Source of the DNA: Acidobacteriota bacterium | Lineage (GTDB): Bacteria > Acidobacteriota > UBA6911 > RPQK01 > CBDAPI01 | Direction of reading: 5' to 3' | NCBI GenBank assembly: GCA_965249245.1 | Contig: CBDFLV010000006.1 | Span: forward strand, 1,658,327-1,722,326 | Length of the DNA stretch: 64,000 bases | Shown here: one piece after another, positions 1 to 64,000 of the stretch | Position numbering within the stretch: position 1 is the first letter of the stretch | How the letters are laid out: every line of letters starts with the position of its first letter | Program-made: the position numbers and the translations under genes | Notes under the pieces: model-generated | The model's input: only the letters and a program-made list of their open reading frames with translations | The model's database searches: none | What the model was told of the DNA's origin: nothing

Positions 1-645
1 GTCTTCTTTGTGACCCGTCTCAAAGACCGTGCCGATTACGAGGTCCTCGAAGACCGCCCGCTTCCCAAAAACCGTCGAGTCGTCCGTGACCAGGTGATTT
101 TCTTTCACGGACTGGCCGCCCAGGACAAAACCTGTTTCTTGCGCCTGGTCGAAATCCAAGATCCGCTCTCTGGCCGCCTCGTTTTTTTGACGAATCACCT
201 GGATTTCGGAGCCACCACCATTGCCGCAATCTACAAGGAGCGCTGGCAAATCGAGCTCTTTTTCAAGGCCCTCAAGCAGAATCTACGGGTCAAGACCTTC
301 GTCGGCACCTCGGCCAACGCCCTCAAGACCCAAATTTGGACAGCATTGATCGCTCTGCTGATCCTGAAGTTTCTGCAGCTCAAAGCAACCTTTGACTGGT
401 CACTGTCCAATCTGGCCGCACTGCTGAGGATGAACATGTTCGTTCATAGAGACTTGTGGAGGTGGTTGAACCAACCATTCAAGTTCCCACCCCTACTACC
501 GGAGAGCTCTCAACCCTCCTTCACCTTCTCGTAATCTGGACAGCACCATCGGAGACCTGGACATGAAAAGACTGAAAATCCCGTCCAAGACGCCAATAAA
601 ATCAAGGGGTTGATCATCGAATCTCAGCTAATTTGGACAGCAGTG
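1..645 (+). mobile_element. IS4-family insertion sequence, right part (left end outside window)
   Basis: Transposase C-terminus followed by terminal motif TTTGGACAGCAGTG ending at 645; an internal near-copy of this motif lies at 532-545. Confidence 0.85.
10..534 (+). CDS. IS4-family DDE transposase, C-terminal part
   Basis: FLTN...IAAIYKERWQIELFFKALKQ contains the IS4 YREK-type signature; frame is open to the window edge. Confidence 0.9.
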   Translation: MTRLKDRADYEVLEDRPLPKNRRVVRDQVIFFHGLAAQDKTCFLRLVEIQDPLSGRLVFLTNHLDFGATTIAAIYKERWQIELFFKALKQNLRVKTFVGTSANALKTQIWTALIALLILKFLQLKATFDWSLSNLAALLRMNMFVHRDLWRWLNQPFKFPPLLPESSQPSFTFS

Positions 646-2192
646 CTTTCAACGCGCGGCATCGTGTGATGTGCGATTTGGAAGGCGGCAGCCGCACTGC
701 ACCGTTTCCGATCATGGAAGGTGCTCACTTCGGCTGGTCAGGCGATGGGAGTTACCTCATGTGTGGCAACGGCCAGGTGCGAGGTGTACGGTACGATGAA
801 TCTCTTCCTGCAAATATTCATTTTCTCGCCGGGGTCCGGGTTGGGGATATCTGCCGGTGCGGCCTGAGCGGACGCTGGATCTGCGGCAGTACGGAGAGTG
901 GCAGGGGGCCGTTGCAACTGGCTGACACACGGTCCGGTGACGGCTGGATGGTCCTGAGAACTCATTCCGTGATCTGCTATCCGGGTTCGGGAGATCATTC
1001 CGGGCCTTACGATATCGATGCAAAAGGGAGTCCCGATGGCACGAAGATCGCCTTCATAACAAATTACGATCTAAAAAATGGCCCTTATACCAAGATAACT
1101 AAAGACGTGACCGGGGACCGTATCATAGTTCGCTCGACAGATGGATTTCCCGAAAAAGGCCTATTAGTCTCGGTCACCCACGCCATCGGTCTGACTGGCT
1201 TTCACACGGAAGTATTGAGTTATGACCGGAAGACCGACACCAGCTTCGAAGGCTTGACACGGGGGCTTTATGAAACGACGATTTCAAGCCCGGTGGCAGG
1301 TCAAACCGTTACCTCATTTGAAACGAGACTCATCGCCAGGGATAAGTGGCAAGAGCTGCCATTACCATCCAGAAGTCTGCGTAACATCATAACAGATGAG
1401 AATTCACCACTGAGAAAGCAACGCTCGTCTGATATTTATGTGGCAATCGTGCGTTTGCCGGACCAGCCTTATCTAGGAAAGATTGACGATCATGTGGAAT
1501 TGATTCCGGGAGAGAACCACTGGGAAATCTATGGCTATTCTATTTACCGGGATGGGAAAAAGGTGAGCAGCAATCCAATCCTGCCTGGCGCATCATTCTC
1601 AATAGATGAACCTGGAAAGTACACAGCCGTTGCCGTTGAATGGTCCGGGCTCGAAAGCAAAGAGAGCCACGCACTACAACTCACCGGCGGCACGACATTG
1701 AGAGTGCGTCAGGATAAGCCGTCCGATTTTTCCTGGACGGTCGATCGCTGGCTGATGGCAGGAAAGGAAGTGTCCGCGAAAAATGCCAAAAGAGCGAGCG
1801 AAGCTGTTAAAGAGATCGTCCATCGCTATGACGGTGTCATTCAGAGGGAGTGGTATAACTGGGGACAGATCTTGAAAAGACATGATCTAGATCTTGAAGG
1901 AAAACCCACACGTCATTTGTATTATCAGAATAGCGTGCTGGCAAGACGGGAGTATCACAAGCGGGACGGCAGTCATGTCAGCACGGAACATTTCGCTCCT
2001 GATGGCTACATAACGGAATCGGTTCGGTATGGGACCGTTGACGGAAAATCGCTTGAGATCAGTCACTGGTGGTATGAGAAGGCAGTGCCGGTAAGAAACA
2101 TTTCACGTGGTGCTGTTTTTGAGAGAGATGGCAGCAGATGGGTCCGCAAGTCAAAAATGTTTGGTGAAGGCTTGAGCCGGAACTTCGATTAG
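646..2192 (+). pseudogene. 3' part of a large hypothetical protein interrupted by IS4 (TolB-like repeat, Fn3-like segment, YwqK/MORN-like C-terminal repeats)
   Basis: The ORF-track start (633) lies inside the IS end, so the true start is beyond the IS. Motifs: SPDGTKIAF, YSIYRDG...YTAVAVEWSGLES, repeated EWY/HLYY/REY-x-x-G units. Visibly less GC-rich than neighbours. Confidence 0.6.
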
Positions 2193-2473
2193 TATGGCTG
2201 GCCCGTAACTTGCTGTGTGCTTCCTAAGACCAAGGTAGCACTTTATTCCGGAGACATGGGTGACTGTCCCTCCGAAAAACTCCATCCAACCGGTGAGGGA
2301 GCTTGTGGGCGCAGGCTCAGGTTGCGAATCTGAATAATCTTCCTCGGCGAGCACTACGAACCACGATGAGAATTAGTGGACAGGCGTTTGCTTTGCGGTT
2401 GAAGAAGCCTCCCAGACAGACCTTGCCCATGTCGGACAGATGTTGAGCGAATCAGTCGGTTGTGACTTGAGTC

Positions 2474-3082
2474 CTACGCCGCCACCCGTTCGTAGCGATG
2501 GTGAAGGCCACCGCAGATCGGAAACGAGTTGCGCAGGAAGGGCAGCCAGTTCGAAGGCTTGTCAGGCTGATTCTTCGGATGATCCATGTACTTGCGGATG
2601 GTGTCGTCACAAGGAGGATCGCAGACGAGAAGCCGCAGGGTGTCCCCGATTCGTTCGGCACTCCATAAAGGATTCTCTCGGCTCAGCTTGCGAATCAGAT
2701 CGCGCATCTCCTTTGGCACGAGAGGCCGGCCGGGGCGGCTCCTCGACTTGCGGCGCCGGTAGAGACGGAATGCCGTGGTGTGCCATCGCTTGACCGTCGC
2801 CGGCTGCATCAGTTGTGCAACCTGATGCCATTGATCCCAGACCCTGGAGAGCAACACCCAAAGAAGTCTGAAAGCACTGGTGAATCTGGGTCTCGGCCGA
2901 TCCTTCTCAAGGATCCGACGCTTGCACGCGGCCAACTGACTCTTTGCCGCTACGACTCGTGCCGCCAAAGTTACCCGTGAGCTGAAGAAAGCCGATAGAA
3001 ATGTATAGACGAATTCGGCAGCTTGCCTGAGATCAGAACTTGTCCTGAGGATGAGCTGGAACAGGCAACGAATCTTTCTCAT
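2474..3082 (-). pseudogene. Integrase-core transposase remnant lacking the catalytic core
   Basis: ATG at 3082 (MRKIRCL); N-terminal QPATVKRWH/RPGRP/ENPLWSAERI region joins directly to the C-terminal GGLHHRYERVAA motif, with no DDE region between. Confidence 0.75.
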
Positions 3083-3223
3083 GGCCCGCAGGATACGAGG
3101 CCTTGAGCTCCACCTCAAGATCGTAAATATTCGGTAAACCCCGTCTTGCAATAATCTCCTTCCAAATAAGCCCGCGGTCAAACTTTGCTGGACACAGAAG
3201 CTGCGAGTGTGTATACAGGGAGC

Positions 3224-4846
3224 ATGCAGCTGAGTGCTACCACCAAGCCGGAATCGGGTGGACTGACGGCTGATGGCTCGACGAAGCGGGTTTTGGTGGC
3301 CAAGGAAGAGTACATCCGGCTGCGCTGGGCGGCAGCGTACTGGAAGGCCCAGCATGCCGGGGCGGTGGAGAGAGAAAAGCAGTTGAAGTCAGAGAACTTG
3401 AGTCTGCGGGCTCGAGTTCGAGAGCTGGAGAGTCAGCTCTGGGGGCGCAAGAGTGAACAGGCCAAGGGTGGGCGCGCTGGCAGTTCCAGCCCCAAGGCGA
3501 GCGGGCGACCCCGAGGGCAGCAAAAAGGCAAGCAGGGGCACGGTCGGACCACTCTGGACGGGTTGGCAGCCCAGGAAGAGGTAGTGGATCTGGAGGAAGC
3601 CCAAAAAAGCTGTCCGAAATGCGGTCTGGCACTGGAAGCCTTGGGCTGGACGGAAGACGCCGAGGTGGCCGAAATCGAAGTGCGGGCCCACCGGCGGGTG
3701 ATCCGGCGGCGCAAGTACAAAGCGGCCTGCCGCTGCGGGGTGCTGCCCGGCATTGTCACGGCGCCCGCCCCGGCACGCTTGATTCCCAAAGGCAAACTAG
3801 GGATTTCGGTTTGGGTGGAGATTCTGCTGGAGAAGTTTGACCATTGCCGCCCCACCCACCGTCTGTTGCAGCAGTGGCGAGACCACGGTTTGACTCTCTC
3901 TGCAGGAACGGTGGCCGGAGGGCTGAAAAAACTGCAGGGTCTGTTTTTGCCGGTGGCCGAGGCGATCGCCCAGCAGCAGCTCACCCAGGAGAACTGGCAA
4001 GCCGACGAGACCGGCTGGCCGGTGTTTGTGGCGGTGGAAGGCAAAAGCGGACGGCTCTGGCATTTGTGGGTGTTTTTGTCGGCCTCCACAGTCGTGTACC
4101 AGCTCCAACCCAGTCGCTCGTCTGCAGTGCCTCAATCTCACTTCGGCAGCGCCCAGGGCACTTTACTCACCGATCGATATTCTGCCTATAAGAAGCTGGT
4201 CCGGGTCTCAGAGGGGCGTATTTGCCATGCCTTTTGCTGGGCTCACGTGCGCCGCGACTTTTGGCGACTGGGCCTATCCCACCCCCCCTGGCAGGACTGG
4301 TCCCTGATGTGGATTGACGACATTGGCCGGCTCTTTGCTGCCAATCAGCTGCGGCTGGCAGTTCGCGATCAGCCCTTGGAATGGGCCCGGGCCGATCGAA
4401 AGCTGCGGGTGGCGGTTGAGAAAATGCGAGAGCAATGCGAGGCTCAACGCCAGCTTCCCAGCCTGGCTCCCCCCTGTCGCAAGGTCCTGAAAAGCCTGGC
4501 TCGACACTGGCCAGGGCTGACCGTGTTTGTGGATCAACCGGAAGTGGCTATGGACAACAACGCCGCCGAACGCGCCTTGCGCAACCCGGTGGTGGGACGC
4601 AAGAATTACTACGGCTCAGGCAGCCGCTGGAGCGCCCAGTTGGCGGCCAGCTTATTCAGCATCTTTGCCACCCTGCGACTCAACGGCCTCAACCCCCGCC
4701 TGTGGCTCAGGGACTATCTGCAGGCCTGCGCTAGGCAAGGCGGACAGCCGCCACCCGACCTGGATCCTTTTCTTCCCTGGGAAATAAGCCCCCATCGTGC
4801 CCGCGCATTGACCTGGGCCAGGACGCCGGCAGCGGAGGCTGGATGA
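3224..4846 (+). CDS. tnpC: IS66-family transposase TnpC
   Basis: Coiled-coil leader, CPKCG zinc finger, ADETGW, LTDRYSAY, CWAHVRR, DNNAAERALR motifs; ATG 3224 follows an AGGGAG RBS. Confidence 0.92.
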   Translation: MQLSATTKPESGGLTADGSTKRVLVAKEEYIRLRWAAAYWKAQHAGAVEREKQLKSENLSLRARVRELESQLWGRKSEQAKGGRAGSSSPKASGRPRGQQKGKQGHGRTTLDGLAAQEEVVDLEEAQKSCPKCGLALEALGWTEDAEVAEIEVRAHRRVIRRRKYKAACRCGVLPGIVTAPAPARLIPKGKLGISVWVEILLEKFDHCRPTHRLLQQWRDHGLTLSAGTVAGGLKKLQGLFLPVAEAIAQQQLTQENWQADETGWPVFVAVEGKSGRLWHLWVFLSASTVVYQLQPSRSSAVPQSHFGSAQGTLLTDRYSAYKKLVRVSEGRICHAFCWAHVRRDFWRLGLSHPPWQDWSLMWIDDIGRLFAANQLRLAVRDQPLEWARADRKLRVAVEKMREQCEAQRQLPSLAPPCRKVLKSLARHWPGLTVFVDQPEVAMDNNAAERALRNPVVGRKNYYGSGSRWSAQLAASLFSIFATLRLNGLNPRLWLRDYLQACARQGGQPPPDLDPFLPWEISPHRARALTWARTPAAEAG

Positions 4847-5703
4847 AACGCTTCTGCGGGCGAGACTTTAGCGGCCGGGAGATGCGGCGACTGTGTGAGC
4901 TGATTGGCGAAGATCCGACCCGCTCGCGGGCCCAGCTCTCCCGCTTGGCCTGCCAGCTCTTGGGCTGGTTCAAGCCTGACGGTGGCCTCAAGGAGATGAG
5001 CTGCCGGGTGGCCATGCTGCGCATGCATCGGCAGGGGTTGCTGCAGCTGCCGCCCCCTCGCAACCCGAAGGGAGGCTCGGGCCCAATCAAGCACACTTTC
5101 TGCAGCGCACCACAACCGCTGCTGTCCCGACCCGTGCACGAGCTGTCCGGCCTGCATCTGGAGCCGGTCCTGAGCCGCCCCGACTCCACTTTGTGGAATG
5201 AATACATCGACCGCTACCACTATCTGGGATACAAGCCCCTGCCGGGTGCTCAGCTGCGCTACTTCGCTTGTTCCGAAAGCCGCATCCTGGCCCTGCTCGG
5301 CTTTGGCGCCGCCGCTTGGAAAACCGCCCCTCGCGACCGCTTCATCGGCTGGCGTCCTTCGGAAAGGGAGAGAAACCTTCAACTGATCGTCAACAACGCC
5401 CGTTTCTTGATCCTTCCCTGGGTCGAGTCCAAGAACCTGGCCTCTAAACTGCTGGCCATGGCCGCGCGTCAACTCCCCGAGGACTGGCACGACCGCTACG
5501 CCTACCGACCCGTTCTGCTGGAAACCTTCGTCGACACGGGGCGCTTCACAGGCGCCTGCTACAAGGCCGCCAACTGGATCCATGTCGGACAGACCCAGGG
5601 CCGGGGCAAGCTGGACCGTGACCGCAAGGCCGATCTGCCCACCAAAAGCATCTGGCTCTACCCCCTGAGCAAACACTTCCGAAGATCGCTTCGCTCCACT
5701 TGA
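4843..5703 (+). CDS. DUF4338-domain protein (DruA-like) with N-terminal HTH-like segment
   Basis: YIDRYHYLGY, NNARFLILPW, NLASKLL, LETFVD, GACYKAANW motifs; ATGA overlap with the tnpC stop; lies inside the IS66 TIRs. Confidence 0.85.
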   Translation: MKRFCGRDFSGREMRRLCELIGEDPTRSRAQLSRLACQLLGWFKPDGGLKEMSCRVAMLRMHRQGLLQLPPPRNPKGGSGPIKHTFCSAPQPLLSRPVHELSGLHLEPVLSRPDSTLWNEYIDRYHYLGYKPLPGAQLRYFACSESRILALLGFGAAAWKTAPRDRFIGWRPSERERNLQLIVNNARFLILPWVESKNLASKLLAMAARQLPEDWHDRYAYRPVLLETFVDTGRFTGACYKAANWIHVGQTQGRGKLDRDRKADLPTKSIWLYPLSKHFRRSLRST

Positions 5704-5916
5704 GTTCCCAACCCGCCTCACCCCATTAGGCATAAAGCCGATGATGGGTTTACCGAATATTTACTCAAGATCCGCGTAAGTCATTGCTGTAAAAGGTGGA
5801 CGGTATTTTTCGGGGGGACAGCGGCCAAACTGCAGACCTACCCGGAGCTTCTCGAAGGCGCCGCCTGTGAGGGTAGCGGCAAGTTCGGCCCGAAATAGTA
5901 GTAGAATAAAGTCGCT

Positions 5917-6129
5917 ATGGAGAACGAATACACCGCCGTTGTTCGTCGGGACGGAGACTGGTGGATTGGGTGGATCGAGGAGATCCCAGGAGTAAATTCC
6001 CAAGGGGCCAGCCGCGATGAGCTCATGGACAATCTGAGATCAGCCCTGACCGAGATGCTGGAAATGAACCGAGCGGAGGCCAAGAGTGTCGCTGGGGATG
6101 ACTTCGAAGAGGTTCGTATTTCCGCTTGA
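5917..6129 (+). CDS. hicB: HicB-family antitoxin (short form)
   Basis: YTAVVRRDGDWWIGWIEEIPGVNSQG...L; typical partial RNase H-fold HicB, with no obvious DNA-binding tail. Confidence 0.88.
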   Translation: MENEYTAVVRRDGDWWIGWIEEIPGVNSQGASRDELMDNLRSALTEMLEMNRAEAKSVAGDDFEEVRISA

Positions 6130-6311
6130 AGCGGCGAAGGCTCCTTTCTCATCTCACAAAGAACGGCTGCGCCCTGATTCGTGAGGGTGCTAAACATTCC
6201 TGGTGGGGAAACCCTTCCACTGGCTCCAAGTCGGCCGTACCGCGCCATACTGAGATAAGCGATCAGCTGTGCCGAAAGATCTGCAAGGACCTTGGAATCA
6301 ACCGTCCCTGA
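6126..6311 (+). CDS. hicA: HicA-family mRNA interferase toxin
   Basis: 61 aa, REGAKH...VPRHTEI...ICKDLGI; 4-nt overlap with hicB. Confidence 0.88.
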   Translation: MKRRRLLSHLTKNGCALIREGAKHSWWGNPSTGSKSAVPRHTEISDQLCRKICKDLGINRP

Positions 6312-6328
6312 ATTAGTGGAAATATACC

Positions 6329-7542
6329 CGTATGGTGCCAAAACTCGACTGACTCGTCACGCCGCCTCCCGATGGTAATAGCTGAGCATTCCACCGAGGC
6401 GCTCTCGGCGTAGCACTGGGCCTTGAGTCGGGGTGTCCTTTGGCAAAGATTCGATTAACCGGTTGTCCAGTCCTTGGTGATTCCTCTCGCGGTGATAATG
6501 ACTGAGGTACTCACGGACCGCCCTTCGAAGGTGATGCTCCCCCAGCAGGATCATCCTCTCTAAACATTCCTTTTTGATTGATCGCACGAATCTCTCCGCG
6601 TAGGCATTCAAATCCGGACTCTGAGCCGGCAACTTCACGGTCCTCACACCACCAGACGCCAGAATGTCAGCAAACTCTCGCGTGTATAGTGGGTCTCGGT
6701 CGTGGATCAGATACTTGGTTTTCTTGAGGAACCCATCGACGACATCAGTCAGATTGCGGGCAATCTGCTTCATCCACTCTCCGTAAGGTTGTTGAATTAT
6801 CCCTGCGACCTCGACGCGCCGGGTCTTAAGATCGATCACAAAAAGTACGAAGTAGCGAACCAGGCCAGCCTTGGTGATGATCTCCAGGGAGAAGAAGTCG
6901 GCAGCAGCGATCGCTCCCCAATGGGCTTTCAGGAAAGTCTCCCACGGCATCCCCCTGCCTCGCTCCGGAGCCGGCTCGATACCGTTTTCTTTCAGGATTC
7001 TTTTGATGGTGTTCCGCTCAATCCGGTGGCCCAGATTACGCAAAGCGCCTCTGATTCGAGTGTACCCCCAGGTGTGATTGTCTTCTGCCATCCGAACGAT
7101 GAGTGCCCGGATCTCTTGCGAACTCCGGGGGCGGCCTGGTCTGCGCTGCTGGCTGCCGTCGTACTTCTTGGCGATCAACTCTCTGTGCCAATGCAGCAGC
7201 GTATCCGGTGTGACGATGCAGGCAAGCTCCCTCAGGGCCGCGCGTCCCACGACCTTGGCCTTTTGAGCGAGCCGCCGTCTCTGGGTGTTGGTGAGGCGCA
7301 GCCGTTTGTTGCCCACCTGTTCACGGAGTACGCGGTTCTCCTCTTTGAGGTAATCGATTGCATCCTGCTGTGCACGATTGACCCAACCCGCCCACATCAT
7401 CAGCAGAAACTTCAACGGCAAGTTCATGAAGGCTATCGTATTCCATTCGTCCAGGCCGATCAGACGAAATGGCCATCAGAAGAGAGGGCACAGGATCTGA
7501 AGCACCCTCCGATTCCGGTCAGCGGAGTTTTGGCACCATACG
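6329..7542 (-). mobile_element. rve/integrase-core IS with 18-bp perfect TIR
   Basis: CGTATGGTGCCAAAACTC (6329-6346) and GAGTTTTGGCACCATACG (7525-7542) bracket a single transposase; no TSD seen. Confidence 0.85.
6357..7427 (-). CDS. Integrase-core (rve) DDE transposase, apparently intact
   Basis: ADFF, IHDRD, PDLNAYAERFVRSIKKECL, YHRERNHQGL motifs. Confidence 0.9.
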   Translation of the reverse strand: MNLPLKFLLMMWAGWVNRAQQDAIDYLKEENRVLREQVGNKRLRLTNTQRRRLAQKAKVVGRAALRELACIVTPDTLLHWHRELIAKKYDGSQQRRPGRPRSSQEIRALIVRMAEDNHTWGYTRIRGALRNLGHRIERNTIKRILKENGIEPAPERGRGMPWETFLKAHWGAIAAADFFSLEIITKAGLVRYFVLFVIDLKTRRVEVAGIIQQPYGEWMKQIARNLTDVVDGFLKKTKYLIHDRDPLYTREFADILASGGVRTVKLPAQSPDLNAYAERFVRSIKKECLERMILLGEHHLRRAVREYLSHYHRERNHQGLDNRLIESLPKDTPTQGPVLRRERLGGMLSYYHREAA

Positions 7543-7697
7543 CGGTATCATGCAGTATCACGAGCTTCATCTCCATCCCCGTTGTGCTAAGTCAGATGAA
7601 CACACAAGAAGTCGTCGAGTTCGGGACACTGGACGAACCGCCTTCTCAACCTTCAACTAAATTCGGGACAGCCTCGATTTTAGTAACATAGGTCATC

Positions 7698-8720
7698 ATG
7701 CCGAGTCGAGACCCTTCCCCTCCTCCGCCCCGAGTTGCTGTTCTCGGATGTGGGTACTGGGGGAAAAATCTGGTCCGAAACTTCCGTGCCCTGGGTGCTC
7801 TCTATCAGGTCTGCGACATTGACTCCAGCCGTCTGGCCGGACCGCCAGGCCAGAGTGAGGTTTCGTTCACGAATTCCTACCAGGAGATTCTGGAAGAACA
7901 GGCCGTTGAAGCAGTCGTGATTGCCACTCCGGCTGCCGATCACTACCGCCACACTCGAGCAGCTTTGCTGGCCAACAAGGATGTCTTCGTTGAGAAGCCG
8001 CTGGCATTGACATGCGAAGAAGGCGGCGAGCTGGTCGAGATGGCCAGTGATCGGGGCTGCATTCTGATGGTCGGCCATGTTCTCGAATATCATCCGGCTG
8101 TCACTCGACTGCTCCAGCTACTGGAGGACGGAGCACTGGGAATTCTGCGCTACATCTACTCTCACCGGTTGAGCCTGGGAAAGATCCGCTCTGAAGAGAA
8201 CATCCTGTGGAGCTTCGCTCCCCATGACATTGCCGTCATTCTACGTATGATTGGCAAGCTTCCCCTGGAAGTTTCCGCCTTCGGCGGCAGTTACCTCCAG
8301 CCCAATATCGCTGACGTTACTGTCACTCACCTGCTCTTTGACAAAGGCGTGCGTGCCCACATCCATGTTTCCTGGCTGCACCCCTTCAAAGAGCAGAGGC
8401 TGGTGATGATCGGCTCCCGGAAGATGGCCTCCTTCGATGATGTCGGCAAGCGCTTGATCCTGTATGACCAGCGAGTGGAAATCGGGGCCGGTGGACCGGT
8501 GCCCATCAAAAGTGATGGTGAAGAGGTGCACTTTTCAGAAGATGAGCCGCTGCGCCTGGAGTGCGAGGCCTTTCTGGAAGCTGTGCAGAGCCGCCGCCCG
8601 CCCAGGACTGACGGGGCCAGCGGACAGCGGGTTCTCAATGTGCTGCAGGCCGCCCAGCAGTCATTGATCATGAACGGCCAGCCGGTGGTGCTGCCCTTTG
8701 AAAAGCAGGTGGTCGCGTGA
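7698..8720 (+). CDS. Gfo/Idh/MocA oxidoreductase (WbpB/WlbA-like UDP-GlcNAcA 3-dehydrogenase)
   Basis: [32 protein letters not shown] motifs; adjacent to a WbpD-like gene. Confidence 0.85.
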
Positions 8721-9364
8721 GCGCCCACCAGAATTCTCAATCGAGCCTCTCCGAAAAACCCTACTTTGTCCACTCCAGTGCCTTCGTGGATGAGCCCTGC
8801 TGGATTGGGAAAGGCACCAGAATCTGGCACTTCTGCCACATCATGAAAAATGCGACCATCGGCCGTGGCTGCAGACTCGGTCAAAATGTGTTTGTAGCCA
8901 GCCATGTCGTGGTCGGCAACAACGTCAAGATCCAGAACAACGTTTCTCTCTACACGGGAGTCGAACTGGAGGACGACGTGTTCTGCGGGCCATCCTGTGT
9001 TTTTACCAATGTGGTGAATCCGCGCTCCCAGATCGTCCGGCGTGATCAGTATGAGAGCACGTTGGTCCGAACCGGTGCTACCATCGGCGCCAACGCCACT
9101 CTGGTGTGTGGTTGCACGATTGGGCGCTATGCATTTGTGGGCGCCGGTGCGGTGGTGCGCGGTGACGTCCCGGACTACGCCCTTATGCTGGGAGTCCCTG
9201 CCCGCCAGAGGGCCTGGATGAGCCGCCACGGTCACAGGCTGCCGATCCAGGGGAAGGACGGAGTGTTTGTCTGCCCGGAGTCAGGCTGGCGATACCAGGA
9301 AATTGAGACGAGGGTGTTGCGATGTCTGGACTGGCCGGAGGAGAAACCGCTCTCGAGCAGATGA
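8717..9364 (+). CDS. Hexapeptide-repeat N-acetyltransferase (WbpD/WlbB-like)
   Basis: [37 protein letters not shown] motifs. Confidence 0.9.
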
Positions 9365-9450
9365 AAGTCTCTCTACTTCGGGTGGACAACCCCGGAGTAA
9401 AGCCTCCCCTTGCCTTACTGCGCGACTCCGGATATAGCCCTATTCGATAG
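9361..9450 (+). pseudogene. Possible start stub of a DegT/WbpE aminotransferase (deletion scar)
   Basis: ATGA-coupled to the acetyltransferase stop; begins MKVSLL, like the MKVPLLDL start of DegT enzymes, then stops after 29 codons. Confidence 0.3.
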
Positions 9451-9575
9451 GAAGTCCTTGTGCATGCCTTGAGCACGCTCTAACCTGACAGGGGGGAAGG
9501 AGGTCGTTGATCTCTTTTACCCATGGTGCTCCTTCGAAGGGGTAGATCTGTGTCCGAGATCGGGACGCGCATCTT

Positions 9576-10493
9576 ATGGGAGCTAACGATTCCGAATCGT
9601 CTGAACCTAATCCTGATTTCTCGATCCTTATCCGCACACGGGACCGTTTGGCATATCTGCGTCGTGCTTTGGAGTCTCTTGAGCGGCTTGACTACCCACG
9701 GAGAGCATACGAGATAGTGGTCATCGTCGACGGAAGCCGCGATGGTACTGGTGAATGGCTCCAGGAGTGGAAGCGCAACGCCAACTGTGCCGTCACCGTA
9801 CTCAATTCTTCCCCCAAGGGACTGGCCAGTAGCAACAACATCGGCTTGCAAACGGCCAAGGGACGGCTGGTGGTGTTTCTTGACGACGACTGCCTAGTAC
9901 CAACCGACTGGCTATCTCTGTTTCACCAGGCTGCAAAAGACAAGGGAGGGGCGGTCCTTTGCGGGAGGCTTCATAATGGTTGTTCCGGGAACTTACTCTC
10001 AGAGTTAACCATCTTCCTGCTCAACTGCCTGCAGGAAACATCCCGGCGGGCCGACGGCCAGGTCTCCTTTTCCTCCTCGGCGAACACCGCCTATCCCTGT
10101 GAGGCTGTCGCCCTGGTCGGCAGCTTTGACGAGCGCTACGACGAACTGGCTGCAGAAGAGCGCGACTGGAACCAGAGGCTGCAGGACGCCGGCTGGGCAT
10201 TCCACGACCTTCCGTATCTGATCGTGGAGCACAATGACCCCCTCAGCTGGAGACGCTTTTTGGCCACACATCTACGCTATGGGCGTGGAGCGTTCCTGTT
10301 CTATCAGATCCATCGCCATGAGCCTCTATTCAGGTCAAGACGAGACATGAGGCTGATCCGGGCTATCCTCTCGCGCTACAAGTTCCCCAGGAACCTGGGC
10401 ATGTCGGGCCTGCTGCTGGTGGCGCAACTGACGACGGCAACCGGTTTCATTTGGCAAGGGCTCGTTTCTCTACCTGGAAGACTCCGACAGTGA
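9576..10493 (+). CDS. Glycosyltransferase family 2
   Basis: SILIRTRDR, IVDGSRDGT, FLDDD (DxD), GSFDERY motifs. Confidence 0.9.
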   Translation: MGANDSESSEPNPDFSILIRTRDRLAYLRRALESLERLDYPRRAYEIVVIVDGSRDGTGEWLQEWKRNANCAVTVLNSSPKGLASSNNIGLQTAKGRLVVFLDDDCLVPTDWLSLFHQAAKDKGGAVLCGRLHNGCSGNLLSELTIFLLNCLQETSRRADGQVSFSSSANTAYPCEAVALVGSFDERYDELAAEERDWNQRLQDAGWAFHDLPYLIVEHNDPLSWRRFLATHLRYGRGAFLFYQIHRHEPLFRSRRDMRLIRAILSRYKFPRNLGMSGLLLVAQLTTATGFIWQGLVSLPGRLRQ

Positions 10494-10521
10494 ACAGCGG
10501 TGGGGCTCTCGCGGCGCCCGG

Positions 10522-11673
10522 TTACTGCTCTTGGGTGACAAGACTGTGGTAGAGGTCTAGATAGGCAGAGCCCACGCGTTCCATAGAATAGCTATCTCGG
10601 ATCAGTCTGCGGGCGTTCTCACCCATGATGGATCGTTCCGCCTCGGACTTTGACGCTATCTCCAACAGACAACGGACAAGGGCCGTGGCATCTCCGCTTG
10701 GGAAGAGCAGGCCGTTGTGGCCATGCCGCACCAGCTCCGGATTGCCGCCGGCATCGGAAGCGACCACAGGTGTTCCCTGGCTCATTGCTTCCAGGACGGC
10801 GTTCGAGAGCCCCTCGTCCCGGGATGGTTGCACCAGACAGGCAGCTTGGCGGATCAAGGGAGCTACGTTCTGGACATAGCCTTGGTATTCGACCCTTGTC
10901 CCCCATCGCTTGTGGCACATGGCTCTCACACGATCCTCCTCGGGATGGAACCCCGCCACCAGCAGCTTCCATCGATCCAGTACGGGAGCAACTTTCTCCC
11001 AGGCTTCCAACGCCAGATCCCACCCCTTTCGATGGTTGAGTGTGCCGCAGAAAAGAAAACAGTCGGATCGATCGTCAGGGACGACCACTCCTTGGTTGTC
11101 CGACTCGATTCCGTTCGGAATTCGGTGCAGTCGTTGTGGAGGGATTCCCGCAGCAAGCGTGCGTTCGAATGCGGTTTGGCAGACCACCACCAACGCTTCA
11201 CAGCTCAGAACCCAGCGGTGGAGAGAGTTCGAGAAGGGCATCCAGCCATAGTATTCCAGGAACTCTTCCGGACCCGAGGCGGGTATCTTGAGGACGCAGG
11301 GAACTCGACTCCGACGGGCGGCAAGCAGCGCCGGAAGCGTTGTATGCGTGAAGTGCATACCATGCAGATGGATCACGTCGACGTGCCTGACCAGGGAGGC
11401 AACCCGGCGATACATGGCTCCAGAGTGGGGCAAACGAGCCCTGAGACCTAGGGTTCTGGGATTCTCCTTCGTGGGTACGGTGTAAATTCGAATGTGTCCA
11501 TGGACATCCTCGTCCCGCGGTGAACCACTGGTCACTATGGAGACTTCGACTCCCAGCTTGCTCAATGCTCGAGCCAGACGCATAGCCTGGATCTCTGACC
11601 CACTCGCCAGTTCCGGCGGCAGAAGGTGACTGACCATTAGTATCCGCAGGGGACGGGGTACAGCAGGATTCAT
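10522..11673 (-). CDS. Glycosyltransferase family 4
   Basis: RIPNGI, RKGWDL, SRDEGLSNAVLEAMSQG (EX7E), GGNPELV motifs. Confidence 0.92.
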   Translation of the reverse strand: MNPAVPRPLRILMVSHLLPPELASGSEIQAMRLARALSKLGVEVSIVTSGSPRDEDVHGHIRIYTVPTKENPRTLGLRARLPHSGAMYRRVASLVRHVDVIHLHGMHFTHTTLPALLAARRSRVPCVLKIPASGPEEFLEYYGWMPFSNSLHRWVLSCEALVVVCQTAFERTLAAGIPPQRLHRIPNGIESDNQGVVVPDDRSDCFLFCGTLNHRKGWDLALEAWEKVAPVLDRWKLLVAGFHPEEDRVRAMCHKRWGTRVEYQGYVQNVAPLIRQAACLVQPSRDEGLSNAVLEAMSQGTPVVASDAGGNPELVRHGHNGLLFPSGDATALVRCLLEIASKSEAERSIMGENARRLIRDSYSMERVGSAYLDLYHSLVTQEQ

Positions 11674-11679
11674 CGTAGG

Positions 11680-12462
11680 TCAGAGCCCCAGGGCTGCAGC
11701 GTCAGGAGAAGGCGCTCCGTACTGCGCCAAGGCGCGATCTGTAGGACCGTCGAAGCGGAGGTGACCTCTTTCAAGGACGAGGGTGCGCGGGCAAAAGCCA
11801 CGGATCGTATCCAGATTGTGGCTGACGAATATCACCGTTCGCCCTTCGTCGCACATCTTACGGATCTTCTGGAGGCACTTGACTCGGAAGTCGCTGTCGC
11901 CGACCGAGATCACCTCGTCGAAGAGCATGATGTTGGCGTCCAAGTGGGCGGCGACCGAGAAGGCGAGACGCATGTAGGTGCCGCTCGAATACCGCTTCAC
12001 CGGTGTGTCCAGAAACTCTTCCACCTCGGCAAAGGCGACGATCGCATCGAACTTCTCGCGCACTTCGGGGATGGTCATGCCGAGCGTGGAACCGAACAGA
12101 AAGGTGTTCTCGCGCCCCGTAAACTCAGGGTGGAAGCCACCTCCCACCTCCAGCATGGAACCCACCCTCCCTTCGAGGATCGCGTGACCTTCCGTAGGCC
12201 AAGTGATGCGAGAGAGGATCTTGAGCAGGACCGACTTTCCGGCCCCGTTGGGTCCGACGAGCCCGACCAGTTCCCCGTGACGCAGGGCGAAGCTGACGTC
12301 GCGAAGGGCCCACAGCGGGTCTTGTTTCCGCGCCGATCGAGGGGGCAGCCCAGGGACGATGCGCCGAGCGACATCCTCGAACAAACCATGCAGGCCGTGG
12401 ACATACGGGCCCCGGGTAAACCGTTTGCCGAGCTTCTCGACCTGGATCGCCATCGCGCCCAT
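11680..12462 (-). CDS. wzt: Polysaccharide ABC exporter ATP-binding subunit (short; no C-terminal carbohydrate-binding domain)
   Basis: GPNGAGKS, YSSGTYMRLAF, LFDEVISVGD motifs; 260 aa. Confidence 0.9.
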   Translation of the reverse strand: MGAMAIQVEKLGKRFTRGPYVHGLHGLFEDVARRIVPGLPPRSARKQDPLWALRDVSFALRHGELVGLVGPNGAGKSVLLKILSRITWPTEGHAILEGRVGSMLEVGGGFHPEFTGRENTFLFGSTLGMTIPEVREKFDAIVAFAEVEEFLDTPVKRYSSGTYMRLAFSVAAHLDANIMLFDEVISVGDSDFRVKCLQKIRKMCDEGRTVIFVSHNLDTIRGFCPRTLVLERGHLRFDGPTDRALAQYGAPSPDAAALGL

Positions 12463-12465
12463 GTT

Positions 12466-13290
12466 TCAAACCAAGTCTGCAAAAGTGGTCTCTTCGCGCC
12501 GGAACCAGTAGAGCCCGCCGACGAGGACGAGCACGAGGACCGCGAGGGACACGAGCATCATCCGGCCCGGGGGATGGCCCTCTCCCGCCAAGGCCCAGCG
12601 AAATCCCTCGACCACTCCTGTCATGGGGTTCATCTCGTACAGGGGCCGCCATGCTTCGGGAACGACGCTCAGGGGATAGGCCACCGGCGTCAGAAACAGC
12701 CACAGCTGCGAGATGAAGGGCATGCCCTGGTTCACGTCGCGAAATCGGACGTTGATCGCTGCCAGCCACAACCCGAAAGCGAGGGCGGTCGTCGTAGCCA
12801 TGAGGACGAAGAACGGAAGTGTGAAGATGGCGAAGCCCGGAGCGAAACCGTAGAATATCATCAAGGGGATCAGGACCAGAAGAGACATGATCAGGTCGAC
12901 CAGTCCTCCCAGCACGGACGCAAGCGGAAGAAGGAGCCGCGGAAAGTACACTTTGGAGATCACGGCCTGCTGAGTCACCACGCTGCCGCTGGCCATCGTC
13001 ATGGCGTGCACGAAGTAGGTCCAGGGGACAAGGGCACAAAACGTGAAGATCGGGTAGGGCACGTCGCCCGACGAGACATCGAGCCAACGTCCGAAGAAGA
13101 CACTGAAGACGACCATCGTCAAGAGGGGCTGAAGGATCACCCAAGTGATGCCTGCCAGCGTCTGCTTGTATCGTACCCTAACATTCCGCCAGGCGAGGAT
13201 GACCAACAGCACGCGAAACTGCAAGAGTTCAGATAGATCGAGCGGCACCCAGCCGGAGCGAGGCTCGATGCGTAAGACGGGGAGTGCCAT
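12466..13290 (-). CDS. wzm: Polysaccharide ABC exporter permease
   Basis: RVRYKQT..G..W..LQPL, KVYFPR, NVRFRDV, NPM motifs; ATG 13290 (MALPV). Confidence 0.92.
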   Translation of the reverse strand: MALPVLRIEPRSGWVPLDLSELLQFRVLLVILAWRNVRVRYKQTLAGITWVILQPLLTMVVFSVFFGRWLDVSSGDVPYPIFTFCALVPWTYFVHAMTMASGSVVTQQAVISKVYFPRLLLPLASVLGGLVDLIMSLLVLIPLMIFYGFAPGFAIFTLPFFVLMATTTALAFGLWLAAINVRFRDVNQGMPFISQLWLFLTPVAYPLSVVPEAWRPLYEMNPMTGVVEGFRWALAGEGHPPGRMMLVSLAVLVLVLVGGLYWFRREETTFADLV

Positions 13291-13847
13291 GGTTGATCGT
13301 TTCTTTACCGGGTTTTGCGACGCTGTGAAGGACGTCTCTGTGCGCGGTACGCAAGCTCGCCCAGACTGCAGACTCCAGCGACGATAGGGCTGCGGGTGAT
13401 CTGGCTGGGCAGTTCCTCGAGTGCAGCTCGTTTGCCAGGATCGACTGCCAGACTCACGATCGCGAACGCAACTCCTCAAGCCTGCTGGAGATTTCCCTTG
13501 GATTCCTCCGAAGAAACGGCAGGCTCAGGTGTGTCAGCAGGGGGAGTCTGTCCACGTAAGGGTCGACGCGATGTCGGTATAGGCGGCGGTCCCTCACGTC
13601 AGCCAGTGGTCGCCCAACGAATTCGCCAAGTCGCCGGAAATCGCCTTCATCTCTCATAAGATCTTCGTATTTTACAGTGATCTGCGACCCACTCCCACGC
13701 GCCGCATGCTTCAGAATACACTCATTGAACGTTGTCCAGGTGTGAAGTACGCGGAACGACTTCAGCAACCGGACCCTCTGTGCCAACATGGGTGAGACAC
13801 TTCTTCCCCACTAAATTAGACTAGAGGGTGAGAAGCTGGATCACACG

Positions 13848-14348
13848 ATGATGGTAAACAGGAGCGATAAGAAACTGAGGATTTTGGAGACTTCGGAGCG
13901 AAGCGGAGAGGTCCCCAAAATCGGTGCGGAACGGACTGAGCCCGACAGGGTTCTTCCTAGACCCGATCCGGAAGTTCCCAGCAAGGCCACGCGTCGCCGA
14001 TTTTCAGCCCGCTATAAGCTCCGGATCCTGGAGCAGGCCGATGGATGTGAAGAGTCGGGCGGAGTGGGAGCCTTGCTGCGCCGAGAAGGACTTTACTGGT
14101 CGAATCTTCAGACCTGGCGACGACAACGCGAGGAAGGAACGCTGCAGGCGCTGACTCCTCGCAAGCGGGGGCGCAAGTCCAAGCCGGTCAATCCTCTGGA
14201 TCATCAATTGAGGCAAGTTCAGGCCGAGAATCGGAAGTTGAAGCGCAAGCTCGAGAAGTTTGAAGCCATGCTGGATCTCCAAAAAAAAGTCTCGCAACTG
14301 TTGGGGATCTCTCTGGCGAGCAGCGAAGAGAACGGAGACGAGAGCTGA
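13848..14348 (+). CDS. IS3 OrfA (HTH)
   Basis: RRRFSARYKLRIL...LLRREGLYWSNLQTWR; A8 run at 14281-14288 whose -1 frame is open into OrfB. Confidence 0.85.
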   Translation: MMVNRSDKKLRILETSERSGEVPKIGAERTEPDRVLPRPDPEVPSKATRRRFSARYKLRILEQADGCEESGGVGALLRREGLYWSNLQTWRRQREEGTLQALTPRKRGRKSKPVNPLDHQLRQVQAENRKLKRKLEKFEAMLDLQKKVSQLLGISLASSEENGDES

Positions 14349-15346
14349 TGGACGAAGCTTTGCGATTCTCACAATCCCACGGAGTCCGGGCCGGCTGTCA
14401 GGCTCTGGATCTGCCGCCATCCAGTCTGTATCGGGAGAAACTTCGGCGGGAACGGCCGGCGATGGATCCTCGACCTCGGCCCGCATCCCCACGCGCCTTG
14501 AGCCCGCCCGAGAAGGAAGCTGTCGTGGAGGTCCTGCACAGCCAGCGGTTTGTCGACAAAGCTCCCGCCACAGTGTGGGCGGAGCTACTGGATGAAGGGC
14601 GATACTTGTGCTCGATCCGAACCATGTATCGCATTCTGTCCCAACGTCTGGAAGTCAAGGAGCGTCGCCGCCAGCGCCGCCATCCCCAATACGCCAAGCC
14701 AGAACTCCTGGCCACCGGCCCCAACCAATGTTGGTCATGGGACATCACCAAGCTCAAGGGTCCCGTCAAATGGAGTTATTACTACCTCTATGTGGTTCTG
14801 GATATCTTCAGCCGCTACGTGGTGGGCTGGATGGTGGCCACCCAGGAGAACTCACGCCTGGCCAAGGCTTTGATCGCCCAGAGCTACTCCAAGCAGGCGA
14901 TCGTGTCGGGAGATCTCACCCTCCATGCTGATCGAGGGTCGTCGATGAGTTCCAAGGCACTGGCCTTGCTGCTGGCCGATCTGGGAGTGACCAAGTCTCA
15001 CTCTCGGCCTCACGTCTGTGACGACAATCCCTACTCGGAGGCCCAATTCAAGACCCTCAAGTACCGGCCCGAATTCCCGGCTCGATTCGGCACCATCCAG
15101 CAAGCCAGAACCTTTTGCCGGGAGTTCTTCGATTGGTATAACCGCGACCATCGCCATTCGGGTATCGGCCTGCACACTCCCGAGGACGTGCACTACCTCA
15201 CCGCCATCGCCACACGTCGCAATCGAGCCCAAACACTGGAGGCCGCCCATGCACTCTTCCAGGAGAGATTTCCCAATGGCAAACCCGTTCCTCCCGCTCT
15301 TCCAGAGGCGGTTTGGATCAACCCTCCCGAAAAGAAGGACCCCTGA
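14348..15346 (+). CDS. IS3 OrfB (DDE integrase core)
   Basis: WSWDIT, LDIFSRY, HADRG, DNPYSEAQFKTLKY motifs; TGATG overlap with orfA. Confidence 0.9.
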   Translation: MDEALRFSQSHGVRAGCQALDLPPSSLYREKLRRERPAMDPRPRPASPRALSPPEKEAVVEVLHSQRFVDKAPATVWAELLDEGRYLCSIRTMYRILSQRLEVKERRRQRRHPQYAKPELLATGPNQCWSWDITKLKGPVKWSYYYLYVVLDIFSRYVVGWMVATQENSRLAKALIAQSYSKQAIVSGDLTLHADRGSSMSSKALALLLADLGVTKSHSRPHVCDDNPYSEAQFKTLKYRPEFPARFGTIQQARTFCREFFDWYNRDHRHSGIGLHTPEDVHYLTAIATRRNRAQTLEAAHALFQERFPNGKPVPPALPEAVWINPPEKKDP

Positions 15347-15924
15347 GATGACGCTACTGTAATTTATTCACCAAAGTGTCTCAAAGTTGTTGACACGTTC
15401 CGGACCTGCTTCCAGCCCACAATATGCGCGTGCTTCAGCACCTCGATGAATCCACGGTACACGATGACCAACGCGTGTGCCGGAAGCTCACTCTGCCAGA
15501 CCGGATACGTCAAGCATGTCCGCGGATCCTTGAAACCCCAATCGGCATAACGCCGCCCGCAGTCCTGGATGATCCGACGCATTTCTTTCCGCTGCTTGCG
15601 CGTTGGACGGCGGGGCAACTTCCATGCTATCGCGACGTCGTCGTAGTGACCTTGTTCATTCACACCGTCACGACGCACGATAGCACCCAAGGGTGGAATC
15701 ATGCAGCCAGAAAGCAGTTGGTGATTCAGGTCCACCACCGATGCACGCTCGTAGTGACCTCCTTCATCATAGTCCGTGGATTCGTCGGCGTGATCTACCA
15801 TGTTGATTCCCGATGCATGTAGGGTGCGGGAAACAAGGGTTGTGCCCGACTTGTGCACCCCCAACACGACGTAGATCATCGTCTCCTCGTACCCACTACG
15901 AATATCTCTCCAACTCCTGATCAA

Positions 15925-17231
15925 AGGGGTGTACCGTTCTTTCTGTAATTTGGGAAAGGTGAGCTAAAAGGATCAGAGGTCTGGGGCAGGATTTCTCCAA
16001 AAACTCAAGGCAACGAGTAAGGAGGATCCGAATGACCCCAGACCCAAAACAGAGGCTACCACGAGAACTATTGAGAGAGCTGATCGAAGAAGGCAGTGAA
16101 GCGTTTCGAGGAGTATTAGAGAAGCTGATCAACGCCGCCATGCAGCTGGAACGAGAAGAGTTTCTGGGAGCTCGACGCTGGGAGCGGAGCGAGCAGCGTC
16201 GAGACCACGCCAACGGGTACAAGGACAAGACGCTGTCCACTCGAGTGGGACAGCTGCGAATCCGGATTCCACAAGTACGTCACCTGGACTTCTATCCCCG
16301 ATCCCTGGAACGAGGGTGCCGTTCGGAGAAGGCGCTCAAGTTGGCCATCGCCGAGATGTATGTAATGGGCGTGTCGACGCGCAAGGTCACCGAGATCTCC
16401 GCCAGCCAGGTCTCAAGAATCTCCAAGCTGCTGGACGACGAACTCGAGCAGTTTCGCAACCGCCCTTTGGGCAGCTATCCAGTTGTGTACCTGGATGCGC
16501 ACTACGAGAAGGTCCGTCGCCAGGGCAGCATTCAGGATGTGGCCGTCTTGAAAGCGACCGGAGTCAACTGCTGGGGCAAGCGGGAGGTGATTGGGGTCAG
16601 CTGCCGACTCAGCGAGGCTGAGGTCCACTGGCGAGGGTTTCTGCAGCAGCTTCAAAAGCGTGGTCTGGAGGGTGTGCAGCTGATTGTCAGCGATGACCAC
16701 TCGGGTCTACGTGCTGCTAGAAGAGCCGTTTTTCCCTCGGTGCCCTGGCAACGCTGTCAGTTTCACCTGAGCCAGAATGCTCAGCGTTACGCCCGCCGAT
16801 CCGATCAACGTGCCGCCATCGCCACTGACATTCGAGACATCTTCAACGCACCCTCAGGCGGCGAGGGCGAGGCCATGCTTCGAACCCGAGTCGAGCAATA
16901 CCGTGACCGCAACCCGGAGCTGGCCGATTGGATGGAGACCAACCTGCCCGAAGGCTTTACGGTCTTTCGTTTTGCACGTTCTACCTGGCGGCGCATTCGC
17001 ACCAACAACGGGCTGGAGAACCTAAACCGTCAGATTCGCCGGCGCACCCGGGTCGTCGGTATCTTTCCAAACACCGAGTCCGCTTTGCGACTCATCACCG
17101 CCGTCGTCGAGGAGATTCACGAAGACTGGCTGATCGGGAAGCAGTACCTCAGTCTGGTCGATTTCAACCCACAGGAGAATCCTGTTTCAGATCGCTCTCA
17201 GTCAAATTACAGAAAAACAGTTGCGTAACCC
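15925..17231 (+). mobile_element. IS256-family element inserted 6 codons before the stop of a glycosyltransferase
   Basis: Shared terminal core TTCTGTAATTTG in inverted orientation; direct repeat CTGATCAA at 15917-15924 and 17231-17238; exact ends uncertain by 1-2 bp. Confidence 0.85.
16032..17228 (+). CDS. IS256-family transposase (probable short in-frame deletion)
   Basis: NGYK, GVSTRKV, YLDA, VSDDH, WQRCQFH, TNNGLENLNRQIRRRT motifs. Confidence 0.9.
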   Translation: MTPDPKQRLPRELLRELIEEGSEAFRGVLEKLINAAMQLEREEFLGARRWERSEQRRDHANGYKDKTLSTRVGQLRIRIPQVRHLDFYPRSLERGCRSEKALKLAIAEMYVMGVSTRKVTEISASQVSRISKLLDDELEQFRNRPLGSYPVVYLDAHYEKVRRQGSIQDVAVLKATGVNCWGKREVIGVSCRLSEAEVHWRGFLQQLQKRGLEGVQLIVSDDHSGLRAARRAVFPSVPWQRCQFHLSQNAQRYARRSDQRAAIATDIRDIFNAPSGGEGEAMLRTRVEQYRDRNPELADWMETNLPEGFTVFRFARSTWRRIRTNNGLENLNRQIRRRTRVVGIFPNTESALRLITAVVEEIHEDWLIGKQYLSLVDFNPQENPVSDRSQSNYRKTVA

Positions 17232-18336
17232 TGATCAACAGCGCCGGATGTTCCCGATGCGCTCCTCCTACTCACCGACCTTCCTTCCTGGCTGGCTTCC
17301 TGAAGGATGTCTATCAGCTGATCAATGCGGCTTTCCCAGTGCAGATATCGATAGGCCCAACGTTGCGACCTCTTGCGGACCGCTTCCCGCTTCTCTGGGG
17401 AATACCCAAGGACTTCCTCGATGGCCTGGGCAATCTGGTGCGTCTCGAATGCGTCCAAGACTGGACACTCCGGTCCAAATGCTTCGAGAAACTCTGGGGA
17501 GTCGCTCGCCACCGATGTCACGACCATGCAACCCAAGCTCACGGCCTCTCTCGCAATGCCGCCTATACCCTTGGGTCGTGTGCCATATTGATCAAACAGC
17601 ACAACATTCCTAAGGCACATGTACGCATGCAACTGGGGCAACGACAGCTGACCTACGAAATCACAGTACCGCCGCAGTCCAAGTTGGTCAAGGATCTGAC
17701 CGTATTCGGACACATGATGTCCATGCATTCCAATCACCAGCCTGACATTCGCCGTGCCATTACGTGCGACGAATCGATGAAACGCTTCCAGGAACTTCTC
17801 GCTGGCCTTGTAGTCGACGACAGTGGGATCCAGGTTCTTCCTCGAAGGGCAGAAGAAGACCGAATCGTATTGGCGATACCGACTCTCCAGCTCTGCAAGG
17901 AGCTCACGGTCTACTCCTGCCGAGATTGCGTCTACATCGACCGGAAACGCATAGCGAGTCATCTTGTCTTGAACCCCGAGCAGCCTAGCCGCCCAAAACA
18001 CTTCGTCCTGGGGTGAGAGGATACAGTTCACCGTTCTAATGCGCCTGCGATGTAGATACGATAGCCATTGACCGCCCAGCGCGTAAAAAACAACCGGTTT
18101 CTTCAAGGCCAATGCATTCACCACATAGTGGCCTGCGGTCATGACGACGTCGCATCGCTTGCTGGCTCGAATGACCTTCGACTCCGGACGTCCTACATTC
18201 CATACCGGGACCGGCGTGAACGTGTGCATCCAGCTCGGATAGTTGCCTCGAAGCCCCGGATCTTCCCACTGCGGCGTGCTCCGACGATGGGCATAGTTCT
18301 TTTGAAGATGTAAGACAGCAGATTGTTTAGAGGGGG
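17232..18336 (-). pseudogene. GT4-like glycosyltransferase, 5'-interrupted by IS21 and C-terminus replaced by IS256
   Basis: FPVD, FCPSR, LFDQY, GGIAREAVSLG motifs; the original end ...GAVDQELERYS* continues at 15916-15896; the frame continues across IS21 into 21013-21106 without a start codon. Confidence 0.75.
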
Positions 18337-18693
18337 TGATCAACGTCAAATAGAATTCCCGCAGCGACGATTGGAAATCCCCACACAAGGATTAAAAAAA
18401 AAGAGCTGTAGCCGTCCTCTGAGACGGCCCTTTCCGCGGTCCTCCTTTCTGTAAAAAAGAGAGATTGTTCCTAGAATGCGAGGGGGACGGAGTGAGGGCG
18501 TAGCCCGAACGGAGCTCCCCCTCGCTCGCGCTGGCGTCGAGGGGAGTGGACCAGATCCACGAGGCTGCTGAGCGGCCTCTGTAGGGCGCTGTACGACCTC
18601 TCCCCTTGGCGGGCACTCGTCTATCGCCCTCACCAAGCACTTTCCGGGGTCCAATCAGCCGATTTGCCCGGATTTGACCTCCTCGCGGTTTCC

Positions 18694-19458
18694 TCATTTC
18701 GTGGTTCCCTGCTGCTTTGCCTTGGCGCTCTCCATTCGATAGCTCGGGACGTTGAGTTCCAGAATCACGCTGTGGTGCACCAGCCGGTCGATGGCTGCTG
18801 CCGTCGTCAGGGGGTCCTTGAAGATCCTCTCCCAGTCCGAGAAGATCAGGTTGCTGGTCAGCAAGATGCTGCGACGTTCGTAACGATGGGCCAGCAGTGT
18901 GAAGAGAACCTCCATTTCCTCCCGGCTTTGCTGAACGTAGCCGATGTCATCGACTATGAGAGCCTCGAAGCGATCCAGTTTCTTGAGCTCCTTCTCCAGA
19001 GTCAGATCGATTTTGGCCCGCAGCAATCGCTGTACCAGCAGGGCGCAGGTAGAAAACAGAACCCGGCGCCCCAGCAGAATCAACTCCTGGCCCAGAGCAC
19101 AGACCAGATGGGTTTTCCCGCTCCCAGGGTTACCGAAAGCCAAGACGTTCTCGGCACGATCCAAAAACGTCCCTTCCAGCAGCGCTGTGAGTTGTCGATC
19201 CACGCTTTGGGGCAAGCGCGAGCGGTCCAGCGCCGTCAGCGTTTTCTCCCAGGGAAGCTTGGAGGCCCGACGCTGGCGCTGGATTTTGCGCTCGTGCCGC
19301 TCCGCCACCTCGATCTCAGATAACGACAAGAGAAACCGGGGATAGGACAGACTTTCCTGGGTGGCCAGTGCCGCCTGGGCGGCGTAGTGCTCCCGAAAGG
19401 CCGGTAGATGCAGCTCGATTAGGCACTCGCGAAGTCGCGGTAAGTTGCCTGTGCTCAT
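18694..19458 (-). CDS. istB: IS21 helper ATPase IstB
   Basis: GNPGSGKTHL, IVDDIGY, ERRSILLTSN, AAIDRLVHH motifs; ATG 19458 overlaps the istA stop. Confidence 0.93.
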   Translation of the reverse strand: MSTGNLPRLRECLIELHLPAFREHYAAQAALATQESLSYPRFLLSLSEIEVAERHERKIQRQRRASKLPWEKTLTALDRSRLPQSVDRQLTALLEGTFLDRAENVLAFGNPGSGKTHLVCALGQELILLGRRVLFSTCALLVQRLLRAKIDLTLEKELKKLDRFEALIVDDIGYVQQSREEMEVLFTLLAHRYERRSILLTSNLIFSDWERIFKDPLTTAAAIDRLVHHSVILELNVPSYRMESAKAKQQGTTK

Positions 19459-20927
19459 GACCTCACCTCCCGGTTCTCGAGAAGGGTGTCGTAGAGGCCC
19501 ACGTCCATCTTCTCCACCATCACTTCCCAGGGTTCCACCACCGGATCGACAAGGCATTCTCGTAGTGCTTCAAAACGGATTCTTTGTCCCCGCTCAATCA
19601 ACACCTGAAGTGCCTCTCGCACCCGCTGTTCACCTTCCTGGGCAGCCACCTCGAGGATCTTCAGATATTGGCGATCCGCCGTGGCCGGACAATCTCGGCG
19701 CAGCTCGTCGTAGGCGACTCGAAACAAGATCCCCGGAAACAGATCCTCCCGCCAGCGATAGCGAGTAAACGCCCCCGGCTTGCGCACCAACGAATGGATC
19801 ACGTGCCGGTAGTCAATGCGATGCTTGCCTTCTCCTCGCAAGCGCGGCATCCGTGCCTGGCGCCGTCCTCCGTAGTAGGCCTCCACCTGATCCGCCCACA
19901 CCCGCACTTGAACGCGCTCGCCGATCAACCGGCTGTCCACCGAATAGGTGTTGTGGCGAACCCGGATCGTACTGCTGGGGGAGACTCTCACCCACTGCCG
20001 GGTGAAGTCATCCAGACGGCGTGCCGGCAACGGGCGCATCACTGCCAGCTCTTCTCCCAGGCGCTTTTGCCGGGCCGCATTGCGCCGGGACACAATCACC
20101 GCTACAAAGCCCTCGTACTCTTCCCGGCTGGAAAAATCACGGCTACACCGCAGCAGCAGTTCCTGCTCAATGGCCCGTTTCAAGCGGTGATGGGACTGTT
20201 CCACATCCCCGTTCTCGTGTGCCTTTCCTGCCTGAGTGCGACTGGAGCGCATCCCGAAGTGTCTCAGCAACGCTTGATAGCGCTCGGTGAACTCTTCCCG
20301 CTTCAGGTTCTTGACTGCCGCCGAGAGCCGGTCGGTCCGGTGCTCCTCGGGCAGCGCCCCCAACTCCCACAACGCGTTCTGAAGCCCCAGGCTGAGGCTC
20401 TCAAACGACTCACTGAAACACAGCGTGGTCGCTTCCCAGTTCGAGTAGGCCAACACGAAGTGGTACAGCAGATGGGGAAACGGCTGGCCCTGGATCGTCA
20501 CTCCGAGGCGCCCCATAAACGTGAAGTCCGATTGCGCTTGATGTCCCGGCTGATACTTCTGCGGGAACATCACCTCCTTCGCTTCTCCGTATTCTGCCTT
20601 CCACTGCTTGATCCTGCGCTGCAGCGTTCTCAACTGGCCTTGCTGGAAGGCCCCTTCCTGCTGACGACACAAATGATCGAACACCGCTTTTGCTTCCACC
20701 GTCGGCGATCGCTTCAGGATCTCTTTCACCTCCGGCCACACCGACTCGAACGGATCCGATCGAGTTCTCCAATACCGTTCCGGCTGACACTGGCTCGGTA
20801 GCTTTCCCGACTTCAGGTACTTGCGAGCTGTCTTTCGCGACATCCCCGCTTTGGCCGCCGCCATCGTTAGCGTCTTCTCGTTCTTCTTCAACTTTACTAA
20901 CCTCCGCACTTGCTGATCCTTAACCAT
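19455..20927 (-). CDS. istA: IS21 transposase IstA
   Basis: HTH SRKTARKY, QSDFT, HRTDR, HENGDVE, YSVDSRLIG motifs. Confidence 0.93.
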   Translation of the reverse strand: MVKDQQVRRLVKLKKNEKTLTMAAAKAGMSRKTARKYLKSGKLPSQCQPERYWRTRSDPFESVWPEVKEILKRSPTVEAKAVFDHLCRQQEGAFQQGQLRTLQRRIKQWKAEYGEAKEVMFPQKYQPGHQAQSDFTFMGRLGVTIQGQPFPHLLYHFVLAYSNWEATTLCFSESFESLSLGLQNALWELGALPEEHRTDRLSAAVKNLKREEFTERYQALLRHFGMRSSRTQAGKAHENGDVEQSHHRLKRAIEQELLLRCSRDFSSREEYEGFVAVIVSRRNAARQKRLGEELAVMRPLPARRLDDFTRQWVRVSPSSTIRVRHNTYSVDSRLIGERVQVRVWADQVEAYYGGRRQARMPRLRGEGKHRIDYRHVIHSLVRKPGAFTRYRWREDLFPGILFRVAYDELRRDCPATADRQYLKILEVAAQEGEQRVREALQVLIERGQRIRFEALRECLVDPVVEPWEVMVEKMDVGLYDTLLENREVRS

Positions 20928-21106
20928 GCCCTCATGGTCAGGATCAGCCCTGAAAAAGCGGGGAATTCCATTTGTCGTCGCGGGGAATTCTAACTGTCGC
21001 CAATCAAGGGGGTGAAGTCAGGCTGTTTTGACCTGGATTGGGTAAGCAGAAAATGACGGATTAGAGGAGCGCTGGTGGTTGAGGCCAGCCCTTGGTAGGA
21101 GAGGAG

Positions 21107-21373
21107 CTAGCGGAAGCGGGAGCCGTTGGCGTTGGCGATCCAGCGACGCAGGGCGACGCGGACGTTGTTGACGCGACTCAGCGGAGCGTTGTCGAAGTAC
21201 CAGCGGAAGGTTTTGATCTCTTCCAGGATGTCTACGTCGGGGAAGTCGGCGGTCAGTTCGGCAATGAAAGCCGCATCCAGCTCGGGGCGGTAAGGGTAAT
21301 CGGGCAGCTGCTCTTGCAGGTAGGCGAGGATCTTCTCGGGAGAGTTGTCGAAGAACATGTCGGCGCTATTCAC
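21107..21373 (-). CDS. Small hypothetical protein (88 aa) coupled to the AAA+ ATPase
   Basis: GTG start overlaps the ATPase stop; helical, acidic N-half and basic C-end (LEEIKTFRWY...VALRRWIANA). Confidence 0.7.
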   Translation of the reverse strand: MNSADMFFDNSPEKILAYLQEQLPDYPYRPELDAAFIAELTADFPDVDILEEIKTFRWYFDNAPLSRVNNVRVALRRWIANANGSRFR

Positions 21374-22164
21374 AGCTCGTCGGAGGCCCGGTAGATGTCC
21401 TCTTCGTCCAGAGTGGCCTTTTGCTCGAGCACGCCCCGGTTGAGCGCGGCCAGGCAGAGGCGGTTCAGCAGCCGGCAGACGCCGCCCGAAGTTTTGTAAA
21501 GGGCCAGGTAGGCCGAGTCGGTGAAGATGTCGGGTTTAGCTCCGGCCAGCTGGAGATGGTGGCAGACGTAGTTTTTGGTTTCGGCCTCATCCAGGGGAGG
21601 CAGCTTGTAGGAGAGTAGGATGCGCTGGTGGATGTTGCGGAACATGGGGCGCCCGAGCCGTCGGCCCAGGTCGGGATGACCGATCATGATCATGAGCAGG
21701 GGATCGATTGAATCCATCCTAAAATTAAGAAGTACAGGTATTTCGTCCAGTGTTTTGTCGGGCAGACACTGGCTCTCGTCGAGAATTAGAATCGGGGTCT
21801 TTTTGGCGTTCTCCACATAGTCGCGCACGGCCGTTTGCAGGTTTCGAAACAGAGTGGACTTGCGGCTGGAGGGCTCACCGCCGAACTCGCTGTTGAGCTG
21901 GGCCCAAAAATCCAGGGGAGTGACCGTCGACAGGGGCACGTAGAAGAGCTTGTAGACGGAGGAGTTGAGTTGCTCGACGAAGGCGCGCACGGCGGCCGTT
22001 TTGCCGGTTCCGGCCTCCCCCAGCACGAGCATCAGCCCCAGACGGGTACGCATGTAGTCCAGGCGCCGGGCGAGTTCGTCAAAGGCCGCAGTGGGGAGCA
22101 GTTTCTGGGCCGGGATGTCCTTGGCGAAGGGAGTGTCGGAGAAGCCGTAAAAAGTGTGGATCAC
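21370..22164 (-). CDS. ExeA-family AAA+ ATPase (TnsC/MuB-like helper)
   Basis: Walker A GEAGTGKT, Walker B ILDESQ, IGHPDL, QRI, SGGVCRLLN motifs. Confidence 0.88.
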   Translation of the reverse strand: MIHTFYGFSDTPFAKDIPAQKLLPTAAFDELARRLDYMRTRLGLMLVLGEAGTGKTAAVRAFVEQLNSSVYKLFYVPLSTVTPLDFWAQLNSEFGGEPSSRKSTLFRNLQTAVRDYVENAKKTPILILDESQCLPDKTLDEIPVLLNFRMDSIDPLLMIMIGHPDLGRRLGRPMFRNIHQRILLSYKLPPLDEAETKNYVCHHLQLAGAKPDIFTDSAYLALYKTSGGVCRLLNRLCLAALNRGVLEQKATLDEEDIYRASDEL

Positions 22165-23414
22165 GATTCATCCTCCTCGTCGGGAAGGGAAAAACGGGGT
22201 CTTCGGGGGGAAGTGGCGTTTTGGGCGGCGTCGACCCGGTGCAGACGCACCACCGGCTGGTCGTCTTCGAAGAGAAACAGCTCACTGGGACGTCCTTCGG
22301 GATGGCGGATCTCGATGCGCAGGCCAGTGTATTGGGGCGGCACTTCCCAGAGCCGGCGGGCGATGGAGACGGTGCAGTCGTTGCGGACGGTGCGGTGCAA
22401 CGTGCGGTAAAAGACCCGGTCCAACTCGGCCCGGCTGACCGTACGGCGGCGAATGGAGGCGAGCGAGCGCAGGTAACGCTCCAGTGGCGTCTCACAGATG
22501 CTCGAGTGGCGGCGCCGGTGATAGTCCTGCTCCAGCCACTGAGACAAGCGAGCATTGAGATCGTCGAGGGTCAAGGCCTCGAGATCGAGAAGGCTTAGAA
22601 AACCCTGGCGCAGGGTGCGAAACCAGCGCTCGATTTTTCCGCGCGAAGGACTGTCATAGGGCTTGGAATGCACCAGAGCCACACCCAGACGGGCGCAGGC
22701 CAAGGTGAGTTGTTTGGAGGAGAAGGCCGAGCCGTTGTCACAGTAAAGGATCTGGGGTAAACCATGGCGCGAGAAGGCTTTTTGGAGTGCCGAGACGACC
22801 ACTGCGGAGTTTCCCCGGGTGTAGAAGCGGGCCAGGGTCAGGAAGCGGGAATGGTCATCGATGGCTGCAGCCAGGTAGGTTTTGCGGCGGCGGCGGCCGA
22901 GAGGCACCTTGGGGCCGTGCATAAAATCCATCACCCACAGATCGTTGGCGTGGGGTTTTTCGAAGTGCTTGCGGGCCTTGGGCGCCGGCTTGACCTGGGG
23001 CCGCAGACCGGCCCGCTTGATGTGACGACGCAAAGTGGATTCGGAGATGCGGCGCGAAGTGATGTGGCCCGAGGCCACCAGCTGTTCACGGAGTCGGTTG
23101 ACCGGCACCCGGGGATGGCGGGCCAGCAGCTCGGAGATGTGGGCGCTCAGCTGCTCGGAGATGACCCGGCTTCGGCCCGCATCGCAACGCCGCTTGGGCA
23201 AGAGTCCGTCGAGTCCTTCTTGGCGGTAGCGGCGCAACCAGCTCTTGAAAGTGGCGACTGAGTAGCGGCGTCTGCCCAGACCCGGCACATCCAGCTCTTT
23301 TCGGGCCATGCGGCCGAAGTAACGGGCTTGGCTGCCGGCGGCGGCGTGCAGCACCGGCGCGATGACGCCGTAGCGGAACAGCGCCACGGCCTGGCGTTTT
23401 TGTTTTCCCTTCAT
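22161..23414 (-). CDS. DDE transposase with Mu-transposase-like C-terminal domain
   Basis: ALFRYGVIAP, WVMDFM, IDDHSR, YCDNG, RGKIERWF, WEVP motifs. Confidence 0.88.
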   Translation of the reverse strand: MKGKQKRQAVALFRYGVIAPVLHAAAGSQARYFGRMARKELDVPGLGRRRYSVATFKSWLRRYRQEGLDGLLPKRRCDAGRSRVISEQLSAHISELLARHPRVPVNRLREQLVASGHITSRRISESTLRRHIKRAGLRPQVKPAPKARKHFEKPHANDLWVMDFMHGPKVPLGRRRRKTYLAAAIDDHSRFLTLARFYTRGNSAVVVSALQKAFSRHGLPQILYCDNGSAFSSKQLTLACARLGVALVHSKPYDSPSRGKIERWFRTLRQGFLSLLDLEALTLDDLNARLSQWLEQDYHRRRHSSICETPLERYLRSLASIRRRTVSRAELDRVFYRTLHRTVRNDCTVSIARRLWEVPPQYTGLRIEIRHPEGRPSELFLFEDDQPVVRLHRVDAAQNATSPRRPRFSLPDEEDES

Positions 23415-23585
23415 CCTGAGGCTCCTTTGGCCAACCCTTTGTGCCACAACCCTACCGCTGGGCCCCTATCACGCAGTGTGGAGGATCGATTCTTGTCATG
23501 ACGCGGCTGCCAGCCGGGTCCAAACAACGTGGCGCAAAAAGGGGATTGAGCGACTTGTGCTGCAGACACAGCGGATGCCGGTGAG

Positions 23586-24222
23586 TCAGCCCGTCAGCAA
23601 GCCAGAGCGGGGCCCGAGAGCCAATCGTAGGTCGAACAGCAGGTGGGGGAAGTAACGCCGATGAAAACGCAGCACCACTCGGGGTGGAGAGCCTCGGGGC
23701 TGGGCCGCCAGCAGCGCGGCCACCTGCTGGGCCTGCCGCCGCACCCCTTGGACGGCTCCGGGCAACTCGACCTCGGCCACCGGAAAAGAGAGCAGTCGCC
23801 CATAGACGGCCGCCAACAGCAGCAGCATGCGGTGCAGCGTCAACTCCTCCAACAGCACAGCTTCCTCACCTTGGCTGCCGGCCGTGGCCACCTCGTCCAG
23901 CGCTTGGCGCATCGTCCGTTTGCCGTTCACCACCACTTCGACCATCCAGCTCATCAACCCCAGGCTGAAGCGTCGGCGCGGCACCACTTGAGCCGGCAGC
24001 ACGCTGAAGGTGACATCTCGTGGCTGATCCGGGCCCCCCCCGCCGGCAGCGGAAGCGAGCCACTGGAAACCGTTGATAGGTCCGCCCCTCCTCATCCACC
24101 AAGCACCTGAAATACAGACCGTGGCGTACGGCGCATTCACTTCCCCGGCACAGCGGACAGCGGTCCCGGTAGTCGGGCAACAGCTCGTACAGCCCCAGTC
24201 CCAGAGAGGAAAGACTTGACAA
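23586..24222 (-). pseudogene. DUF6431-like Zn-finger protein, frameshifted at a G8 tract
   Basis: CPLC...HGLYFR...RFRC then, after removing one G from the run at 24034-24041, GGPDQPRDVTFSVLP. Confidence 0.75.
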
Positions 24223-24440
24223 AGACCTGTCTTGGAAGCGATCCTGAATCTGAAGTTTGTCTTCGAAAAGCCGGGAGTTATCCGAAGCTCAAACCACGGG
24301 CTCCCGGCTGCTCCTTTCCCTTCTTCTCCGCAGCCAAGACAGCTGTCACACTGTCATATTCTTTTCACCCGCTGCGGGCTAAGACAATCTATACAATTCC
24401 GGCTGCAAAAGGCAGAGAAGTTTGTGACGTATTACACCCC

Positions 24441-24519
24441 CAACCTTCAACCTCCAACCTCCAACCTTCAACCTTCAACCTCCAACCTTCAACCTCCAAC
24501 CTTTCAACCTTTGAACCCT
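24441..24519. repeat. Intergenic CAACCTY heptamer array (8 heptamers, 2 octamers, 1 degenerate unit)
   Basis: Read directly; immediately upstream of uvrC. Confidence 0.95.
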
Positions 24520-24549
24520 CAAGCAGAACCTCAAATATAATCAACTCGA

Positions 24550-26361
24550 ATGATCACTGAAGCTTTGCAGGCGAAGCTGGACAACTTGCCATCCAGCCCG
24601 GGAGTCTATCTTTTCAAGGACCGAACGGGAAAGAGCATCTATATCGGCAAGGCCAAGTCACTGCGGCACCGAGTGCGCTCCTATTTTCAACAGCAGCGAC
24701 TGATCGACCAGAAGACGGAAGTACTGAGAGGATACATTCGCGACCTCGATTACATTGTGACCGACAGCGAGGTGGAAGCGCTGATCCTGGAGAGTAATCT
24801 GGTCAAGAAGCAACAACCCCTGTTCAACGTTCACCTCAAAGACGACAAGTCTTTCCTGCACATCAAGCTGACCGTGAACGAGGACTTTCCCAGGGTTCTG
24901 CTGACGCGCAGAATTCTGAACGACGGGGCTCTCTATTTCGGGCCGTATCTCCCCGCCTCCCTGGCTCGCAATACGATCAAGATCATCAATCGTCATTTTC
25001 TCTTGCGGACCTGTGACATGGAGATCGACGGGCAACTCGAGCGGCCCTGTCTCGAGTACCACATCAAGCGTTGCCTGGGGCCATGCGTTGCCGGGCTCTG
25101 TTCCCCACAGGAGTACACGCGGTCGGTCGGCGACGTGATCCAACTACTGGAAGGGAAAATCAGCCCCCTGGTCAAGTCACTGCGCAGGAAGATGCTCCGT
25201 GCTGCCGAAGAAGAGAGGTTCGAGGCGGCGGCCTTTTACCGGGACCGAATGCGCATGGTTGGGGACCTGGCCGAGCAGCAGAAGATGATCGTCTCCGGGG
25301 TCACAGACGTGGACATCTTTGCCTATCATCGAGAGGGGCCCCGGGCGGCGCTGCAGCTGTTCACTCTGAGACACGGTCGGGTGGTGGGTAAACGCGAGTT
25401 TTTCTGGGCGAACCTCCAGTTCTTCAATCCGCCGGCCTTCCTGCGGGACGCAATCCAGCAGTACTATCTGAACACCGGTTTCGTTCCGGCCACCATTTAC
25501 CTCCCCGTCGAGATTGAAGATGAGCCGCTCATTCAGGAATGGCTCACTCGCAAATATGGCTCGCGGCGCGGTCGAAAAGTGCGGATCCATGTACCGAAGC
25601 GGGGAGAGAAACTGGATTTGGTGCTTCTGGTTGAGCGCAACGCCAGAATCGCCTTCGATTCGCGATTCAGAATCTTGAACTCCGACCGGTCTTCCATCCT
25701 TGCCGAGGTTCAGGAAGAACTCGATCTTCCGAAACCTCCCAGGAGAATCGAAGCATTTGACATCTCCAACATCCAGGGGGCTGAGACGGTCGCCTCCCTG
25801 GCCGTCTGCCTGGAAGCCCGGATGAGTCGAAAAGAGTATCGGAAGTTCAAGATCAAGAGTGTTGACGGACCAGACGACTACGCCTCCATCTATGAAGCCG
25901 TCCACCGCCGTTACAAGAGAGTGCTGTCTGAGGGACAGGACCTGCCGGACTTCATATTGATCGACGGCGGCCCGGGACAGTTACATGTTGCCTATCAGGC
26001 ACTGGCTGAGCTGGGCATTGAAGACCTTCCTCTGGCCAGCATTGCGAAAAAAGAAGAACTGATTCACGTCATGGGTCAGGAAGATGCCTTGCGCCTGGAG
26101 AAAAGTTCCCGAACCATTCGCCTGCTGCAGGAGATCCGAGATGAGGCCCACCGATTCGCCGTGACCTATCACCGCAAACGCCGTTCTCTGCGGGATTTTC
26201 ATTCCGTGTTGGACGACATCCCGGGAATCGGTCAGAAACGGAAGAAGCGACTGCTGCGCAGCTTCGGCAGTGTGGCCGCGATCAGGAGGGCCACCGAAAG
26301 GGAGCTGATCCCCTTTGTAGGTCCCAAGCTGGCCAGGGTAGTGAAGGAAGAACTATCCTAG
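24550..26361 (+). CDS. uvrC: Excinuclease ABC subunit C
   Basis: GIY-YIG (PGVYLF...YIGKAKSLR), Cys cluster, UVR domain, RIEAFDISN, IDGG, RDEAHRFA, HhH. Confidence 0.97.
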   Translation: MITEALQAKLDNLPSSPGVYLFKDRTGKSIYIGKAKSLRHRVRSYFQQQRLIDQKTEVLRGYIRDLDYIVTDSEVEALILESNLVKKQQPLFNVHLKDDKSFLHIKLTVNEDFPRVLLTRRILNDGALYFGPYLPASLARNTIKIINRHFLLRTCDMEIDGQLERPCLEYHIKRCLGPCVAGLCSPQEYTRSVGDVIQLLEGKISPLVKSLRRKMLRAAEEERFEAAAFYRDRMRMVGDLAEQQKMIVSGVTDVDIFAYHREGPRAALQLFTLRHGRVVGKREFFWANLQFFNPPAFLRDAIQQYYLNTGFVPATIYLPVEIEDEPLIQEWLTRKYGSRRGRKVRIHVPKRGEKLDLVLLVERNARIAFDSRFRILNSDRSSILAEVQEELDLPKPPRRIEAFDISNIQGAETVASLAVCLEARMSRKEYRKFKIKSVDGPDDYASIYEAVHRRYKRVLSEGQDLPDFILIDGGPGQLHVAYQALAELGIEDLPLASIAKKEELIHVMGQEDALRLEKSSRTIRLLQEIRDEAHRFAVTYHRKRRSLRDFHSVLDDIPGIGQKRKKRLLRSFGSVAAIRRATERELIPFVGPKLARVVKEELS

Positions 26362-26395
26362 GCGCTCGCCGGGCCGCGCCTTTTTCAGGTTCCAC

Positions 26396-26430
26396 GAACT
26401 TTGAACCTTCAACTTTCAACTTTCAACTTA
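26396..26430. repeat. Five heptamers (SAACYTT) between uvrC and yjjX
   Basis: gaacttt gaacctt caacttt caacttt caactta. Confidence 0.85.
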
Positions 26431-27006
26431 CGATCGGTAGGCTTCGGGATTGTAAAAGGGTGCAAAGGCCGCGATCAGGGCCACGACGAAGGAGTGCTGC
26501 CGATTGATAATGTCGCGCGTCAGGACACCCCACACGCCTTGCTGGCTGCTAACATCGCGCTGCTGAGCAAACAGGTCGATGACGATTCCCAGCTCTATAC
26601 CCCGATCGATGACCTGCGCTGAGATAGTCGGTGGGACATAGATTCCGCCTCCGTGTCCGAAGAACCCCAGGTGTCCGTCCGAAACAAACGCCCAGCTCTC
26701 CAGAAACACCTGGCGTCGCGCTTCCCGGGGATCGACGACATTGAACCCCCCCTCCAGTCCGACGTAGAAATCAGCTTCAGCTTTCTCCCGCTTGAGCTGT
26801 AACATGAGGCGGTCTGCCCGCTCCTGGGCTCCCGTCATCAGCTGTTCAACGGCAACCGGCATGTCCGGGACCTGGGTGGGAACATCAAAGGGAGCGAACT
26901 CGACCTCTTCGTCACCCGAGGTCACAATCTTTGACGAAAAGATGTCCCAGGCCTCTTTGACAGCCTCGACTTTAGGAGCTCGAGTGCTCCCAATCGCGAT
27001 TCTCAT
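26428..27006 (-). CDS. yjjX: Inosine/xanthosine triphosphatase (DUF84)
   Basis: IGSTRAPKVEAV, GAQERA, VGLEGG, GVWGVLT motifs. Confidence 0.85.
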   Translation of the reverse strand: MRIAIGSTRAPKVEAVKEAWDIFSSKIVTSGDEEVEFAPFDVPTQVPDMPVAVEQLMTGAQERADRLMLQLKREKAEADFYVGLEGGFNVVDPREARRQVFLESWAFVSDGHLGFFGHGGGIYVPPTISAQVIDRGIELGIVIDLFAQQRDVSSQQGVWGVLTRDIINRQHSFVVALIAAFAPFYNPEAYRS

Positions 27007-27114
27007 GTGGGGCGAAGTGTAGCGTCGCGATCTGACGCTGAAGCTCCTGATTTCGGGCCGGCAAAGCCACTCTGGGTTAAGGCCCTTCAGACCTGATAGA
27101 GGGTCAAGAGCTGC

Positions 27115-27295
27115 TATCCCGGATTATTCATAAGTTTTCGTAGCGAAGCGGGGGAAGACCCGTTCTGACAAGGCTTGCGACCGAGGCCCCCGGAGGCGTA
27201 CTCGTGCAGTACGCCGAGGAGGCCGACCGAGCGTAACGCAGTCAGGGCGGGAGATTCTCACGCTGCAGTAGAAAATTTATGAATCATCCGGGTTA
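27115..27295. mobile_element. 181-bp MITE-like element
   Basis: 25-bp TIR with 22/25 match (TATCCCGGATTATTCATAAGTTTTC versus GAAAATTTATGAATCATCCGGGTTA); internal GGCGTACT/AGTACGCC hairpin; last 68 bp recur at 57463-57530. Confidence 0.75.
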
Positions 27296-27309
27296 TAATC
27301 CCAAAAGAT

Positions 27310-29577
27310 TTGACGACCTCTAGAAAGAGTTTTTTCGGGACCTTCGTTCTTGTCGCCTGGTTCCTGGCGCTGCAGGCCTCCCTGGGCAGTGGCGCTCTCC
27401 GGGCAGGTGCAAAAACACCACGTGGATCGGGAGACGTTCGGCTGGGCGAGCCGCGCCATCTCGATCTTTACTTTCCCTTCCAGCAGGTTGATAATCTTCA
27501 GGAGTGGAAGCTTCGATCTGCCCAATTGCGACGTCAGATTCAGGTGGCGACCGGGCTCCTTCCCTATCCCCCGCGGACGCCCCTGAAGGCGGTTATCCAC
27601 GGGGAGGTGCACCGCACCGGGTACACAGTCGCAAGGGTCTACTTCGAGTCCCTGCCAGGGCATTTCGTGACTGGCAATCTCTACCGACCGAGCGGTAGCG
27701 GAACTCGGCGGCCGGGTGTATTGTCCCCCCACGGGCACGCAGGGGACTCGCGGCAGCACCACCAAAACGGACGGTTTCATGATCATGGTGCCGATGGGAT
27801 TCGGGGGGAGATGGCTGCTGGGGCAGAGCGTTTTGTGGTGGGAGGACGCCACCCCCTGCAGGCGAGGGCGGTCCAGCTGGCTCGCATGGGATGTGTGGTC
27901 TTTCAGTATGACATGGTTGGTTTTGGCGACAGTCTGCAGCTCTCTCACAGGGGCGTCGGGCCCCGACCGGCGATGAACACACTGCAGGACTGGGGTTTCT
28001 CCAGTCCACGCGCCGAGCTCCATCTGCAAAGTTTGATGATGCTGCAGACCTGGAACTCAATTCGTGCTCTGGACTTTCTGGTCTCCCTTTCCGACGTTGA
28101 TCCCGAGCGGATTGCTGTGGAAGGACACAGTGGAGGTGGGACCCAGACCTTCATTCTGGCAGCACTGGACGCCCGGCCGGCGGTGGTTTTCCCGGCCGTG
28201 ATGGTGTCGACTTCCATGCAGGGCGGCTGTATCTGTGAGAATGCGTGCTATCTGAGGATCGGTGCCGGCAACGTTGATTTTGCAGCTCTTTCCGCTCCCC
28301 GGCCGCTGGGTATGACGGGTGCTGACGACTGGACCCGTGAGATCGAAACCCGGGGGCTTCCGGATTTGAAGCGGGTGTACGAGTTTCACGGTGTGCCCGA
28401 GCTGGTGGCGGCGGCGGTGTTCCCTCAATTTGAGCACAACTACAACAGTGTGAGCCGGACGGTCATGTACACGTGGCTGAATCGTCATCTGGGTCTCGGT
28501 TGGCCCGAGCCCGTGATCGAACAGGACTATATTCCCCTGACGGAAGGGGAGATGTCGGTTTGGAATCATGAGCATCCCGCTCCCCGGGGCGACGCCGTCG
28601 GCGAGTCTCACGAGCGCTCTCTGGTTTCCTGGTTGAGTGACAGTTCTCGGCAGCAGATGGAAAGGATTTGGCCACGCGACCCGGAAAGCTACCGGGAGTT
28701 TCGATCTACACTCGGTCAAGCCTTCGACGTGATTCTGGGTCGTAGCCTGGAGGAGATTGGCAATGTTCACTCAAAGGGAATTGAAGAAGGGCCAGACAGC
28801 ACCGGCCGGTTTGAGAACCTCGCGGGGTCAGCAGGGACTCATCACGGGCAACGTATCCTGCTCTCCAATCGTTTCTCCGAGGAAGTCCGGATCCGCAGCT
28901 GGTCGAATCCCGGCCGGGCGAGTCGAACCCTGATCTGGATCAGTGGGGGAGGGATTGGGGATCTGTCGGCACCAGACAACGAGCCGCGCACCGCGGTAAA
29001 GCGTCTTCTGGAAGCGGGTGTTCGGGTCATCAGCACTGAATTACTCGGGCAGGAAAGCCGCGCTGGAAACGGTGGGTTTGACCGGAATCGTCTGGTTCTG
29101 AACGGCGATGGATCCCAGGGTTGGCATCGCCATGCCGCCTACACGTTCGGCTACAACTATCCGCTCTTCACGCAGCGTGTGCATGACGTTTTAACCATCA
29201 TGAGTTATGTCACATCAAAGTGGCCCGGGAGCAGGCTCGAGCTGGTCGGACTGGGCCCCGTCGCGGGACCGATAGCGGCAGCAGCCCGAGCCCAGGGTGG
29301 TGAAGCTTTGCACAAGACGGCTATTGACACCGGCGGATTCCGATTCTCGGACATCAACCAGTTTGATCATCCCATGTTCTTGCCGGGGGCGGCCAGGTAC
29401 TTCGATCTCCCGGGTCTTCTGCTGCTCCCGCGGGGGGGTGGAGATCTGTGGCTAACGGGTGAGAGCACCGACTGGCTGGCCGGAATCAGGGACGCCCATC
29501 GGACTTCCGGCCAAACTTTTGCCCTGGTAACCCCCGGTTCTGAGTCGTCGGTTGTTGACTGGTTGCTGAAGGAATGA
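27310..29577 (+). CDS. Secreted alpha/beta-hydrolase (acetylxylan esterase-like, two-domain)
   Basis: Signal peptide, YFESLPGHFVTGNLY, nucleophile GHSGGGTQT, CICEN, HNYN motifs. Confidence 0.8.
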   Translation: MTTSRKSFFGTFVLVAWFLALQASLGSGALRAGAKTPRGSGDVRLGEPRHLDLYFPFQQVDNLQEWKLRSAQLRRQIQVATGLLPYPPRTPLKAVIHGEVHRTGYTVARVYFESLPGHFVTGNLYRPSGSGTRRPGVLSPHGHAGDSRQHHQNGRFHDHGADGIRGEMAAGAERFVVGGRHPLQARAVQLARMGCVVFQYDMVGFGDSLQLSHRGVGPRPAMNTLQDWGFSSPRAELHLQSLMMLQTWNSIRALDFLVSLSDVDPERIAVEGHSGGGTQTFILAALDARPAVVFPAVMVSTSMQGGCICENACYLRIGAGNVDFAALSAPRPLGMTGADDWTREIETRGLPDLKRVYEFHGVPELVAAAVFPQFEHNYNSVSRTVMYTWLNRHLGLGWPEPVIEQDYIPLTEGEMSVWNHEHPAPRGDAVGESHERSLVSWLSDSSRQQMERIWPRDPESYREFRSTLGQAFDVILGRSLEEIGNVHSKGIEEGPDSTGRFENLAGSAGTHHGQRILLSNRFSEEVRIRSWSNPGRASRTLIWISGGGIGDLSAPDNEPRTAVKRLLEAGVRVISTELLGQESRAGNGGFDRNRLVLNGDGSQGWHRHAAYTFGYNYPLFTQRVHDVLTIMSYVTSKWPGSRLELVGLGPVAGPIAAAARAQGGEALHKTAIDTGGFRFSDINQFDHPMFLPGAARYFDLPGLLLLPRGGGDLWLTGESTDWLAGIRDAHRTSGQTFALVTPGSESSVVDWLLKE

Positions 29578-30413
29578 GGTAAAAAACGGCGATCTGAGCG
29601 GACCACGGAGGGTCCTCCTACACCGGGAATGTCACGGACCGGCGAAGTGTAGGAGCCGCTTCCATGCGGCGATCCGATCGGACCACGGAGGGTCCTCCTA
29701 CACTGGGAATGTCACGGACCGGCGAAGTGTAGGAGCCGCTTCCATGCGGCGATCTGATCGGACCACGGAGGGTCCTCCTAGTGCGCTCGTAAGCGCACTT
29801 GAACAGTAGGGTGAAAGTCCCTACCGGGCAAACGTTCTCCGGCCCGTATTCGACGGCAACTGCGTCATCGTGAGGTGGGGTGGGAAGCAGCCGAAGGAGA
29901 ACCACCAGTCTGTAGGAGACGAACTCGATTCGGCTCAGAGGGGACAGCGAGCCTGCTGGGAAATGGCGAAGCTCGAATGGAAGGGAAACCTGACACGGAC
30001 AAGAGCCTGATGGGTAACGTGAAAAAGGCATCTTGTTAACCCTTGGGGTGGTTGGATGATCAACGTCAAATAGAATTCCCGCAGCGACGATTGGAAATCC
30101 CCACACAAGGATTAAAAAAAAAGAGCTGTAGCCGTCCTCTGAGACGGCCCTTTCCGCGGTCCTCCTTTCTGTAAAAAAGAGAGATTGTTCCTAGAATGCG
30201 AGGGGGACGGAGTGAGGGCGTAGCCCGAACGGAGCTCCCCCTCGCTCGCGCTGGCGTCGAGGGGAGTGGACCAGATCCACGAGGCTGCTGAGCGGCCTCT
30301 GTAGGGCGCTGTACGACCTCTCCCCTTGGCGGGCACTCGTCTATCGCCCTCACCAAGCACTTTCCGGGGTCCAATCAGCCGATTTGCCCGGATTTGACCT
30401 CCTCGCGGTTTCC

Positions 30414-31178
30414 TCATTTCGTGGTTCCCTGCTGCTTTGCCTTGGCGCTCTCCATTCGATAGCTCGGGACGTTGAGTTCCAGAATCACGCTGTGGTGCAC
30501 CAGCCGGTCGATGGCTGCTGCCGTCGTCAGGGGGTCCTTGAAGATCCTCTCCCAGTCCGAGAAGATCAGGTTGCTGGTCAGCAAGATGCTGCGACGTTCG
30601 TAACGATGGGCCAGCAGTGTGAAGAGAACCTCCATTTCCTCCCGGCTTTGCTGAACGTAGCCGATGTCATCGACTATGAGAGCCTCGAAGCGATCCAGTT
30701 TCTTGAGCTCCTTCTCCAGAGTCAGATCGATTTTGGCCCGCAGCAATCGCTGTACCAGCAGGGCGCAGGTAGAAAACAGAACCCGGCGCCCCAGCAGAAT
30801 CAACTCCTGGCCCAGAGCACAGACCAGATGGGTTTTCCCGCTCCCAGGGTTACCGAAAGCCAAGACGTTCTCGGCACGATCCAAAAACGTCCCTTCCAGC
30901 AGCGCTGTGAGTTGTCGATCCACGCTTTGGGGCAAGCGCGAGCGGTCCAGCGCCGTCAGCGTTTTCTCCCAGGGAAGCTTGGAGGCCCGACGCTGGCGCT
31001 GGATTTTGCGCTCGTGCCGCTCCGCCACCTCGATCTCAGATAACGACAAGAGAAACCGGGGATAGGACAGACTTTCCTGGGTGGCCAGTGCCGCCTGGGC
31101 GGCGTAGTGCTCCCGAAAGGCCGGTAGATGCAGCTCGATTAGGCACTCGCGAAGTCGCGGTAAGTTGCCTGTGCTCAT
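30414..31178 (-). CDS. istB: IstB ATPase, copy 2
   Basis: Translation identical to copy 1. Confidence 0.93.
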   Translation of the reverse strand: MSTGNLPRLRECLIELHLPAFREHYAAQAALATQESLSYPRFLLSLSEIEVAERHERKIQRQRRASKLPWEKTLTALDRSRLPQSVDRQLTALLEGTFLDRAENVLAFGNPGSGKTHLVCALGQELILLGRRVLFSTCALLVQRLLRAKIDLTLEKELKKLDRFEALIVDDIGYVQQSREEMEVLFTLLAHRYERRSILLTSNLIFSDWERIFKDPLTTAAAIDRLVHHSVILELNVPSYRMESAKAKQQGTTK

Positions 31179-32647
31179 GACCTCACCTCCCGGTTCTCGA
31201 GAAGGGTGTCGTAGAGGCCCACGTCCATCTTCTCCACCATCACTTCCCAGGGTTCCACCACCGGATCGACAAGGCATTCTCGTAGTGCTTCAAAACGGAT
31301 TCTTTGTCCCCGCTCAATCAACACCTGAAGTGCCTCTCGCACCCGCTGTTCACCTTCCTGGGCAGCCACCTCGAGGATCTTCAGATATTGGCGATCCGCC
31401 GTGGCCGGACAATCTCGGCGCAGCTCGTCGTAGGCGACTCGAAACAAGATCCCCGGAAACAGATCCTCCCGCCAGCGATAGCGAGTAAACGCCCCCGGCT
31501 TGCGCACCAACGAATGGATCACGTGCCGGTAGTCAATGCGATGCTTGCCTTCTCCTCGCAAGCGCGGCATCCGTGCCTGGCGCCGTCCTCCGTAGTAGAC
31601 CTCCACCTGATCCGCCCACACCCGCACTTGAACGCGCTCGCCGATCAACCGGCTGTCCACCGAATAGGTGTTGTGGCGAACCCGGATCGTACTGCTGGGG
31701 GAGACTCTCACCCACTGCCGGGTGAAGTCATCCAGACGGCGTGCCGGCAACGGGCGCATCACTGCCAGCTCTTCTCCCAGGCGCTTTTGCCGGGCCGCAT
31801 TGCGCCGGGACACAATCACCGCTACAAAGCCCTCGTACTCTTCCCGGCTGGAAAAATCACGGCTACACCGCAGCAGCAGTTCCTGCTCAATGGCCCGTTT
31901 CAAGCGGTGATGGGACTGTTCCACATCCCCGTTCTCGTGTGCCTTTCCTGCCTGAGTGCGACTGGAGCGCATCCCGAAGTGTCTCAGCAACGCTTGATAG
32001 CGCTCGGTGAACTCTTCCCGCTTCAGGTTCTTGACTGCCGCCGAGAGCCGGTCGGTCCGGTGCTCCTCGGGCAGCGCCCCCAACTCCCACAACGCGTTCT
32101 GAAGCCCCAGGCTGAGGCTCTCAAACGACTCACTGAAACACAGCGTGGTCGCTTCCCAGTTCGAGTAGGCCAACACGAAGTGGTACAGCAGATGGGGAAA
32201 CGGCTGGCCCTGGATCGTCACTCCGAGGCGCCCCATAAACGTGAAGTCCGATTGCGCTTGATGTCCCGGCTGATACTTCTGCGGGAACATCACCTCCTTC
32301 GCTTCTCCGTATTCTGCCTTCCACTGCTTGATCCTGCGCTGCAGCGTTCTCAACTGGCCTTGCTGGAAGGCCCCTTCCTGCTGACGACACAAATGATCGA
32401 ACACCGCTTTTGCTTCCACCGTCGGCGATCGCTTCAGGATCTCTTTCACCTCCGGCCACACCGACTCGAACGGATCCGATCGAGTTCTCCAATACCGTTC
32501 CGGCTGACACTGGCTCGGTAGCTTTCCCGACTTCAGGTACTTGCGAGCTGTCTTTCGCGACATCCCCGCTTTGGCCGCCGCCATCGTTAGCGTCTTCTCG
32601 TTCTTCTTCAACTTTACTAACCTCCGCACTTGCTGATCCTTAACCAT
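31175..32647 (-). CDS. istA: IstA transposase, copy 2
   Basis: One amino-acid difference from copy 1. Confidence 0.93.
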   Translation of the reverse strand: MVKDQQVRRLVKLKKNEKTLTMAAAKAGMSRKTARKYLKSGKLPSQCQPERYWRTRSDPFESVWPEVKEILKRSPTVEAKAVFDHLCRQQEGAFQQGQLRTLQRRIKQWKAEYGEAKEVMFPQKYQPGHQAQSDFTFMGRLGVTIQGQPFPHLLYHFVLAYSNWEATTLCFSESFESLSLGLQNALWELGALPEEHRTDRLSAAVKNLKREEFTERYQALLRHFGMRSSRTQAGKAHENGDVEQSHHRLKRAIEQELLLRCSRDFSSREEYEGFVAVIVSRRNAARQKRLGEELAVMRPLPARRLDDFTRQWVRVSPSSTIRVRHNTYSVDSRLIGERVQVRVWADQVEVYYGGRRQARMPRLRGEGKHRIDYRHVIHSLVRKPGAFTRYRWREDLFPGILFRVAYDELRRDCPATADRQYLKILEVAAQEGEQRVREALQVLIERGQRIRFEALRECLVDPVVEPWEVMVEKMDVGLYDTLLENREVRS

Positions 32648-32890
32648 GCCCTCATGGTCAGGATCAGCCCTGAAAAAGCGGGGAATTCCATTTGTCGTCG
32701 CGGGGAATTCTAACTGTCGCCAATCAGTTGGAGATGGAATGGTGGGAAGTTCAAGTGACGTAAAGCGAGGAGGTCTGCGAAAGGTCGGTCTGGCAAGAGA
32801 CCCGCAGAAGTCAGAGGCGGCGTAGTAGTGAAGAAGCCGGGTAATGCCGGTGGAGCGAAGGCCCGCCAGGAAGGTGGATGTGTAGAGTCA

Positions 32891-33121
32891 ATGACGAAGC
32901 AAGAGGAACTGTCGAAAGTGGAGGAGACTCCTAAGCAAGGCAGAGAAGCCGAGAGCCAGAAATGGAGCTGGGTGGAAGCGGAAGTGTGGACCGAACGCAT
33001 GCTGACGACCCTGGAAACAGGAGTGAAAGGAGGCAAAAATGCCTACTTTATCGAGCAGGGGCTATTTACCATGGCCGTAGCCCACGCGCAGATCTGTCAG
33101 TCCCGCCGTGGACCCCACTGA
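32891..33121 (+). pseudogene. Intron-encoded RT/maturase remnant (76 aa; N- and C-termini fused in frame)
   Basis: WSWVEAEVWTERMLTTLETGVKGGK is joined at ~33037 to NAYFIEQGLFTM; no RT motifs (no YADD); ends just before domain V. Confidence 0.85.
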
Positions 33122-33538
33122 CTGGAGAGCCGGATGCGGGAGAACCGCACGTCCGGTTCGGAGGGAGGGGAGGCTCAAACCAATGAGCTTTCCCTACCCC
33201 TATCACCGGGAATGTCACGGGCCGGCGAAGTGTAGGAGCCGCTTCCATGCGGCGATCCGATCGGACCACGGAGGGTCCTCCTACACTGGGAATGTCACGG
33301 GCCGGCGAAGTGTAGGAGCCGCTTCCATGCGGCGATCTGATCGGACCACGGAGGGTCCTCCTACACTGGGAATGTCACGGACCGGCGAAGTGTAGGAGCC
33401 GCTTCCATGCGGCGATCTGAGCGGATCGCAGAGCATCCACCACATTGGCTTCGCTTATGACCCAAACTTGACTCAACACTAAAGATCCGCTTCACTCAGG
33501 CGAAGCTGGAACCGGAACCCAGAACCCAGAGGAACAAG

Positions 33539-34003
33539 ATGACTCCCGAAGAAACGCTGACGGCCCTTGCTTTGGAGCTTCCACCAACACCCAAACCGGG
33601 CGGGATTTACAAGCCACTTCTGATGCACGGCGGCCTGGCCTATGTCTCAGGCCATCCCCCCCTATCCTCGGATGGAACCCTCATCCGGGGCAGAGTCGGA
33701 GCAGACCTCAGTCTCGAGGAAGGGAAGGCAGCGGCGCGCCAGGTGGGTCTCGGCATACTTGCGACTCTGAGGGGCGAGCTGGGGAGTCTTGATCGGATCT
33801 CCGGAGTGGTCAAGGTGCTGGGAATGGTAAACGCCACCCAGGATTTTGAGGATCATCCCCAGGTGATCAATGGCTGCAGCGAGCTGTTTGCCGAGGTGTT
33901 TGGAGAAGAGAAAGGCATCGGCGTACGCAGCGCGGTTGGAATGGGATCGCTGCCCGGCAACATCGCCGTCGAAATCGAGGCTATTTTCGAGCTTTCAGAA
34001 TGA
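33539..34003 (+). CDS. RidA/YjgF-family protein
   Basis: LAYVSG, VINGCSELF, RSAVGMGSLP...VEIEAI motifs. Confidence 0.9.
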   Translation: MTPEETLTALALELPPTPKPGGIYKPLLMHGGLAYVSGHPPLSSDGTLIRGRVGADLSLEEGKAAARQVGLGILATLRGELGSLDRISGVVKVLGMVNATQDFEDHPQVINGCSELFAEVFGEEKGIGVRSAVGMGSLPGNIAVEIEAIFELSE

Positions 34004-34042
34004 AGAGGTCCGGGAATCCGATCCCGGGTTAGAGCTTCGAGC

Positions 34043-34717
34043 ATGGTAAAGGCGATCCTGTTCGACTTCGATGGCACACTGGTTGATGCGTCGAAGGCGA
34101 TCATCCAGACATTCAATTCGGTGGTGACTCGCTTCGGACTCGACCCCTGGACGCACAACCGGATCACCACCGGCATAGGGAAACCGCTGGTGACCCTTTT
34201 CCAAGAAATACGTCCCGAGTGCCACCCTTTCCAGCTCCAGGAGATGCTGAAGGCCTATGAAGAACTAGCCGGGGAGGAGGACCCGAGGGCTGTGCGGCTG
34301 AAACCGAACGTACGTCGCACCCTCGCTTTGCTCAACGAGCGTGTGCAAATGGGAATCGTCACATCGAGGCGGGGCACAGGCGCGCGCAACATCCTGCGGC
34401 GCTTTGAACTGGAGCAGTACTTTTCGGCAGTCATCGGCATCGAAAACGTCGACAGGCCGAAACCGGACGCGGAGCCCCTGCGGATGGCCCTGGACCTCCT
34501 GGGCGTATCTGCTGAGGAGGCCCTGATGGTCGGAGATACGCCAGACGATGTACGGTCGGCACGAAACGCCGGAGTCAAGTCGGCAGGGGTGACGACAGGC
34601 CACCAGGCCTTGAGCGACCTGCTGGCAGCAGAACCGGACTTCATTATTCACGACCTGAGCGAGCTTATCGAGCTCCCGGAACTTGTCGGAAACTCCGCTG
34701 CGGTAATGGAGGAATAG
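34043..34717 (+). CDS. HAD-family hydrolase (Gph/PpaX-like)
   Basis: FDFDGTLVD, VTS, KPDAEP, MVGDTPDD motifs. Confidence 0.9.
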   Translation: MVKAILFDFDGTLVDASKAIIQTFNSVVTRFGLDPWTHNRITTGIGKPLVTLFQEIRPECHPFQLQEMLKAYEELAGEEDPRAVRLKPNVRRTLALLNERVQMGIVTSRRGTGARNILRRFELEQYFSAVIGIENVDRPKPDAEPLRMALDLLGVSAEEALMVGDTPDDVRSARNAGVKSAGVTTGHQALSDLLAAEPDFIIHDLSELIELPELVGNSAAVMEE

Positions 34718-34724
34718 GAGCTCC

Positions 34725-36353
34725 GTGAGTACCGATCTGAAGAGTTTTGAAGAAGCGGCCAGCTGGGACGAAGTCCGTGCGATCATGCGCGAAGATGCGA
34801 ACACCATCTGCCTCGGAGGGGGTCCTGCCAGGATTGAGCGCCAGCATCAGAAGGGCCGCCTGACGGCCCGCGAAAGGATCGCGGCGCTGGTCGATGAAGC
34901 CTCAGAGTTCTTCGAGGTGGGCCTGTACGCCGCCAATGGAATGTACCGGAAGTGGGGCGGCGCTCCAGGCGCGGGCGTGGTCACCGGTATCGGTCGGGTT
35001 GAAAAGAAACTTTTCATGATCGTCGCGAATGACGCCACTGTGAAGGCGGGCGCCTTCTTTCCGATGACGGTCAAGAAGGTTCTGCGCGCCCAGCGCATCG
35101 CCATGGACAATTGCCTGCCGCTCATTTACCTGGTGGACTCAGCGGGTGCGTTTCTCCCTCTCCAGGACGAGATCTTTCCGGACGTGGACGATTTCGGCAG
35201 GATTTTTCGGAACAATGCGCGTATGTCGGCCCGGGGTATTGCCCAGATCGCGGCGATTATGGGCTCCTGTGTGGCTGGTGGCGCCTACCTCCCGGTCATG
35301 TGCGACAAGCTCCTGATGACGGATGGGAGCGGTCTGTACATTGGAGGTCCGTCACTGGTCAAGGCTGCCATCGGCCAGGACATCCCAAGCGAGGAGCTGG
35401 GCGGAACCGAACTTCATGCACAGCTCTCGGGAACCATTGATTTCCGGGAAAAAGACGACCCCTCCTGCATCCGGAGACTTCGCCAGCTGGCGCGCGCTAT
35501 GGCGCTGCCGGTCCCTATGCCATTTGCGCGAACGGAGCCCGAGCCCCCGTCCCGCGATCCCGAGAGGATCTATGATCTGATGCCTCTCTTGCCCCGGGAG
35601 TACGATGTCAGGCCGGTACTGGAGTGCATTGTGGATGCCGGGGAAATCATTGAATACAAGGCGGAATACGGACGAACTCTCATCTGCGCCTATGCCAGGG
35701 TGGGAGGTTTTTCAGTGGGCGTGGTGGCCAACCAGAAACAGCACATCCGCGAGCCGGGAAAGCCCTTCGAAGTCGGGGGAGTCATCTATACCGAAAGTGC
35801 GGACAAGGCAGCCCGGTTCATCATGGACTGCAATCAGAACCATTTTCCGATTCTCTTCTTTCAGGACGTCAATGGTTTCATGGTGGGAAGGCAGGCTGAA
35901 ATATCAGGAATCATCAAATCGGGCGCCAAAATGGTGAATGCGGTCGCCAACAGTGTGGTTCCCAAGATCACGGTGATTATGGGTGGCAGCTACGGGGCGG
36001 GCAACTATGCGCTGTGCGGCAAAGCCTACGACCCGCGGCTGATTCTGGCCTGGCCCACCTGCCGCTACGCCGTGATGGGAGCGGCCCAGGCAGCTCGAAC
36101 TCTCACAGACCTGAGAGTCCGCCAGCTGGAAAAGGAGGGCAACGTTCTCGATGAGGAAGGCAGGCAGCAGGTGTTCAGCGAAATCGAGCAGAAATACCTG
36201 CGCGAGCTCGACCCCCGCTACGGGGCTGCCAGGCTATGGCTGGACGGACTGATTGAGCCGCATCGGACCAGGGAGGCGCTGATCCTGGCTCTCGAGGTGG
36301 CTTCCCTTCGTGCCGACATCGAGCCCTTCAAGACGGGTGTCCTGCAGGTTTAG
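34725..36353 (+). CDS. Acyl-CoA carboxylase carboxyltransferase (beta) subunit
   Basis: GRLTARERI, VDSAGA, GSCVAGGAY, DVNGFMVG, GSYGAGNY motifs. Confidence 0.92.
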   Translation: MSTDLKSFEEAASWDEVRAIMREDANTICLGGGPARIERQHQKGRLTARERIAALVDEASEFFEVGLYAANGMYRKWGGAPGAGVVTGIGRVEKKLFMIVANDATVKAGAFFPMTVKKVLRAQRIAMDNCLPLIYLVDSAGAFLPLQDEIFPDVDDFGRIFRNNARMSARGIAQIAAIMGSCVAGGAYLPVMCDKLLMTDGSGLYIGGPSLVKAAIGQDIPSEELGGTELHAQLSGTIDFREKDDPSCIRRLRQLARAMALPVPMPFARTEPEPPSRDPERIYDLMPLLPREYDVRPVLECIVDAGEIIEYKAEYGRTLICAYARVGGFSVGVVANQKQHIREPGKPFEVGGVIYTESADKAARFIMDCNQNHFPILFFQDVNGFMVGRQAEISGIIKSGAKMVNAVANSVVPKITVIMGGSYGAGNYALCGKAYDPRLILAWPTCRYAVMGAAQAARTLTDLRVRQLEKEGNVLDEEGRQQVFSEIEQKYLRELDPRYGAARLWLDGLIEPHRTREALILALEVASLRADIEPFKTGVLQV

Positions 36354-36355
36354 GA

Positions 36356-36393
36356 AGTTCCAAGGTTCCAATGTTCCAACGTTCCAGGTTTCC
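36356..36393. repeat. NGTTCCAR octamer array
   Basis: agttccaa ggttccaa tgttccaa cgttccag, right after the carboxyltransferase stop. Confidence 0.9.
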
Positions 36394-36662
36394 GTTTTAC
36401 TCACTTCTGCGGAATAAGAGGGGCCGGGATTGTTGTCAGAACCCTCTGGTACAGTCCGCTTTGGGTTCAGGACCTCCTACATTTCGTTCCTGAAGCCAAC
36501 TGGGGAGAAGGGAATCCTTCAAGCTATATAGCCTCTTCAGCCTCTCTGAGAAATAGCCTTGACCCCTTTTCCCCTCCCCGCCGGAGGCGCCTCCCACACT
36601 CTTGACCCCCCGAAACGCCTCGCAGCTCCCGCGCCGTTTCCTTGACACCGGTACAACACCAG

Positions 36663-36690
36663 GGTTCCAACGTTCCAACGTTCCAATGTT
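36663..36690. repeat. NGTTCCAA octamer array
   Basis: ggttccaa cgttccaa cgttccaa. Confidence 0.88.
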
Positions 36691-36820
36691 TGGGATCTTG
36701 AAAGTGGGGCCTCAGGCCGCGACGAGCAGGGACGTCGGTCATCCCGAAGCAGGCCGCGGACGGGACCAAGATCTCGATTATGAGAGAATCGTCGTGAGGA
36801 TCAGAATGAGGCGCCAACCG

Positions 36821-36937
36821 ATGAAAGTCACTGCTGACATCTGTATTGTTCCTCTGGGCGTTGGGGTCAGCCTGTCGGGTTACATTGCCGCCTGTGAGAA
36901 GGTTCGTAGTGTCGAGAAACTCCTGCAAGAAAGCTGA
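36821..36937 (+). pseudogene. N-terminal stub of an MTH1187/YkoF-like thiamine-binding protein
   Basis: MKVTADICIVPLGVGVSLSGYIAACEKV matches the family start, then runs into the M23 gene region and stops at 38 aa. Confidence 0.65.
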
Positions 36938-37841
36938 GGCTTCCAGGGCGTGCTTCCGCTCGTTTTCGGCCACCCTCCAGATGGGGGTATTGGGCCTGTG
37001 GCTGGCAACGCCTTTACTGGGCGGCCATCCCGATTTCCTGGATCTCAGCGTCAAGCGCTATGCGCGCTCTCTGCAGCCGGGTGAGATCGTAAGGCTGACA
37101 GTCGAGTCCCCGAAGCCGCTGCTTAGCCTTGAGGCTCGGGTTTTCGAGCGTTCTTTCAGTGGTCAGCCGGACTCATCCTCTCTCGTCTGGAAGGTGCTGG
37201 TCGGTGTCGATCTGGACACTCCGCCGGGCGGTCAGGATATTGTGCTGGCAGGAACGTCGGAGAGCGGGGAAGATTTCTCACAAACCTACAGGCTGGTCAT
37301 CGAAGATAAGACGTTCCCAACTCGCCGTTTGACGGTCGACTCCAGGTATGTCGACCCTCCGGCTGATGTGCTGAAGAGGATCCGTGAAGAATCGCAGAGA
37401 ACCAGGCGCATCTTTGCGGCCATCACTTCATCCAGGCTCTGGGAGGTGCCTTTCACCGCCCCGGTTCCGGGATCCGCCAACAGCAGCTTCGGCAAGCGCA
37501 GCATTCTGAACGGTCAACCTCGCAGTCCCCACAGTGGAACTGATTTTTCGGGCCCGACCGGGACCCCTGTGGAGGCCCCCAACTCGGGGAGGGTAGTCCT
37601 GGTGGCTGACCTCTACTACTCGGGAAACACGGTCATCGTTGATCACGGTCTCGGTCTGTATTCTTACTTTGCACATCTGTCCAAAGCACTCGTCAGTGAG
37701 GGCCAGATTCTGGAGCAGGGAGATGTTCTGGGCGAGATCGGCGCGACCGGGCGAGTGACAGGACCACACCTGCACTGGGCGGTTCGCCTGAACCGAACCC
37801 GAGTTGATCCCCTGTCGCTGATCGCGGTTTCTGCAGAATAG
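36909..37841 (+). CDS. M23-family metallopeptidase (start uncertain, 36909 GTG or 36981 ATG)
   Basis: HSGTD, GNTVIVDHG, AHL, TGPHLHW motifs. Confidence 0.9.
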   Translation: MSRNSCKKAEASRACFRSFSATLQMGVLGLWLATPLLGGHPDFLDLSVKRYARSLQPGEIVRLTVESPKPLLSLEARVFERSFSGQPDSSSLVWKVLVGVDLDTPPGGQDIVLAGTSESGEDFSQTYRLVIEDKTFPTRRLTVDSRYVDPPADVLKRIREESQRTRRIFAAITSSRLWEVPFTAPVPGSANSSFGKRSILNGQPRSPHSGTDFSGPTGTPVEAPNSGRVVLVADLYYSGNTVIVDHGLGLYSYFAHLSKALVSEGQILEQGDVLGEIGATGRVTGPHLHWAVRLNRTRVDPLSLIAVSAE

Positions 37842-37896
37842 CCCAAAGTCGCGCGCTTTTGCGCGCTCGAATTGGAATTGAACAGGAAGGTTACTC

Positions 37897-39762
37897 TTGG
37901 AAAAGACGTTTTGTGAAAAACAACCATCGGAAGCCGGTGCGTCCCGTGACAGGTCGGCAGCGCAGGGCATTCGCTGGGATCTGAGCGATCTTTACGTCTC
38001 GCTCCAGGATCCCAATCTCAATCGGGATCAGGAGCAGGCCCGGGAACTGGCTTCCGCTTTTCGAAGCCGCTACGAAGGACAGATTCAGGCAGAGGTGATC
38101 ACCCCCACGTTGGTTGCCGATTCTCTCCGGGAATACGAGGAGCTTCTGGAAAAGGTCTGCAAGCCCATGGTCTATGCGCGGCTTCTCCACTCCGCTGATT
38201 CAAAGGAAGCCGAGCACGGAGCACTTCTGGCCGCCACTCACGAAGCCTTCACAGCCATCCAGACACGAGTCATGTTCTATGAACTCGACTGGATCGCTCT
38301 GCCTGATGAAGTGGCCGCCCGGATTGCGAGGAGTCCGGAATGTTCAAAATGGCGCCATTTCCTGGAGAAGATCCGAGTCTTCAAGCCCCACACCCTGACT
38401 GAACCGGAAGAGATCATTGTGGCGGAGAAGGGGGTAACCGGTCTTTCTGCCTTCTGCCGACTCTTTGACGAGATCACCAGTTCTGCGCAGTTCGAAGTCG
38501 AGGCAGACGGAGTCGTCCAGGAAATGACTCAGAGCGAGGCTCTGTCGCTTCTGTATCACCCCGACCGGAAAGCCCGGCAGGAAGCCCATCGAGGATTTAC
38601 GCGAGGACTGGAGAAGACGAGTCATCTGGCTACTTTTATTTTGAACACCACGGTGAAAGACCATGCGGTGGATTGCCGTTTGAGGAAGTACGCGAATCCG
38701 GCCGAGGCCCGCCACCTGGCCAATGAGATCAGTCGTCAGAGCTTCGAGAGTCTGCTTGCAGCCGTGGAGAACCGGGCACATATTCTTCGGGACTACTACC
38801 TGTTGAAACGCCGGCTTCTGGGGGTGGAGAAACTGTACGATTACGATCGGTACGCCCCTGTCGAAGTCCAGGGTGTATCCCTTCCCACCTGCGACTGGAA
38901 GGAAGCAAGACGCGTGGTCCGGGATTCCTATCATCAATTCAGCCCCCAACTGGGCGACATCGTGGACCGGTTTCTGAGCAGTGGCTGGGTCGACGCTGAG
39001 ACCCGTCCCGGGAAGCGAGGGGGTGCCTTCTGCAGCGCCGCCGTGCCTTCGGTTCATCCTTACATTCTCGTCAACTTTGGCGGGAAGCTGAATGACGCCA
39101 TGACCCTGGCCCATGAACTAGGGCATGGAGTCCATCAGTTCCTTTCCAGACGTCATGGAATACTGCAGGTCAACACACCGCTCACGCTGGCCGAGACGGC
39201 CAGTGTTTTCGGTGAGATGCTTGTCTTCGATCGCCTGGTGCAGGAACAGGATGATCCACGTGCGAGGCTCGCCCTGCTGTGTCACAAGCTGGAAGATTCC
39301 TTCGCCACAGTTTTTCGTCAGATGGTCTTGACCCGTTTCGAGCAGAGGGTCCATCAGGCACGGGGCGGGAAGGAACTTTCTACCAGCGATATTGATCAGA
39401 TCTGGATGGATGCGAATGCTCCGCTGCACGGCGACGCCGTGGAACTGACTCCCGAGTACAGTCGCTGGTGGACCTATATCGGCCACTTTGTCCACCTGCC
39501 CTTTTATTGTTATGCCTATTCCTTCGGGGAGTTGCTGGTACTGGCACTGTGGAACCAGTTCCGTCGGGAGGGGGAGAGTTTTGTCCCCCGATACCTGGAA
39601 TTGTTGAGTGCGGGAGGCACGGAAACTCCCGAGATCCTGATTGATCGGGTCGGGCTACAATTGAACGACCCGGGATTCTGGAATTCAGGCCTGGATATTC
39701 TGGCCGAGATGCTGGCGGATGCTGAAAGGACGGCGGCTGCGGTTCTCGGGAAAGAAGATTAG
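37897..39762 (+). CDS. M3B oligoendopeptidase F-like peptidase
   Basis: WDLSDLY, GKRGGAF, AHELGH, ETAS, HF...FYCYAYSFG motifs. Confidence 0.92.
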   Translation: MEKTFCEKQPSEAGASRDRSAAQGIRWDLSDLYVSLQDPNLNRDQEQARELASAFRSRYEGQIQAEVITPTLVADSLREYEELLEKVCKPMVYARLLHSADSKEAEHGALLAATHEAFTAIQTRVMFYELDWIALPDEVAARIARSPECSKWRHFLEKIRVFKPHTLTEPEEIIVAEKGVTGLSAFCRLFDEITSSAQFEVEADGVVQEMTQSEALSLLYHPDRKARQEAHRGFTRGLEKTSHLATFILNTTVKDHAVDCRLRKYANPAEARHLANEISRQSFESLLAAVENRAHILRDYYLLKRRLLGVEKLYDYDRYAPVEVQGVSLPTCDWKEARRVVRDSYHQFSPQLGDIVDRFLSSGWVDAETRPGKRGGAFCSAAVPSVHPYILVNFGGKLNDAMTLAHELGHGVHQFLSRRHGILQVNTPLTLAETASVFGEMLVFDRLVQEQDDPRARLALLCHKLEDSFATVFRQMVLTRFEQRVHQARGGKELSTSDIDQIWMDANAPLHGDAVELTPEYSRWWTYIGHFVHLPFYCYAYSFGELLVLALWNQFRREGESFVPRYLELLSAGGTETPEILIDRVGLQLNDPGFWNSGLDILAEMLADAERTAAAVLGKED

Positions 39763-39773
39763 AAAACCGGCTC

Positions 39774-41147
39774 CTACGAACGCGCCTTCTCGAGCCGGCG
39801 TGCCACCAGCAGGGCAATCTCGAGGGCCTGCTCATAGTTGAGGCGGGGATCGACCTGGGTCCGATAGGCGCGTCCCAGATCAGCCTCTGTCAGTCCCCGG
39901 AGACCTCCCACGCACTCGGTGACGTCCTCGCCCGTTAACTCGACATGCAGTCCTCCCAGTCGAGATCCGAGTCCTTCGTGAATGTCAAAGGCCTGGTCCA
40001 CTTCCGAGCGTATACGATTGAAGTCACGAGTCTTGTAGCCATTTGCCGTGGGTACCGTATTCCCGTGCATGGGATCGCAGGACCAGAGAACGATGTGTCC
40101 TGACTTCCGAACGGCACGCACCAGCGCTGGCAGATGTTTTTCGATCTTGTCGTCTCCGAACCGATGGATCAACGTAATCCGCCCAGCTTCGTTCTGCGGA
40201 TTGAGCCGGTCGATCAGGGCGATCAGATTCTCCGGTTCGGAGGTCGGCCCGATCTTGATTCCGATCGGATTCGAGATTCCTCTAAAGTACTCAACATGGG
40301 CGCTGTTGAGTTTCCTGGTGCGGTCTCCGATCCAGGGAAAGTGGGTTGTCAGATCGAACCACTTTTCGACTCTGGGAATAAACCTGGTCTGGGCCTGTTC
40401 GTAGTGGAGATGCAGCCCCTCATGGCTGGTGTAAAAGTCCACTCGCCGTACTTTTCCAACCACGGTTCCGGCCAGTGTTTCGAAGAACTTGAGGGAGTCG
40501 CTCAACGACTTGACGCGTTCCTGGTAGCGAGATGCCCGGGGTGAGAGCTTGACGAAGTCCAGCTCCCAGTACTCCGGATGGTGGAGGTCCGCGAATCCGC
40601 CGTCACTCAGTGACCGGATGAAGTTGAGCGTAAGGGCAGCCCGTTCGTATCCTCGCAGCAGAAGCTGTGGATTGGGCCGGCGGTCCTCCTTCGTGAAGGG
40701 GAGGCGGTTGACCAGGTCGCCCCGGTAACTGGGGAGGCTGACGCCATCCTGTGTTTCCATGTCCTGGGACCTGGGCTTGGCAAACTGTCCGGCTAGACGG
40801 CTCACCCGGATCACCTGCTTCTGGGCTCCGTGGATCAGGACCAGGCTCATCTGAAGCAGAATCTTCAGCTTGATTGCAATAATTGGCGACTCGCAATCTT
40901 CGAAGCTTTCCGAACAATCCCCCCCTTGAAGAAGGAACTGTTTGCCCAGGGCGGCTTCTGCCAGTTGTTCCTTGAGAGTCTCAATTTCCCAGCTCGTGAC
41001 CAGTGGTGGGAGCTTGGCCAATTGCTCGACGACCTCAGTCAGGCTGCGCTGGTCTTGGTAGACAGGCTGTTGCTCGGCTAGCTTGGTTTTCCAGCTGGAA
41101 GGGCTCCACTGCTCGCTTGCAGCCGGCTTTCCAATCGGCTCCGACAT
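39774..41147 (-). CDS. Class II DAHP synthase
   Basis: LQGGDCSE, RLAGQFAKPRS, YTSHEGL, WIGDRT, CDPMHGNT, DPRLN motifs. Confidence 0.93.
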   Translation of the reverse strand: MSEPIGKPAASEQWSPSSWKTKLAEQQPVYQDQRSLTEVVEQLAKLPPLVTSWEIETLKEQLAEAALGKQFLLQGGDCSESFEDCESPIIAIKLKILLQMSLVLIHGAQKQVIRVSRLAGQFAKPRSQDMETQDGVSLPSYRGDLVNRLPFTKEDRRPNPQLLLRGYERAALTLNFIRSLSDGGFADLHHPEYWELDFVKLSPRASRYQERVKSLSDSLKFFETLAGTVVGKVRRVDFYTSHEGLHLHYEQAQTRFIPRVEKWFDLTTHFPWIGDRTRKLNSAHVEYFRGISNPIGIKIGPTSEPENLIALIDRLNPQNEAGRITLIHRFGDDKIEKHLPALVRAVRKSGHIVLWSCDPMHGNTVPTANGYKTRDFNRIRSEVDQAFDIHEGLGSRLGGLHVELTGEDVTECVGGLRGLTEADLGRAYRTQVDPRLNYEQALEIALLVARRLEKARS

Positions 41148-41209
41148 CGGTATCTATCCGGTTGTGACAGTGGCCCATCATACCAGACATCTCGCACTCG
41201 AAGTGTCAA

Positions 41210-41466
41210 CGTTCCAACGTTCCAGGGTTCCAGGGTTTCAAGTTGGCGCGGCTCATTGATCGCACTCGCTGCGCTCGCGCTGTTCCAAGTTGCAAGTTCC
41301 AGGTTCCTCGTTGGCGCGCTCATTGCATTCGCGCCTCTGTCTGCTCGGCGACGGGACAGTTCCTCTTCGGGACCAGCCTGCAGGCGGTGAGGAAATCCGA
41401 CAATCAAGGAAACCGCAGAGGCAGGAACGAAGTGACTGCGCGTTGGAACTTTGGAACCTTGGAACC
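41210..41466. repeat. Cluster of GTTCCAR 7/8-mer arrays: 41210-41241 and 41282-41309 direct, 41443-41466 inverted
   Basis: Read directly; intergenic, between the membrane-protein gene and DAHP synthase. Confidence 0.88.
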
Positions 41467-41473
41467 GTCCCCA

Positions 41474-41767
41474 CTACCACGAAGAGACGATCAGGATTAG
41501 AATCACCGTCGTCAGCCACAGGAAGAAGCAAATGGAAGAGACCATCGCCAACTGGGAGCGCGGCAGTTCGGGAAGCCTGGCCTTCACGTAGAACATGAGC
41601 GCGTTGGGGGGGACAAGAAACAGCAGTCCTATGGACAGTGGCGGCACAAGTGTTGATTCAGTGAGGACCAGAGCTACCATCAAAAGGAGCAACAGCAGCA
41701 GTACACCTCCGATCAGAAACACGCCCTGTGAGGCTTTGAACCAGACTGGAAGTTGAAGGGCACTCAT
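41474..41767 (-). CDS. Small hypothetical membrane protein
   Basis: 97 aa, about three hydrophobic segments; ATG 41767. Confidence 0.6.
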   Translation of the reverse strand: MSALQLPVWFKASQGVFLIGGVLLLLLLLMVALVLTESTLVPPLSIGLLFLVPPNALMFYVKARLPELPRSQLAMVSSICFFLWLTTVILILIVSSW

Positions 41768-41909
41768 TTTGATTGCCAGATTGACCCCCGGGACAGCAGC
41801 CTTGTTGTGGCTCCAGCTCCGGGCAACCTCATCATAACCTCTCGGTGTGAAACGGGTTTGAAACAGCGCCCCGACCGGGGGGAGTGGGAGATCCAGGTTC
41901 TCGTTAGAA

Positions 41910-44900
41910 TTAAACCCGCACCAGATAGGGTCTGACGCTCTGGCCGGTCGTCTCCCCGAGGGCCAGCGCATACCATTGGATCTGGTTGCTGTATTCCGCA
42001 AGGTGATCCTCAAACTCGGCTGCGGTCTTGAAATCGATCAGGGTCCATTTGTCGGAGGAGAGATAAGCAAGATCAATCGTTCCTTCCACGAGTCGGTCGC
42101 CATCCAGGCGGTGAGTGATCGGGTACTCTCTGAGGCAGCGTTCTGCCTGAACGGCGCGCGCCACCAGATCATCCTCGAGAACCCTGCCGACTGTCTGGAT
42201 CGCCTGCTCGAGTTCCGAGTCCCTGGCCCGCATGACGCGGGCGTGGAAGCGGGCGAGCTTTTCCAGGTCCTGATGGGAGGCCTGGAAGGGTATGTCCCGC
42301 AGTAGTGTGTGCACAAGAACGCCGAATCTCCTACCCCGGGCAGCCGTGGAATCCAGCAGGTTATGGACAATCACTTCGTACTCCCTGGGGGGAGGTGTGT
42401 CCACATCGCTCGGACGGATGATCGTCAGCGATGTCCGGGCCCCGGTCAGGAGAGCCTCCTCTCGTTTGGCTTTCCAGCTCTGGTAGCGTTTCTGGCCCTC
42501 CGCAGAGCCTGCCTCGTCATGAACCAGAACCTCTTCGTCGCGGAGCCCCTGATTCGGAGCTACGTTGAGTTTGAGAGCAGCCGGGTCCCACCACAGAACC
42601 CTGTGGGTCCCCTTGAGGGGCCGGTGAAGGCCCGGCTTGATCAAGGGCAGGGCAATTCCATCTCGATTGATGGGAGGCAGAATGGCCGTCCGGTCGCCGA
42701 AGTCGGGGCACTCGGGAGGGGGAGGGGCCGGCTCATACCAGGAGTCCCGCTGCGGGTAGATGGCGGGATTGAGCGGTGAAATCCAGCCCCCGGTGTAGTA
42801 GTCGGGTCCCACCCCAACCGCCGGGACCACCAGCATCTCCCTCGCCCGCGTGGCCGCAACGTAGGCGATACGTTCTCCTTCTGCGACGTCTCTTCCGTAT
42901 TCGAGGTCCCGATTCTCGACGAGTTCCCACGGCTGGCAGAATAGCAGAGACTGAGCGCACAGAGAGTTTTCCTGATCCACATGCTGCGAGGGATAGGGCG
43001 AGGCGATCTTGACGGTCATGTCCGCCAGAAGGATGACGGGGGACTCCAGTCCCTTTGCGGAGTGCAGGGTCATCAGCCGGACACCGTCTGCCGCTTCCTC
43101 CAGTACGGGTGAGTCGACGGAGCGGGGTTTTTCGGCTTCGTCGATCAGGAAATCGACAAAGCCTCGAAAAGACAATCCCCCGCTGAGCTCATAACTCCGT
43201 GCCAGGTCGCAGATCCTTTGCACGTTGGCCAGAACCTGTTCTCCGGTCGGTCGCAGAGCCAGCCCGGCATGGGCCCGGCAGAACTCCAGAATTCGGTTGA
43301 TGGTGTCGACGATGGGCCGGCGATTCCGGGTGTGGTGCAGCTCTGCCAGCAACTGGAGAATCGCAGCAATCTCGGCGAAGTCGGCAGGGATGTTCTCCTG
43401 CTGGTGATGGAAAGGATGCAGGTTTCCAATCTTCCTGCGAAACGCGAGTAGTTGCCCATCATCGACTGCAAACAGAGACCCTCGCAGGGTGGCAAAGACA
43501 TTCAGTTCGTCATCCGGCCACTCGACGGCAGTCAGCGCGGCGCGGATGCTTTCTACTTCTTCACGCTGATGGAAGGTTCGGGATCCCACCAGCAGGTGGG
43601 TGATGCCGCGGGCGTCCAGTGCCCGGATATAGGGCCGGGTGATGTCTCGATCGAGGGAGATGAAGCGCCGGAAGAGGAAGGTGATGTGGCGGGCTTCGAT
43701 GGGGATTCTCCGGCCCGGGTTCTCTGGATCCTGCACCTCCCATGGCTTCTCATCGAGAAGCCAGCCGACAAAAGCGGCCGCTGCATCTGGAAAGGTAGAC
43801 TGAAACGACTTGTGAGTGATTTGGCCGGCCCAGATGCGGGGTTCCGGGATGGGGAGGGCAACCACCTCCGGAGGACCCTTGCCAACTCCGCTGATCAGAG
43901 TGACATTGTCTGCGTCTTGAGGGGACCGAAGAGGCACGTAGTGGGGCTGAACCCGCTTCGTATCCCCGTCGAACACCAGCTCAAAGGAAGCGTTGATGGC
44001 TTTTTGCAGTGGTTGAACCGATCTGAAATTGGTCTGCAGGTGGAGGAGGCGAACTCCGGACTCCGTCAGGATCTTCTTGACTTCCCCGTAGAGTTGAACG
44101 TCCGCCCGTCGGAAACGGTAAATCGACTGCTTCGGATCACCGACAATGAAGAGCTGTCCTCCGGAGATCTGTACCTTGCGCCAGTCGCTCTCCCCGGTGT
44201 TGGAGGCGGCAAGGAGGAGCAGAATCTCCACCTGAAGTGGATCCGTGTCCTGAAACTCGTCGACAAAAATGTGAGTGAACCTTGAGTTGAGATGCTCCCT
44301 GACGTCCGGATAGTCACGCACCAGGTCACGTACCTTGACCAGCAGATCGACGAAATCGACCCGGCCCAGTTGCCTCTTGACCTCCAGGTATTCCCCGATC
44401 ACTGACTCGAAGGTCGGGCGCAGGGACGCTGCCAGGTCGGCGTCGGCCCTTTCCTTGAAGCCTTCCAGCAGCGAAATCAGTTCTTCGCGCATGCGCAGGG
44501 CATCCTCACGGGAGACCTCGTCGGAGAATTTGCCGTAGCCCTTTCGCTTGTTTCGGGTCAAATCGTGAAGCAACTCGATGCTGAGGCGAGCCTCCAATTC
44601 GTCATAGTCGCGACTGCTGAGAGTTCTGGAAGGTCGCAGATCCACCGATCGCTGGAGGTCGTCTACGAAGCGTCTCAGGGGTTTCAGGTCGAAGCGCAGG
44701 TTGTCTCTTGGATTCGAGCACTTCTCACTGGCAACGGCGAGCTCTATCGCCTTTTTGAGAAGGTCCGTAATCTCCCGATTGCGGTTGAAGGTCCGGATCT
44801 CCCAGGGCTGGGTAAAGTCACGTCGCTCAACCAGTCTCCAGGCTTCATCCCGGAGCCTGTCCAGGGGGCCAAGCTGTCCGCTCCTGCGGACACTCAATCT

Positions 44901-45395
44901 TGCCAGTGCCCGGCTCAAGGCGGTGGGCATCTCATTCAACTTCCGTTCAATCCATGATTTGAACACCCGGTTGAACAGACGCGGAGCTTCAGTTTCGGAA
45001 AGCTCCTGAAAGTCGGGATCAATCTGGGCTTCCACGGGGCGCTCCCGGAGGATCTCCGCACAGAAAGAATGAATGGTTCCAACCCGAGCCTCCTCCAATG
45101 AGGCGATGGCCGCTTCGATGTTCCGCAAAGCGTCTGCATCGGGCGCTTCCTGGCGCGCTGTCTCGAGTTCATGGCGAAGCCGCAGTTTCAGTTCGCCGGC
45201 TGCCTTGCGCGTGAAAGTGACGGCGACAATCTTGTCTACTTCCACTTTTCCGGACTGCAGAAGAGCCACCAGTCGGTGCACTAACACCGTCGTTTTGCCG
45301 GTGCCGGCTGCTGCCTCGACCAGGAAGCTCTCATCCAGATTGGTTGTGATTTCCTCGCGTTGCGCCCCGTCAACTAGATTCGGTTGACTCGACAT
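41910..45395 (-). CDS. addA: AddA-like UvrD helicase-nuclease
   Basis: AAAGTGKT, TFTRKAA, VDEFQD, VGDPKQSIYRFR, TLHSAKGLE, YVAATRA, C-terminal GTID...IDFK. Confidence 0.9.
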   Translation of the reverse strand: MSSQPNLVDGAQREEITTNLDESFLVEAAAGTGKTTVLVHRLVALLQSGKVEVDKIVAVTFTRKAAGELKLRLRHELETARQEAPDADALRNIEAAIASLEEARVGTIHSFCAEILRERPVEAQIDPDFQELSETEAPRLFNRVFKSWIERKLNEMPTALSRALARLSVRRSGQLGPLDRLRDEAWRLVERRDFTQPWEIRTFNRNREITDLLKKAIELAVASEKCSNPRDNLRFDLKPLRRFVDDLQRSVDLRPSRTLSSRDYDELEARLSIELLHDLTRNKRKGYGKFSDEVSREDALRMREELISLLEGFKERADADLAASLRPTFESVIGEYLEVKRQLGRVDFVDLLVKVRDLVRDYPDVREHLNSRFTHIFVDEFQDTDPLQVEILLLLAASNTGESDWRKVQISGGQLFIVGDPKQSIYRFRRADVQLYGEVKKILTESGVRLLHLQTNFRSVQPLQKAINASFELVFDGDTKRVQPHYVPLRSPQDADNVTLISGVGKGPPEVVALPIPEPRIWAGQITHKSFQSTFPDAAAAFVGWLLDEKPWEVQDPENPGRRIPIEARHITFLFRRFISLDRDITRPYIRALDARGITHLLVGSRTFHQREEVESIRAALTAVEWPDDELNVFATLRGSLFAVDDGQLLAFRRKIGNLHPFHHQQENIPADFAEIAAILQLLAELHHTRNRRPIVDTINRILEFCRAHAGLALRPTGEQVLANVQRICDLARSYELSGGLSFRGFVDFLIDEAEKPRSVDSPVLEEAADGVRLMTLHSAKGLESPVILLADMTVKIASPYPSQHVDQENSLCAQSLLFCQPWELVENRDLEYGRDVAEGERIAYVAATRAREMLVVPAVGVGPDYYTGGWISPLNPAIYPQRDSWYEPAPPPPECPDFGDRTAILPPINRDGIALPLIKPGLHRPLKGTHRVLWWDPAALKLNVAPNQGLRDEEVLVHDEAGSAEGQKRYQSWKAKREEALLTGARTSLTIIRPSDVDTPPPREYEVIVHNLLDSTAARGRRFGVLVHTLLRDIPFQASHQDLEKLARFHARVMRARDSELEQAIQTVGRVLEDDLVARAVQAERCLREYPITHRLDGDRLVEGTIDLAYLSSDKWTLIDFKTAAEFEDHLAEYSNQIQWYALALGETTGQSVRPYLVRV

Positions 45396-48300
45396 CACGG
45401 AAGTCTCCTCAACTCGTTCAAATCAGCAAGACGGCTTTCCTCCTTACGCCGGATCCGAATCTCTTCGTAAGGGCCGCATACGGACTGAAAGTCACAGAAC
45501 TTGCACGCGTTATGGCGAGGAGCAGCCGGGAGAAAGGCCTTTTCCAGGTTCCGGTCGATTGTTTCCAGCACCTGCTTGAGTTTGGCGCAGGTTCCCGAGT
45601 TAATGGAGACGATCCGACGCTGGTATTCTCCTCGCCGGGTACAATAAAAAAGCTGACCGTATTCCACCTCTTCATCCAGCAATTGCTCCGCTGCCAGACC
45701 GTAAATGATGGGCTGGAGAACCTCACCGCCACCCACTTCCAGGCGCTGCCCACCGGCCAACCGGAGGGGTCTACCGGTCTTGTGGTCGGTTACGCGGACG
45801 GCCGTCTTGTCGTTCGCAGGTATGGTCTCGACCAGATCGATGGAACCGCGGAGCCGGATCCCGTTGAGGATTCGGACGTCCCGGGTCGTGCTGGCGGGGT
45901 CCCGGTCCGGGTCTTCAGGAAGCCCAAAGGCCAGTTCGAAGTGAGCCGGGATCCAGGCCTCACCTCCTCTGGACATTTCGCGAAGCCATCCCCGCAGGTC
46001 AGTTAAGAGCTCCTCCATTTCGCTTTCCCATATCCGGGGAATTGCCGGAGCCAGGTTTTCCTTCATTGAACCGGAGACATCTGAGAAAACCGAGTCCAGC
46101 CTGTCCATTGACGCGGTCTCGGATTCGCGTGTCACCGGGAGCAGGCCCTCTTCTCGAAGTTGCGAAAGGAACCGGAACTGCACCTCATGAAAGAGAGATC
46201 CCCGAGTCAGTGGATCCAGTTGCTGAAGGGCAACCGGTTCTTCTCTCACTCGGAGTCGCTGGATGGCGTACAGAAAGAACTTGTACGGGCAGACTGCGTA
46301 CTGCTGCAGCGAAGTTGGCGAATAGCTTCTTTCCCGCAGCCGCTCACCCTGGAGTATCTCGGCGACCTCCGGGCTCGGGTCCACGAGTCCATCAGCCGGG
46401 TAGAACCTGCGCCGCCAGCGACCTGCCCGGGCCCGCAAAGCGCGCGCCAGGTGGGGGTTGCTCTTGAGTAGAAACTGGGCTCGGCCCCGGCGACCCCTGG
46501 GTCCAAGCCGCAGCATGGGGTGGAGGAGAGCCAGGTCGAATTCGGTATCATCAATGGCAGCAGCGGGTTCCATGGGAGCCGGCCAGCCGAGGCGACTCGA
46601 GGAGGTTTCAGCAGCCAGTTTCTCCAGGCCACGGAGGTCGGGAAGTACTCCGTTGACCGCCCGCAGAATGTCGAGGGCGTAGAAGGATGGGACGCGAGAT
46701 CGCCCCTGTGCAACGTCGATTCTGGGGTAGGAGACCACCAGTCGCCGGACAGCGGTGGCCACGGCAACTCGTAGCAGCAGTCTCTCCTCGGCCCTTCTGC
46801 GAGTCAGAACTGGTGAGATTCCAAGGCTCTCACGATGCCGGTCCAGCAGCAGGGGGTCCTCCAGCGCCTTCCTGGGGAAAATACCCTCAGCCAGAGCCGG
46901 CAGGAAAACCAGATCGAAGGAACGACCCCACAGTTCTGCGATGCTGGCTACCGTGACCTGCCCATAGCGGTTCGGTGGCGGGTCTTCCCGAAGCAGGGTC
47001 AGACGTTCCCCGAGAACGCGGCGAACCTCGTCCAGTCCAACCGGCTCGATTTCGCCCATTGGCTTCAGCTCGGCCAGTACCGAGCGGACCGATTCGGGAT
47101 GCTTCAGTGCCCGAACCGAAATCTCTTCGAGCCTGGTGAGCCACCGGCTCCAGCTGGTTTCCGCGGGCAGGCGATCGAGAAGACCAATCAGCGGGAGGGA
47201 GAATGACTTCAGATTCTTGAGCAGGAATAGTTTCTGCTGGAGATGTTGCCTGGTGCGGGCACTCTCAGAGGCGACTTCTCTGATCTGAAGCCTGAGTTCG
47301 CTCTCGAGTCCCTGCAGCCTTCGTTTCCACCGATCCCTGCCCCCAATGACGGCGGCGTCCACCAGCAGGCGTTCCCACCGTTCCGGCGCTCTCAGGCTTC
47401 CTGCGGCATCCCTTGAATCTTCCGAAAACGGTTCCAGAGCGAATGCCGGTTCCGCATCGGCGGGTGGAAGGAAGGTCTTGAAACAGAGCTGGTCATCCTG
47501 AGGTTCCACCCACTCGAGCTCTCGGGCCTTCTCCTGATCCTCAGACTGGGGAGGGATCTGGGCCAGTGACAGATACTCCGCGAAGCGGGTTGCCGAAAGA
47601 CCCTCGGCAGCACACTCCAGGAGCGCCAGAAAGGCTCTGCCGGCCGGATCGGGTCTGCGCGTGCCTCTGGTGAAGTAGGCGGGAATCCCGGCCCGCCGAA
47701 ACGCATCCTCCAGCAGAGGCAGATAGCCCTCAGGACTCCGGAGGGCGACCGCCATCTGGTCGAACCGAACGCCCTGGTCAGCCGCCAGCCGAATTCGCCG
47801 GGCAATCTCTACACTCTCGCGGCTTTCTCCAGGCGCCGAGAAGAACTCAAACGATGTTGTGTCATGTTCGGTAGTGGATCGAGGAGGATCGCTGGCGGAA
47901 AAAAGATAGGATCGAAGCCTTGCGAGACGATTCACGGTGTCAGGCTGGTCTACCTGGCGAGGTGTCGTCCTCAGAAGGCTCGAAAAGAGCTCGATTCCTT
48001 CCCGGTCGGAATCGAGAGTCACGGCCAGGGCCTGGGGAGCCTGCTCAGCCAGAGCGGAAACAAATCGTGCTTCCAGGGAATGGCGCGGTCGAAGGTGATA
48101 GAAGAGGATGGGAATCTCTGCGGGGAGCGCTGCCCGTTTCTCCAGGTTCTGAAGGGCCAGCTGATAGGTCAGGCAGGAGTCGGCCAGGCCGTCGTCCAGC
48201 AGATAGCTCTCGAACCGAAGACCCAGCCCACTCAAGTCCCGCCCAGCCGCACCCAGCGCCTCGAGGCTCGCCAGATCAGTTTCTTGAAGGCGCAGCTCGA

Positions 48301-48670
48301 GTAGAGTTCGAGCCAAGGCCCGCGACATGCCGGGTGTGTCGGCTACCTCATGAAAATAGGAGAGCCGACCGGATTTGAGAGCATCGTTGACGGCTCGGGC
48401 ACAAAGGGCTTCCACAGCCAGACCGGTAACGGGCAGCACTCCCGCCTCCACCATTTCTGGAATGGCTATTTCGGAAGCCAGCCGCAGCAGGGTCTTTCGA
48501 CGGAAACTGGACACTCTGGATCGCAGGGCTCGCGGGGAACGAACGAAGTCGTCCGCACTGCCCGGAGTCGGTGCCACGATGAGTACTTCATGGGAGTCCA
48601 ATCCGGCCACCCATTTCCATGTTTCCTGGATGAGCGGCTCAAATGAGTTGGAGACAAGAAAGGACCGCAT
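45395..48670 (-). CDS. addB: AddB-like PD-(D/E)XK nuclease subunit with Fe-S staple cysteines
   Basis: YSPTSLQQYAVCPY, LRGSID, DHKTG, CKFCDFQSVC motifs; coupled to addA. Confidence 0.88.
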   Translation of the reverse strand: MRSFLVSNSFEPLIQETWKWVAGLDSHEVLIVAPTPGSADDFVRSPRALRSRVSSFRRKTLLRLASEIAIPEMVEAGVLPVTGLAVEALCARAVNDALKSGRLSYFHEVADTPGMSRALARTLLELRLQETDLASLEALGAAGRDLSGLGLRFESYLLDDGLADSCLTYQLALQNLEKRAALPAEIPILFYHLRPRHSLEARFVSALAEQAPQALAVTLDSDREGIELFSSLLRTTPRQVDQPDTVNRLARLRSYLFSASDPPRSTTEHDTTSFEFFSAPGESRESVEIARRIRLAADQGVRFDQMAVALRSPEGYLPLLEDAFRRAGIPAYFTRGTRRPDPAGRAFLALLECAAEGLSATRFAEYLSLAQIPPQSEDQEKARELEWVEPQDDQLCFKTFLPPADAEPAFALEPFSEDSRDAAGSLRAPERWERLLVDAAVIGGRDRWKRRLQGLESELRLQIREVASESARTRQHLQQKLFLLKNLKSFSLPLIGLLDRLPAETSWSRWLTRLEEISVRALKHPESVRSVLAELKPMGEIEPVGLDEVRRVLGERLTLLREDPPPNRYGQVTVASIAELWGRSFDLVFLPALAEGIFPRKALEDPLLLDRHRESLGISPVLTRRRAEERLLLRVAVATAVRRLVVSYPRIDVAQGRSRVPSFYALDILRAVNGVLPDLRGLEKLAAETSSSRLGWPAPMEPAAAIDDTEFDLALLHPMLRLGPRGRRGRAQFLLKSNPHLARALRARAGRWRRRFYPADGLVDPSPEVAEILQGERLRERSYSPTSLQQYAVCPYKFFLYAIQRLRVREEPVALQQLDPLTRGSLFHEVQFRFLSQLREEGLLPVTRESETASMDRLDSVFSDVSGSMKENLAPAIPRIWESEMEELLTDLRGWLREMSRGGEAWIPAHFELAFGLPEDPDRDPASTTRDVRILNGIRLRGSIDLVETIPANDKTAVRVTDHKTGRPLRLAGGQRLEVGGGEVLQPIIYGLAAEQLLDEEVEYGQLFYCTRRGEYQRRIVSINSGTCAKLKQVLETIDRNLEKAFLPAAPRHNACKFCDFQSVCGPYEEIRIRRKEESRLADLNELRRLP

Positions 48671-48770
48671 AAGTGGGACGAGCTTCAGTTCAAAGACTAG
48701 CGGGAACTTGGTGGGTTGTCGAGGGTGGGTTTCAGGTTCTGGGGGGAAGTACTAAACTGTAAATCTGTCT

Positions 48771-49043
48771 ATGTCAGGAATAAAGCGCTTGATCGTACCG
48801 GCCGTTTTCCTTCTCTTTGTCGGAATCGTCGTCTATTCCACTGTTCAGCTGAAAGTCGTCTCCTGCCACGTGTGTGTCAAATACCGGGAGCAGACTGAAT
48901 GCGCCTCGGCTTCGGGCACGACCTCCGAAGCAGCACGCGATGCGGCGGTCGGCGTGGCCTGTGCTCTGATCTCCTCGGGAGTAACGGAAAGCATCGCCTG
49001 TAGCAACAGCCCCCGGGTCCGGGAGGAATGCAGCAATGAGTGA
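48771..49043 (+). CDS. Small Cys-rich exported hypothetical protein
   Basis: N-terminal TM/signal segment followed by six Cys. Confidence 0.7.
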   Translation: MSGIKRLIVPAVFLLFVGIVVYSTVQLKVVSCHVCVKYREQTECASASGTTSEAARDAAVGVACALISSGVTESIACSNSPRVREECSNE

Positions 49044-49098
49044 TGATTCGAGACAAACGTGAGAAGGTCGGCGCAGTGAGCGCAGTGAACAAACCCGA

Positions 49099-49494
49099 TT
49101 ACTCGCCGGTGTGTGCGCCAGGAAAAGGCAGGCTGGCCTGTTCGCGTCTCTCGATCTCGTAACGCGTCAATTCCTTGACCACCTCGTCAATGAACTTCCA
49201 GGATTGTATTTTTCGGTTCGTATACTCACCGAGCAGGCGGTCAATATTCTCAAACCCGAACTTTGTATCGTCGCCAAATCGGGGCAGTCGGTTCCGCTCC
49301 TCCAGCAATTCGGCGACCCGCTCGTCAATCATGAGATCGAGCAGCGTGCGCAGCTGTTCCACCGAGGCGATCACGGTTTGGCTCAAACGAGAACCGTCCT
49401 GCGATAGTGAAATGGATCTTTCCTGTTTCTTTTTTTTGGTGGAGTCGCCACCGTTCTGTTGACCAGTCGGGGCGACTCCGGTATTAGAGGACAT
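49099..49494 (-). CDS. Hypothetical protein
   Basis: 131-aa ORF with natural helical composition; family not recognised. Confidence 0.65.
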   Translation of the reverse strand: MSSNTGVAPTGQQNGGDSTKKKKQERSISLSQDGSRLSQTVIASVEQLRTLLDLMIDERVAELLEERNRLPRFGDDTKFGFENIDRLLGEYTNRKIQSWKFIDEVVKELTRYEIERREQASLPFPGAHTGE

Positions 49495-49699
49495 TTTGCA
49501 TCCTCCCCCTTAGCGTCTCTGACTTGTTTCGCGCTTGGTCCACAATGGTAGTCGAGATCCAGGGCAGTATTGGTGATTCTCGATACACGAGGGGAGAACG
49601 GTCCCGCGGAGGGTCCTCCCACACTGAGCGCGCCAACCTGGAACGATCCCCAAAGTCGACACGATCGTGGACCGCAGTCAGTCAGGGCACATCGTGGTC

Positions 49700-50620
49700 G
49701 ACCATATCGTCTTTTCCGATTCTTCCGAGCCGCCTCCAAGCGGGCGGCCGAATCGATTCCTGGTCAAAACTTCTGCGCGAGGCTCAGCCGGCGACTCTGG
49801 AAGAGGCGGCGCGACTCTACGACCATCTTTTTGAAGAACTGCGAAATCCGGGCTCCCCCGACCGGGACGAGAGGTGGTTGGCGCGCGCGGTCGTTCCGTT
49901 TCCCGTTCTCGACCAGCGCCCTCTCGACCTGGGTAAACCAGCCCTGGCACGAGTCCGGTCGCTGCAGTCTCTTCGGGCGGAAGTCTCAAAGAGGATGCCT
50001 CCTTCCATCTTTGCTCTCATGTCGATGGACGACCACGCAGGGAACATCCGGGTGCACATCCATGGACTGGATGAGCCTGACACCAGGGAATTCGGGCGCT
50101 CCTGCCTGGTGGCCAGGCGCCTGGTGCAAAGAGGTGTGCGCTTCGTGGAACTCCTGACCCCGGCCCGTGAAGCGGACCGATGGGATCAGCATTTTCGCCT
50201 CGAGGAGGGCCACCGACTCAATTCGCGGGCGGTCGACAAACCCCTGGCCGCGTTGATCAAAGATCTGAAGGGACTGGGTATGCTGGATGAGACGATTGTG
50301 ATCTGGGGTGGAGAATTCGGCCGCACTCCCACCGCCCAGATCCCCGACGAGGGTATCGATCTGGCCGGACGAGACCACAACCCCCTTTCGGCTTCACCAT
50401 GTGGGTGGCCGGCGGCGGCTTCAAGAAGGGTCTGATCTACGGTTCCACAGACGAATACGGCTACTACGCAATCGAAAATAAGGTTCATGTTCACGATCTT
50501 CACGCCACCATTCTCCACCTGCTGGGCTTGAACCACAAGAAACTCACTTTCAAGTTCGGGGGGAGGGAGATGCGTCTGACAGATGTTCACGGGCGGGTTG
50601 TTGGGGACCTCATTGCCTAG
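49700..50620 (+). pseudogene. DUF1553-like fragment fused to DUF1501 C-terminal half, with frameshift (left boundary approximate)
   Basis: ...MSMDDHAGNIRVHI|HGLDEPDTREFGRSCLVARRLVQRGVRF...WGGEFGRTP...RDHNP; frameshift at ~50381-50390; continues MWVAGGG...[12 protein letters not shown]. Confidence 0.75.
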
Positions 50621-50785
50621 TGCAGCCCGCCATAAGTCTTGACCCAGGTTCAGACGCTCCTCCTCGCCGCTGGCGTTGTTGCGCTCGCTCGCCGTATGGC
50701 ATGATATGACTCGCTCCCGACGCCTAGCCAGCGACGACGATTGACGTGCTGACCCTGGATCAAAACTTCTGGCGAGATGCACTAG
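50617..50785. mobile_element. CTAG-flanked MITE A (169 bp)
   Basis: ~31-bp imperfect TIR TAGTGCAGCCCGCCATAAGTCTTGACCCAGG versus reverse complement TAGTGCATCTCGCCAGAAGTTTTGATCCAGG; CTAG at both ends. Confidence 0.8.
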
Positions 50786-50830
50786 TCCCAAAATAAGTAC
50801 ATGGGGTGTATACCCAGAGGTGGAAAAAAG

Positions 50831-52494
50831 CCTGAAACGCCAGTCCTGACGGGTATTCTGAGGTTCAGAAAAAGACCCAGAACAATCCCAAGAGGAGGCG
50901 TTTCAGGTGAATAGAAAGCATATCGAGATTATCAACAAACGCCAAGAGGAAATAGAGCGAAGGCTGGATCGAAGTTGGCGGCCTAAGAGTGGGGGACGGG
51001 TGCTGAGAGGAGGCAATATTGTCTACGACGTCTCGAGCCGTATGGGAGGGGTGAGTAGTGGAGGTCTGGGGCTGATTGTTCAGTTGGTCAAGCGCTTGAG
51101 GGTGGCGGAGAGGATCGACGAACGTGTGCGAGTGTTGAAGCGGCACCTTCCCTACCGGGAGTCGGACCACGTCTTGAATCTGATCTACAACGTGATGAGT
51201 GGGGGAGTGTGCCTGCAGGATGTAAAGTCACGGCGCGAGGATGTCAGCTATCTGGAGAGTGTAGGAGCGCGCAAGATCCCGGCACCGAGTACGGAAGGGG
51301 ACTTTCTCAGGCGTTTCAAGCAAGAGGATGTCTTGGCCCTGCAAGAAGCCTTCAACGAAAGCCGTCTGCAGGTGTGGCAAAGCCAAGCAGCGGAGATGGG
51401 CAAGCGAGCCACGATCGACGTGGACGGCACGACGGCCGAGACCACGGGGTGTTGCAAGGAAGGGATGGATCTCAACTACAAGGGACAATGGGGGTATGGA
51501 CCCTTGGTGGTGAGTCTGGCCGAAACCAACGAGGTCTTGTACACGTTCAATCGGCCGGCCAGCCGACCGTCGCACGAAGGAGCGGTGGCGTGGATCGATC
51601 GAGCCGTGAAACTGGTCAGAAGAGGCGGCTTTGAGCAAGTGAGATTGCGGGGAGACACGGACTTTTCCCTGACCCGCAACTTCGATCGTTGGAGCGAGGA
51701 GGGTGTGGAGTTTGTGTTCGGGATCGAGGCCAATCGGAGCTTCGTCAGAGAGGCCGACAAGATTGGCGAAGCACAGTGGCAAAAGCTCGAGCGCAAGCGG
51801 AAAGTGGTGAACTCCAGCCGTCAGCGTCCAGAGAACGTCAAGCAGAAAGTGGTGCGAGAGCGGGGCTACAAAAACCTGAACTTGTTGAGTGAGCATGTGA
51901 CGGAGATCGAGTACCGACCGGCCCGAGCTAAAGGCACCTACCGAATGATCATCCTGCGCAAGAGGATCGAGGTCGAAAAGGGTCAAAAGCGGCTGTTTGA
52001 TCAGCAGCGCTATCTGTTCTATGTCACGAACGTGCCGGTCAAGGAACTGTCGACACAACAGGTGGTTTTGGAAAGCAACGGGCGCTGCAATCAGGAAAAC
52101 GTGATCGAGCAGCTCAAGAACGGCGTTCAGGCTCTGCGCATGCCGGCCGATACCCTGGTCGCAAACTGGACTTACCTGGTGATTGCCGCCCAAGCCTGGA
52201 ACCTCAAGGTTTGGCTGGGCCTGCTTTTGCCTGCAAGACTGGGGGCCCGACGCCTGATCCGGATGGAGTTCCGGCGCTTTGTCACCTGTGTGATCGGACT
52301 GCCTTGCCAGATCGTGACAACGGGACGGCGTTTATTGTATCGACTGCTCACTGTTAACGATTGGACCCGTTTGTTGATCGAGGGGAATCTGTGGCTGAAA
52401 CACCAGCAATTTGGCTGACGAATCGCAAGCCGCTTCGACAAGACGACAAATGGAGCCGATCGGGGAGGGGTCTGTCTGAAAACCGACTTTCAGG
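50831..52494 (+). mobile_element. IS1380-family element (ends approximate)
   Basis: CCTGAAA...TTTCAGG termini; no TSD recognised. Confidence 0.75.
50907..52418 (+). CDS. IS1380-family transposase
   Basis: IDVDGT, YGPLVVS, RGDTDF, GRCNQENVIEQLKNG motifs. Confidence 0.9.
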   Translation: MNRKHIEIINKRQEEIERRLDRSWRPKSGGRVLRGGNIVYDVSSRMGGVSSGGLGLIVQLVKRLRVAERIDERVRVLKRHLPYRESDHVLNLIYNVMSGGVCLQDVKSRREDVSYLESVGARKIPAPSTEGDFLRRFKQEDVLALQEAFNESRLQVWQSQAAEMGKRATIDVDGTTAETTGCCKEGMDLNYKGQWGYGPLVVSLAETNEVLYTFNRPASRPSHEGAVAWIDRAVKLVRRGGFEQVRLRGDTDFSLTRNFDRWSEEGVEFVFGIEANRSFVREADKIGEAQWQKLERKRKVVNSSRQRPENVKQKVVRERGYKNLNLLSEHVTEIEYRPARAKGTYRMIILRKRIEVEKGQKRLFDQQRYLFYVTNVPVKELSTQQVVLESNGRCNQENVIEQLKNGVQALRMPADTLVANWTYLVIAAQAWNLKVWLGLLLPARLGARRLIRMEFRRFVTCVIGLPCQIVTTGRRLLYRLLTVNDWTRLLIEGNLWLKHQQFG

Positions 52495-52696
52495 GCCATT
52501 GTCAACGCGTCGTGGCGGCCTGAGGTCAACCAAACTGCTTCCCGGCACAGCCGGAGTCCGGCGCAAGTCTGATTGAACCTCAAATGAGCAACCGATCTTG
52601 GCAAAACGAGTCGCTACAGTAGATGATGTGCAAACACGCTTATTTTGGGACTAGTGTGCCGTGGTGGGTGAAGGTCGCGCGCCAGGGAGACGAGGG

Positions 52697-53710
52697 ATGA
52701 AACGACAACTTTTGAGGCTCACAGTCCTCGTTTTGCTGATAGCGGGAATGGGATGCGGTGGAAAGCCCCGGGATTCCGGGAAACCCAGAATCGCTTATGT
52801 GACCAACGGTGTTGCGTCTTTCTGGACCATCGCCCGAACTGGTGCCCATCACGCCGGCCGAGACTTGGGGGCTGATGTCTCCGTTCACATGCCGGCTGAG
52901 GGGATCAGCGATCAGAAGCGAATCGTGCAGGATTTGCTGACGGTGGGTGTGGATGGGATCGCGATCAGTCCCATTGATCCCGCCAATCAGGCCGATCTGA
53001 TCAACGAAGCAGCCCGGGATACCCTGGTGATTACACACGACTCGGATGCGCCTGGCACCCAGCGGCTTTGCTACATCGGCATGGACAACTACCAGGCCGG
53101 GCGGCTGTGCGGCCAGCTCGTTCAGGAAGCCATTCCAGAGGGCGGAAAAATCGTGCTCCTGATCGGCCGTCTCGAGCAGGACAACGCCCGCCGTCGCAGA
53201 CAGGGGGTTATCGACGAGATCCTGGGCCGCTCATTTGACCCCACGCGGTATGATTCTACCGGTCAGGTTCTGGAGAATGAGAAATACAGCATCGTCGGAA
53301 CTCTGACCGATCAGTTCGACCGGTCCAAAGCAAAAGCCAATGCTGAAGATTCCATGTCCCGGTTTCCGGATCTGGCAGCCATGGTGGGTCTGTTTGCCTA
53401 CAATCCACCGGCCATTCTGGAAGCGGTGCGCCAGGCGGGCCGGGCCGGTAGAATCATGATCGTGGGTTTCGACGAAGATAATCAGACTCTGCAGGCCATT
53501 CAGGAGGGAGACATCTACGGAACCGTCGTGCAGGATCCCTACCGGTACGGCTATGAGTCTGTGCGAGTTCTGGCGGCCCTGGTGAGGGGAGATCGATCGG
53601 CCATTCCGGCCGGGGAGTTCCTGGACATCCCGGCCCGGCAAATCCGTCGCGATAACGTCACCGAATTCTGGGCCGACCTCAAGTCGAAGCTCTCTTCGTC
53701 TACTCGCTGA
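52697..53710 (+). CDS. Sugar ABC transporter substrate-binding lipoprotein (RbsB-like)
   Basis: Lipobox-like AGMGC; [32 protein letters not shown] motifs. Confidence 0.9.
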
Positions 53711-53731
53711 ATCTCTTTTTCGAGACCCTCC

Positions 53732-55243
53732 ATGGTTGAGACTGCCAGCTCCCCAATCGAACCGGTCCTGGCCGTTCAGGGGGTGTCCAAGAGCTTCTCC
53801 GGGGTGCAGGCATTGGCGGATGTCGATCTGACCCTGCGGCGGGGAGAGCGCCTTGCGGTTATCGGCGAAAACGGGGCCGGGAAGAGCACCCTGATGAAGA
53901 TCCTGGCCGGTGTGCTGCCCTTGGACCGCGGTCGGATCCTGCTGCGAGGTCTGCCCATCGAGATTCGGTCCGTGAAAGACGCCCTCGCGCATGGCATTGC
54001 GCTGATTCATCAGGAGCTCAATCTGGCTCCCAATCTGGATCTGGGAGCGAATATCTTTCTGGGCCGTGAGCCTCGGAAGCGACTGCTGATTGAGCGGAGT
54101 CGGATCCGCCGGAAATCGGTCCGTTACCTGGGGATGGTAGGGCTCGACCTTCCTCCGGGTCGCCTCGTCAGCTCGTTGTCGATCGGTCAGCAGCAACTCG
54201 TGGAAATCGCAAAGGCCCTGGCCGTTGACGCGCGAATTCTGATCATGGATGAGCCGACCTCCAGCCTTAGCCGGCATGAGACGCTCCGGCTCTTTGAAGT
54301 CATTGGAGATTTAAAGGATCGAGGAGTCAGCGTCATCTACATCTCACACCGTCTGGGAGAGGTGAAGGATCTGGCCGACCGGGTCGAGGTTTTGAGGAAT
54401 GGAGAGAACGCCGGTGGGCTGGATCGGGAGGAGATCAGCCACAACCGTATGGTCAGACTCATGGTGGGCCGGGATATCTCTCAGTTCTATCACCATCTGG
54501 ACCGGCAGCCGGGCCCGACCCTACTTGAGGTCGAGGGAATGTGTACCGGGGCCTATCCGAAGAACCCGCTTTCTTTTCACGTCAGGGGAGGTGAGATTGT
54601 CGGTGTTGCCGGGCTGGTAGGAGCCGGCAGAACGGCAGTCCTGCAGACACTCTTCGGGATTATGCCTCCCCTCTCGGGCCGGATCGAGGTGTCGGGCAAG
54701 CCACTGAGACCGGGCCGGCCTCTGGAGGCGATCCGGGCCGGAATCGCACTGGTGCCGGAGGATAGAAAACAGCTCGCGCTCATTCTCGACATGGCTCTGC
54801 GGGTCAATTTGAGTCTGGTGCGTCTCAGGCGGGACCAGCGATTTGGGTTTCTGGATATGGGGAGGGAGGCCGATCTGGTCGATCGGACAATCCGGCGTCT
54901 GAGCATCCAGTGTCAGGGCTCCGAGCAGCCCGTGAAATACCTGTCCGGGGGAAACCAGCAAAAGGTCGTTCTGGGCCGATGGCTGGCCATGGATCCCTCG
55001 GTGCTGCTGCTGGACGAACCCACCCGGGGTGTCGACGTGGGATCCAAAGAAGAGATCTACAGACTGATCGAACAACTGGCGGCTCGCGGCGTGGCGGTTC
55101 TTTTCGTTTCCAGTGAAATGGAAGAAGTTCTGGGGTTGTCCGATCGCGTCCTGGTGATGCACCAGGGCAGCATCACTGGAGAACTGTCCCGGGATGAATT
55201 GAGTGAAAAAAGAATTATGGAAATGGCCACAAGCACATCATGA
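53732..55243 (+). CDS. Sugar ABC transporter ATP-binding protein (two ABC domains, RbsA-like)
   Basis: GENGAGKST, MDEPT, LSGGNQQK, LDEPTRGVDVG motifs. Confidence 0.93.
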   Translation: MVETASSPIEPVLAVQGVSKSFSGVQALADVDLTLRRGERLAVIGENGAGKSTLMKILAGVLPLDRGRILLRGLPIEIRSVKDALAHGIALIHQELNLAPNLDLGANIFLGREPRKRLLIERSRIRRKSVRYLGMVGLDLPPGRLVSSLSIGQQQLVEIAKALAVDARILIMDEPTSSLSRHETLRLFEVIGDLKDRGVSVIYISHRLGEVKDLADRVEVLRNGENAGGLDREEISHNRMVRLMVGRDISQFYHHLDRQPGPTLLEVEGMCTGAYPKNPLSFHVRGGEIVGVAGLVGAGRTAVLQTLFGIMPPLSGRIEVSGKPLRPGRPLEAIRAGIALVPEDRKQLALILDMALRVNLSLVRLRRDQRFGFLDMGREADLVDRTIRRLSIQCQGSEQPVKYLSGGNQQKVVLGRWLAMDPSVLLLDEPTRGVDVGSKEEIYRLIEQLAARGVAVLFVSSEMEEVLGLSDRVLVMHQGSITGELSRDELSEKRIMEMATSTS

Positions 55244-56238
55244 AAAAGATCTTTGGAATTCTGGGGCTGCTTGTCGCCATCTGCGTCCTCACGGCGCTGC
55301 TGAGCGATCGTTTCCTGACTGCCTACAACATCGAGAACCTGATTCGCCGCAGCTCCCTGTTTGGAATTATCAGTATCGGTGCGGCCTTTGTCATCATCAC
55401 AGCCGGGATCGACCTGTCGATCGGCTCGGTGGTGTGTCTCACGGGAGTTCTCCTTCCCTTTCTGCTCACCGAGCACGGCCTTCCGTTACCTCTGGCTCTT
55501 CTCGTGGTCCTGGGTCTCCCTCTCCTGCTTGGGACCGCACATGGACTCCTGATCACGCGTCTCAAGCTGCAGCCCTTTGTGGTGACTCTGTGCGGACTGC
55601 TTTTTTACCGAGGTCTGGCCCGGGGGATCACCTCGGATCAAACCCAGGGCTTCGGGAATGACTTCACCGTCCTCAGGACCCTGGCTACCGGGAAACTCCC
55701 ACTTCCTTTTGTGGATGGTTTTGCCATTCCCGCCCCCTTCCTGATTCTTTTGGTCGTGGCGGTGCTCGGCGCCATCTTCCTGAACAGAACCATCTACGGG
55801 AGGTATTTGCTGGCCCTGGGAGGGAATGAGGAAGCTGCCCGGTACAGCGGGATCAACACGAACAGAATGACCGTTCTGGCCTACGTGATCTGCAGTGGTT
55901 TGGGAGGCCTGGGAGGCCTGCTCTTTGTCCTGGACGTGAATTCCGCCCAGCCCGTAGATTTTGGGAGCTTCTATGAGCTCTATGCCATCGCCGCCGCAGT
56001 GCTGGGTGGATGCAGCCTGCGGGGAGGCGAAGGGACGATTCTGGGAGTGGTGATAGGAGCTTCCGTGATGCAGGTCCTGCGTAACTCGATCACGCTGCTG
56101 GGAGTACCCACCCAGCTGGAGTTCGCCATCATCGGTGCGGTGATCCTGGCCGGTGTGGTCGCGGACGAGGTGCTAAAGCGTGTGATTGCCGCCCGGAGAC
56201 AGGCAGTCAGTGCCGCAGCAAACCACCCCGCCGACTGA
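55240..56238 (+). CDS. Sugar ABC transporter permease (RbsC-like)
   Basis: GIDLSIGS, GGNEEAARYSG, YELYAIAAAVLGG motifs. Confidence 0.93.
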   Translation: MKKIFGILGLLVAICVLTALLSDRFLTAYNIENLIRRSSLFGIISIGAAFVIITAGIDLSIGSVVCLTGVLLPFLLTEHGLPLPLALLVVLGLPLLLGTAHGLLITRLKLQPFVVTLCGLLFYRGLARGITSDQTQGFGNDFTVLRTLATGKLPLPFVDGFAIPAPFLILLVVAVLGAIFLNRTIYGRYLLALGGNEEAARYSGINTNRMTVLAYVICSGLGGLGGLLFVLDVNSAQPVDFGSFYELYAIAAAVLGGCSLRGGEGTILGVVIGASVMQVLRNSITLLGVPTQLEFAIIGAVILAGVVADEVLKRVIAARRQAVSAAANHPAD

Positions 56239-56286
56239 TCCTACCGTTTCGTGCCCAAGGCGCGACCCTCGTGGTCGCCCAATCCC

Positions 56287-56842
56287 CCCGGGTTCAGTTG
56301 ATCCCCATCCCGGTCGGTGGATCGTGAAGCCGTGGAGCCCGAAAAGGTCCTGTGCGATCAGAAAAGGCAACTCTTCCTTGCTGGGCGGAAAGTGGGAGGT
56401 AGACTCAGGGCGACTCCCGGAGGGATTTAAACGGTCGCTGCCCTGAGTCTACCTCCCACTTTCAAGGCGTTTTCGGCCTGACACCCCTCCCCCTCCCGGA
56501 CCCTAACAGCTCAAAAGGTTTCAATGTGGAATCCGACCGTGAAGCTGCGACCGCCTGCGGGGGCGAACTGGAAATGCTCCCGGTAGAACTTGTCTCCCAG
56601 GTTCTCGAGAGCAAAGAACAGACCCCAGCGGCGGGATTCCCGGGTCCAGTTGATCCCGAACCCGGTCGGTGGATCGTGAAGCCGTGGAGCCCGAAAGGTC
56701 CTGTGCGATGGGAAAAGGCGACTCTTCCTAGCCGGGAGGAAAGTGGGAGGTAGACTCAGGGCGACTCCCGGAGGGATTTAAACGGTCGCTGCCCTGAGTC
56801 TACCTCCCACTTTCAAGGCGTTTTCGGCCTGACACCCCTCCC
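56287..56842. repeat. Two ~205-bp direct copies (56287-56491, 56639-56842), each with a 23-bp perfect palindromic stem
   Basis: AAAGTGGGAGGTAGACTCAGGGC ... GCCCTGAGTCTACCTCCCACTTT (56389-56462 and 56740-56813); offset 351-352 bp. Confidence 0.93.
56511..56725 (-). pseudogene. C-terminal remnant of a TonB-dependent-receptor-like outer-membrane protein
   Basis: GFTIHR (frameshift) GFGINWTRESRRWGLFFALENLGDKFYREHFQFAPAGGRSFTVGFHIETF*; terminal Phe and beta-strand pattern. Confidence 0.6.
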
Positions 56843-56852
56843 ACACTTGACC

Positions 56853-56954
56853 TCAGATTAGAGAGGCCTTGTCTTCCCAGAGTTGGCCGGCCAGGACCAG
56901 GCAGGTCAAAGAGAAAAGCGCTGTCGCAAAGAAGAATAAAGTTCTTTTCACCAT
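56853..56954 (-). pseudogene. Orphan signal-peptide stub (33 aa)
   Basis: AAGGAG RBS, then MVKRTLFFFATALFSLTCLVLAGQLWEDKASLI*, ending next to the palindrome. Confidence 0.5.
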
Positions 56955-57192
56955 GGATTCCAGCTCCTTAGTTCCACGTACTCCCTTTTGAAGTATCCAG
57001 TTATACGTCTGAGATTCCCTTTCCGTTACGGTCCCGTGGCAAGAAGCGGGGAACGTTCCACCTACTTTCAGATCACCCCCTTCCGGTGAAACGGATCCCC
57101 AACCGAAGGAGGGGAAATCCCGATTCTTCTCCGGTCTCTAACGCTCCCGGCTCCGTTTCAGCTTCCCTGTCAGACCAGCGGACTACGATCCC

Positions 57193-57248
57193 CAACCTTC
57201 AACCTTCAACCTTCAACCTTCAACCTTCAACCAGTAACCAGTAACCAC
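57193..57248. repeat. Eight in-phase heptamers: (CAACCTT)x5, CAACCAG, TAACCAG, TAACCAC
   Basis: Read directly. Confidence 0.95.
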
Positions 57249-57462
57249 GAGCGACAGCGAGCGCCGACCAGTTAGAAACAATCCAGGACAATCCGGGTAT
57301 TAACTAACTAGAACTCACGCATCCTCCTCACCGGTGGCCGTCCCTGGGCCACCGGTCCTTCCGGGGCAAGCCAATGTGTCGGCGGCTCAATGTGCATGCT
57401 CCGCCCTCCGAGCCTGTGTCTGCCGTGCTGGAGCGCGAATCAAACCTGAATCCTGGATCGAA

Positions 57463-57530
57463 CGAGCGTAACGCAGTCAGGGCGGGAGATTCTCACGCTG
57501 CAGTAGAAAATTTATGAATCATCCGGGTTA
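57463..57530. repeat. Right-end copy of the 27115-27295 MITE
   Basis: 68 bp matching 27228-27295. Confidence 0.9.
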
Positions 57531-57573
57531 GATTTGAGTACAGCCCGGTAGCTTTCTCCACTATTATTCAGGG

Positions 57574-58569
57574 ATGCGGGTGCGATTCGCCGTCCTGATG
57601 CTTCTGTGGGTGTTCTCCTGTGCTAGAGACTCCGACTCGTCCAGAATCCACCTGGCCTATGTGACGAACGGGGTGACTTCGTTTTGGCAGATCGCCAAAG
57701 TGGGAGCCGAGCACGCCGCCCGCGACTTCGACGTGGAAGTGACTGTGCGAATGCCGGCCGAGGGGATCTCCGATCAAAAGCGCATGGTTCAGGATCTGCT
57801 CACGGTAGGGATTGACGGGATTGCCATCAGTCCCATCGATCCCGCCAATCAGGTGGACCTGGTCAACGAGGCGGCTCGAAACACCAACCTGATCACACAG
57901 GACTCAGACGCACCCAGTACCAATCGTCTCTGCTACATCGGGATGGACAACTACCTGGCCGGCAGGCTGTGTGGTCAACTCGTCAAGGAGTCGACTCCCG
58001 AAGGTGGCAAAGTGGCGATACTGGTGGGCAGGCTGGAACAGGACAATGCCCGCCGCCGCCGGCAGGGGGTCATTGATGAGCTCCTGGACCGTTCCATTGA
58101 TCCAGAACGTTATGATGCGCCGGGATCCATGCTGCAGGGAGACAGGTTCACGGTGGTGGCAACGCTGACGGATCAGTACGATCGAGCCAAGGCCAAGGCC
58201 AACGCTGAAGATGTCCTCTCGCGTTTCCCCGATCTGGCCGTGATGGTCGGCCTGTTTGCCTACAATGGTCCTCTCTCGCTGGAAGTGCTGAAGCAGGCCG
58301 GGAGGGTGGGTGACGTTCAGATTGTGGGCTTTGACGAGGCCGATCAGACGCTGCAGGCGGTGACCGAAGGATCCATTTTCGGAACCGTCGTGCAGGACCC
58401 CTACCGCTACGGTTATGAATCGATCCGCCTACTCGCTGCTCTGGCCCGGGGAGATCGCTCGGTCCTTCCAACCAGCGGCTTTCTGGATATCCCGGCCCGC
58501 CAGATCCGTCGCGACAACGTGGCCAGGTTCTGGGCGGACCTTAGGGCCAAACTGGAAGGGAGGCAGTAG
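57574..58569 (+). CDS. Second sugar ABC substrate-binding lipoprotein (paralog of 52697-53710)
   Basis: VFSC lipobox; long identical stretches shared with the first binding protein ([27 protein letters not shown]). Confidence 0.9.
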   Translation: MRVRFAVLMLLWVFSCARDSDSSRIHLAYVTNGVTSFWQIAKVGAEHAARDFDVEVTVRMPAEGISDQKRMVQDLLTVGIDGIAISPIDPANQVDLVNEAARNTNLITQDSDAPSTNRLCYIGMDNYLAGRLCGQLVKESTPEGGKVAILVGRLEQDNARRRRQGVIDELLDRSIDPERYDAPGSMLQGDRFTVVATLTDQYDRAKAKANAEDVLSRFPDLAVMVGLFAYNGPLSLEVLKQAGRVGDVQIVGFDEADQTLQAVTEGSIFGTVVQDPYRYGYESIRLLAALARGDRSVLPTSGFLDIPARQIRRDNVARFWADLRAKLEGRQ

Positions 58570-58641
58570 TGGGAACCCGCGCACCATGGAGTTGACCCTT
58601 TTTCACGGAGATCTCTATCATTGGGGAAAGGAGATTGCCAC

Positions 58642-59607
58642 GTGGCAAGGTTGAGTGAATACGATATCAGTCAGTTTGAAGAACAGGGGTACGTTGTTGT
58701 AGAGGGTCTCCTCGACCAGGGGAAGGATCTTCAGCCGGTTATTGACGAGTACTCCGCCTTGCTCGACTCACTGGCAAAGGACTGGCACGCCACTGGGGAC
58801 TTGAGCCAGACCTATGGCGACTTGCCCTTTGGCGAGCGTCTGACGCGCATTATTGCCGAGTCTGGTCAAGCCTATTACCAGCACATGGACTTCTCTTTGC
58901 CCCAGGACGCTATTACCGAAGAGACCCCCATCCATCTCGGCCCTGCTATTTTTAACTTGCTGCGCAGTCCCCGCCTATTGGATGCGGTGGAGTGTTTCAT
59001 CGGTCCCGAGATTTACTCCAACCCGGTTCAGCACGTGCGCATCAAACCGCCGGAAACTGCTCTGCCAGCCGGCGTTTCAAGAAATGCCATGACTGCCGTC
59101 ACCCCATGGCATCAAGACCTGGGTGTTATCACTGAAGAGGCGGACGAAACAGATGTTTTGACGGTGTGGTTCCCCATCACGGAAGCGTCAGTGAAGAATG
59201 GCTGTCTGGCCGTTGTCCCTGGCAGCCAAAAAGGGGAGTTACTCCTGCATTGTCGTGGAGAATTTGGTTTGACCATTCCAGATGAAATGGTCGGTTCCTA
59301 TTCGAAACCGCTACCGATGCAGCCTACAGACGTGCTTTTTATGACCAGCAAAACAATGCACACCTCGCTCCCCAACGTCAGCGATGAAATTCGCTGGAGT
59401 CTTGACCTGCGCTACAACCCGATTGGTCAGCCTACGGGGCGGCCCTGGTTTCCGGGCTTTGTGGCTCGCAGCCGGGCGAACCCGGAAACAGAGCTAACCG
59501 ATGCCGGGAAGTGGGCCGAAATGTGGCGCCAGGCTCGTTCTCGCCTGGCCCGAGACGGTGACCCCTCGTTCAACCGCTGGGACGGGGATGCGTTAGGCTG
59601 TGCTTGA
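58642..59607 (+). CDS. Phytanoyl-CoA dioxygenase (PhyH)-family Fe/2-oxoglutarate enzyme
   Basis: WHQD, NGCLAVVPGS, MHTSLPN, RWSLDLRY motifs; GTG 58642 after AAGGAG. Confidence 0.88.
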   Translation: MARLSEYDISQFEEQGYVVVEGLLDQGKDLQPVIDEYSALLDSLAKDWHATGDLSQTYGDLPFGERLTRIIAESGQAYYQHMDFSLPQDAITEETPIHLGPAIFNLLRSPRLLDAVECFIGPEIYSNPVQHVRIKPPETALPAGVSRNAMTAVTPWHQDLGVITEEADETDVLTVWFPITEASVKNGCLAVVPGSQKGELLLHCRGEFGLTIPDEMVGSYSKPLPMQPTDVLFMTSKTMHTSLPNVSDEIRWSLDLRYNPIGQPTGRPWFPGFVARSRANPETELTDAGKWAEMWRQARSRLARDGDPSFNRWDGDALGCA

Positions 59608-59677
59608 TAGAAGCGGTACCCGGACCATACGCACAGGCAAGAAGAGGACGCTGAACCGGTACTGAGAAGGGTCTCCG

Positions 59678-62593
59678 TCAGTAGCCCGTTTCAGGCGGGA
59701 CGTTGGTTAGCTGAAAGCCGCCGCCACTCTGCTCGACTCGAACCACGGTCAGAAAGAGGCTGACTTCCGACTCGATCCGAAGGGACCCCACAAAGCTCTC
59801 CAGAAAATCAAACAGCTGCGTGAAAAAGAGCGCATCATGACCGTCGTAGAGCCAGGTTACGGTGCCGATTTCTACCCCGCCCTGGTCGATCAGTGTGGCT
59901 GAGATGCTGAAAGCCGCACCCGGATCTAAGGCGGCATAAGCGAAGCCCGTATCCGCTACAGAGCTTTTCTCGACTGGGAACACCAGGACTTTCGACGGGG
60001 GTGTGTCGAAGGTTGCGACCGAATCGGTAAGCGCTCCCTTACCCACCTGGTAGAAGAAGGAGACGGCCACCTGACTGTTCACAGAAGAGTTGGTCCCGAT
60101 CAAGTCGAGGAATCCCTCCCTCACCTGGTCGTCACCGATGAGCGTGAGTTTCCGGGTCCCCTGGGGCGGCAAGGCGATCTCAAAGTGACTCAATTCTGTC
60201 TGTTCGACGCCGTTCAGAGTCCACGGGCTGTCCCACTCCTCTTCATTCCCCTGGCGCAGAAGTCCACGGCCTTCCCAGGGGGTAAGACCTTTGTTCGCAA
60301 CCAGGATGAGAACCTGGAAGACGTCGCCCAGGGCAAACTGGGCAAAGCGGCGAGGCAGCATTCCCACCTCGAAAACGGAAGTCGTGATGCTCGCGAAGTT
60401 ATTATCAGGGTTGGAATCTCCGCTATTCGCAACGGTTACCGTGTTGACCACCTGCGGCACGGCCCCGGGTCCTGCCAGGACACCCGCTGAAAGTTCTCTC
60501 GACTGACCGGGTTCAAGGCTGCTCTGCAGCAGGCACGAGAAGGACGCCTGTTCAGTTTCGCAGGACCACCCGATGGCATGCAGCGAGAGCAAAGCCAGGG
60601 AGGGCGGAAGGTCATCCGTGACCGTGACGGTCCCGGTGGCTGCGGCATTCCCGACGTTCTCGACGGAGAGCTGATAGTATCCGGTGGTCCCGACCACAAA
60701 AGGACCCAGATCGATTTTGCGGATCTCCAGGTCTGGAGTCGCCACCACTGTGACCCCGGCCGTATCGGAATTGTTGGAGGACTGTGGGTCGAACTCGTCG
60801 GCGACGGCTGTGGTCCTGTTACTGAACTGGCCTGTCTGATCGGCCCGAAGGCTGAAATCGACGGTACGCGTGACATTCGGCCCGATGGAGCTGAAAACAC
60901 AGTTCAACTGTGGGCCGGTAAGGATGGTGCAGGGCTCGGGGGCCGAAACGGGTGACAGGCCAATAGGAAGGAGGTCTCCTATCTCCACATGGGTGGCGGT
61001 CGAGGGTCCCAGATTCGTTACGGCGATGCTGAAAACAATGTTCGAACCCAGCTCGACCTGGGCCGATTCCACGGTCTTGTTCACCGAAAGATCCGCCGCC
61101 GGTCTAATCGAAATGGTTGAGTCGTCACTGTTGTTGCTGTTGTTTCCGTCTGACGGGACGGAGAGTGCCGAGGCGGTATTCGTGATCAGACCGCTTCCCT
61201 CGGCGAAGGCCGTCAGGGTGACCTGGGCACTGGCAGTGCTGTTGAGGCTTCCCAGATCGCAAGTCACGGAGTTGCCTGCGTTCGAACAGCTTCCCTGCGA
61301 GGGAGCCACTGAAGAAAGAGCCAATCCGGTCGGCAGAGCGTCGGTCAGTGTGACCGCTGTTGCATTCCCGGGCCCCCGGTTCTCGACGGTAATCTGGAAA
61401 ACGACCTCTTCGGACTGCTGGTAGTTCTCTTGCTGACTCTGTTTCGTTACCTCCAGATCTGGAGAAGGCACCGTAGAGGTGAACTGGAAGATACTCCCCC
61501 CGTGGTGAACCGCATACAGTTCCCCGTCTTCATCCAGGCCGAAGCTGCTGATATTCAAGCTGGTGTCGAACAACTCACTTCTGAACCAATTCCCAGGGCC
61601 CTCAGTGAGAGCCCAGATGCGGCCCGAAGTGTAGTCGCCAAAGATGTAGTCACCGACCAGCGACGAAATCTGCTGGCCGCGGTAGACATGGCCTCCCGTG
61701 ACGGAATGGCCCAGCGAGCGCTGGTAAAAATTGATGGGAGGTTCCAGTCCGCTCACATCGCAGCCCACCTCGGGCTCATGGCACGACTCAGCCTCCATGA
61801 TGTCCCAGCCGTAGTTCTTACTCTTCTCGACGACGTCCACTTCTTCCCAGGTGCCCTGTCCCACGTCCCCGACGAAAAGGCGCCCGCTGGGAGGATCGAA
61901 GGAGGCTCGCCAGGGATTGCGAAACCCGTAGGCCCAGATCTCCTCGCGGGCCCCCTTCGAACCGACCAGGGGGTTGCTTCCAGGAATCCCGTAGGGAGAT
62001 CCGCTGTCAATGTCGATACGAAGGATCTTGCCCAGCAGCATGCTCAGGTTCTGAGCTCGTTCAGCTGGATCGTCCTGGCCCCCCCCGTCACCCGTCGAAA
62101 TATAAAGATACCCATCGGCCGTACCAAACCCCAGCCATCCCCCGTTGTGGTTTCCAGACGGCTGGTCAAAGGTGAGAAGAATCTCTCCATTCTGGCCGGC
62201 GATATCGGGGTTTCCCGAGACTTGATGTTCCTGGATGACCGTCTGGAGCTGACCACTGAGGTTGCGAGTGTAGTTGATGAAAAAGCGCCCGTTGGTGTCG
62301 TAGTCGGGGTGAAATGCCAGACCCAGGAGGCCCCGCTCCCCGGAGGCAGCCAGGTTGAATCCCGAGGAAATATTGAGAAACGGGTTGCCTAGAAGCGACC
62401 CGTTCTCCAGGATCCGAATGAAACCCGTTTGTTCCACAATGAAAATACGTTTGCTTCCGTCGCCTGCATGGGTCAGAAAGAGGGGACGATCCAAACCGGA
62501 AACAACCTCTGTGAGCTCTATTTCCGCCGCGCCGCCCAGGCAGGGAACAGAGCACAGGCCCAGCACGATCAAAATGGAAAGCCGCTTCATCAT
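59678..62593 (-). CDS. Secreted PQQ-dependent glucose/sorbosone dehydrogenase-like protein with about three DUF11 repeats and a C-terminal domain
   Basis: GERGLLGLAFHPDY, NHNGG, GKILRID, YGFRNPWR, GDVGQ; repeated DL.V.K...V.N.GP..AT.V...D.LP units. Confidence 0.85.
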   Translation of the reverse strand: MMKRLSILIVLGLCSVPCLGGAAEIELTEVVSGLDRPLFLTHAGDGSKRIFIVEQTGFIRILENGSLLGNPFLNISSGFNLAASGERGLLGLAFHPDYDTNGRFFINYTRNLSGQLQTVIQEHQVSGNPDIAGQNGEILLTFDQPSGNHNGGWLGFGTADGYLYISTGDGGGQDDPAERAQNLSMLLGKILRIDIDSGSPYGIPGSNPLVGSKGAREEIWAYGFRNPWRASFDPPSGRLFVGDVGQGTWEEVDVVEKSKNYGWDIMEAESCHEPEVGCDVSGLEPPINFYQRSLGHSVTGGHVYRGQQISSLVGDYIFGDYTSGRIWALTEGPGNWFRSELFDTSLNISSFGLDEDGELYAVHHGGSIFQFTSTVPSPDLEVTKQSQQENYQQSEEVVFQITVENRGPGNATAVTLTDALPTGLALSSVAPSQGSCSNAGNSVTCDLGSLNSTASAQVTLTAFAEGSGLITNTASALSVPSDGNNSNNSDDSTISIRPAADLSVNKTVESAQVELGSNIVFSIAVTNLGPSTATHVEIGDLLPIGLSPVSAPEPCTILTGPQLNCVFSSIGPNVTRTVDFSLRADQTGQFSNRTTAVADEFDPQSSNNSDTAGVTVVATPDLEIRKIDLGPFVVGTTGYYQLSVENVGNAAATGTVTVTDDLPPSLALLSLHAIGWSCETEQASFSCLLQSSLEPGQSRELSAGVLAGPGAVPQVVNTVTVANSGDSNPDNNFASITTSVFEVGMLPRRFAQFALGDVFQVLILVANKGLTPWEGRGLLRQGNEEEWDSPWTLNGVEQTELSHFEIALPPQGTRKLTLIGDDQVREGFLDLIGTNSSVNSQVAVSFFYQVGKGALTDSVATFDTPPSKVLVFPVEKSSVADTGFAYAALDPGAAFSISATLIDQGGVEIGTVTWLYDGHDALFFTQLFDFLESFVGSLRIESEVSLFLTVVRVEQSGGGFQLTNVPPETGY

Positions 62594-62722
62594 ATCTCGG
62601 CCTGCGAGCCAGTGGCTCAGGCAAACTCGGTGCTCCTCTTCATCCGGGACACCGCAGTAGGTATTATCTCCCAAAGCTACCTGAGTTCCAGTGATCTGGT
62701 TCTCCTTGCCCTTCGCCATCCT

Positions 62723-62771
62723 GTGACATTCCCAGTGTAGGAGGACCCTCCGTGGTCCGATCGGATCGCCG
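62723..62771 (-). repeat. Solo partial copy of the 80-bp REP unit, reverse strand
   Basis: GTGACATTCCCAGTGTAGGAGGACCCTCCGTGGTCCGATCGGATCGCCG is the reverse complement of array-unit sequence. Confidence 0.92.
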
Positions 62772-62918
62772 CGCGCGGGGGGGATGACGGGCAAAGGCAC
62801 GGGCAAGGGCAAGGTACAAAGCAGGTTCGGAATACACTCCGAGTTGTACGGCTATCGAATCCCGGGTCAGATGCAGGGGGGGGGTCGAGAAGAGTATATT
62901 TGAACTCACTACGAACCG

Positions 62919-64000
62919 ATGAGTGTGCGGCGGCAATTGATTCTCCTGATCCTGATTCTGGGCCACCTCCCGTCGATAGGCCTTGCCCGGGACCACTGGA
63001 TTCGGCTGAACAGCCCGAACTTCGAAGCGGTCAGCAATGCTTCTGAGAAAAAGTCGCGGACTCTGATCCGCGAACTGGAGCAATTCCGGCACGTTTTCTC
63101 CGAGGTTTTCCATGTGGCCAATGACCGCGTCCCCGTGACCGTGTTCATCTTCCGGAACGACAAGTCGTTCAAGTCCTTCAAACCGGTGTATGAGGGGAAA
63201 CCGGTCAGCGTCGCCGGTTTTTTTCAGGGAAGTCGGGACCGCAATGTGATCGCTCTCAATGCCAACGCCAGGGAGAATCCTTTGCATGTCGTTTTCCACG
63301 AATACCTTCACCTTCTCACCAGTGACGCCCCGTATCCCTGGCCGGTGTGGGTCAACGAAGGGCTGGCCGAGTTCTACTCCACTTTTCAGGTGAAGGGAAG
63401 ACAGCTCACCCTGGGCGGGCCGATTCCGTGGCACGCGGAGATCCTGCGGCAGGCCCGGATGCACCCGGTGGAGCACCTGTTTGCCATTGGTCACGATTCT
63501 CCCGAGTACAACGAAAAGGGGAAGCGGGGAGTGTTCTACGCCCAGTCCTGGGCGCTGGTGCATTACTTCATGCTCCACGAAAAGGCAAAGCTCCGGCCTC
63601 AGTTCGTCCGCTTCGTGCAGCTCTTGTGGCGTGGCGTCGACCCCGTGGAAGCCTTTGAGCAAGCCATCGAAGTTCCCTTTCAAGATCTGGAGAGCGAGCT
63701 GCAGAAGTATGTCCGTCAGCGTGGCCTCTACGCAGCAGTCTTCACGCTGGAGGTCGTCCCGGATGCTGAACAGATTGACATAGCGGATCTCAACGCATCG
63801 AAGGTAGAGGGTCACCTGGGTGACCTTCTTTTTTACACGGGCCGCCTCGAGGAAGCCAAAGTCCGCTACAAGGAGGCGCGCCGGCTGGATCCCCCGAGCC
63901 TGCCTCCCAGAGAGGGCCTGGCCCTGATCGCGCTGCGTGAAGACGACCGGGAGACGGCCAGGGGATTACTGGAGGAGACGTCAGAGGGGGGCTCCAAAAA
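62919..64000 (+). CDS. Secreted DUF1570/peptidase-MA-like protein with TPR repeats (runs off window; absent from ORF track)
   Basis: My translation: MSVRRQLILL...HWIRLNSPNF...FHEYLH...NEGLAEFYS...FYAQSWALVHY, then TPR-like helices. Confidence 0.85.
   Translation, partial: MSVRRQLILLILILGHLPSIGLARDHWIRLNSPNFEAVSNASEKKSRTLIRELEQFRHVFSEVFHVANDRVPVTVFIFRNDKSFKSFKPVYEGKPVSVAGFFQGSRDRNVIALNANARENPLHVVFHEYLHLLTSDAPYPWPVWVNEGLAEFYSTFQVKGRQLTLGGPIPWHAEILRQARMHPVEHLFAIGHDSPEYNEKGKRGVFYAQSWALVHYFMLHEKAKLRPQFVRFVQLLWRGVDPVEAFEQAIEVPFQDLESELQKYVRQRGLYAAVFTLEVVPDAEQIDIADLNASKVEGHLGDLLFYTGRLEEAKVRYKEARRLDPPSLPPREGLALIALREDDRETARGLLEETSEGGSK

What the first reader, a model, noticed from the sequence alone, without database searches (positions are those of the whole stretch)
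3123..5764. Intact IS66 lacking tnpA/tnpB but carrying a coupled DUF4338 gene; possible Mom-like DNA-modifying passenger
Seen: perfect 19-bp TIRs and an 8-bp TSD enclose exactly tnpC plus an ATGA-coupled DUF4338 ORF, so DUF4338 travels with the element. Established: DUF4338 is the Druantia DruA domain, and some IS66 members lack the accessory ORFs. Inference: the motifs RFLILPW/NLASKLL/LETFVD/GACYKAANW..VG resemble the GNAT-like phage Mu Mom family. The element may therefore modify DNA (anti-restriction or self-marking), or use DUF4338 as a transposition cofactor, rather than being a Druantia system.
Basis: partly seen in the sequence, partly recalled or inferred. Interest (0 to 1): 0.72.

Follow-up and report, generated by a model that had tools for sequence, protein, structure and literature searches.

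The report
Two-gene IS66 transposon with Mom-like enzyme
This is a real, recently very active jumping gene (about 70 copies in this one genome) whose transposase gene is joined to a second gene for an enzyme most like phage Mu's DNA-modifying protein Mom. Close relatives of the element manage without that gene, so it looks like a conserved but optional helper whose chemistry is still untested.

Summary
Window 3123-5764 is a 2,642-bp IS66-family element with perfect 19-bp inverted ends, an 8-bp target duplication (TCAAGATC), a TnpC transposase gene and an ATGA-overlapping DUF4338 gene.

The genome holds 54 TIR-to-TIR copies of 2,642 bp plus one of 2,639 bp (55 full-length BLAST hits, all at least 99.6% identical). 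A second family of about 11 copies (2,618 bp) has the same ends. No IS66 TnpB was found anywhere in the genome.

DUF4338 folds confidently (pLDDT 94.6) as a small N-terminal helical domain plus a GNAT domain. Its best solved-structure match is phage Mu Mom. Six of Mom's proposed active-site residues align to identical, mostly conserved positions; Mom's essential insertion is missing. It is not a Druantia system.

Across phyla the gene sits inside GTAAATATTCGG-type ends, keeps the 4-nt start/stop overlap, and is always more conserved than its transposase. Homologues are fused to at least five transposase families.

New here: sister elements of about 2.0 kb with the same ends lack the gene. It changed state at least three times on the TnpC tree, so it is dispensable. 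Function remains inferred. I found no description in the searched literature, but this scan has already noted the pairing 49 times.

The parts
3115..3122 (.). Left copy of the 8-bp target-site duplication TCAAGATC
   Evidence: Read directly from the sequence. It is identical to 5765-5772.
3123..3141 (+). Left terminal inverted repeat GTAAATATTCGGTAAACCC
   Evidence: 19/19 complementary to 5746-5764. The outer 12 bp, GTAAATATTCGG, are conserved in related elements from many phyla.
3123..5764 (+). Whole insertion sequence, 2,642 bp (called el1 in this report)
   Evidence: 55 full-length copies at least 99.6% identical in the genome. 54 TIR pairs are exactly 2,642 bp apart. The window copy equals the consensus.
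3185..4846 (+). tnpC, the IS66-family DDE transposase: 553 aa from TTG 3185, with an alternative ATG at 3224. The CxxC...CxC zinc-finger motif is present.
   Evidence: Pfam DDE_Tnp_IS66 1.9e-58 and NCBIfam transpos_IS66 1.8e-91. PHROG transposase 2.4e-68.
4843..4846 (+). ATGA start/stop overlap (translational coupling of tnpC and the DUF4338 gene)
   Evidence: Read from the sequence. The same 4-nt NTGA overlap occurs in 26 of 30 diverse related elements.
4843..5127 (+). DUF4338 protein, N-terminal domain (aa 1-95): two short strands, three helices and a linker. Possibly HTH-like.
   Evidence: AlphaFold models. Fold search gives only weak HTH/wHTH-type matches, E >= 0.68. A weak Pfam PaaX wHTH hit at aa 48-68, E 0.0066.
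5128..5703 (+). DUF4338 protein, GNAT-fold domain of the Mom type (aa 96-286, plus the stop codon)
   Evidence: Pfam PF14236 1.1e-47 over aa 95-259. Model pLDDT 94.6. Foldseek top PDB hit is Mu Mom 8bv8 at E 2.3e-6. hhalign to a Mom profile aligns H126, Y127, S201, D231, R234 and Y240 to Mom H58, Y59, S124, D149, R151 and Y159.
5746..5764 (-). Right terminal inverted repeat
5765..5772 (.). Right copy of the 8-bp target-site duplication TCAAGATC

Best explanation
SHOWN
- Window 3123-5764 is one copy of a recently and massively active two-gene insertion sequence.
- It belongs to a coherent IS66 subgroup with ends GTAAATATTCGG..., 8-bp duplications, and neither tnpA nor tnpB.
- The TnpC transposase gene is translationally coupled, by an ATGA overlap, to a 286-aa DUF4338 protein.
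- That protein has a small helical N-terminal domain and a GNAT domain whose closest solved relative is phage Mu Mom.
- It keeps identical residues at six of the positions proposed for Mom's active site. These include the equivalents of S124 and R151, both essential in Mom.
- It lacks Mom's essential HTH-like insertion.
- The gene is under purifying selection and is more conserved than the transposase it travels with.
- Its homologues are fused to transposases of at least five families.
- Sister lineages with the same type of ends lack it.

INFERRED
- The protein is made roughly one-to-one with TnpC and works with the transposase as a non-essential auxiliary enzyme.
- The N-terminal domain would bring it to DNA or to the transpososome.
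- The Mom-type active site would transfer an acyl or aminoacyl group onto nucleic acid. The most likely target is a DNA base at or near the element's ends, its target, or its transposition intermediate.
- This would tune transposition or protect the intermediate.
- It is not part of a Druantia defence system.
For: - Anatomy and copy number.
- No TnpB_IS66 in the whole genome while control genomes ring. The burst to about 70 copies therefore happened without the canonical accessory protein.
- Purifying selection: the two IS families in this genome differ by 44% in TnpC (dS 1.43) but only 12% in DUF4338 (dS 0.32, dN/dS 0.23).
- In 325 of 325 pairs among 26 elements, DUF4338 is more conserved than TnpC (62% against 47% on average). 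The two identities are correlated, r = 0.88.
- Coupling: a 4-nt overlap in 26 of 30 diverse elements. Natural in-frame TnpC-DUF4338 fusions also exist.
- Fusions of homologues to IS66, Tn5/IS4-like, ISAzo13, IS630-like and ISAs1-like transposases.
- Fold: pLDDT 94.6. Mom 8bv8 is the top PDB hit at E 2.3e-6, followed by GNATs including the cytidine acetyltransferases TmcA and NAT10. Mom-like phage proteins top the viral library.
- The best PHROG family is 'Mom-like DNA modification protein', E 2.7e-4.
- hhalign residue mapping, and conservation in 59 homologues: H126 59/59, S201 58/59, Y240 57/59, R/K234 51/59.
- Mom's chemistry and essential residues are taken from PMC13219725.
- DUF4338 is called a GNAT domain in PMC10853773.
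Against: - No experiment or read-level data bear on the activity.
- About 2.0-kb sister elements with the same type of ends and a single TnpC ORF lack the gene: 48 of 71 TnpC-anchored loci.
- A 19-member DUF-less clade is nested among DUF-bearing lineages. A single split is rejected, AU p = 5e-49. Transposition of this TnpC type therefore does not need the gene.
- Mom's essential R111 falls in an alignment gap, and Mom's essential insertion (residues 175-209) is absent.
- The hhalign match is weak overall: E 0.0047, probability 7.5%.
- The N-terminal domain has no significant structural match, so DNA binding is not shown.
- GNAT substrates cannot be predicted from the fold. The Mom authors make this point themselves.
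Confidence: 0.5

Rival explanations
1. The gene is cargo rather than a transposition factor. It would be a Mom-like DNA-hypermodifying enzyme that changes the host's, or a co-resident mobile element's, DNA genome-wide (anti-restriction or epigenetic marking). The element would simply carry it because it benefits whoever holds it.
For: - Mom is the best structural match and most of its active-site residues are conserved.
- The gene is dispensable for sister elements, as expected for cargo.
Against: - Cargo would not be expected to be translationally coupled to the transposase in 26 of 30 elements.
- Cargo would not be expected to be repeatedly fused in frame to transposases of five families.
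- With about 70 copies in one genome, a dosage-insensitive, genome-wide modifier is hard to picture.
- An insertion sequence has no packaging step in which protective modification would pay, unlike Mu.
Confidence: 0.17
2. It is a protein acyltransferase. The GNAT domain would acetylate or acylate the transposase or a host DNA-binding protein, and so switch transposition on or off. No nucleic acid would be modified.
For: - Most GNATs among the structural matches act on proteins or small amines, for example RimI, SpeG and HP0935.
- Coupling and fusion to transposases fit a modifier that acts in cis on the transposase.
Against: - The best match and the best profile hit are specifically Mom, not protein acetyltransferases.
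- The residues shared with Mom are those of its unusual active site.
- The partner transposases belong to unrelated families with no obvious common target residue.
Confidence: 0.15
3. It is a toxin-like GNAT that acts on charged tRNA, like TacT, AtaT or ItaT. It would serve as an addiction or growth-control module for the element.
For: - Mom uses charged tRNA as co-substrate.
- GNAT toxins that acetylate aminoacyl-tRNA are known (general knowledge; they are also mentioned in PMC13219725).
Against: - No antitoxin gene lies within the 2.6-kb element.
- About 79 intact or nearly intact copies are tolerated in one genome.
- GNAT toxins are not among the top 50 structural matches.
Confidence: 0.05
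4. It is a piece of a Druantia type I anti-phage system (DruA), as NCBI names close homologues.
For: - Pfam PF14236 is named DruA and matches at 1.1e-47.
- A 90%-identical protein is labelled 'Druantia anti-phage system protein DruA' by NCBI.
Against: - The gene lies inside inverted repeats with only a transposase.
- About 60 copies sit in different genomic contexts.
- The PADLOC DruA model matches only at E 1.7e-3, over 82 residues.
- No other Druantia gene can fit in the element.
Confidence: 0.02

Closest known systems
IS66 family, ISBst12 group (single-ORF elements such as ISBst12 and ISDge4)
   Same: - IS66-type DDE transposase (TnpC) without tnpA or tnpB.
- Inverted ends beginning GTAA/GTGA, and an 8-bp duplication. 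ISDge4 has ends GTGACTAC/GTAACTGC and the duplication CCTCGATG (PMC12898284).
- The roughly 2.0-kb sister elements found here fit this group.
   Different: - This element carries a second, translationally coupled gene (DUF4338), so it is not single-ORF.
- The subgroup has its own conserved terminus, GTAAATATTCGG.
Canonical IS66 group (IS66, IS679: tnpA-tnpB-tnpC)
   Same: The same transposase family, 8-bp duplications and GTAA-type ends.
   Different: - There is no tnpA or tnpB in the element, and no TnpB_IS66 anywhere in the genome.
- The accessory gene lies downstream of tnpC rather than upstream, and is unrelated to TnpA or TnpB.
Phage Mu Mom (PDB 8bv8; Pfam PF25680), a GNAT that moves glycine from Gly-tRNA(Gly) to N6 of adenine in double-stranded DNA
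   Same: - Best structural match and best PHROG family.
- Identical residues at Mom positions H58, Y59, S124, D149, R151 and Y159 in a profile-profile alignment.
- H126, S201 and Y240 (the equivalents of H58, S124 and Y159) are almost invariant in the family. Y127, D/E231 and R/K234 are kept in 49, 53 and 51 of 59 homologues.
   Different: - No Pfam PF25680 match at E <= 0.01.
- Only 14-18% identity in the two 8bv8 chain alignments.
- Mom's essential R111 is unaligned, and its essential HTH-like insertion (175-209) is absent.
- It has an extra 95-aa N-terminal domain.
- It is carried by an insertion sequence, not a phage late operon with Com.
DruA of Druantia type I
   Same: It shares the DUF4338/PF14236 domain.
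   Different: - It is not in a druABCDE operon.
- The PADLOC DruA model matches only weakly.
- Its partner is a transposase.
- DruA's own function is unknown. No paper in the library links DruA to transposases.
Transposases with a fused DUF4338 domain (Tn5/IS4-like, ISAs1-like, ISAzo13, IS630-like, IS66)
   Same: They share the same DUF4338 module (38-55% identity to this protein). R187 and S201 equivalents are invariant, and H126, E227 and Y240 equivalents are kept in at least 90%.
   Different: There the module is part of the transposase polypeptide. Here it is a separate, coupled gene.

Membership tests
IS66 family (insertion sequences) | DDE transposase of the IS66/TnpC type | tested here: met
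   Pfam PF03050 at 1.9e-58 (198.6 bits against a cut-off of 23.1). NCBIfam NF033517 at 307 bits against a cut-off of 180.
IS66 family (insertion sequences) | Terminal inverted repeats of about 15-30 bp beginning GTAA, and an 8-bp target duplication | tested here: met
   A 19-bp perfect repeat beginning GTAAATA. An 8-bp duplication here, and in 32 of 61 genome copies. The family features come from my own knowledge and from the ISDge4 example in PMC12898284.
IS66 family, canonical group | Accessory genes tnpA and tnpB upstream of tnpC | tested here: not met
   Only two ORFs lie between the ends. PF05717 (TnpB_IS66) has 0 matches in the whole genome while control genomes ring.
IS66 family, ISBst12 group | A single ORF (transposase only) | tested here: not met
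   A second conserved, coupled ORF is present. The roughly 2.0-kb sister elements do meet this feature.
Mom family (PF25680) | GNAT fold closest to Mom | tested here: met
   8bv8 chains B and A rank 1 and 2 in the PDB search, at E 2.3e-6 and TM 0.61 on the target. Mom-like phage proteins top the viral library.
Mom family (PF25680) | Significant match to the family's sequence profile | tested here: not met
   PF25680 is not among the Pfam hits at E <= 0.01. There is only a partial PHROG 'Mom-like' hit, E 2.7e-4 over aa 197-258. hhalign gives E 0.0047 and probability 7.5%.
Mom family (PF25680) | Active-site residues H58, Y59, R111, S124, D149, R151 and Y159 (PMC13219725) | tested here: inconclusive
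   Six of the seven align to identical residues: H126, Y127, S201, D231, R234 and Y240. R111 falls in a gap, although an invariant R187 lies four residues upstream on the same strand. No structural superposition was possible.
Mom family (PF25680) | HTH-like insertion (Mom 175-209), essential for activity | tested here: not met
   Mom residues of about 171-208 align to gaps in the DUF4338 profile. The model has only a loop at 252-267.
Mom family (PF25680) | Glycyl-tRNA-dependent modification of adenine in dsDNA | not testable with these tools
   This needs biochemistry or modification-aware sequencing.
Druantia type I (DruA) | DUF4338 protein encoded in an operon with DruB, DruC, DruD and the DruE helicase | tested here: not met
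   The gene is enclosed with tnpC alone by inverted repeats 2.6 kb apart. 61 copies sit in different flanks.
Druantia type I (DruA) | Match to the defence-system DruA model | tested here: inconclusive
   PADLOC DruA1 matches at E 1.7e-3 and 15.5 bits, over 82 residues only. Pfam PF14236, which pools the whole DUF4338 family, matches strongly.

The most novel reading that the evidence does not exclude
DUF4338 proteins would be Mom-type enzymes that covalently hypermodify DNA, possibly with a charged tRNA as donor, as an integral though optional step of transposition. DDE transposons of at least five families would have recruited them. This would be the first link between DNA hypermodification chemistry and transposition. 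It would also predict that the unexplained DruA of Druantia type I is a DNA-modifying enzyme.
Probability: 0.22. Interest if true: 0.9.

Novelty: new variant of a known kind. Interest (0 to 1): 0.6.

Why it matters
1. IS66 is a large family whose mechanism is poorly understood. A conserved alternative accessory gene, together with natural sister elements that lack it, offers a clean genetic comparison.
2. The DUF4338 family is large: 9,182 clusters at 50% identity match at E <= 1e-3. Databases name these proteins after a defence protein, so copies carried by insertion sequences, such as the roughly 79 here, will inflate counts of 'Druantia' genes.
3. Mom was shown in 2026 to use charged tRNA to modify DNA. 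A Mom-like active site riding with transposases suggests that this chemistry has a second, unexplored biological setting. It also gives a testable idea for DruA.
4. The element makes up about 3% of this genome, and its copies carry signs of recombination between them. It is therefore a main driver of this genome's structure.

Tried and rejected
No transcription, read-level or modification evidence could be sought.
- A sequence search of the PDB with the family profile found nothing meaningful: a plant defensin at E 2.
- A fold search of the N-terminal 98 residues alone gave only insignificant matches, E >= 0.68. They are mostly HTH/wHTH domains, which I treat as a hint only.
- The sigma-70 promoter scan of 3000-5900 found no site, and the terminator-like sites are no more frequent than in shuffles.
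A 12-sequence alignment worked.
- A search for TnpC in 150 genomes of the same phylum was uninformative. Only four distant hits (33-36% identity) appeared, and at most nine candidates were scored per genome. The TnpC-anchored metagenome scan replaced it.
- Han et al. 2001 on IS679 (PMC95320) is not held, so canonical IS66 features rest on my own knowledge and on PMC12898284.
- My first manual alignment put Mom R111 on the invariant R187. The objective hhalign alignment does not, so I report R111 as unresolved.
- A Druantia reading was considered and rejected on anatomy.
- A toxin reading was considered and rejected on copy number and the lack of an antitoxin.
Full report
**1. The observation**

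- A 19-bp perfect inverted repeat, GTAAATATTCGGTAAACCC, lies at 3123-3141 and 5746-5764.
- It is flanked by the direct repeat TCAAGATC at 3115-3122 and 5765-5772.
- Between the ends lie two + strand ORFs. The first is 553 aa (3185-4846, with an alternative ATG at 3224). The second is 286 aa (4843-5703), and its ATG overlaps the first ORF's TGA.
- The first is an IS66-family transposase: Pfam DDE_Tnp_IS66 at 1.9e-58 and NCBIfam transpos_IS66 at 1.8e-91.
- The second matches Pfam PF14236 (DruA/DUF4338) at 1.1e-47. It matches the PADLOC defence model of DruA only at E 1.7e-3.
- Removing the element and one repeat copy shows that it sits at the very start of a truncated IS481-like ORF on the minus strand.

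**2. A burst in this genome**

The window lies in a 6.67-Mb assembly of six contigs.
- The DUF4338 protein has 86 matches there. Of these, 67 are full-length at 99-100% identity, four are truncated, twelve are of a second type at 88-89%, and three are fragments.
- By DNA there are 55 full-length copies at least 99.6% identical, and 54 end-to-end pairs exactly 2,642 bp apart.
- Of 61 complete elements, 60 keep tnpC open, all 61 keep the DUF4338 gene open, and 32 have a perfect 8-bp duplication.
- Many of the rest show flank halves swapped reciprocally between two copies. This indicates recombination between copies, or assembly joins at copies.
- The window copy equals the consensus.
- Variation among the copies is slight: 42 variable sites. 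tnpC has 13 nonsynonymous and 6 synonymous changes, and the DUF4338 gene has 6 and 8. These numbers are too small to weigh.
- The genome has no match to TnpB_IS66, although control genomes ring. The expansion therefore did not use the canonical IS66 accessory protein.
- Among 30 relatives the gene is patchy. One genome of the same genus has 28 matches and most have 0 or 1. This is the pattern of an insertion sequence.

**3. A second family and a module exchange**

About eleven copies of a 2,618-bp element carry the same 19-bp ends, 8-bp duplications and the same ATGA overlap.
- Its TnpC is only 56% identical to that of the window element (dS 1.43).
- Its DUF4338 is 88% identical (dS 0.32, dN/dS 0.23).
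- DNA similarity starts at position 1712 of the element, which is the gene junction, and runs to the right end.
- The 'DUF4338 plus right end' module has therefore been exchanged between two IS lineages, and the gene is under purifying selection.

**4. What the second protein is**

A model built on 59 homologues is confident: pLDDT 94.6 and pTM 0.86.
- Residues 1-95 form two short strands, three helices and a linker. Residues 96-286 form a GNAT fold.
- The best match among solved structures is phage Mu Mom, 8bv8 (E 2.3e-6, TM 0.61 on the target). Ordinary GNATs and the nucleic-acid acetyltransferases TmcA and NAT10 follow.
- In the viral library, Mom-like and NAT_SF phage proteins lead.
- The best PHROG family is 'Mom-like DNA modification protein', E 2.7e-4.
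- An Aravind-group paper already calls DUF4338 a GNAT domain (PMC10853773).

Mom was shown in 2026 to move glycine from Gly-tRNA(Gly) to N6 of adenine in dsDNA (PMC13219725).
- R111, S124 and R151 are essential.
- H58, Y59, D149 and Y159 are further proposed active-site residues. Alanine mutants of H58, Y59 and Y159 drastically reduce activity, and earlier work cited there showed D149A greatly reduces it.
- An HTH-like insertion at 175-209 is essential.

I fetched Mom from the Mu record, built a 29-sequence Mom alignment and compared profiles.
- The match is weak overall (E 0.0047, 148 columns).
- It places H126, Y127, S201, D231, R234 and Y240 of this protein on Mom H58, Y59, S124, D149, R151 and Y159.
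- R111 falls in a gap, and the Mom insertion is absent.
- In 59 family members H126 is kept in 59, S201 in 58, Y240 in 57, R/K234 in 51 and D/E231 in 53. R187 and E227 are invariant.
- The N-terminal domain on its own gives only insignificant, mostly HTH-type matches.

I conclude that this is a sister of the Mom family inside the GNAT superfamily. It has a Mom-like active site and a different accessory domain. It is not a member of the Mom family.

**5. Relatives elsewhere**

The family is large: 9,182 clusters at 50% identity match at E <= 1e-3.
- Thirty-three longer homologues (38-55% identical) include fusions to several transposase types. IS66 accounts for 5. Tn5/IS4-like transposases account for 8 with Tnp_DNA_bind, 5 with DDE_Tnp_1 and 3 with the Tn5 dimerisation domain. 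ISAzo13 and DDE_3 (IS630-like) account for 1 each.
- A Thiodictyon plasmid carries a fusion to an ISAs1-like transposase.
- In one genome per species, the 80 best loci come from Acidobacteriota, Gammaproteobacteria, Desulfobacterota, Nitrospirota, Spirochaetia, Bacteroidales, Verrucomicrobiota, Chlorobiaceae, Anaerolineae and Phycisphaerae.
- Of the 70 loci with enough upstream sequence, 58 have an IS66 TnpC directly upstream.
- Most of the others that I scanned have a divergent IS66 transposase upstream, an IS66 transposase downstream, or a DDE_Tnp_1 transposase upstream.
- The 4-nt start/stop overlap is kept in 26 of 30 elements.
- Twenty-nine loci have a pair of GTAAATATTCGG-type ends 2.5-2.8 kb apart, and nine of these pairs have a perfect 8-bp duplication.
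- In all 325 pairs among 26 elements, DUF4338 is more conserved than TnpC (62% against 47%). The two identities are correlated, r = 0.88, as expected for co-inheritance.

**6. The gene is dispensable**

Starting from TnpC instead of DUF4338, the 80 closest metagenome loci are 43-52% identical. That is as close as the DUF-bearing elements of other phyla.
- Of the 71 loci with room downstream, only 23 carry DUF4338 and 48 do not.
- The elements without it are about 2.0 kb long, have a single 574-601-aa IS66 ORF and the same type of ends, and show no DUF4338 remnant. One has a perfect 8-bp duplication.
- On a TnpC tree of 85 sequences, presence of the gene needs at least 5 changes, of which at least 3 are forced by well-supported branches. 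Shuffled labels need 25.8.
- A 19-member clade without the gene (support 100) is nested among lineages that have it.
- A single split is rejected, AU p = 5e-49.
- Together with the co-divergence in section 5, this points to several losses, after which the one-gene elements went on diversifying.
- DUF4338 is therefore strongly constrained where it is present, but this transposase type does not require it.

**7. Interpretation**

- The coupling, the fusions to unrelated transposases and the high conservation argue for a function carried out together with the transposase.
- The Mom-type active site argues that the function is catalytic and may act on nucleic acid.
- The losses argue that it is auxiliary.
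- I therefore commit to a non-essential auxiliary enzyme of the transpososome that modifies DNA, with about 50% confidence.
- The rivals are pure cargo that modifies DNA genome-wide (17%), a protein acyltransferase (15%), a tRNA-directed toxin (5%) and Druantia (2%).
- Nothing here shows activity.

**8. Novelty**

- I found no paper in the library that mentions DruA together with a transposase. The four papers naming DUF4338 do not describe this link.
- The Mom paper mentions neither DUF4338, DruA nor transposons.
- Within this scan, 49 earlier notes in at least 34 genomes describe the same pairing, so it is not new to the project.
- This window adds five things: the largest burst, the absence of TnpB, the module exchange, the residue-level comparison with the 2026 Mom work, and the evidence that the gene is dispensable.

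Noticed in passing
window 5917-6311: A HicB-like (70 aa; weak UPF0150 match at E 0.0028, below the Pfam cut-off) and HicA toxin (61 aa, Pfam HicA_toxin 6.3e-9) pair lies directly to the right of the element.
   Followed up: no
window 2477-3130 (-) and 6357-7427 (-): The element sits at the 5' end of a truncated IS481/IS3-like ORF that retains only an HTH_32 region. A full 356-aa IS481-like transposase (rve_3, HTH_32) lies at 6357-7427. An IS4-type DDE_Tnp_1 fragment runs off the window start (1-534). The neighbourhood is a pile-up of insertion sequences.
   Followed up: partly
own genome, e.g. C6:1634677-1637318 and C6:2116992-2119633; C6:77238 and C6:1385350; C4:770456 and C6:1101803: Pairs of copies carry reciprocally swapped halves of two target duplications (a/b and b/a). 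Two pairs lie in the same orientation on one contig, and one of these brackets a 480-kb segment that contains this window. This indicates recombination between copies (a cointegrate-like or excisable segment) or assembly joins at copies.
   Followed up: partly
own genome, e.g. C5:1733861-1736478 (2,618-bp family): A second IS family has identical 19-bp ends. Its TnpC is 56% identical but its DUF4338 is 88% identical, and DNA homology begins exactly at the gene junction. The 'DUF4338 plus right end' module was exchanged between the two lineages.
   Followed up: yes
window 3123-3184 (left non-coding end), across the 54 genome copies: Six of the 42 variable sites among the copies fall in the 62-bp left non-coding end, against 19 in 1,658 bp of tnpC. 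That is a roughly ninefold higher density.
   Followed up: no
L102-L181 (metagenome loci), e.g. L128:1113-3136: About 2.0-kb one-gene sister elements have GTAAATATTCGG-type ends. Their termini match that exact 12-mer less often than those of two-gene elements (9/38 against 54/80 ends). This is not corrected for phylogeny.
   Followed up: partly
L182:2908-4242 and L183:2986-6188 (Candidatus Thiodictyon syntrophicum plasmids): One plasmid has a DUF4338 domain fused to an ISAs1-like transposase (DDE_Tnp_1_assoc plus DDE_Tnp_1). The other has a free-standing DUF4338 gene just upstream of a tyrosine integrase and an IS91 (Y2) transposase.
   Followed up: partly
protein P0004 and other close homologues: NCBI names a 90%-identical protein 'Druantia anti-phage system protein DruA', although this type of gene is part of an insertion sequence. 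Counts of defence genes based on that name or on PF14236 will be inflated.
   Followed up: partly
window 3185-4843 (TnpC residues 385-445): The transposase gives weak matches to the PADLOC models typeIV_Cas8 (E 6.1e-6) and Csf1 (E 1.5e-4). This is probably a spurious or shared helical segment.
   Followed up: no

What the first reader, a model, noticed from the sequence alone, without database searches (positions are those of the whole stretch)
29760..33210. Group II intron inserted precisely into a REP: 5 nt after the hairpin and inside the GTAG motif
Seen: the 5' exon ends GGACC-ACGGAG-GGTCC-TCCTA and the 3' exon starts CAC, so insertion splits CTA|C, the reverse complement of GTAG, with no duplication. 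Established: hairpin-adjacent targeting is typical of IIC introns (terminators, attC), which usually have a CGC triad. This intron has an AGC triad and a longer domain V. Inference: a non-IIC lineage may use abundant REP/BIME hairpins as harmless, multi-copy homing sites. Candidate EBS1s are TGTAGGAG (29911-29918; perfect match to CTCCTA|CA but early in domain I) and the loop TGGGG (30044-30048; 5 bp with two G-U pairs). This is my best candidate for an undescribed system in the window.
Basis: partly seen in the sequence, partly recalled or inferred. Interest (0 to 1): 0.82.

Follow-up and report, generated by a model that had tools for sequence, protein, structure and literature searches.

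The report
Hairpin-seeking group II intron in repeats
This is one dead copy of a self-splicing mobile intron that has spread to about 98 places in this genome by landing just after small DNA hairpins in harmless intergenic repeats. That targeting style was so far credited only to one other intron class (IIC).

Summary
A group II intron (29781-33203) sits 5 nt after the hairpin GGACC-ACGGAG-GGTCC, between TCCTA and C, inside an 80-nt tandem repeat, with no target duplication.

This copy is dead. It is a 747-nt derivative with a collapsed protein gene, and an IS21 element (30057-32726) splits it.

The genome holds about 98 copies. 90 lie exactly 5 nt after a 5-bp-stem, 6-nt-loop hairpin. At least five different stem sequences are used, and the copies lie in 96 distinct loci.

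Hairpin+TCCYA|C sites: 92 occupied, 556 empty. The same 6-mer without a hairpin: 4 occupied, 5399 empty.

Covariation across 48 related introns places EBS1 at UGGGA (29957-29961) and a probable EBS3 at G30051. No EBS2 is detectable.

Relatives in many phyla (50-60% protein identity) also sit 0-8 nt after GC-rich hairpins (50 of 52, against 8% of control positions). In three other genomes these hairpins are multi-copy REP-like repeats.

The targeting works like class IIC. However, domain V (AGC triad, 5-nt loop) and the N-terminal extension of the protein are IIE/IIF-like. Class membership stays unresolved. I rate it a new variant of a known kind.

The parts
29587..29780 (+). Left part of the REP-like 80-nt tandem array (2.4 units). 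Each unit carries two hairpins bracketed by GTGTAGGA...TCCTACAC, so it offers one target site on each strand.
   Evidence: TRF, period 80, 96% matches. Sequence read. Genome-wide family of about 650 hairpin+TCCYA|C sites in 187 clusters.
29760..29775 (+). Target hairpin GGACC-ACGGAG-GGTCC (5-bp stem, 6-nt loop). It lies directly upstream of IBS1, where IIA/IIB introns have IBS2.
   Evidence: 90 of 98 copies have a hairpin of this geometry, with at least 5 different stem sequences.
29776..29780 (+). IBS1, TCCTA (TCCCA at one third of the sites).
   Evidence: 5' exon ends tabulated. Pairs with UGGGA; the G opposite position -2 accepts U or C.
29781..30056 (+). Intron 5' segment (intron positions 1-276): GUGCG and most of domain I.
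   Evidence: Identical to 61 uninterrupted 747-nt copies.
29911..29918 (+). It is part of the conserved GUCCGUAGGAUGACGAAC-type motif (epsilon'-like bulge), not EBS1.
   Evidence: Conserved in 48 related introns with unrelated 5' exons.
29957..29961 (+). EBS1, UGGGA, in the 11-nt loop of the hairpin CGAGCC-UGCUGGGAAAU-GGC..GCUCG.
   Evidence: 36 of 48 related introns carry a 5-nt complement of their own exon positions -5..-1 at this aligned place; the best of 200 shuffles reached 11. Loop placement from RNAalifold.
30051..30051 (+). Probable EBS3: the variable base N in the conserved GGUG-N-UUGG. It pairs with the first base of the 3' exon.
   Evidence: G in all 34 relatives whose 3' exon starts with C. 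U in the relatives whose 3' exon starts with A. 39 of 44 Watson-Crick pairs overall.
30057..32726 (-). IS21-family insertion sequence (2670 bp). istA is at 31175-32647 and istB at 30414-31277. The 6-bp target duplication GTTGGA is at 30051-30056 and 32727-32732. The element splits domain I at EBS3 and so kills this intron copy.
   Evidence: Pfam: IstB_IS21 204 bits; rve and Mu-transpos_C_2 in IstA. Boundaries. About 130 near-identical copies in the genome.
32727..33203 (+). Intron 3' segment (intron positions 271-747): end of domain I and domains II to VI.
   Evidence: One mismatch to the reference copy.
32828..33121 (+). Collapsed intron-encoded protein gene (97 aa). An in-frame 1104-nt deletion joins ...GVKGGK to NAYF..., with the junction at 33037/33038.
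   Evidence: Full-length 1851-nt copies encode a 444-aa RT plus maturase protein with no endonuclease domain.
33127..33159 (+). Domain V, 33 nt: AGC triad at 33128-33130, distal stem GCGG/CCGC, 5-nt loop.
   Evidence: Rfam RF00029 alignment. The same form occurs in all relatives and in the class-F type introns Ni.ha.I1, Rh.sp.I1 and an E. coli plasmid intron.
33162..33203 (+). Domain VI: long stem, bulged branch-point A at 33196, 3' end AU.
   Evidence: Rfam alignment. Sequence read.
33204..33425 (+). IBS3 (C at 33204) and the right part of the REP-like array (2.8 units).
   Evidence: TRF. Every 3' exon listed starts with C.

Best explanation
WHAT IT IS. The feature is a dead copy, split by IS21, of a 747-nt non-autonomous derivative of an 1851-nt group II intron.

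HOW THE FAMILY MOVES. The family retrohomes into a structured target: a short GC-rich hairpin followed at once by TCCYA|C. REP-like intergenic repeats supply this target in hundreds of copies.

HOW THE TARGET IS READ.
- The RNA reads only about 6 nt: EBS1 UGGGA pairs with TCCYA, and EBS3 G pairs with C at +1.
- There is no EBS2.
- The hairpin, at the place of IBS2, supplies the rest of the specificity as a structure. This is how class IIC introns work at terminators and attC sites.

LIKELY ROUTE OF INSERTION. The protein has no endonuclease domain, and insertions favour the G-rich strand. Insertion therefore most likely occurs into transiently single-stranded DNA at replication forks, with a nascent strand as primer.

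COLLAPSED COPIES. The copies with the collapsed protein gene (61 intact ones) are moved in trans by protein from the roughly 8-14 full-length copies.

LINEAGE. It works like IIC but is not a canonical IIC. Domain V and the N-terminus of the protein are of the IIE/IIF type.

SHOWN: copy numbers, site consensus, EBS1-IBS1 covariation, hairpin enrichment, strand bias, intergenic bias, lack of an endonuclease domain.
INFERRED: recognition of the hairpin as single-stranded DNA, the priming mode, mobilisation in trans.
For: OWN GENOME
- 98 intron 5' ends; 61 intact 747-nt copies, 37 of them identical to the reference copy; about 14 full-length copies.
- 90 of 98 lie 5 nt after a 5-bp stem, 6-nt loop hairpin. 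The stems are GCCGC/GCGGC, GGACC/GGTCC, GCGGC/GCCGC, GGGCC/GGCCC and GCGGG/CCCGC.
- Occupancy: 92 of 648 hairpin sites against 4 of 5403 non-hairpin TCCYAC sites.
- A 68-copy pseudo-hairpin+TCCCAC inside an IS66 element is never used.
- 96 distinct upstream contexts, so the copies are independent insertions.
- Restored empty sites are crossed by a frame of at least 200 aa in 14 of 61 cases, against 343 of 400 random positions.
- 73% of occupied sites are on the G-rich strand, against 44% of empty sites (Fisher p = 1e-7).

RNA READING OF THE TARGET
- EBS1 covariation: 36 of 48 introns, shuffled maximum 11.
- EBS3 column.
- No EBS2 signal in any region.

PROTEIN
- RVT_1 plus GIIM only; TIGR04416 at 406 bits.

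RELATIVES
- 50 of 52 insertion sites have a hairpin of at least 5 bp ending 0-8 nt upstream, against 8% of control positions.
- The target motif is multi-copy in three other genomes: 20, 132 and 71 copies.

LINEAGE
- Domain V form and N-terminal motif.
Against: - No experiment or RNA data.
- The hairpins within this genome share loop motifs (RCGGAG, ATGGAA). Inside one genome, structure and sequence recognition therefore cannot be fully separated. The case for structure rests on the five stem variants and on the relatives.
- The leading strand was assigned from GC skew alone, in a genome rearranged by IS elements.
- Class assignment is unresolved. The best solved-structure matches are all IIC reverse transcriptases. 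The tree has long, unresolved reference branches and lacks class E, the basal class F introns and IIC-attC.
Confidence: 0.7

Rival explanations
1. It is simply a member of class C (IIC), perhaps of a poorly sampled subclade, doing what IIC introns are already known to do: insert after inverted repeats. The domain V differences would be variation within the class.
For: - The four best solved-structure matches are IIC reverse transcriptases (E 3e-68 to 6e-55, against 7e-43 for a chloroplast-like and 2e-37 for a mitochondrial-like protein).
- No EBS2, a short IBS1, an EBS3 and a hairpin at the IBS2 position.
- A large AGGA-containing bulge like the IIC epsilon' motif.
- IIC introns are described as lying after terminators 'or other inverted repeats' (PMC1702495, PMC3001079).
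Against: - Domain V has AGC and a 4-bp distal stem with a 5-nt loop in every relative, not CGC with a stem 2 bp shorter (criteria in PMC1702495).
- The protein carries an N-terminal extension, absent from GsI-IIC and E.r. IIC, that is shared with class-F type proteins.
- Identity to class F/g3 (40%) and to Rh.sp.I1 (39%) equals or exceeds identity to IIC (38% and 35%).
- GsI-IIC and E.r. form their own clade with 100% support, outside the family.
Confidence: 0.2
2. It is ordinary sequence-specific homing into a repeated sequence. The protein or RNA would read an extended sequence of the repeat, and the hairpin would be incidental because REP-like repeats happen to be palindromic.
For: - Within this genome the loops are similar (RCGGAG, ATGGAA) and the tail TCCYAC is constant.
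- Occupancy differs between hairpin variants: 37% for GCCGC-GCGGAG-GCGGC-TCCTA against 6% for GGACC-ACGGAG-GGTCC-TCCTA.
Against: - Five stem sequences with paired changes are used.
- No intron segment covaries with exon positions -6 to -12.
- Relatives with unrelated hairpin sequences keep the same geometry: 96% against 8% of controls.
Confidence: 0.07
3. It is passive co-amplification. The intron would have entered one repeat once, and the repeat together with the intron would then have multiplied by repeat transposition or array expansion.
For: Two loci carry introns in neighbouring units of one array.
Against: - 96 different upstream contexts.
- Hundreds of empty sites of the same types.
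- The intron is found after several hairpin types and on either strand of the repeat unit.
- The strand bias is not shared by the empty sites.
Confidence: 0.03

Closest known systems
Class C (IIC) group II introns, e.g. B.h.I1, O.i.I1, GsI-IIC, E.r. IIC
   Same: - Protein without an endonuclease domain.
- Small ribozyme.
- Short EBS1-IBS1 pairing plus EBS3.
- No EBS2.
- A DNA or RNA stem-loop at the IBS2 position.
- Insertion a few nt after inverted repeats in intergenic DNA.
   Different: - Domain V has AGC and a 5-nt loop (33 nt), not CGC with a distal stem 2 bp shorter.
- IBS1 is 5 nt (4-6 in relatives), not 3-4.
- The protein has an N-terminal extension.
- The targets are REP-like multi-copy repeats without T-runs, not terminators.
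IIC-attC introns (S.ma.I2 lineage) inserting into integron attC hairpins
   Same: [quoted passage not shown]
   Different: - Different site family: attC bottom strand, consensus TTGT|T.
- They form a subclade inside IIC.
- No member could be fetched for a direct comparison.
- The best plasmid-borne enterobacterial relative seen was 41% identical, and that one proved class-F-like.
Group IIF / class F introns (Pe.th.I2, Ge.ur.I1, Ni.ha.I1) and IIE
   Same: - 5-nt loop in domain V.
- AGC triad.
- Long domain VI.
- Ribozyme of about 500 nt.
- Protein of about 440 aa without an endonuclease domain, with an (R/K)(F/W)xxLxDK N-terminal motif.
- Many members lie in non-coding DNA.
   Different: - IIF introns are described with EBS1 and EBS2 and as homing elements.
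- Ni.ha.I1, Rh.sp.I1 and Sr.me.I2 have no hairpin upstream.
- Most of domain I of Ni.ha.I1, including the EBS1 hairpin, does not align to this family.
REP-targeting insertion sequences (ISPpu9, ISPpu10, ISPa11, ISPsy8, IS1397; Tobes and Pareja 2006, PMC1525189)
   Same: They are mobile elements that use REP palindromes as abundant, harmless landing sites. That survey also lists a Pseudomonas putida group II intron in REPs at 2 of 9 copies.
   Different: They are DNA transposons that act through transposases. Here a retroelement reads the site with an RNA guide plus the hairpin structure.
Proliferated thermophilic introns of Thermosynechococcus elongatus with ORF-less derivatives (from my own knowledge: Mohr et al. 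2010)
   Same: High copy number within one genome, and ORF-deleted copies moved in trans by related intron proteins.
   Different: Those are IIB (chloroplast-like) introns that diverged to many sequence-defined sites. They do not target hairpins.

Membership tests
Group II intron (general) | 5' GUGYG, catalytic domain V, domain VI with a bulged A, 3' AY | tested here: met
   GUGCG at 29781. RF00029 56.4 bits against a gathering score of 40. Bulged A at 33196. The intron ends UAU.
Group II intron (general) | Reverse transcriptase/maturase encoded in domain IV | tested here: met
   Full-length copies: TIGR04416 at 406 bits (cut-off 300). The window's copy keeps only a 97-aa in-frame remnant.
Class C / IIC (criteria of Toor et al. 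2006, PMC1702495) | Domain V with a distal stem 2 bp shorter and CGC in place of AGC | tested here: not met
   AGC triad, 4-bp distal stem, 5-nt loop, 33 nt, in the own copy and in all 70+ relatives.
Class C / IIC | No EBS2-IBS2; a stem-loop lies at the IBS2 position | tested here: met
   No covariation with exon positions -5 to -13. Hairpin present in 90 of 98 own copies and at 50 of 52 related sites.
Class C / IIC | EBS1-IBS1 of only 3-4 bp; EBS3 as in IIB | tested here: inconclusive
   The pairing is 5 bp here and 4-6 bp in relatives. An EBS3 column is supported.
Class C / IIC | Epsilon' region is an 11-nt bulge with a conserved AGGAA | tested here: inconclusive
   A conserved GUAGGAUGACGAAC segment (AGGAG here) is mostly unpaired in the consensus fold. 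It is similar but not identical. No IIC RNA was at hand to align.
Class C / IIC | Intron protein falls within the class C clade | tested here: inconclusive
   38% and 35% identity to GsI-IIC and E.r. IIC, against 40% to the class F/g3 protein. The tree is unresolved at depth. Reference proteins of classes E, A, B and IIC-attC were not available.
Group IIE/IIF (Nagy et al. 2013, PMC3753933) | 5-nt loop in domain V instead of a tetraloop; small ribozyme; long domain VI (IIF) | tested here: met
   GCGG-GAGAA-CCGC. About 500 nt of ribozyme outside the ORF. Long domain VI.
Group IIE/IIF | EBS1 and EBS2 in domain Id that pair with adjacent IBS1 and IBS2 | tested here: not met
   EBS1 was found. No EBS2 signal in any region test.
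Group IIE/IIF | Alpha' at the tip of a stem-loop in domain Id3, plus an extra bulge loop | not tested
   Tertiary pairings other than the EBS/IBS pairs were not mapped.
REP/REPIN-RAYT system | Short palindromic, dispersed, mainly intergenic multi-copy repeats | tested here: met
   About 650 hairpin+TCCYA|C sites in 187 clusters. The sites avoid long open frames.
REP/REPIN-RAYT system | A cognate REP-associated tyrosine transposase flanked by the repeats | tested here: not met
   Only two Y1_Tnp matches. The intact one is an IS200-type TnpA with its own end hairpins, and none of these repeats lies within 700 nt of it. The assembly is 94% complete.
IS21 family | istA (DDE transposase) plus istB (AAA+ helper), a short target duplication, repeated terminal motifs | tested here: met
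   Pfam matches. 6-bp duplication GTTGGA and TG...CA ends. 22-nt repeats at 32678-32719.

The most novel reading that the evidence does not exclude
The clade may be an undescribed major lineage of bacterial group II introns, belonging to neither class C nor class F.
- It is found in Acidobacteriota, Verrucomicrobiota, Planctomycetota, Desulfobacterota and Pseudomonadota.
- It would have specialised on REP/REPIN-type hairpins.
- It would guide insertion by hairpin structure plus a 5-nt RNA guide that is re-tuned to the REP tail of each host.
- Hairpin-guided retrohoming would then be either ancestral to a wider group than IIC or have arisen twice.
Probability: 0.3. Interest if true: 0.8.

Novelty: new variant of a known kind. 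Interest (0 to 1): 0.62.

Why it matters
Reviews up to 2025 credit hairpin-guided insertion to class IIC alone (PMC4424553, PMC12584367). They treat every other lineage as a sequence-specific homing element.

Here a large, widespread clade with a IIE/IIF-type catalytic domain uses the same trick on a different and much more abundant substrate: REP-like repeats.

If this holds, three things follow.
- It widens the known distribution of structure-guided retrohoming.
- It links two kinds of selfish DNA, REP families and retroelements, in a host-parasite-like relation.
- It explains how about 98 copies can build up in one genome without harm.

The data also form a natural mutagenesis series for working out how a ribonucleoprotein recognises a DNA hairpin. 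The series comprises five stem variants with occupancies from 4% to 57%, and dozens of relatives with different stems, loops and spacings. That could be useful for designing gene-targeting introns.

Tried and rejected
- Rfam D1-D4 models on uninterrupted copies gave only sub-threshold matches (23 and 18 bits). They were of no use for classing.
- The protein tree with the references I could obtain did not resolve the deep branches. The references were GsI-IIC, E.r. IIC and T.el4h transcribed from alignments to solved structures; Ni.ha.I1, Sr.me.I2 and Rh.sp.I1; and a class D intron from plasmids.
- GenBank accessions CP000320, AE006469 and DQ363750 are not held. The RefSeq equivalents worked for two of them.
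- Simon et al. 2008 and Robart et al. 2007 are not held.
- The cluster look-up gave no names.
- The search for a REP-associated transposase found only an IS200-type gene.
- The EBS3 search by simple column matching first pointed to a spurious column at position 162. I rejected it in favour of the conserved GGUG-N-UUGG column.
- 22 'non-hairpin' junction strings looked like exceptions. 18 of them are chance TCCYAGTGCG strings with no intron behind them.
- HIP1 counts show no enrichment of the kind seen in HIP1-rich cyanobacteria.
No reads could be laid to look for spliced exons.


Full report
WHAT IS IN THE WINDOW

The sequence reads ...GGACC-ACGGAG-GGTCC-TCCTA | GTGCGC... at 29780/29781 and ...CCCTACCCCTAT | CACCGG... 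at 33203/33204.
- Rfam finds domains V-VI of a group II intron at 33125-33203 (56.4 bits).
- The two flanks are parts of one 80-nt tandem array. Joining them restores a repeat unit, so nothing was duplicated.
- The array lies between two genes on the + strand: an esterase-like gene (27310-29577) and a YjgF/RidA-like gene (33539-34003).
- An IS21 element occupies 30057-32726. It has istA and istB on the minus strand and a 6-bp duplication GTTGGA.
- Without the IS21 element the intron is 747 nt long. It differs at one base from the copy I took as reference.
- Its reading frame is a 97-aa remnant. An in-frame loss of 1104 nt fuses ...GVKGGK to NAYF....

THE FAMILY IN THE GENOME

The assembly (6.67 Mb, 6 contigs, 58% G+C) holds 98 intron 5' ends.
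- 61 are intact 747-nt copies. 37 of these are identical to the reference copy and all but one are at least 99.5% identical.
- About 14 are full-length 1851-nt copies; 8 of the 12 recovered whole are uninterrupted. They encode a 444-aa reverse transcriptase/maturase with no endonuclease domain.
- The short form evidently spread after the deletion. It must rely on protein made by the long form; this is an inference.

WHERE THE COPIES SIT
- 97 of 98 5' exons end in CTCC(T/C/G)A, and every 3' exon listed starts with C.
- 90 of 98 insertions lie exactly 5 nt after a hairpin with a 5-bp stem and a 6-nt loop. The stems are of at least five kinds: GCCGC/GCGGC, GGACC/GGTCC, GCGGC/GCCGC, GGGCC/GGCCC and GCGGG/CCCGC.
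- Genome-wide, TCCYA|C preceded by such a hairpin is occupied 92 times and empty 556 times. TCCYAC without it is occupied 4 times and empty 5399 times.
- A 68-copy weak pseudo-hairpin+TCCCAC inside an IS66 element is never used.
- The copies lie in 96 different upstream contexts, so they are separate insertions and not segmental duplications.
- Restored empty sites are crossed by a long open frame in 14 of 61 cases, against 343 of 400 random positions. The sites are thus overwhelmingly non-coding.
- 73% of occupied sites are on the locally G-rich strand, against 44% of empty sites of the same kind (p = 1e-7). This fits insertion into the lagging-strand template. That inference assumes that the G-rich strand is the leading strand.

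HOW THE RNA READS THE SITE

I collected 80 loci that encode relatives of the protein (50-60% identity). They come from Acidobacteriota, Verrucomicrobiota, Planctomycetota, Desulfobacterota, Pseudomonadota and other groups. I located the intron ends and aligned domain I of 48 distinct introns.

I then scanned for an intron segment complementary to each intron's own last five exon bases.
- One aligned position stands out: 36 of 48 introns match there, against a maximum of 11 in 200 shuffles.
- This position is the 11-nt loop of a conserved hairpin. In the window it reads UGGGA, at 29957-29961.
- Examples of the covariation: exon GGCUA with loop UAGCC, AAUGA with UCAUU, UCGUA with UACGA, AAAUGU with ACAUUU.
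- The G opposite exon position -2 explains why both TCCTA and TCCCA are used.

- TGTAGGAG is part of a motif, GUCCGUAGGAUGACGAAC, that all relatives keep whatever their exon.
- TGGGG lies 5' of a conserved GGUG-N-UUGG.

In that element N is G in all 34 relatives whose 3' exon starts with C. It is U where the 3' exon starts with A. N is therefore the probable EBS3, at G30051. The IS21 element inserted right at this point.

No segment covaries with exon positions -5 to -13, either by aligned position or by region. An EBS2 is absent or undetectable.

THE HAIRPIN IS A PROPERTY OF THE WHOLE CLADE
- At 50 of 52 distinct related sites, a perfect stem of at least 5 bp ends 0-8 nt before the insertion point. 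The control rate is 8%. For stems of at least 7 bp the figures are 54% against 1.3%.
- The hairpin sequences are unrelated between hosts.
- In three hosts tested, the hairpin-plus-IBS1 motif is a dispersed repeat: 20 copies in Desulfosarcina alkanivorans, 132 in a Verrucomicrobiae genome and 71 in an Acidobacteriaceae genome. The copies often form convergent pairs about 35 nt apart, like REP doublets.
- A close relative from a metagenome (96% protein identity) lies in the same repeat family as here.
- In the own genome no REP-associated transposase accompanies the repeats. I therefore call them REP-like.

WHICH CLASS?

IIC is defined by:
- a shortened domain V with CGC;
- no EBS2;
- a 3-4 bp EBS1 pairing;
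- an EBS3;
- an 11-nt AGGAA bulge;

This clade meets the exon-recognition criteria but not the domain V criterion. All members have AGC and GCGG-GAGAA-CCGC with a 5-nt loop. That loop, a small ribozyme and a long domain VI are the stated hallmarks of IIE/IIF (PMC3753933).

The same domain V form occurs in Ni.ha.I1 (class F/g3), Rh.sp.I1 and an E. coli plasmid intron. Their proteins share an N-terminal (R/K)(F/W)xxLxDK motif with this one. The solved IIC proteins start after that motif.

Those class-F type relatives, however, lie in genes with no hairpin upstream. Most of domain I of Ni.ha.I1, including the EBS1 hairpin, does not align with this family.

By protein identity the family is equidistant from its nearest references: 38% and 35% to IIC, 40% to F/g3, 39% to Rh.sp.I1. 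The tree does not resolve the matter.

I conclude that the clade works like IIC but cannot be filed as canonical IIC. It may be a sister or intermediate lineage. Reference proteins for class E, the basal class F introns and IIC-attC were not obtainable here.

WHAT IS KNOWN
- IIC introns are described as lying after terminators 'or other inverted repeats' and 'usually after palindromic sequences' (PMC1702495, PMC3001079).
- A 2006 survey of REP-associated elements lists a Pseudomonas putida group II intron in REPs at 2 of 9 copies (PMC1525189).
- Reviews of 2015 and 2025 name only IIC as hairpin-guided (PMC4424553, PMC12584367).
- I found no paper that describes a clade of this type dedicated to REP-like repeats. 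The library lacks many subscription papers, so this is absence of evidence only.

VERDICT
- The REP-hairpin targeting idea is supported and extends well beyond this genome.
- The EBS1 proposals are corrected.
- The class is unresolved.
- I rate it a new variant of a known kind of targeting, of moderate to high interest.

I did not test that. It agrees with Acidobacteriota being the commonest group among the named relatives.

Noticed in passing
window 30057-32726; genome-wide: The IS21-family element has about 130 near-identical copies (99.7-100%) in a 6.67-Mb genome, a very recent burst. Several copies interrupt other intron copies at different positions, for example intron positions 54 and 56-57.
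   Followed up: partly
window 32678-32719: 22-nt tandem repeats (GCGGGGAATTCCAACTGTCGTC, 1.9 copies) lie just inside one end of the IS21 element. The matching motif GAATTCCCGC lies at the other end. They are probably the multiple transposase-binding repeats typical of IS21 ends.
   Followed up: no
genome-wide: Occupancy differs strongly between hairpin variants: 37% for GCCGC-GCGGAG-GCGGC-TCCTA, about 50% for GCGGC-RCGGAG-GCCGC-TCCCA, 6% for GGACC-ACGGAG-GGTCC-TCCTA and 4% for GCCGC-ATGGAA-GCGGC-TCCTA. This is a natural series for working out what the ribonucleoprotein prefers in stem and loop.
   Followed up: partly
window about 4592 (minus strand); 68 copies genome-wide: The motif CGTAGTAATTCTTGCGTCCCAC occurs in 68 copies, 67 of them with identical flanks. 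It lies inside the IS66-type element that another note of this scan places at 3123-5764. It contains an intron IBS1/IBS3 match but is never occupied.
   Followed up: partly
G000 C6:1596138-1596494 (outside the window; L088): An intact 152-aa IS200-type Y1 transposase has its own CCCCCGG...CCGGGGG end hairpins. A second copy, on C2, carries a stop codon. Neither is linked to the REP-like repeats.
   Followed up: yes
G000 C6:561729-562841 and C6:771727-772829 (L003): Two 747-nt introns sit in neighbouring units of one repeat array, separated by a single unit of 80-90 nt. Arrays can therefore be colonised unit by unit.
   Followed up: partly
L090 (metagenome contig, 96% identical protein): Two intron protein genes lie head to tail only 110 nt apart (8-1390 and 1501-2835). 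This suggests that one intron lies next to or inside another in a related strain.
   Followed up: no
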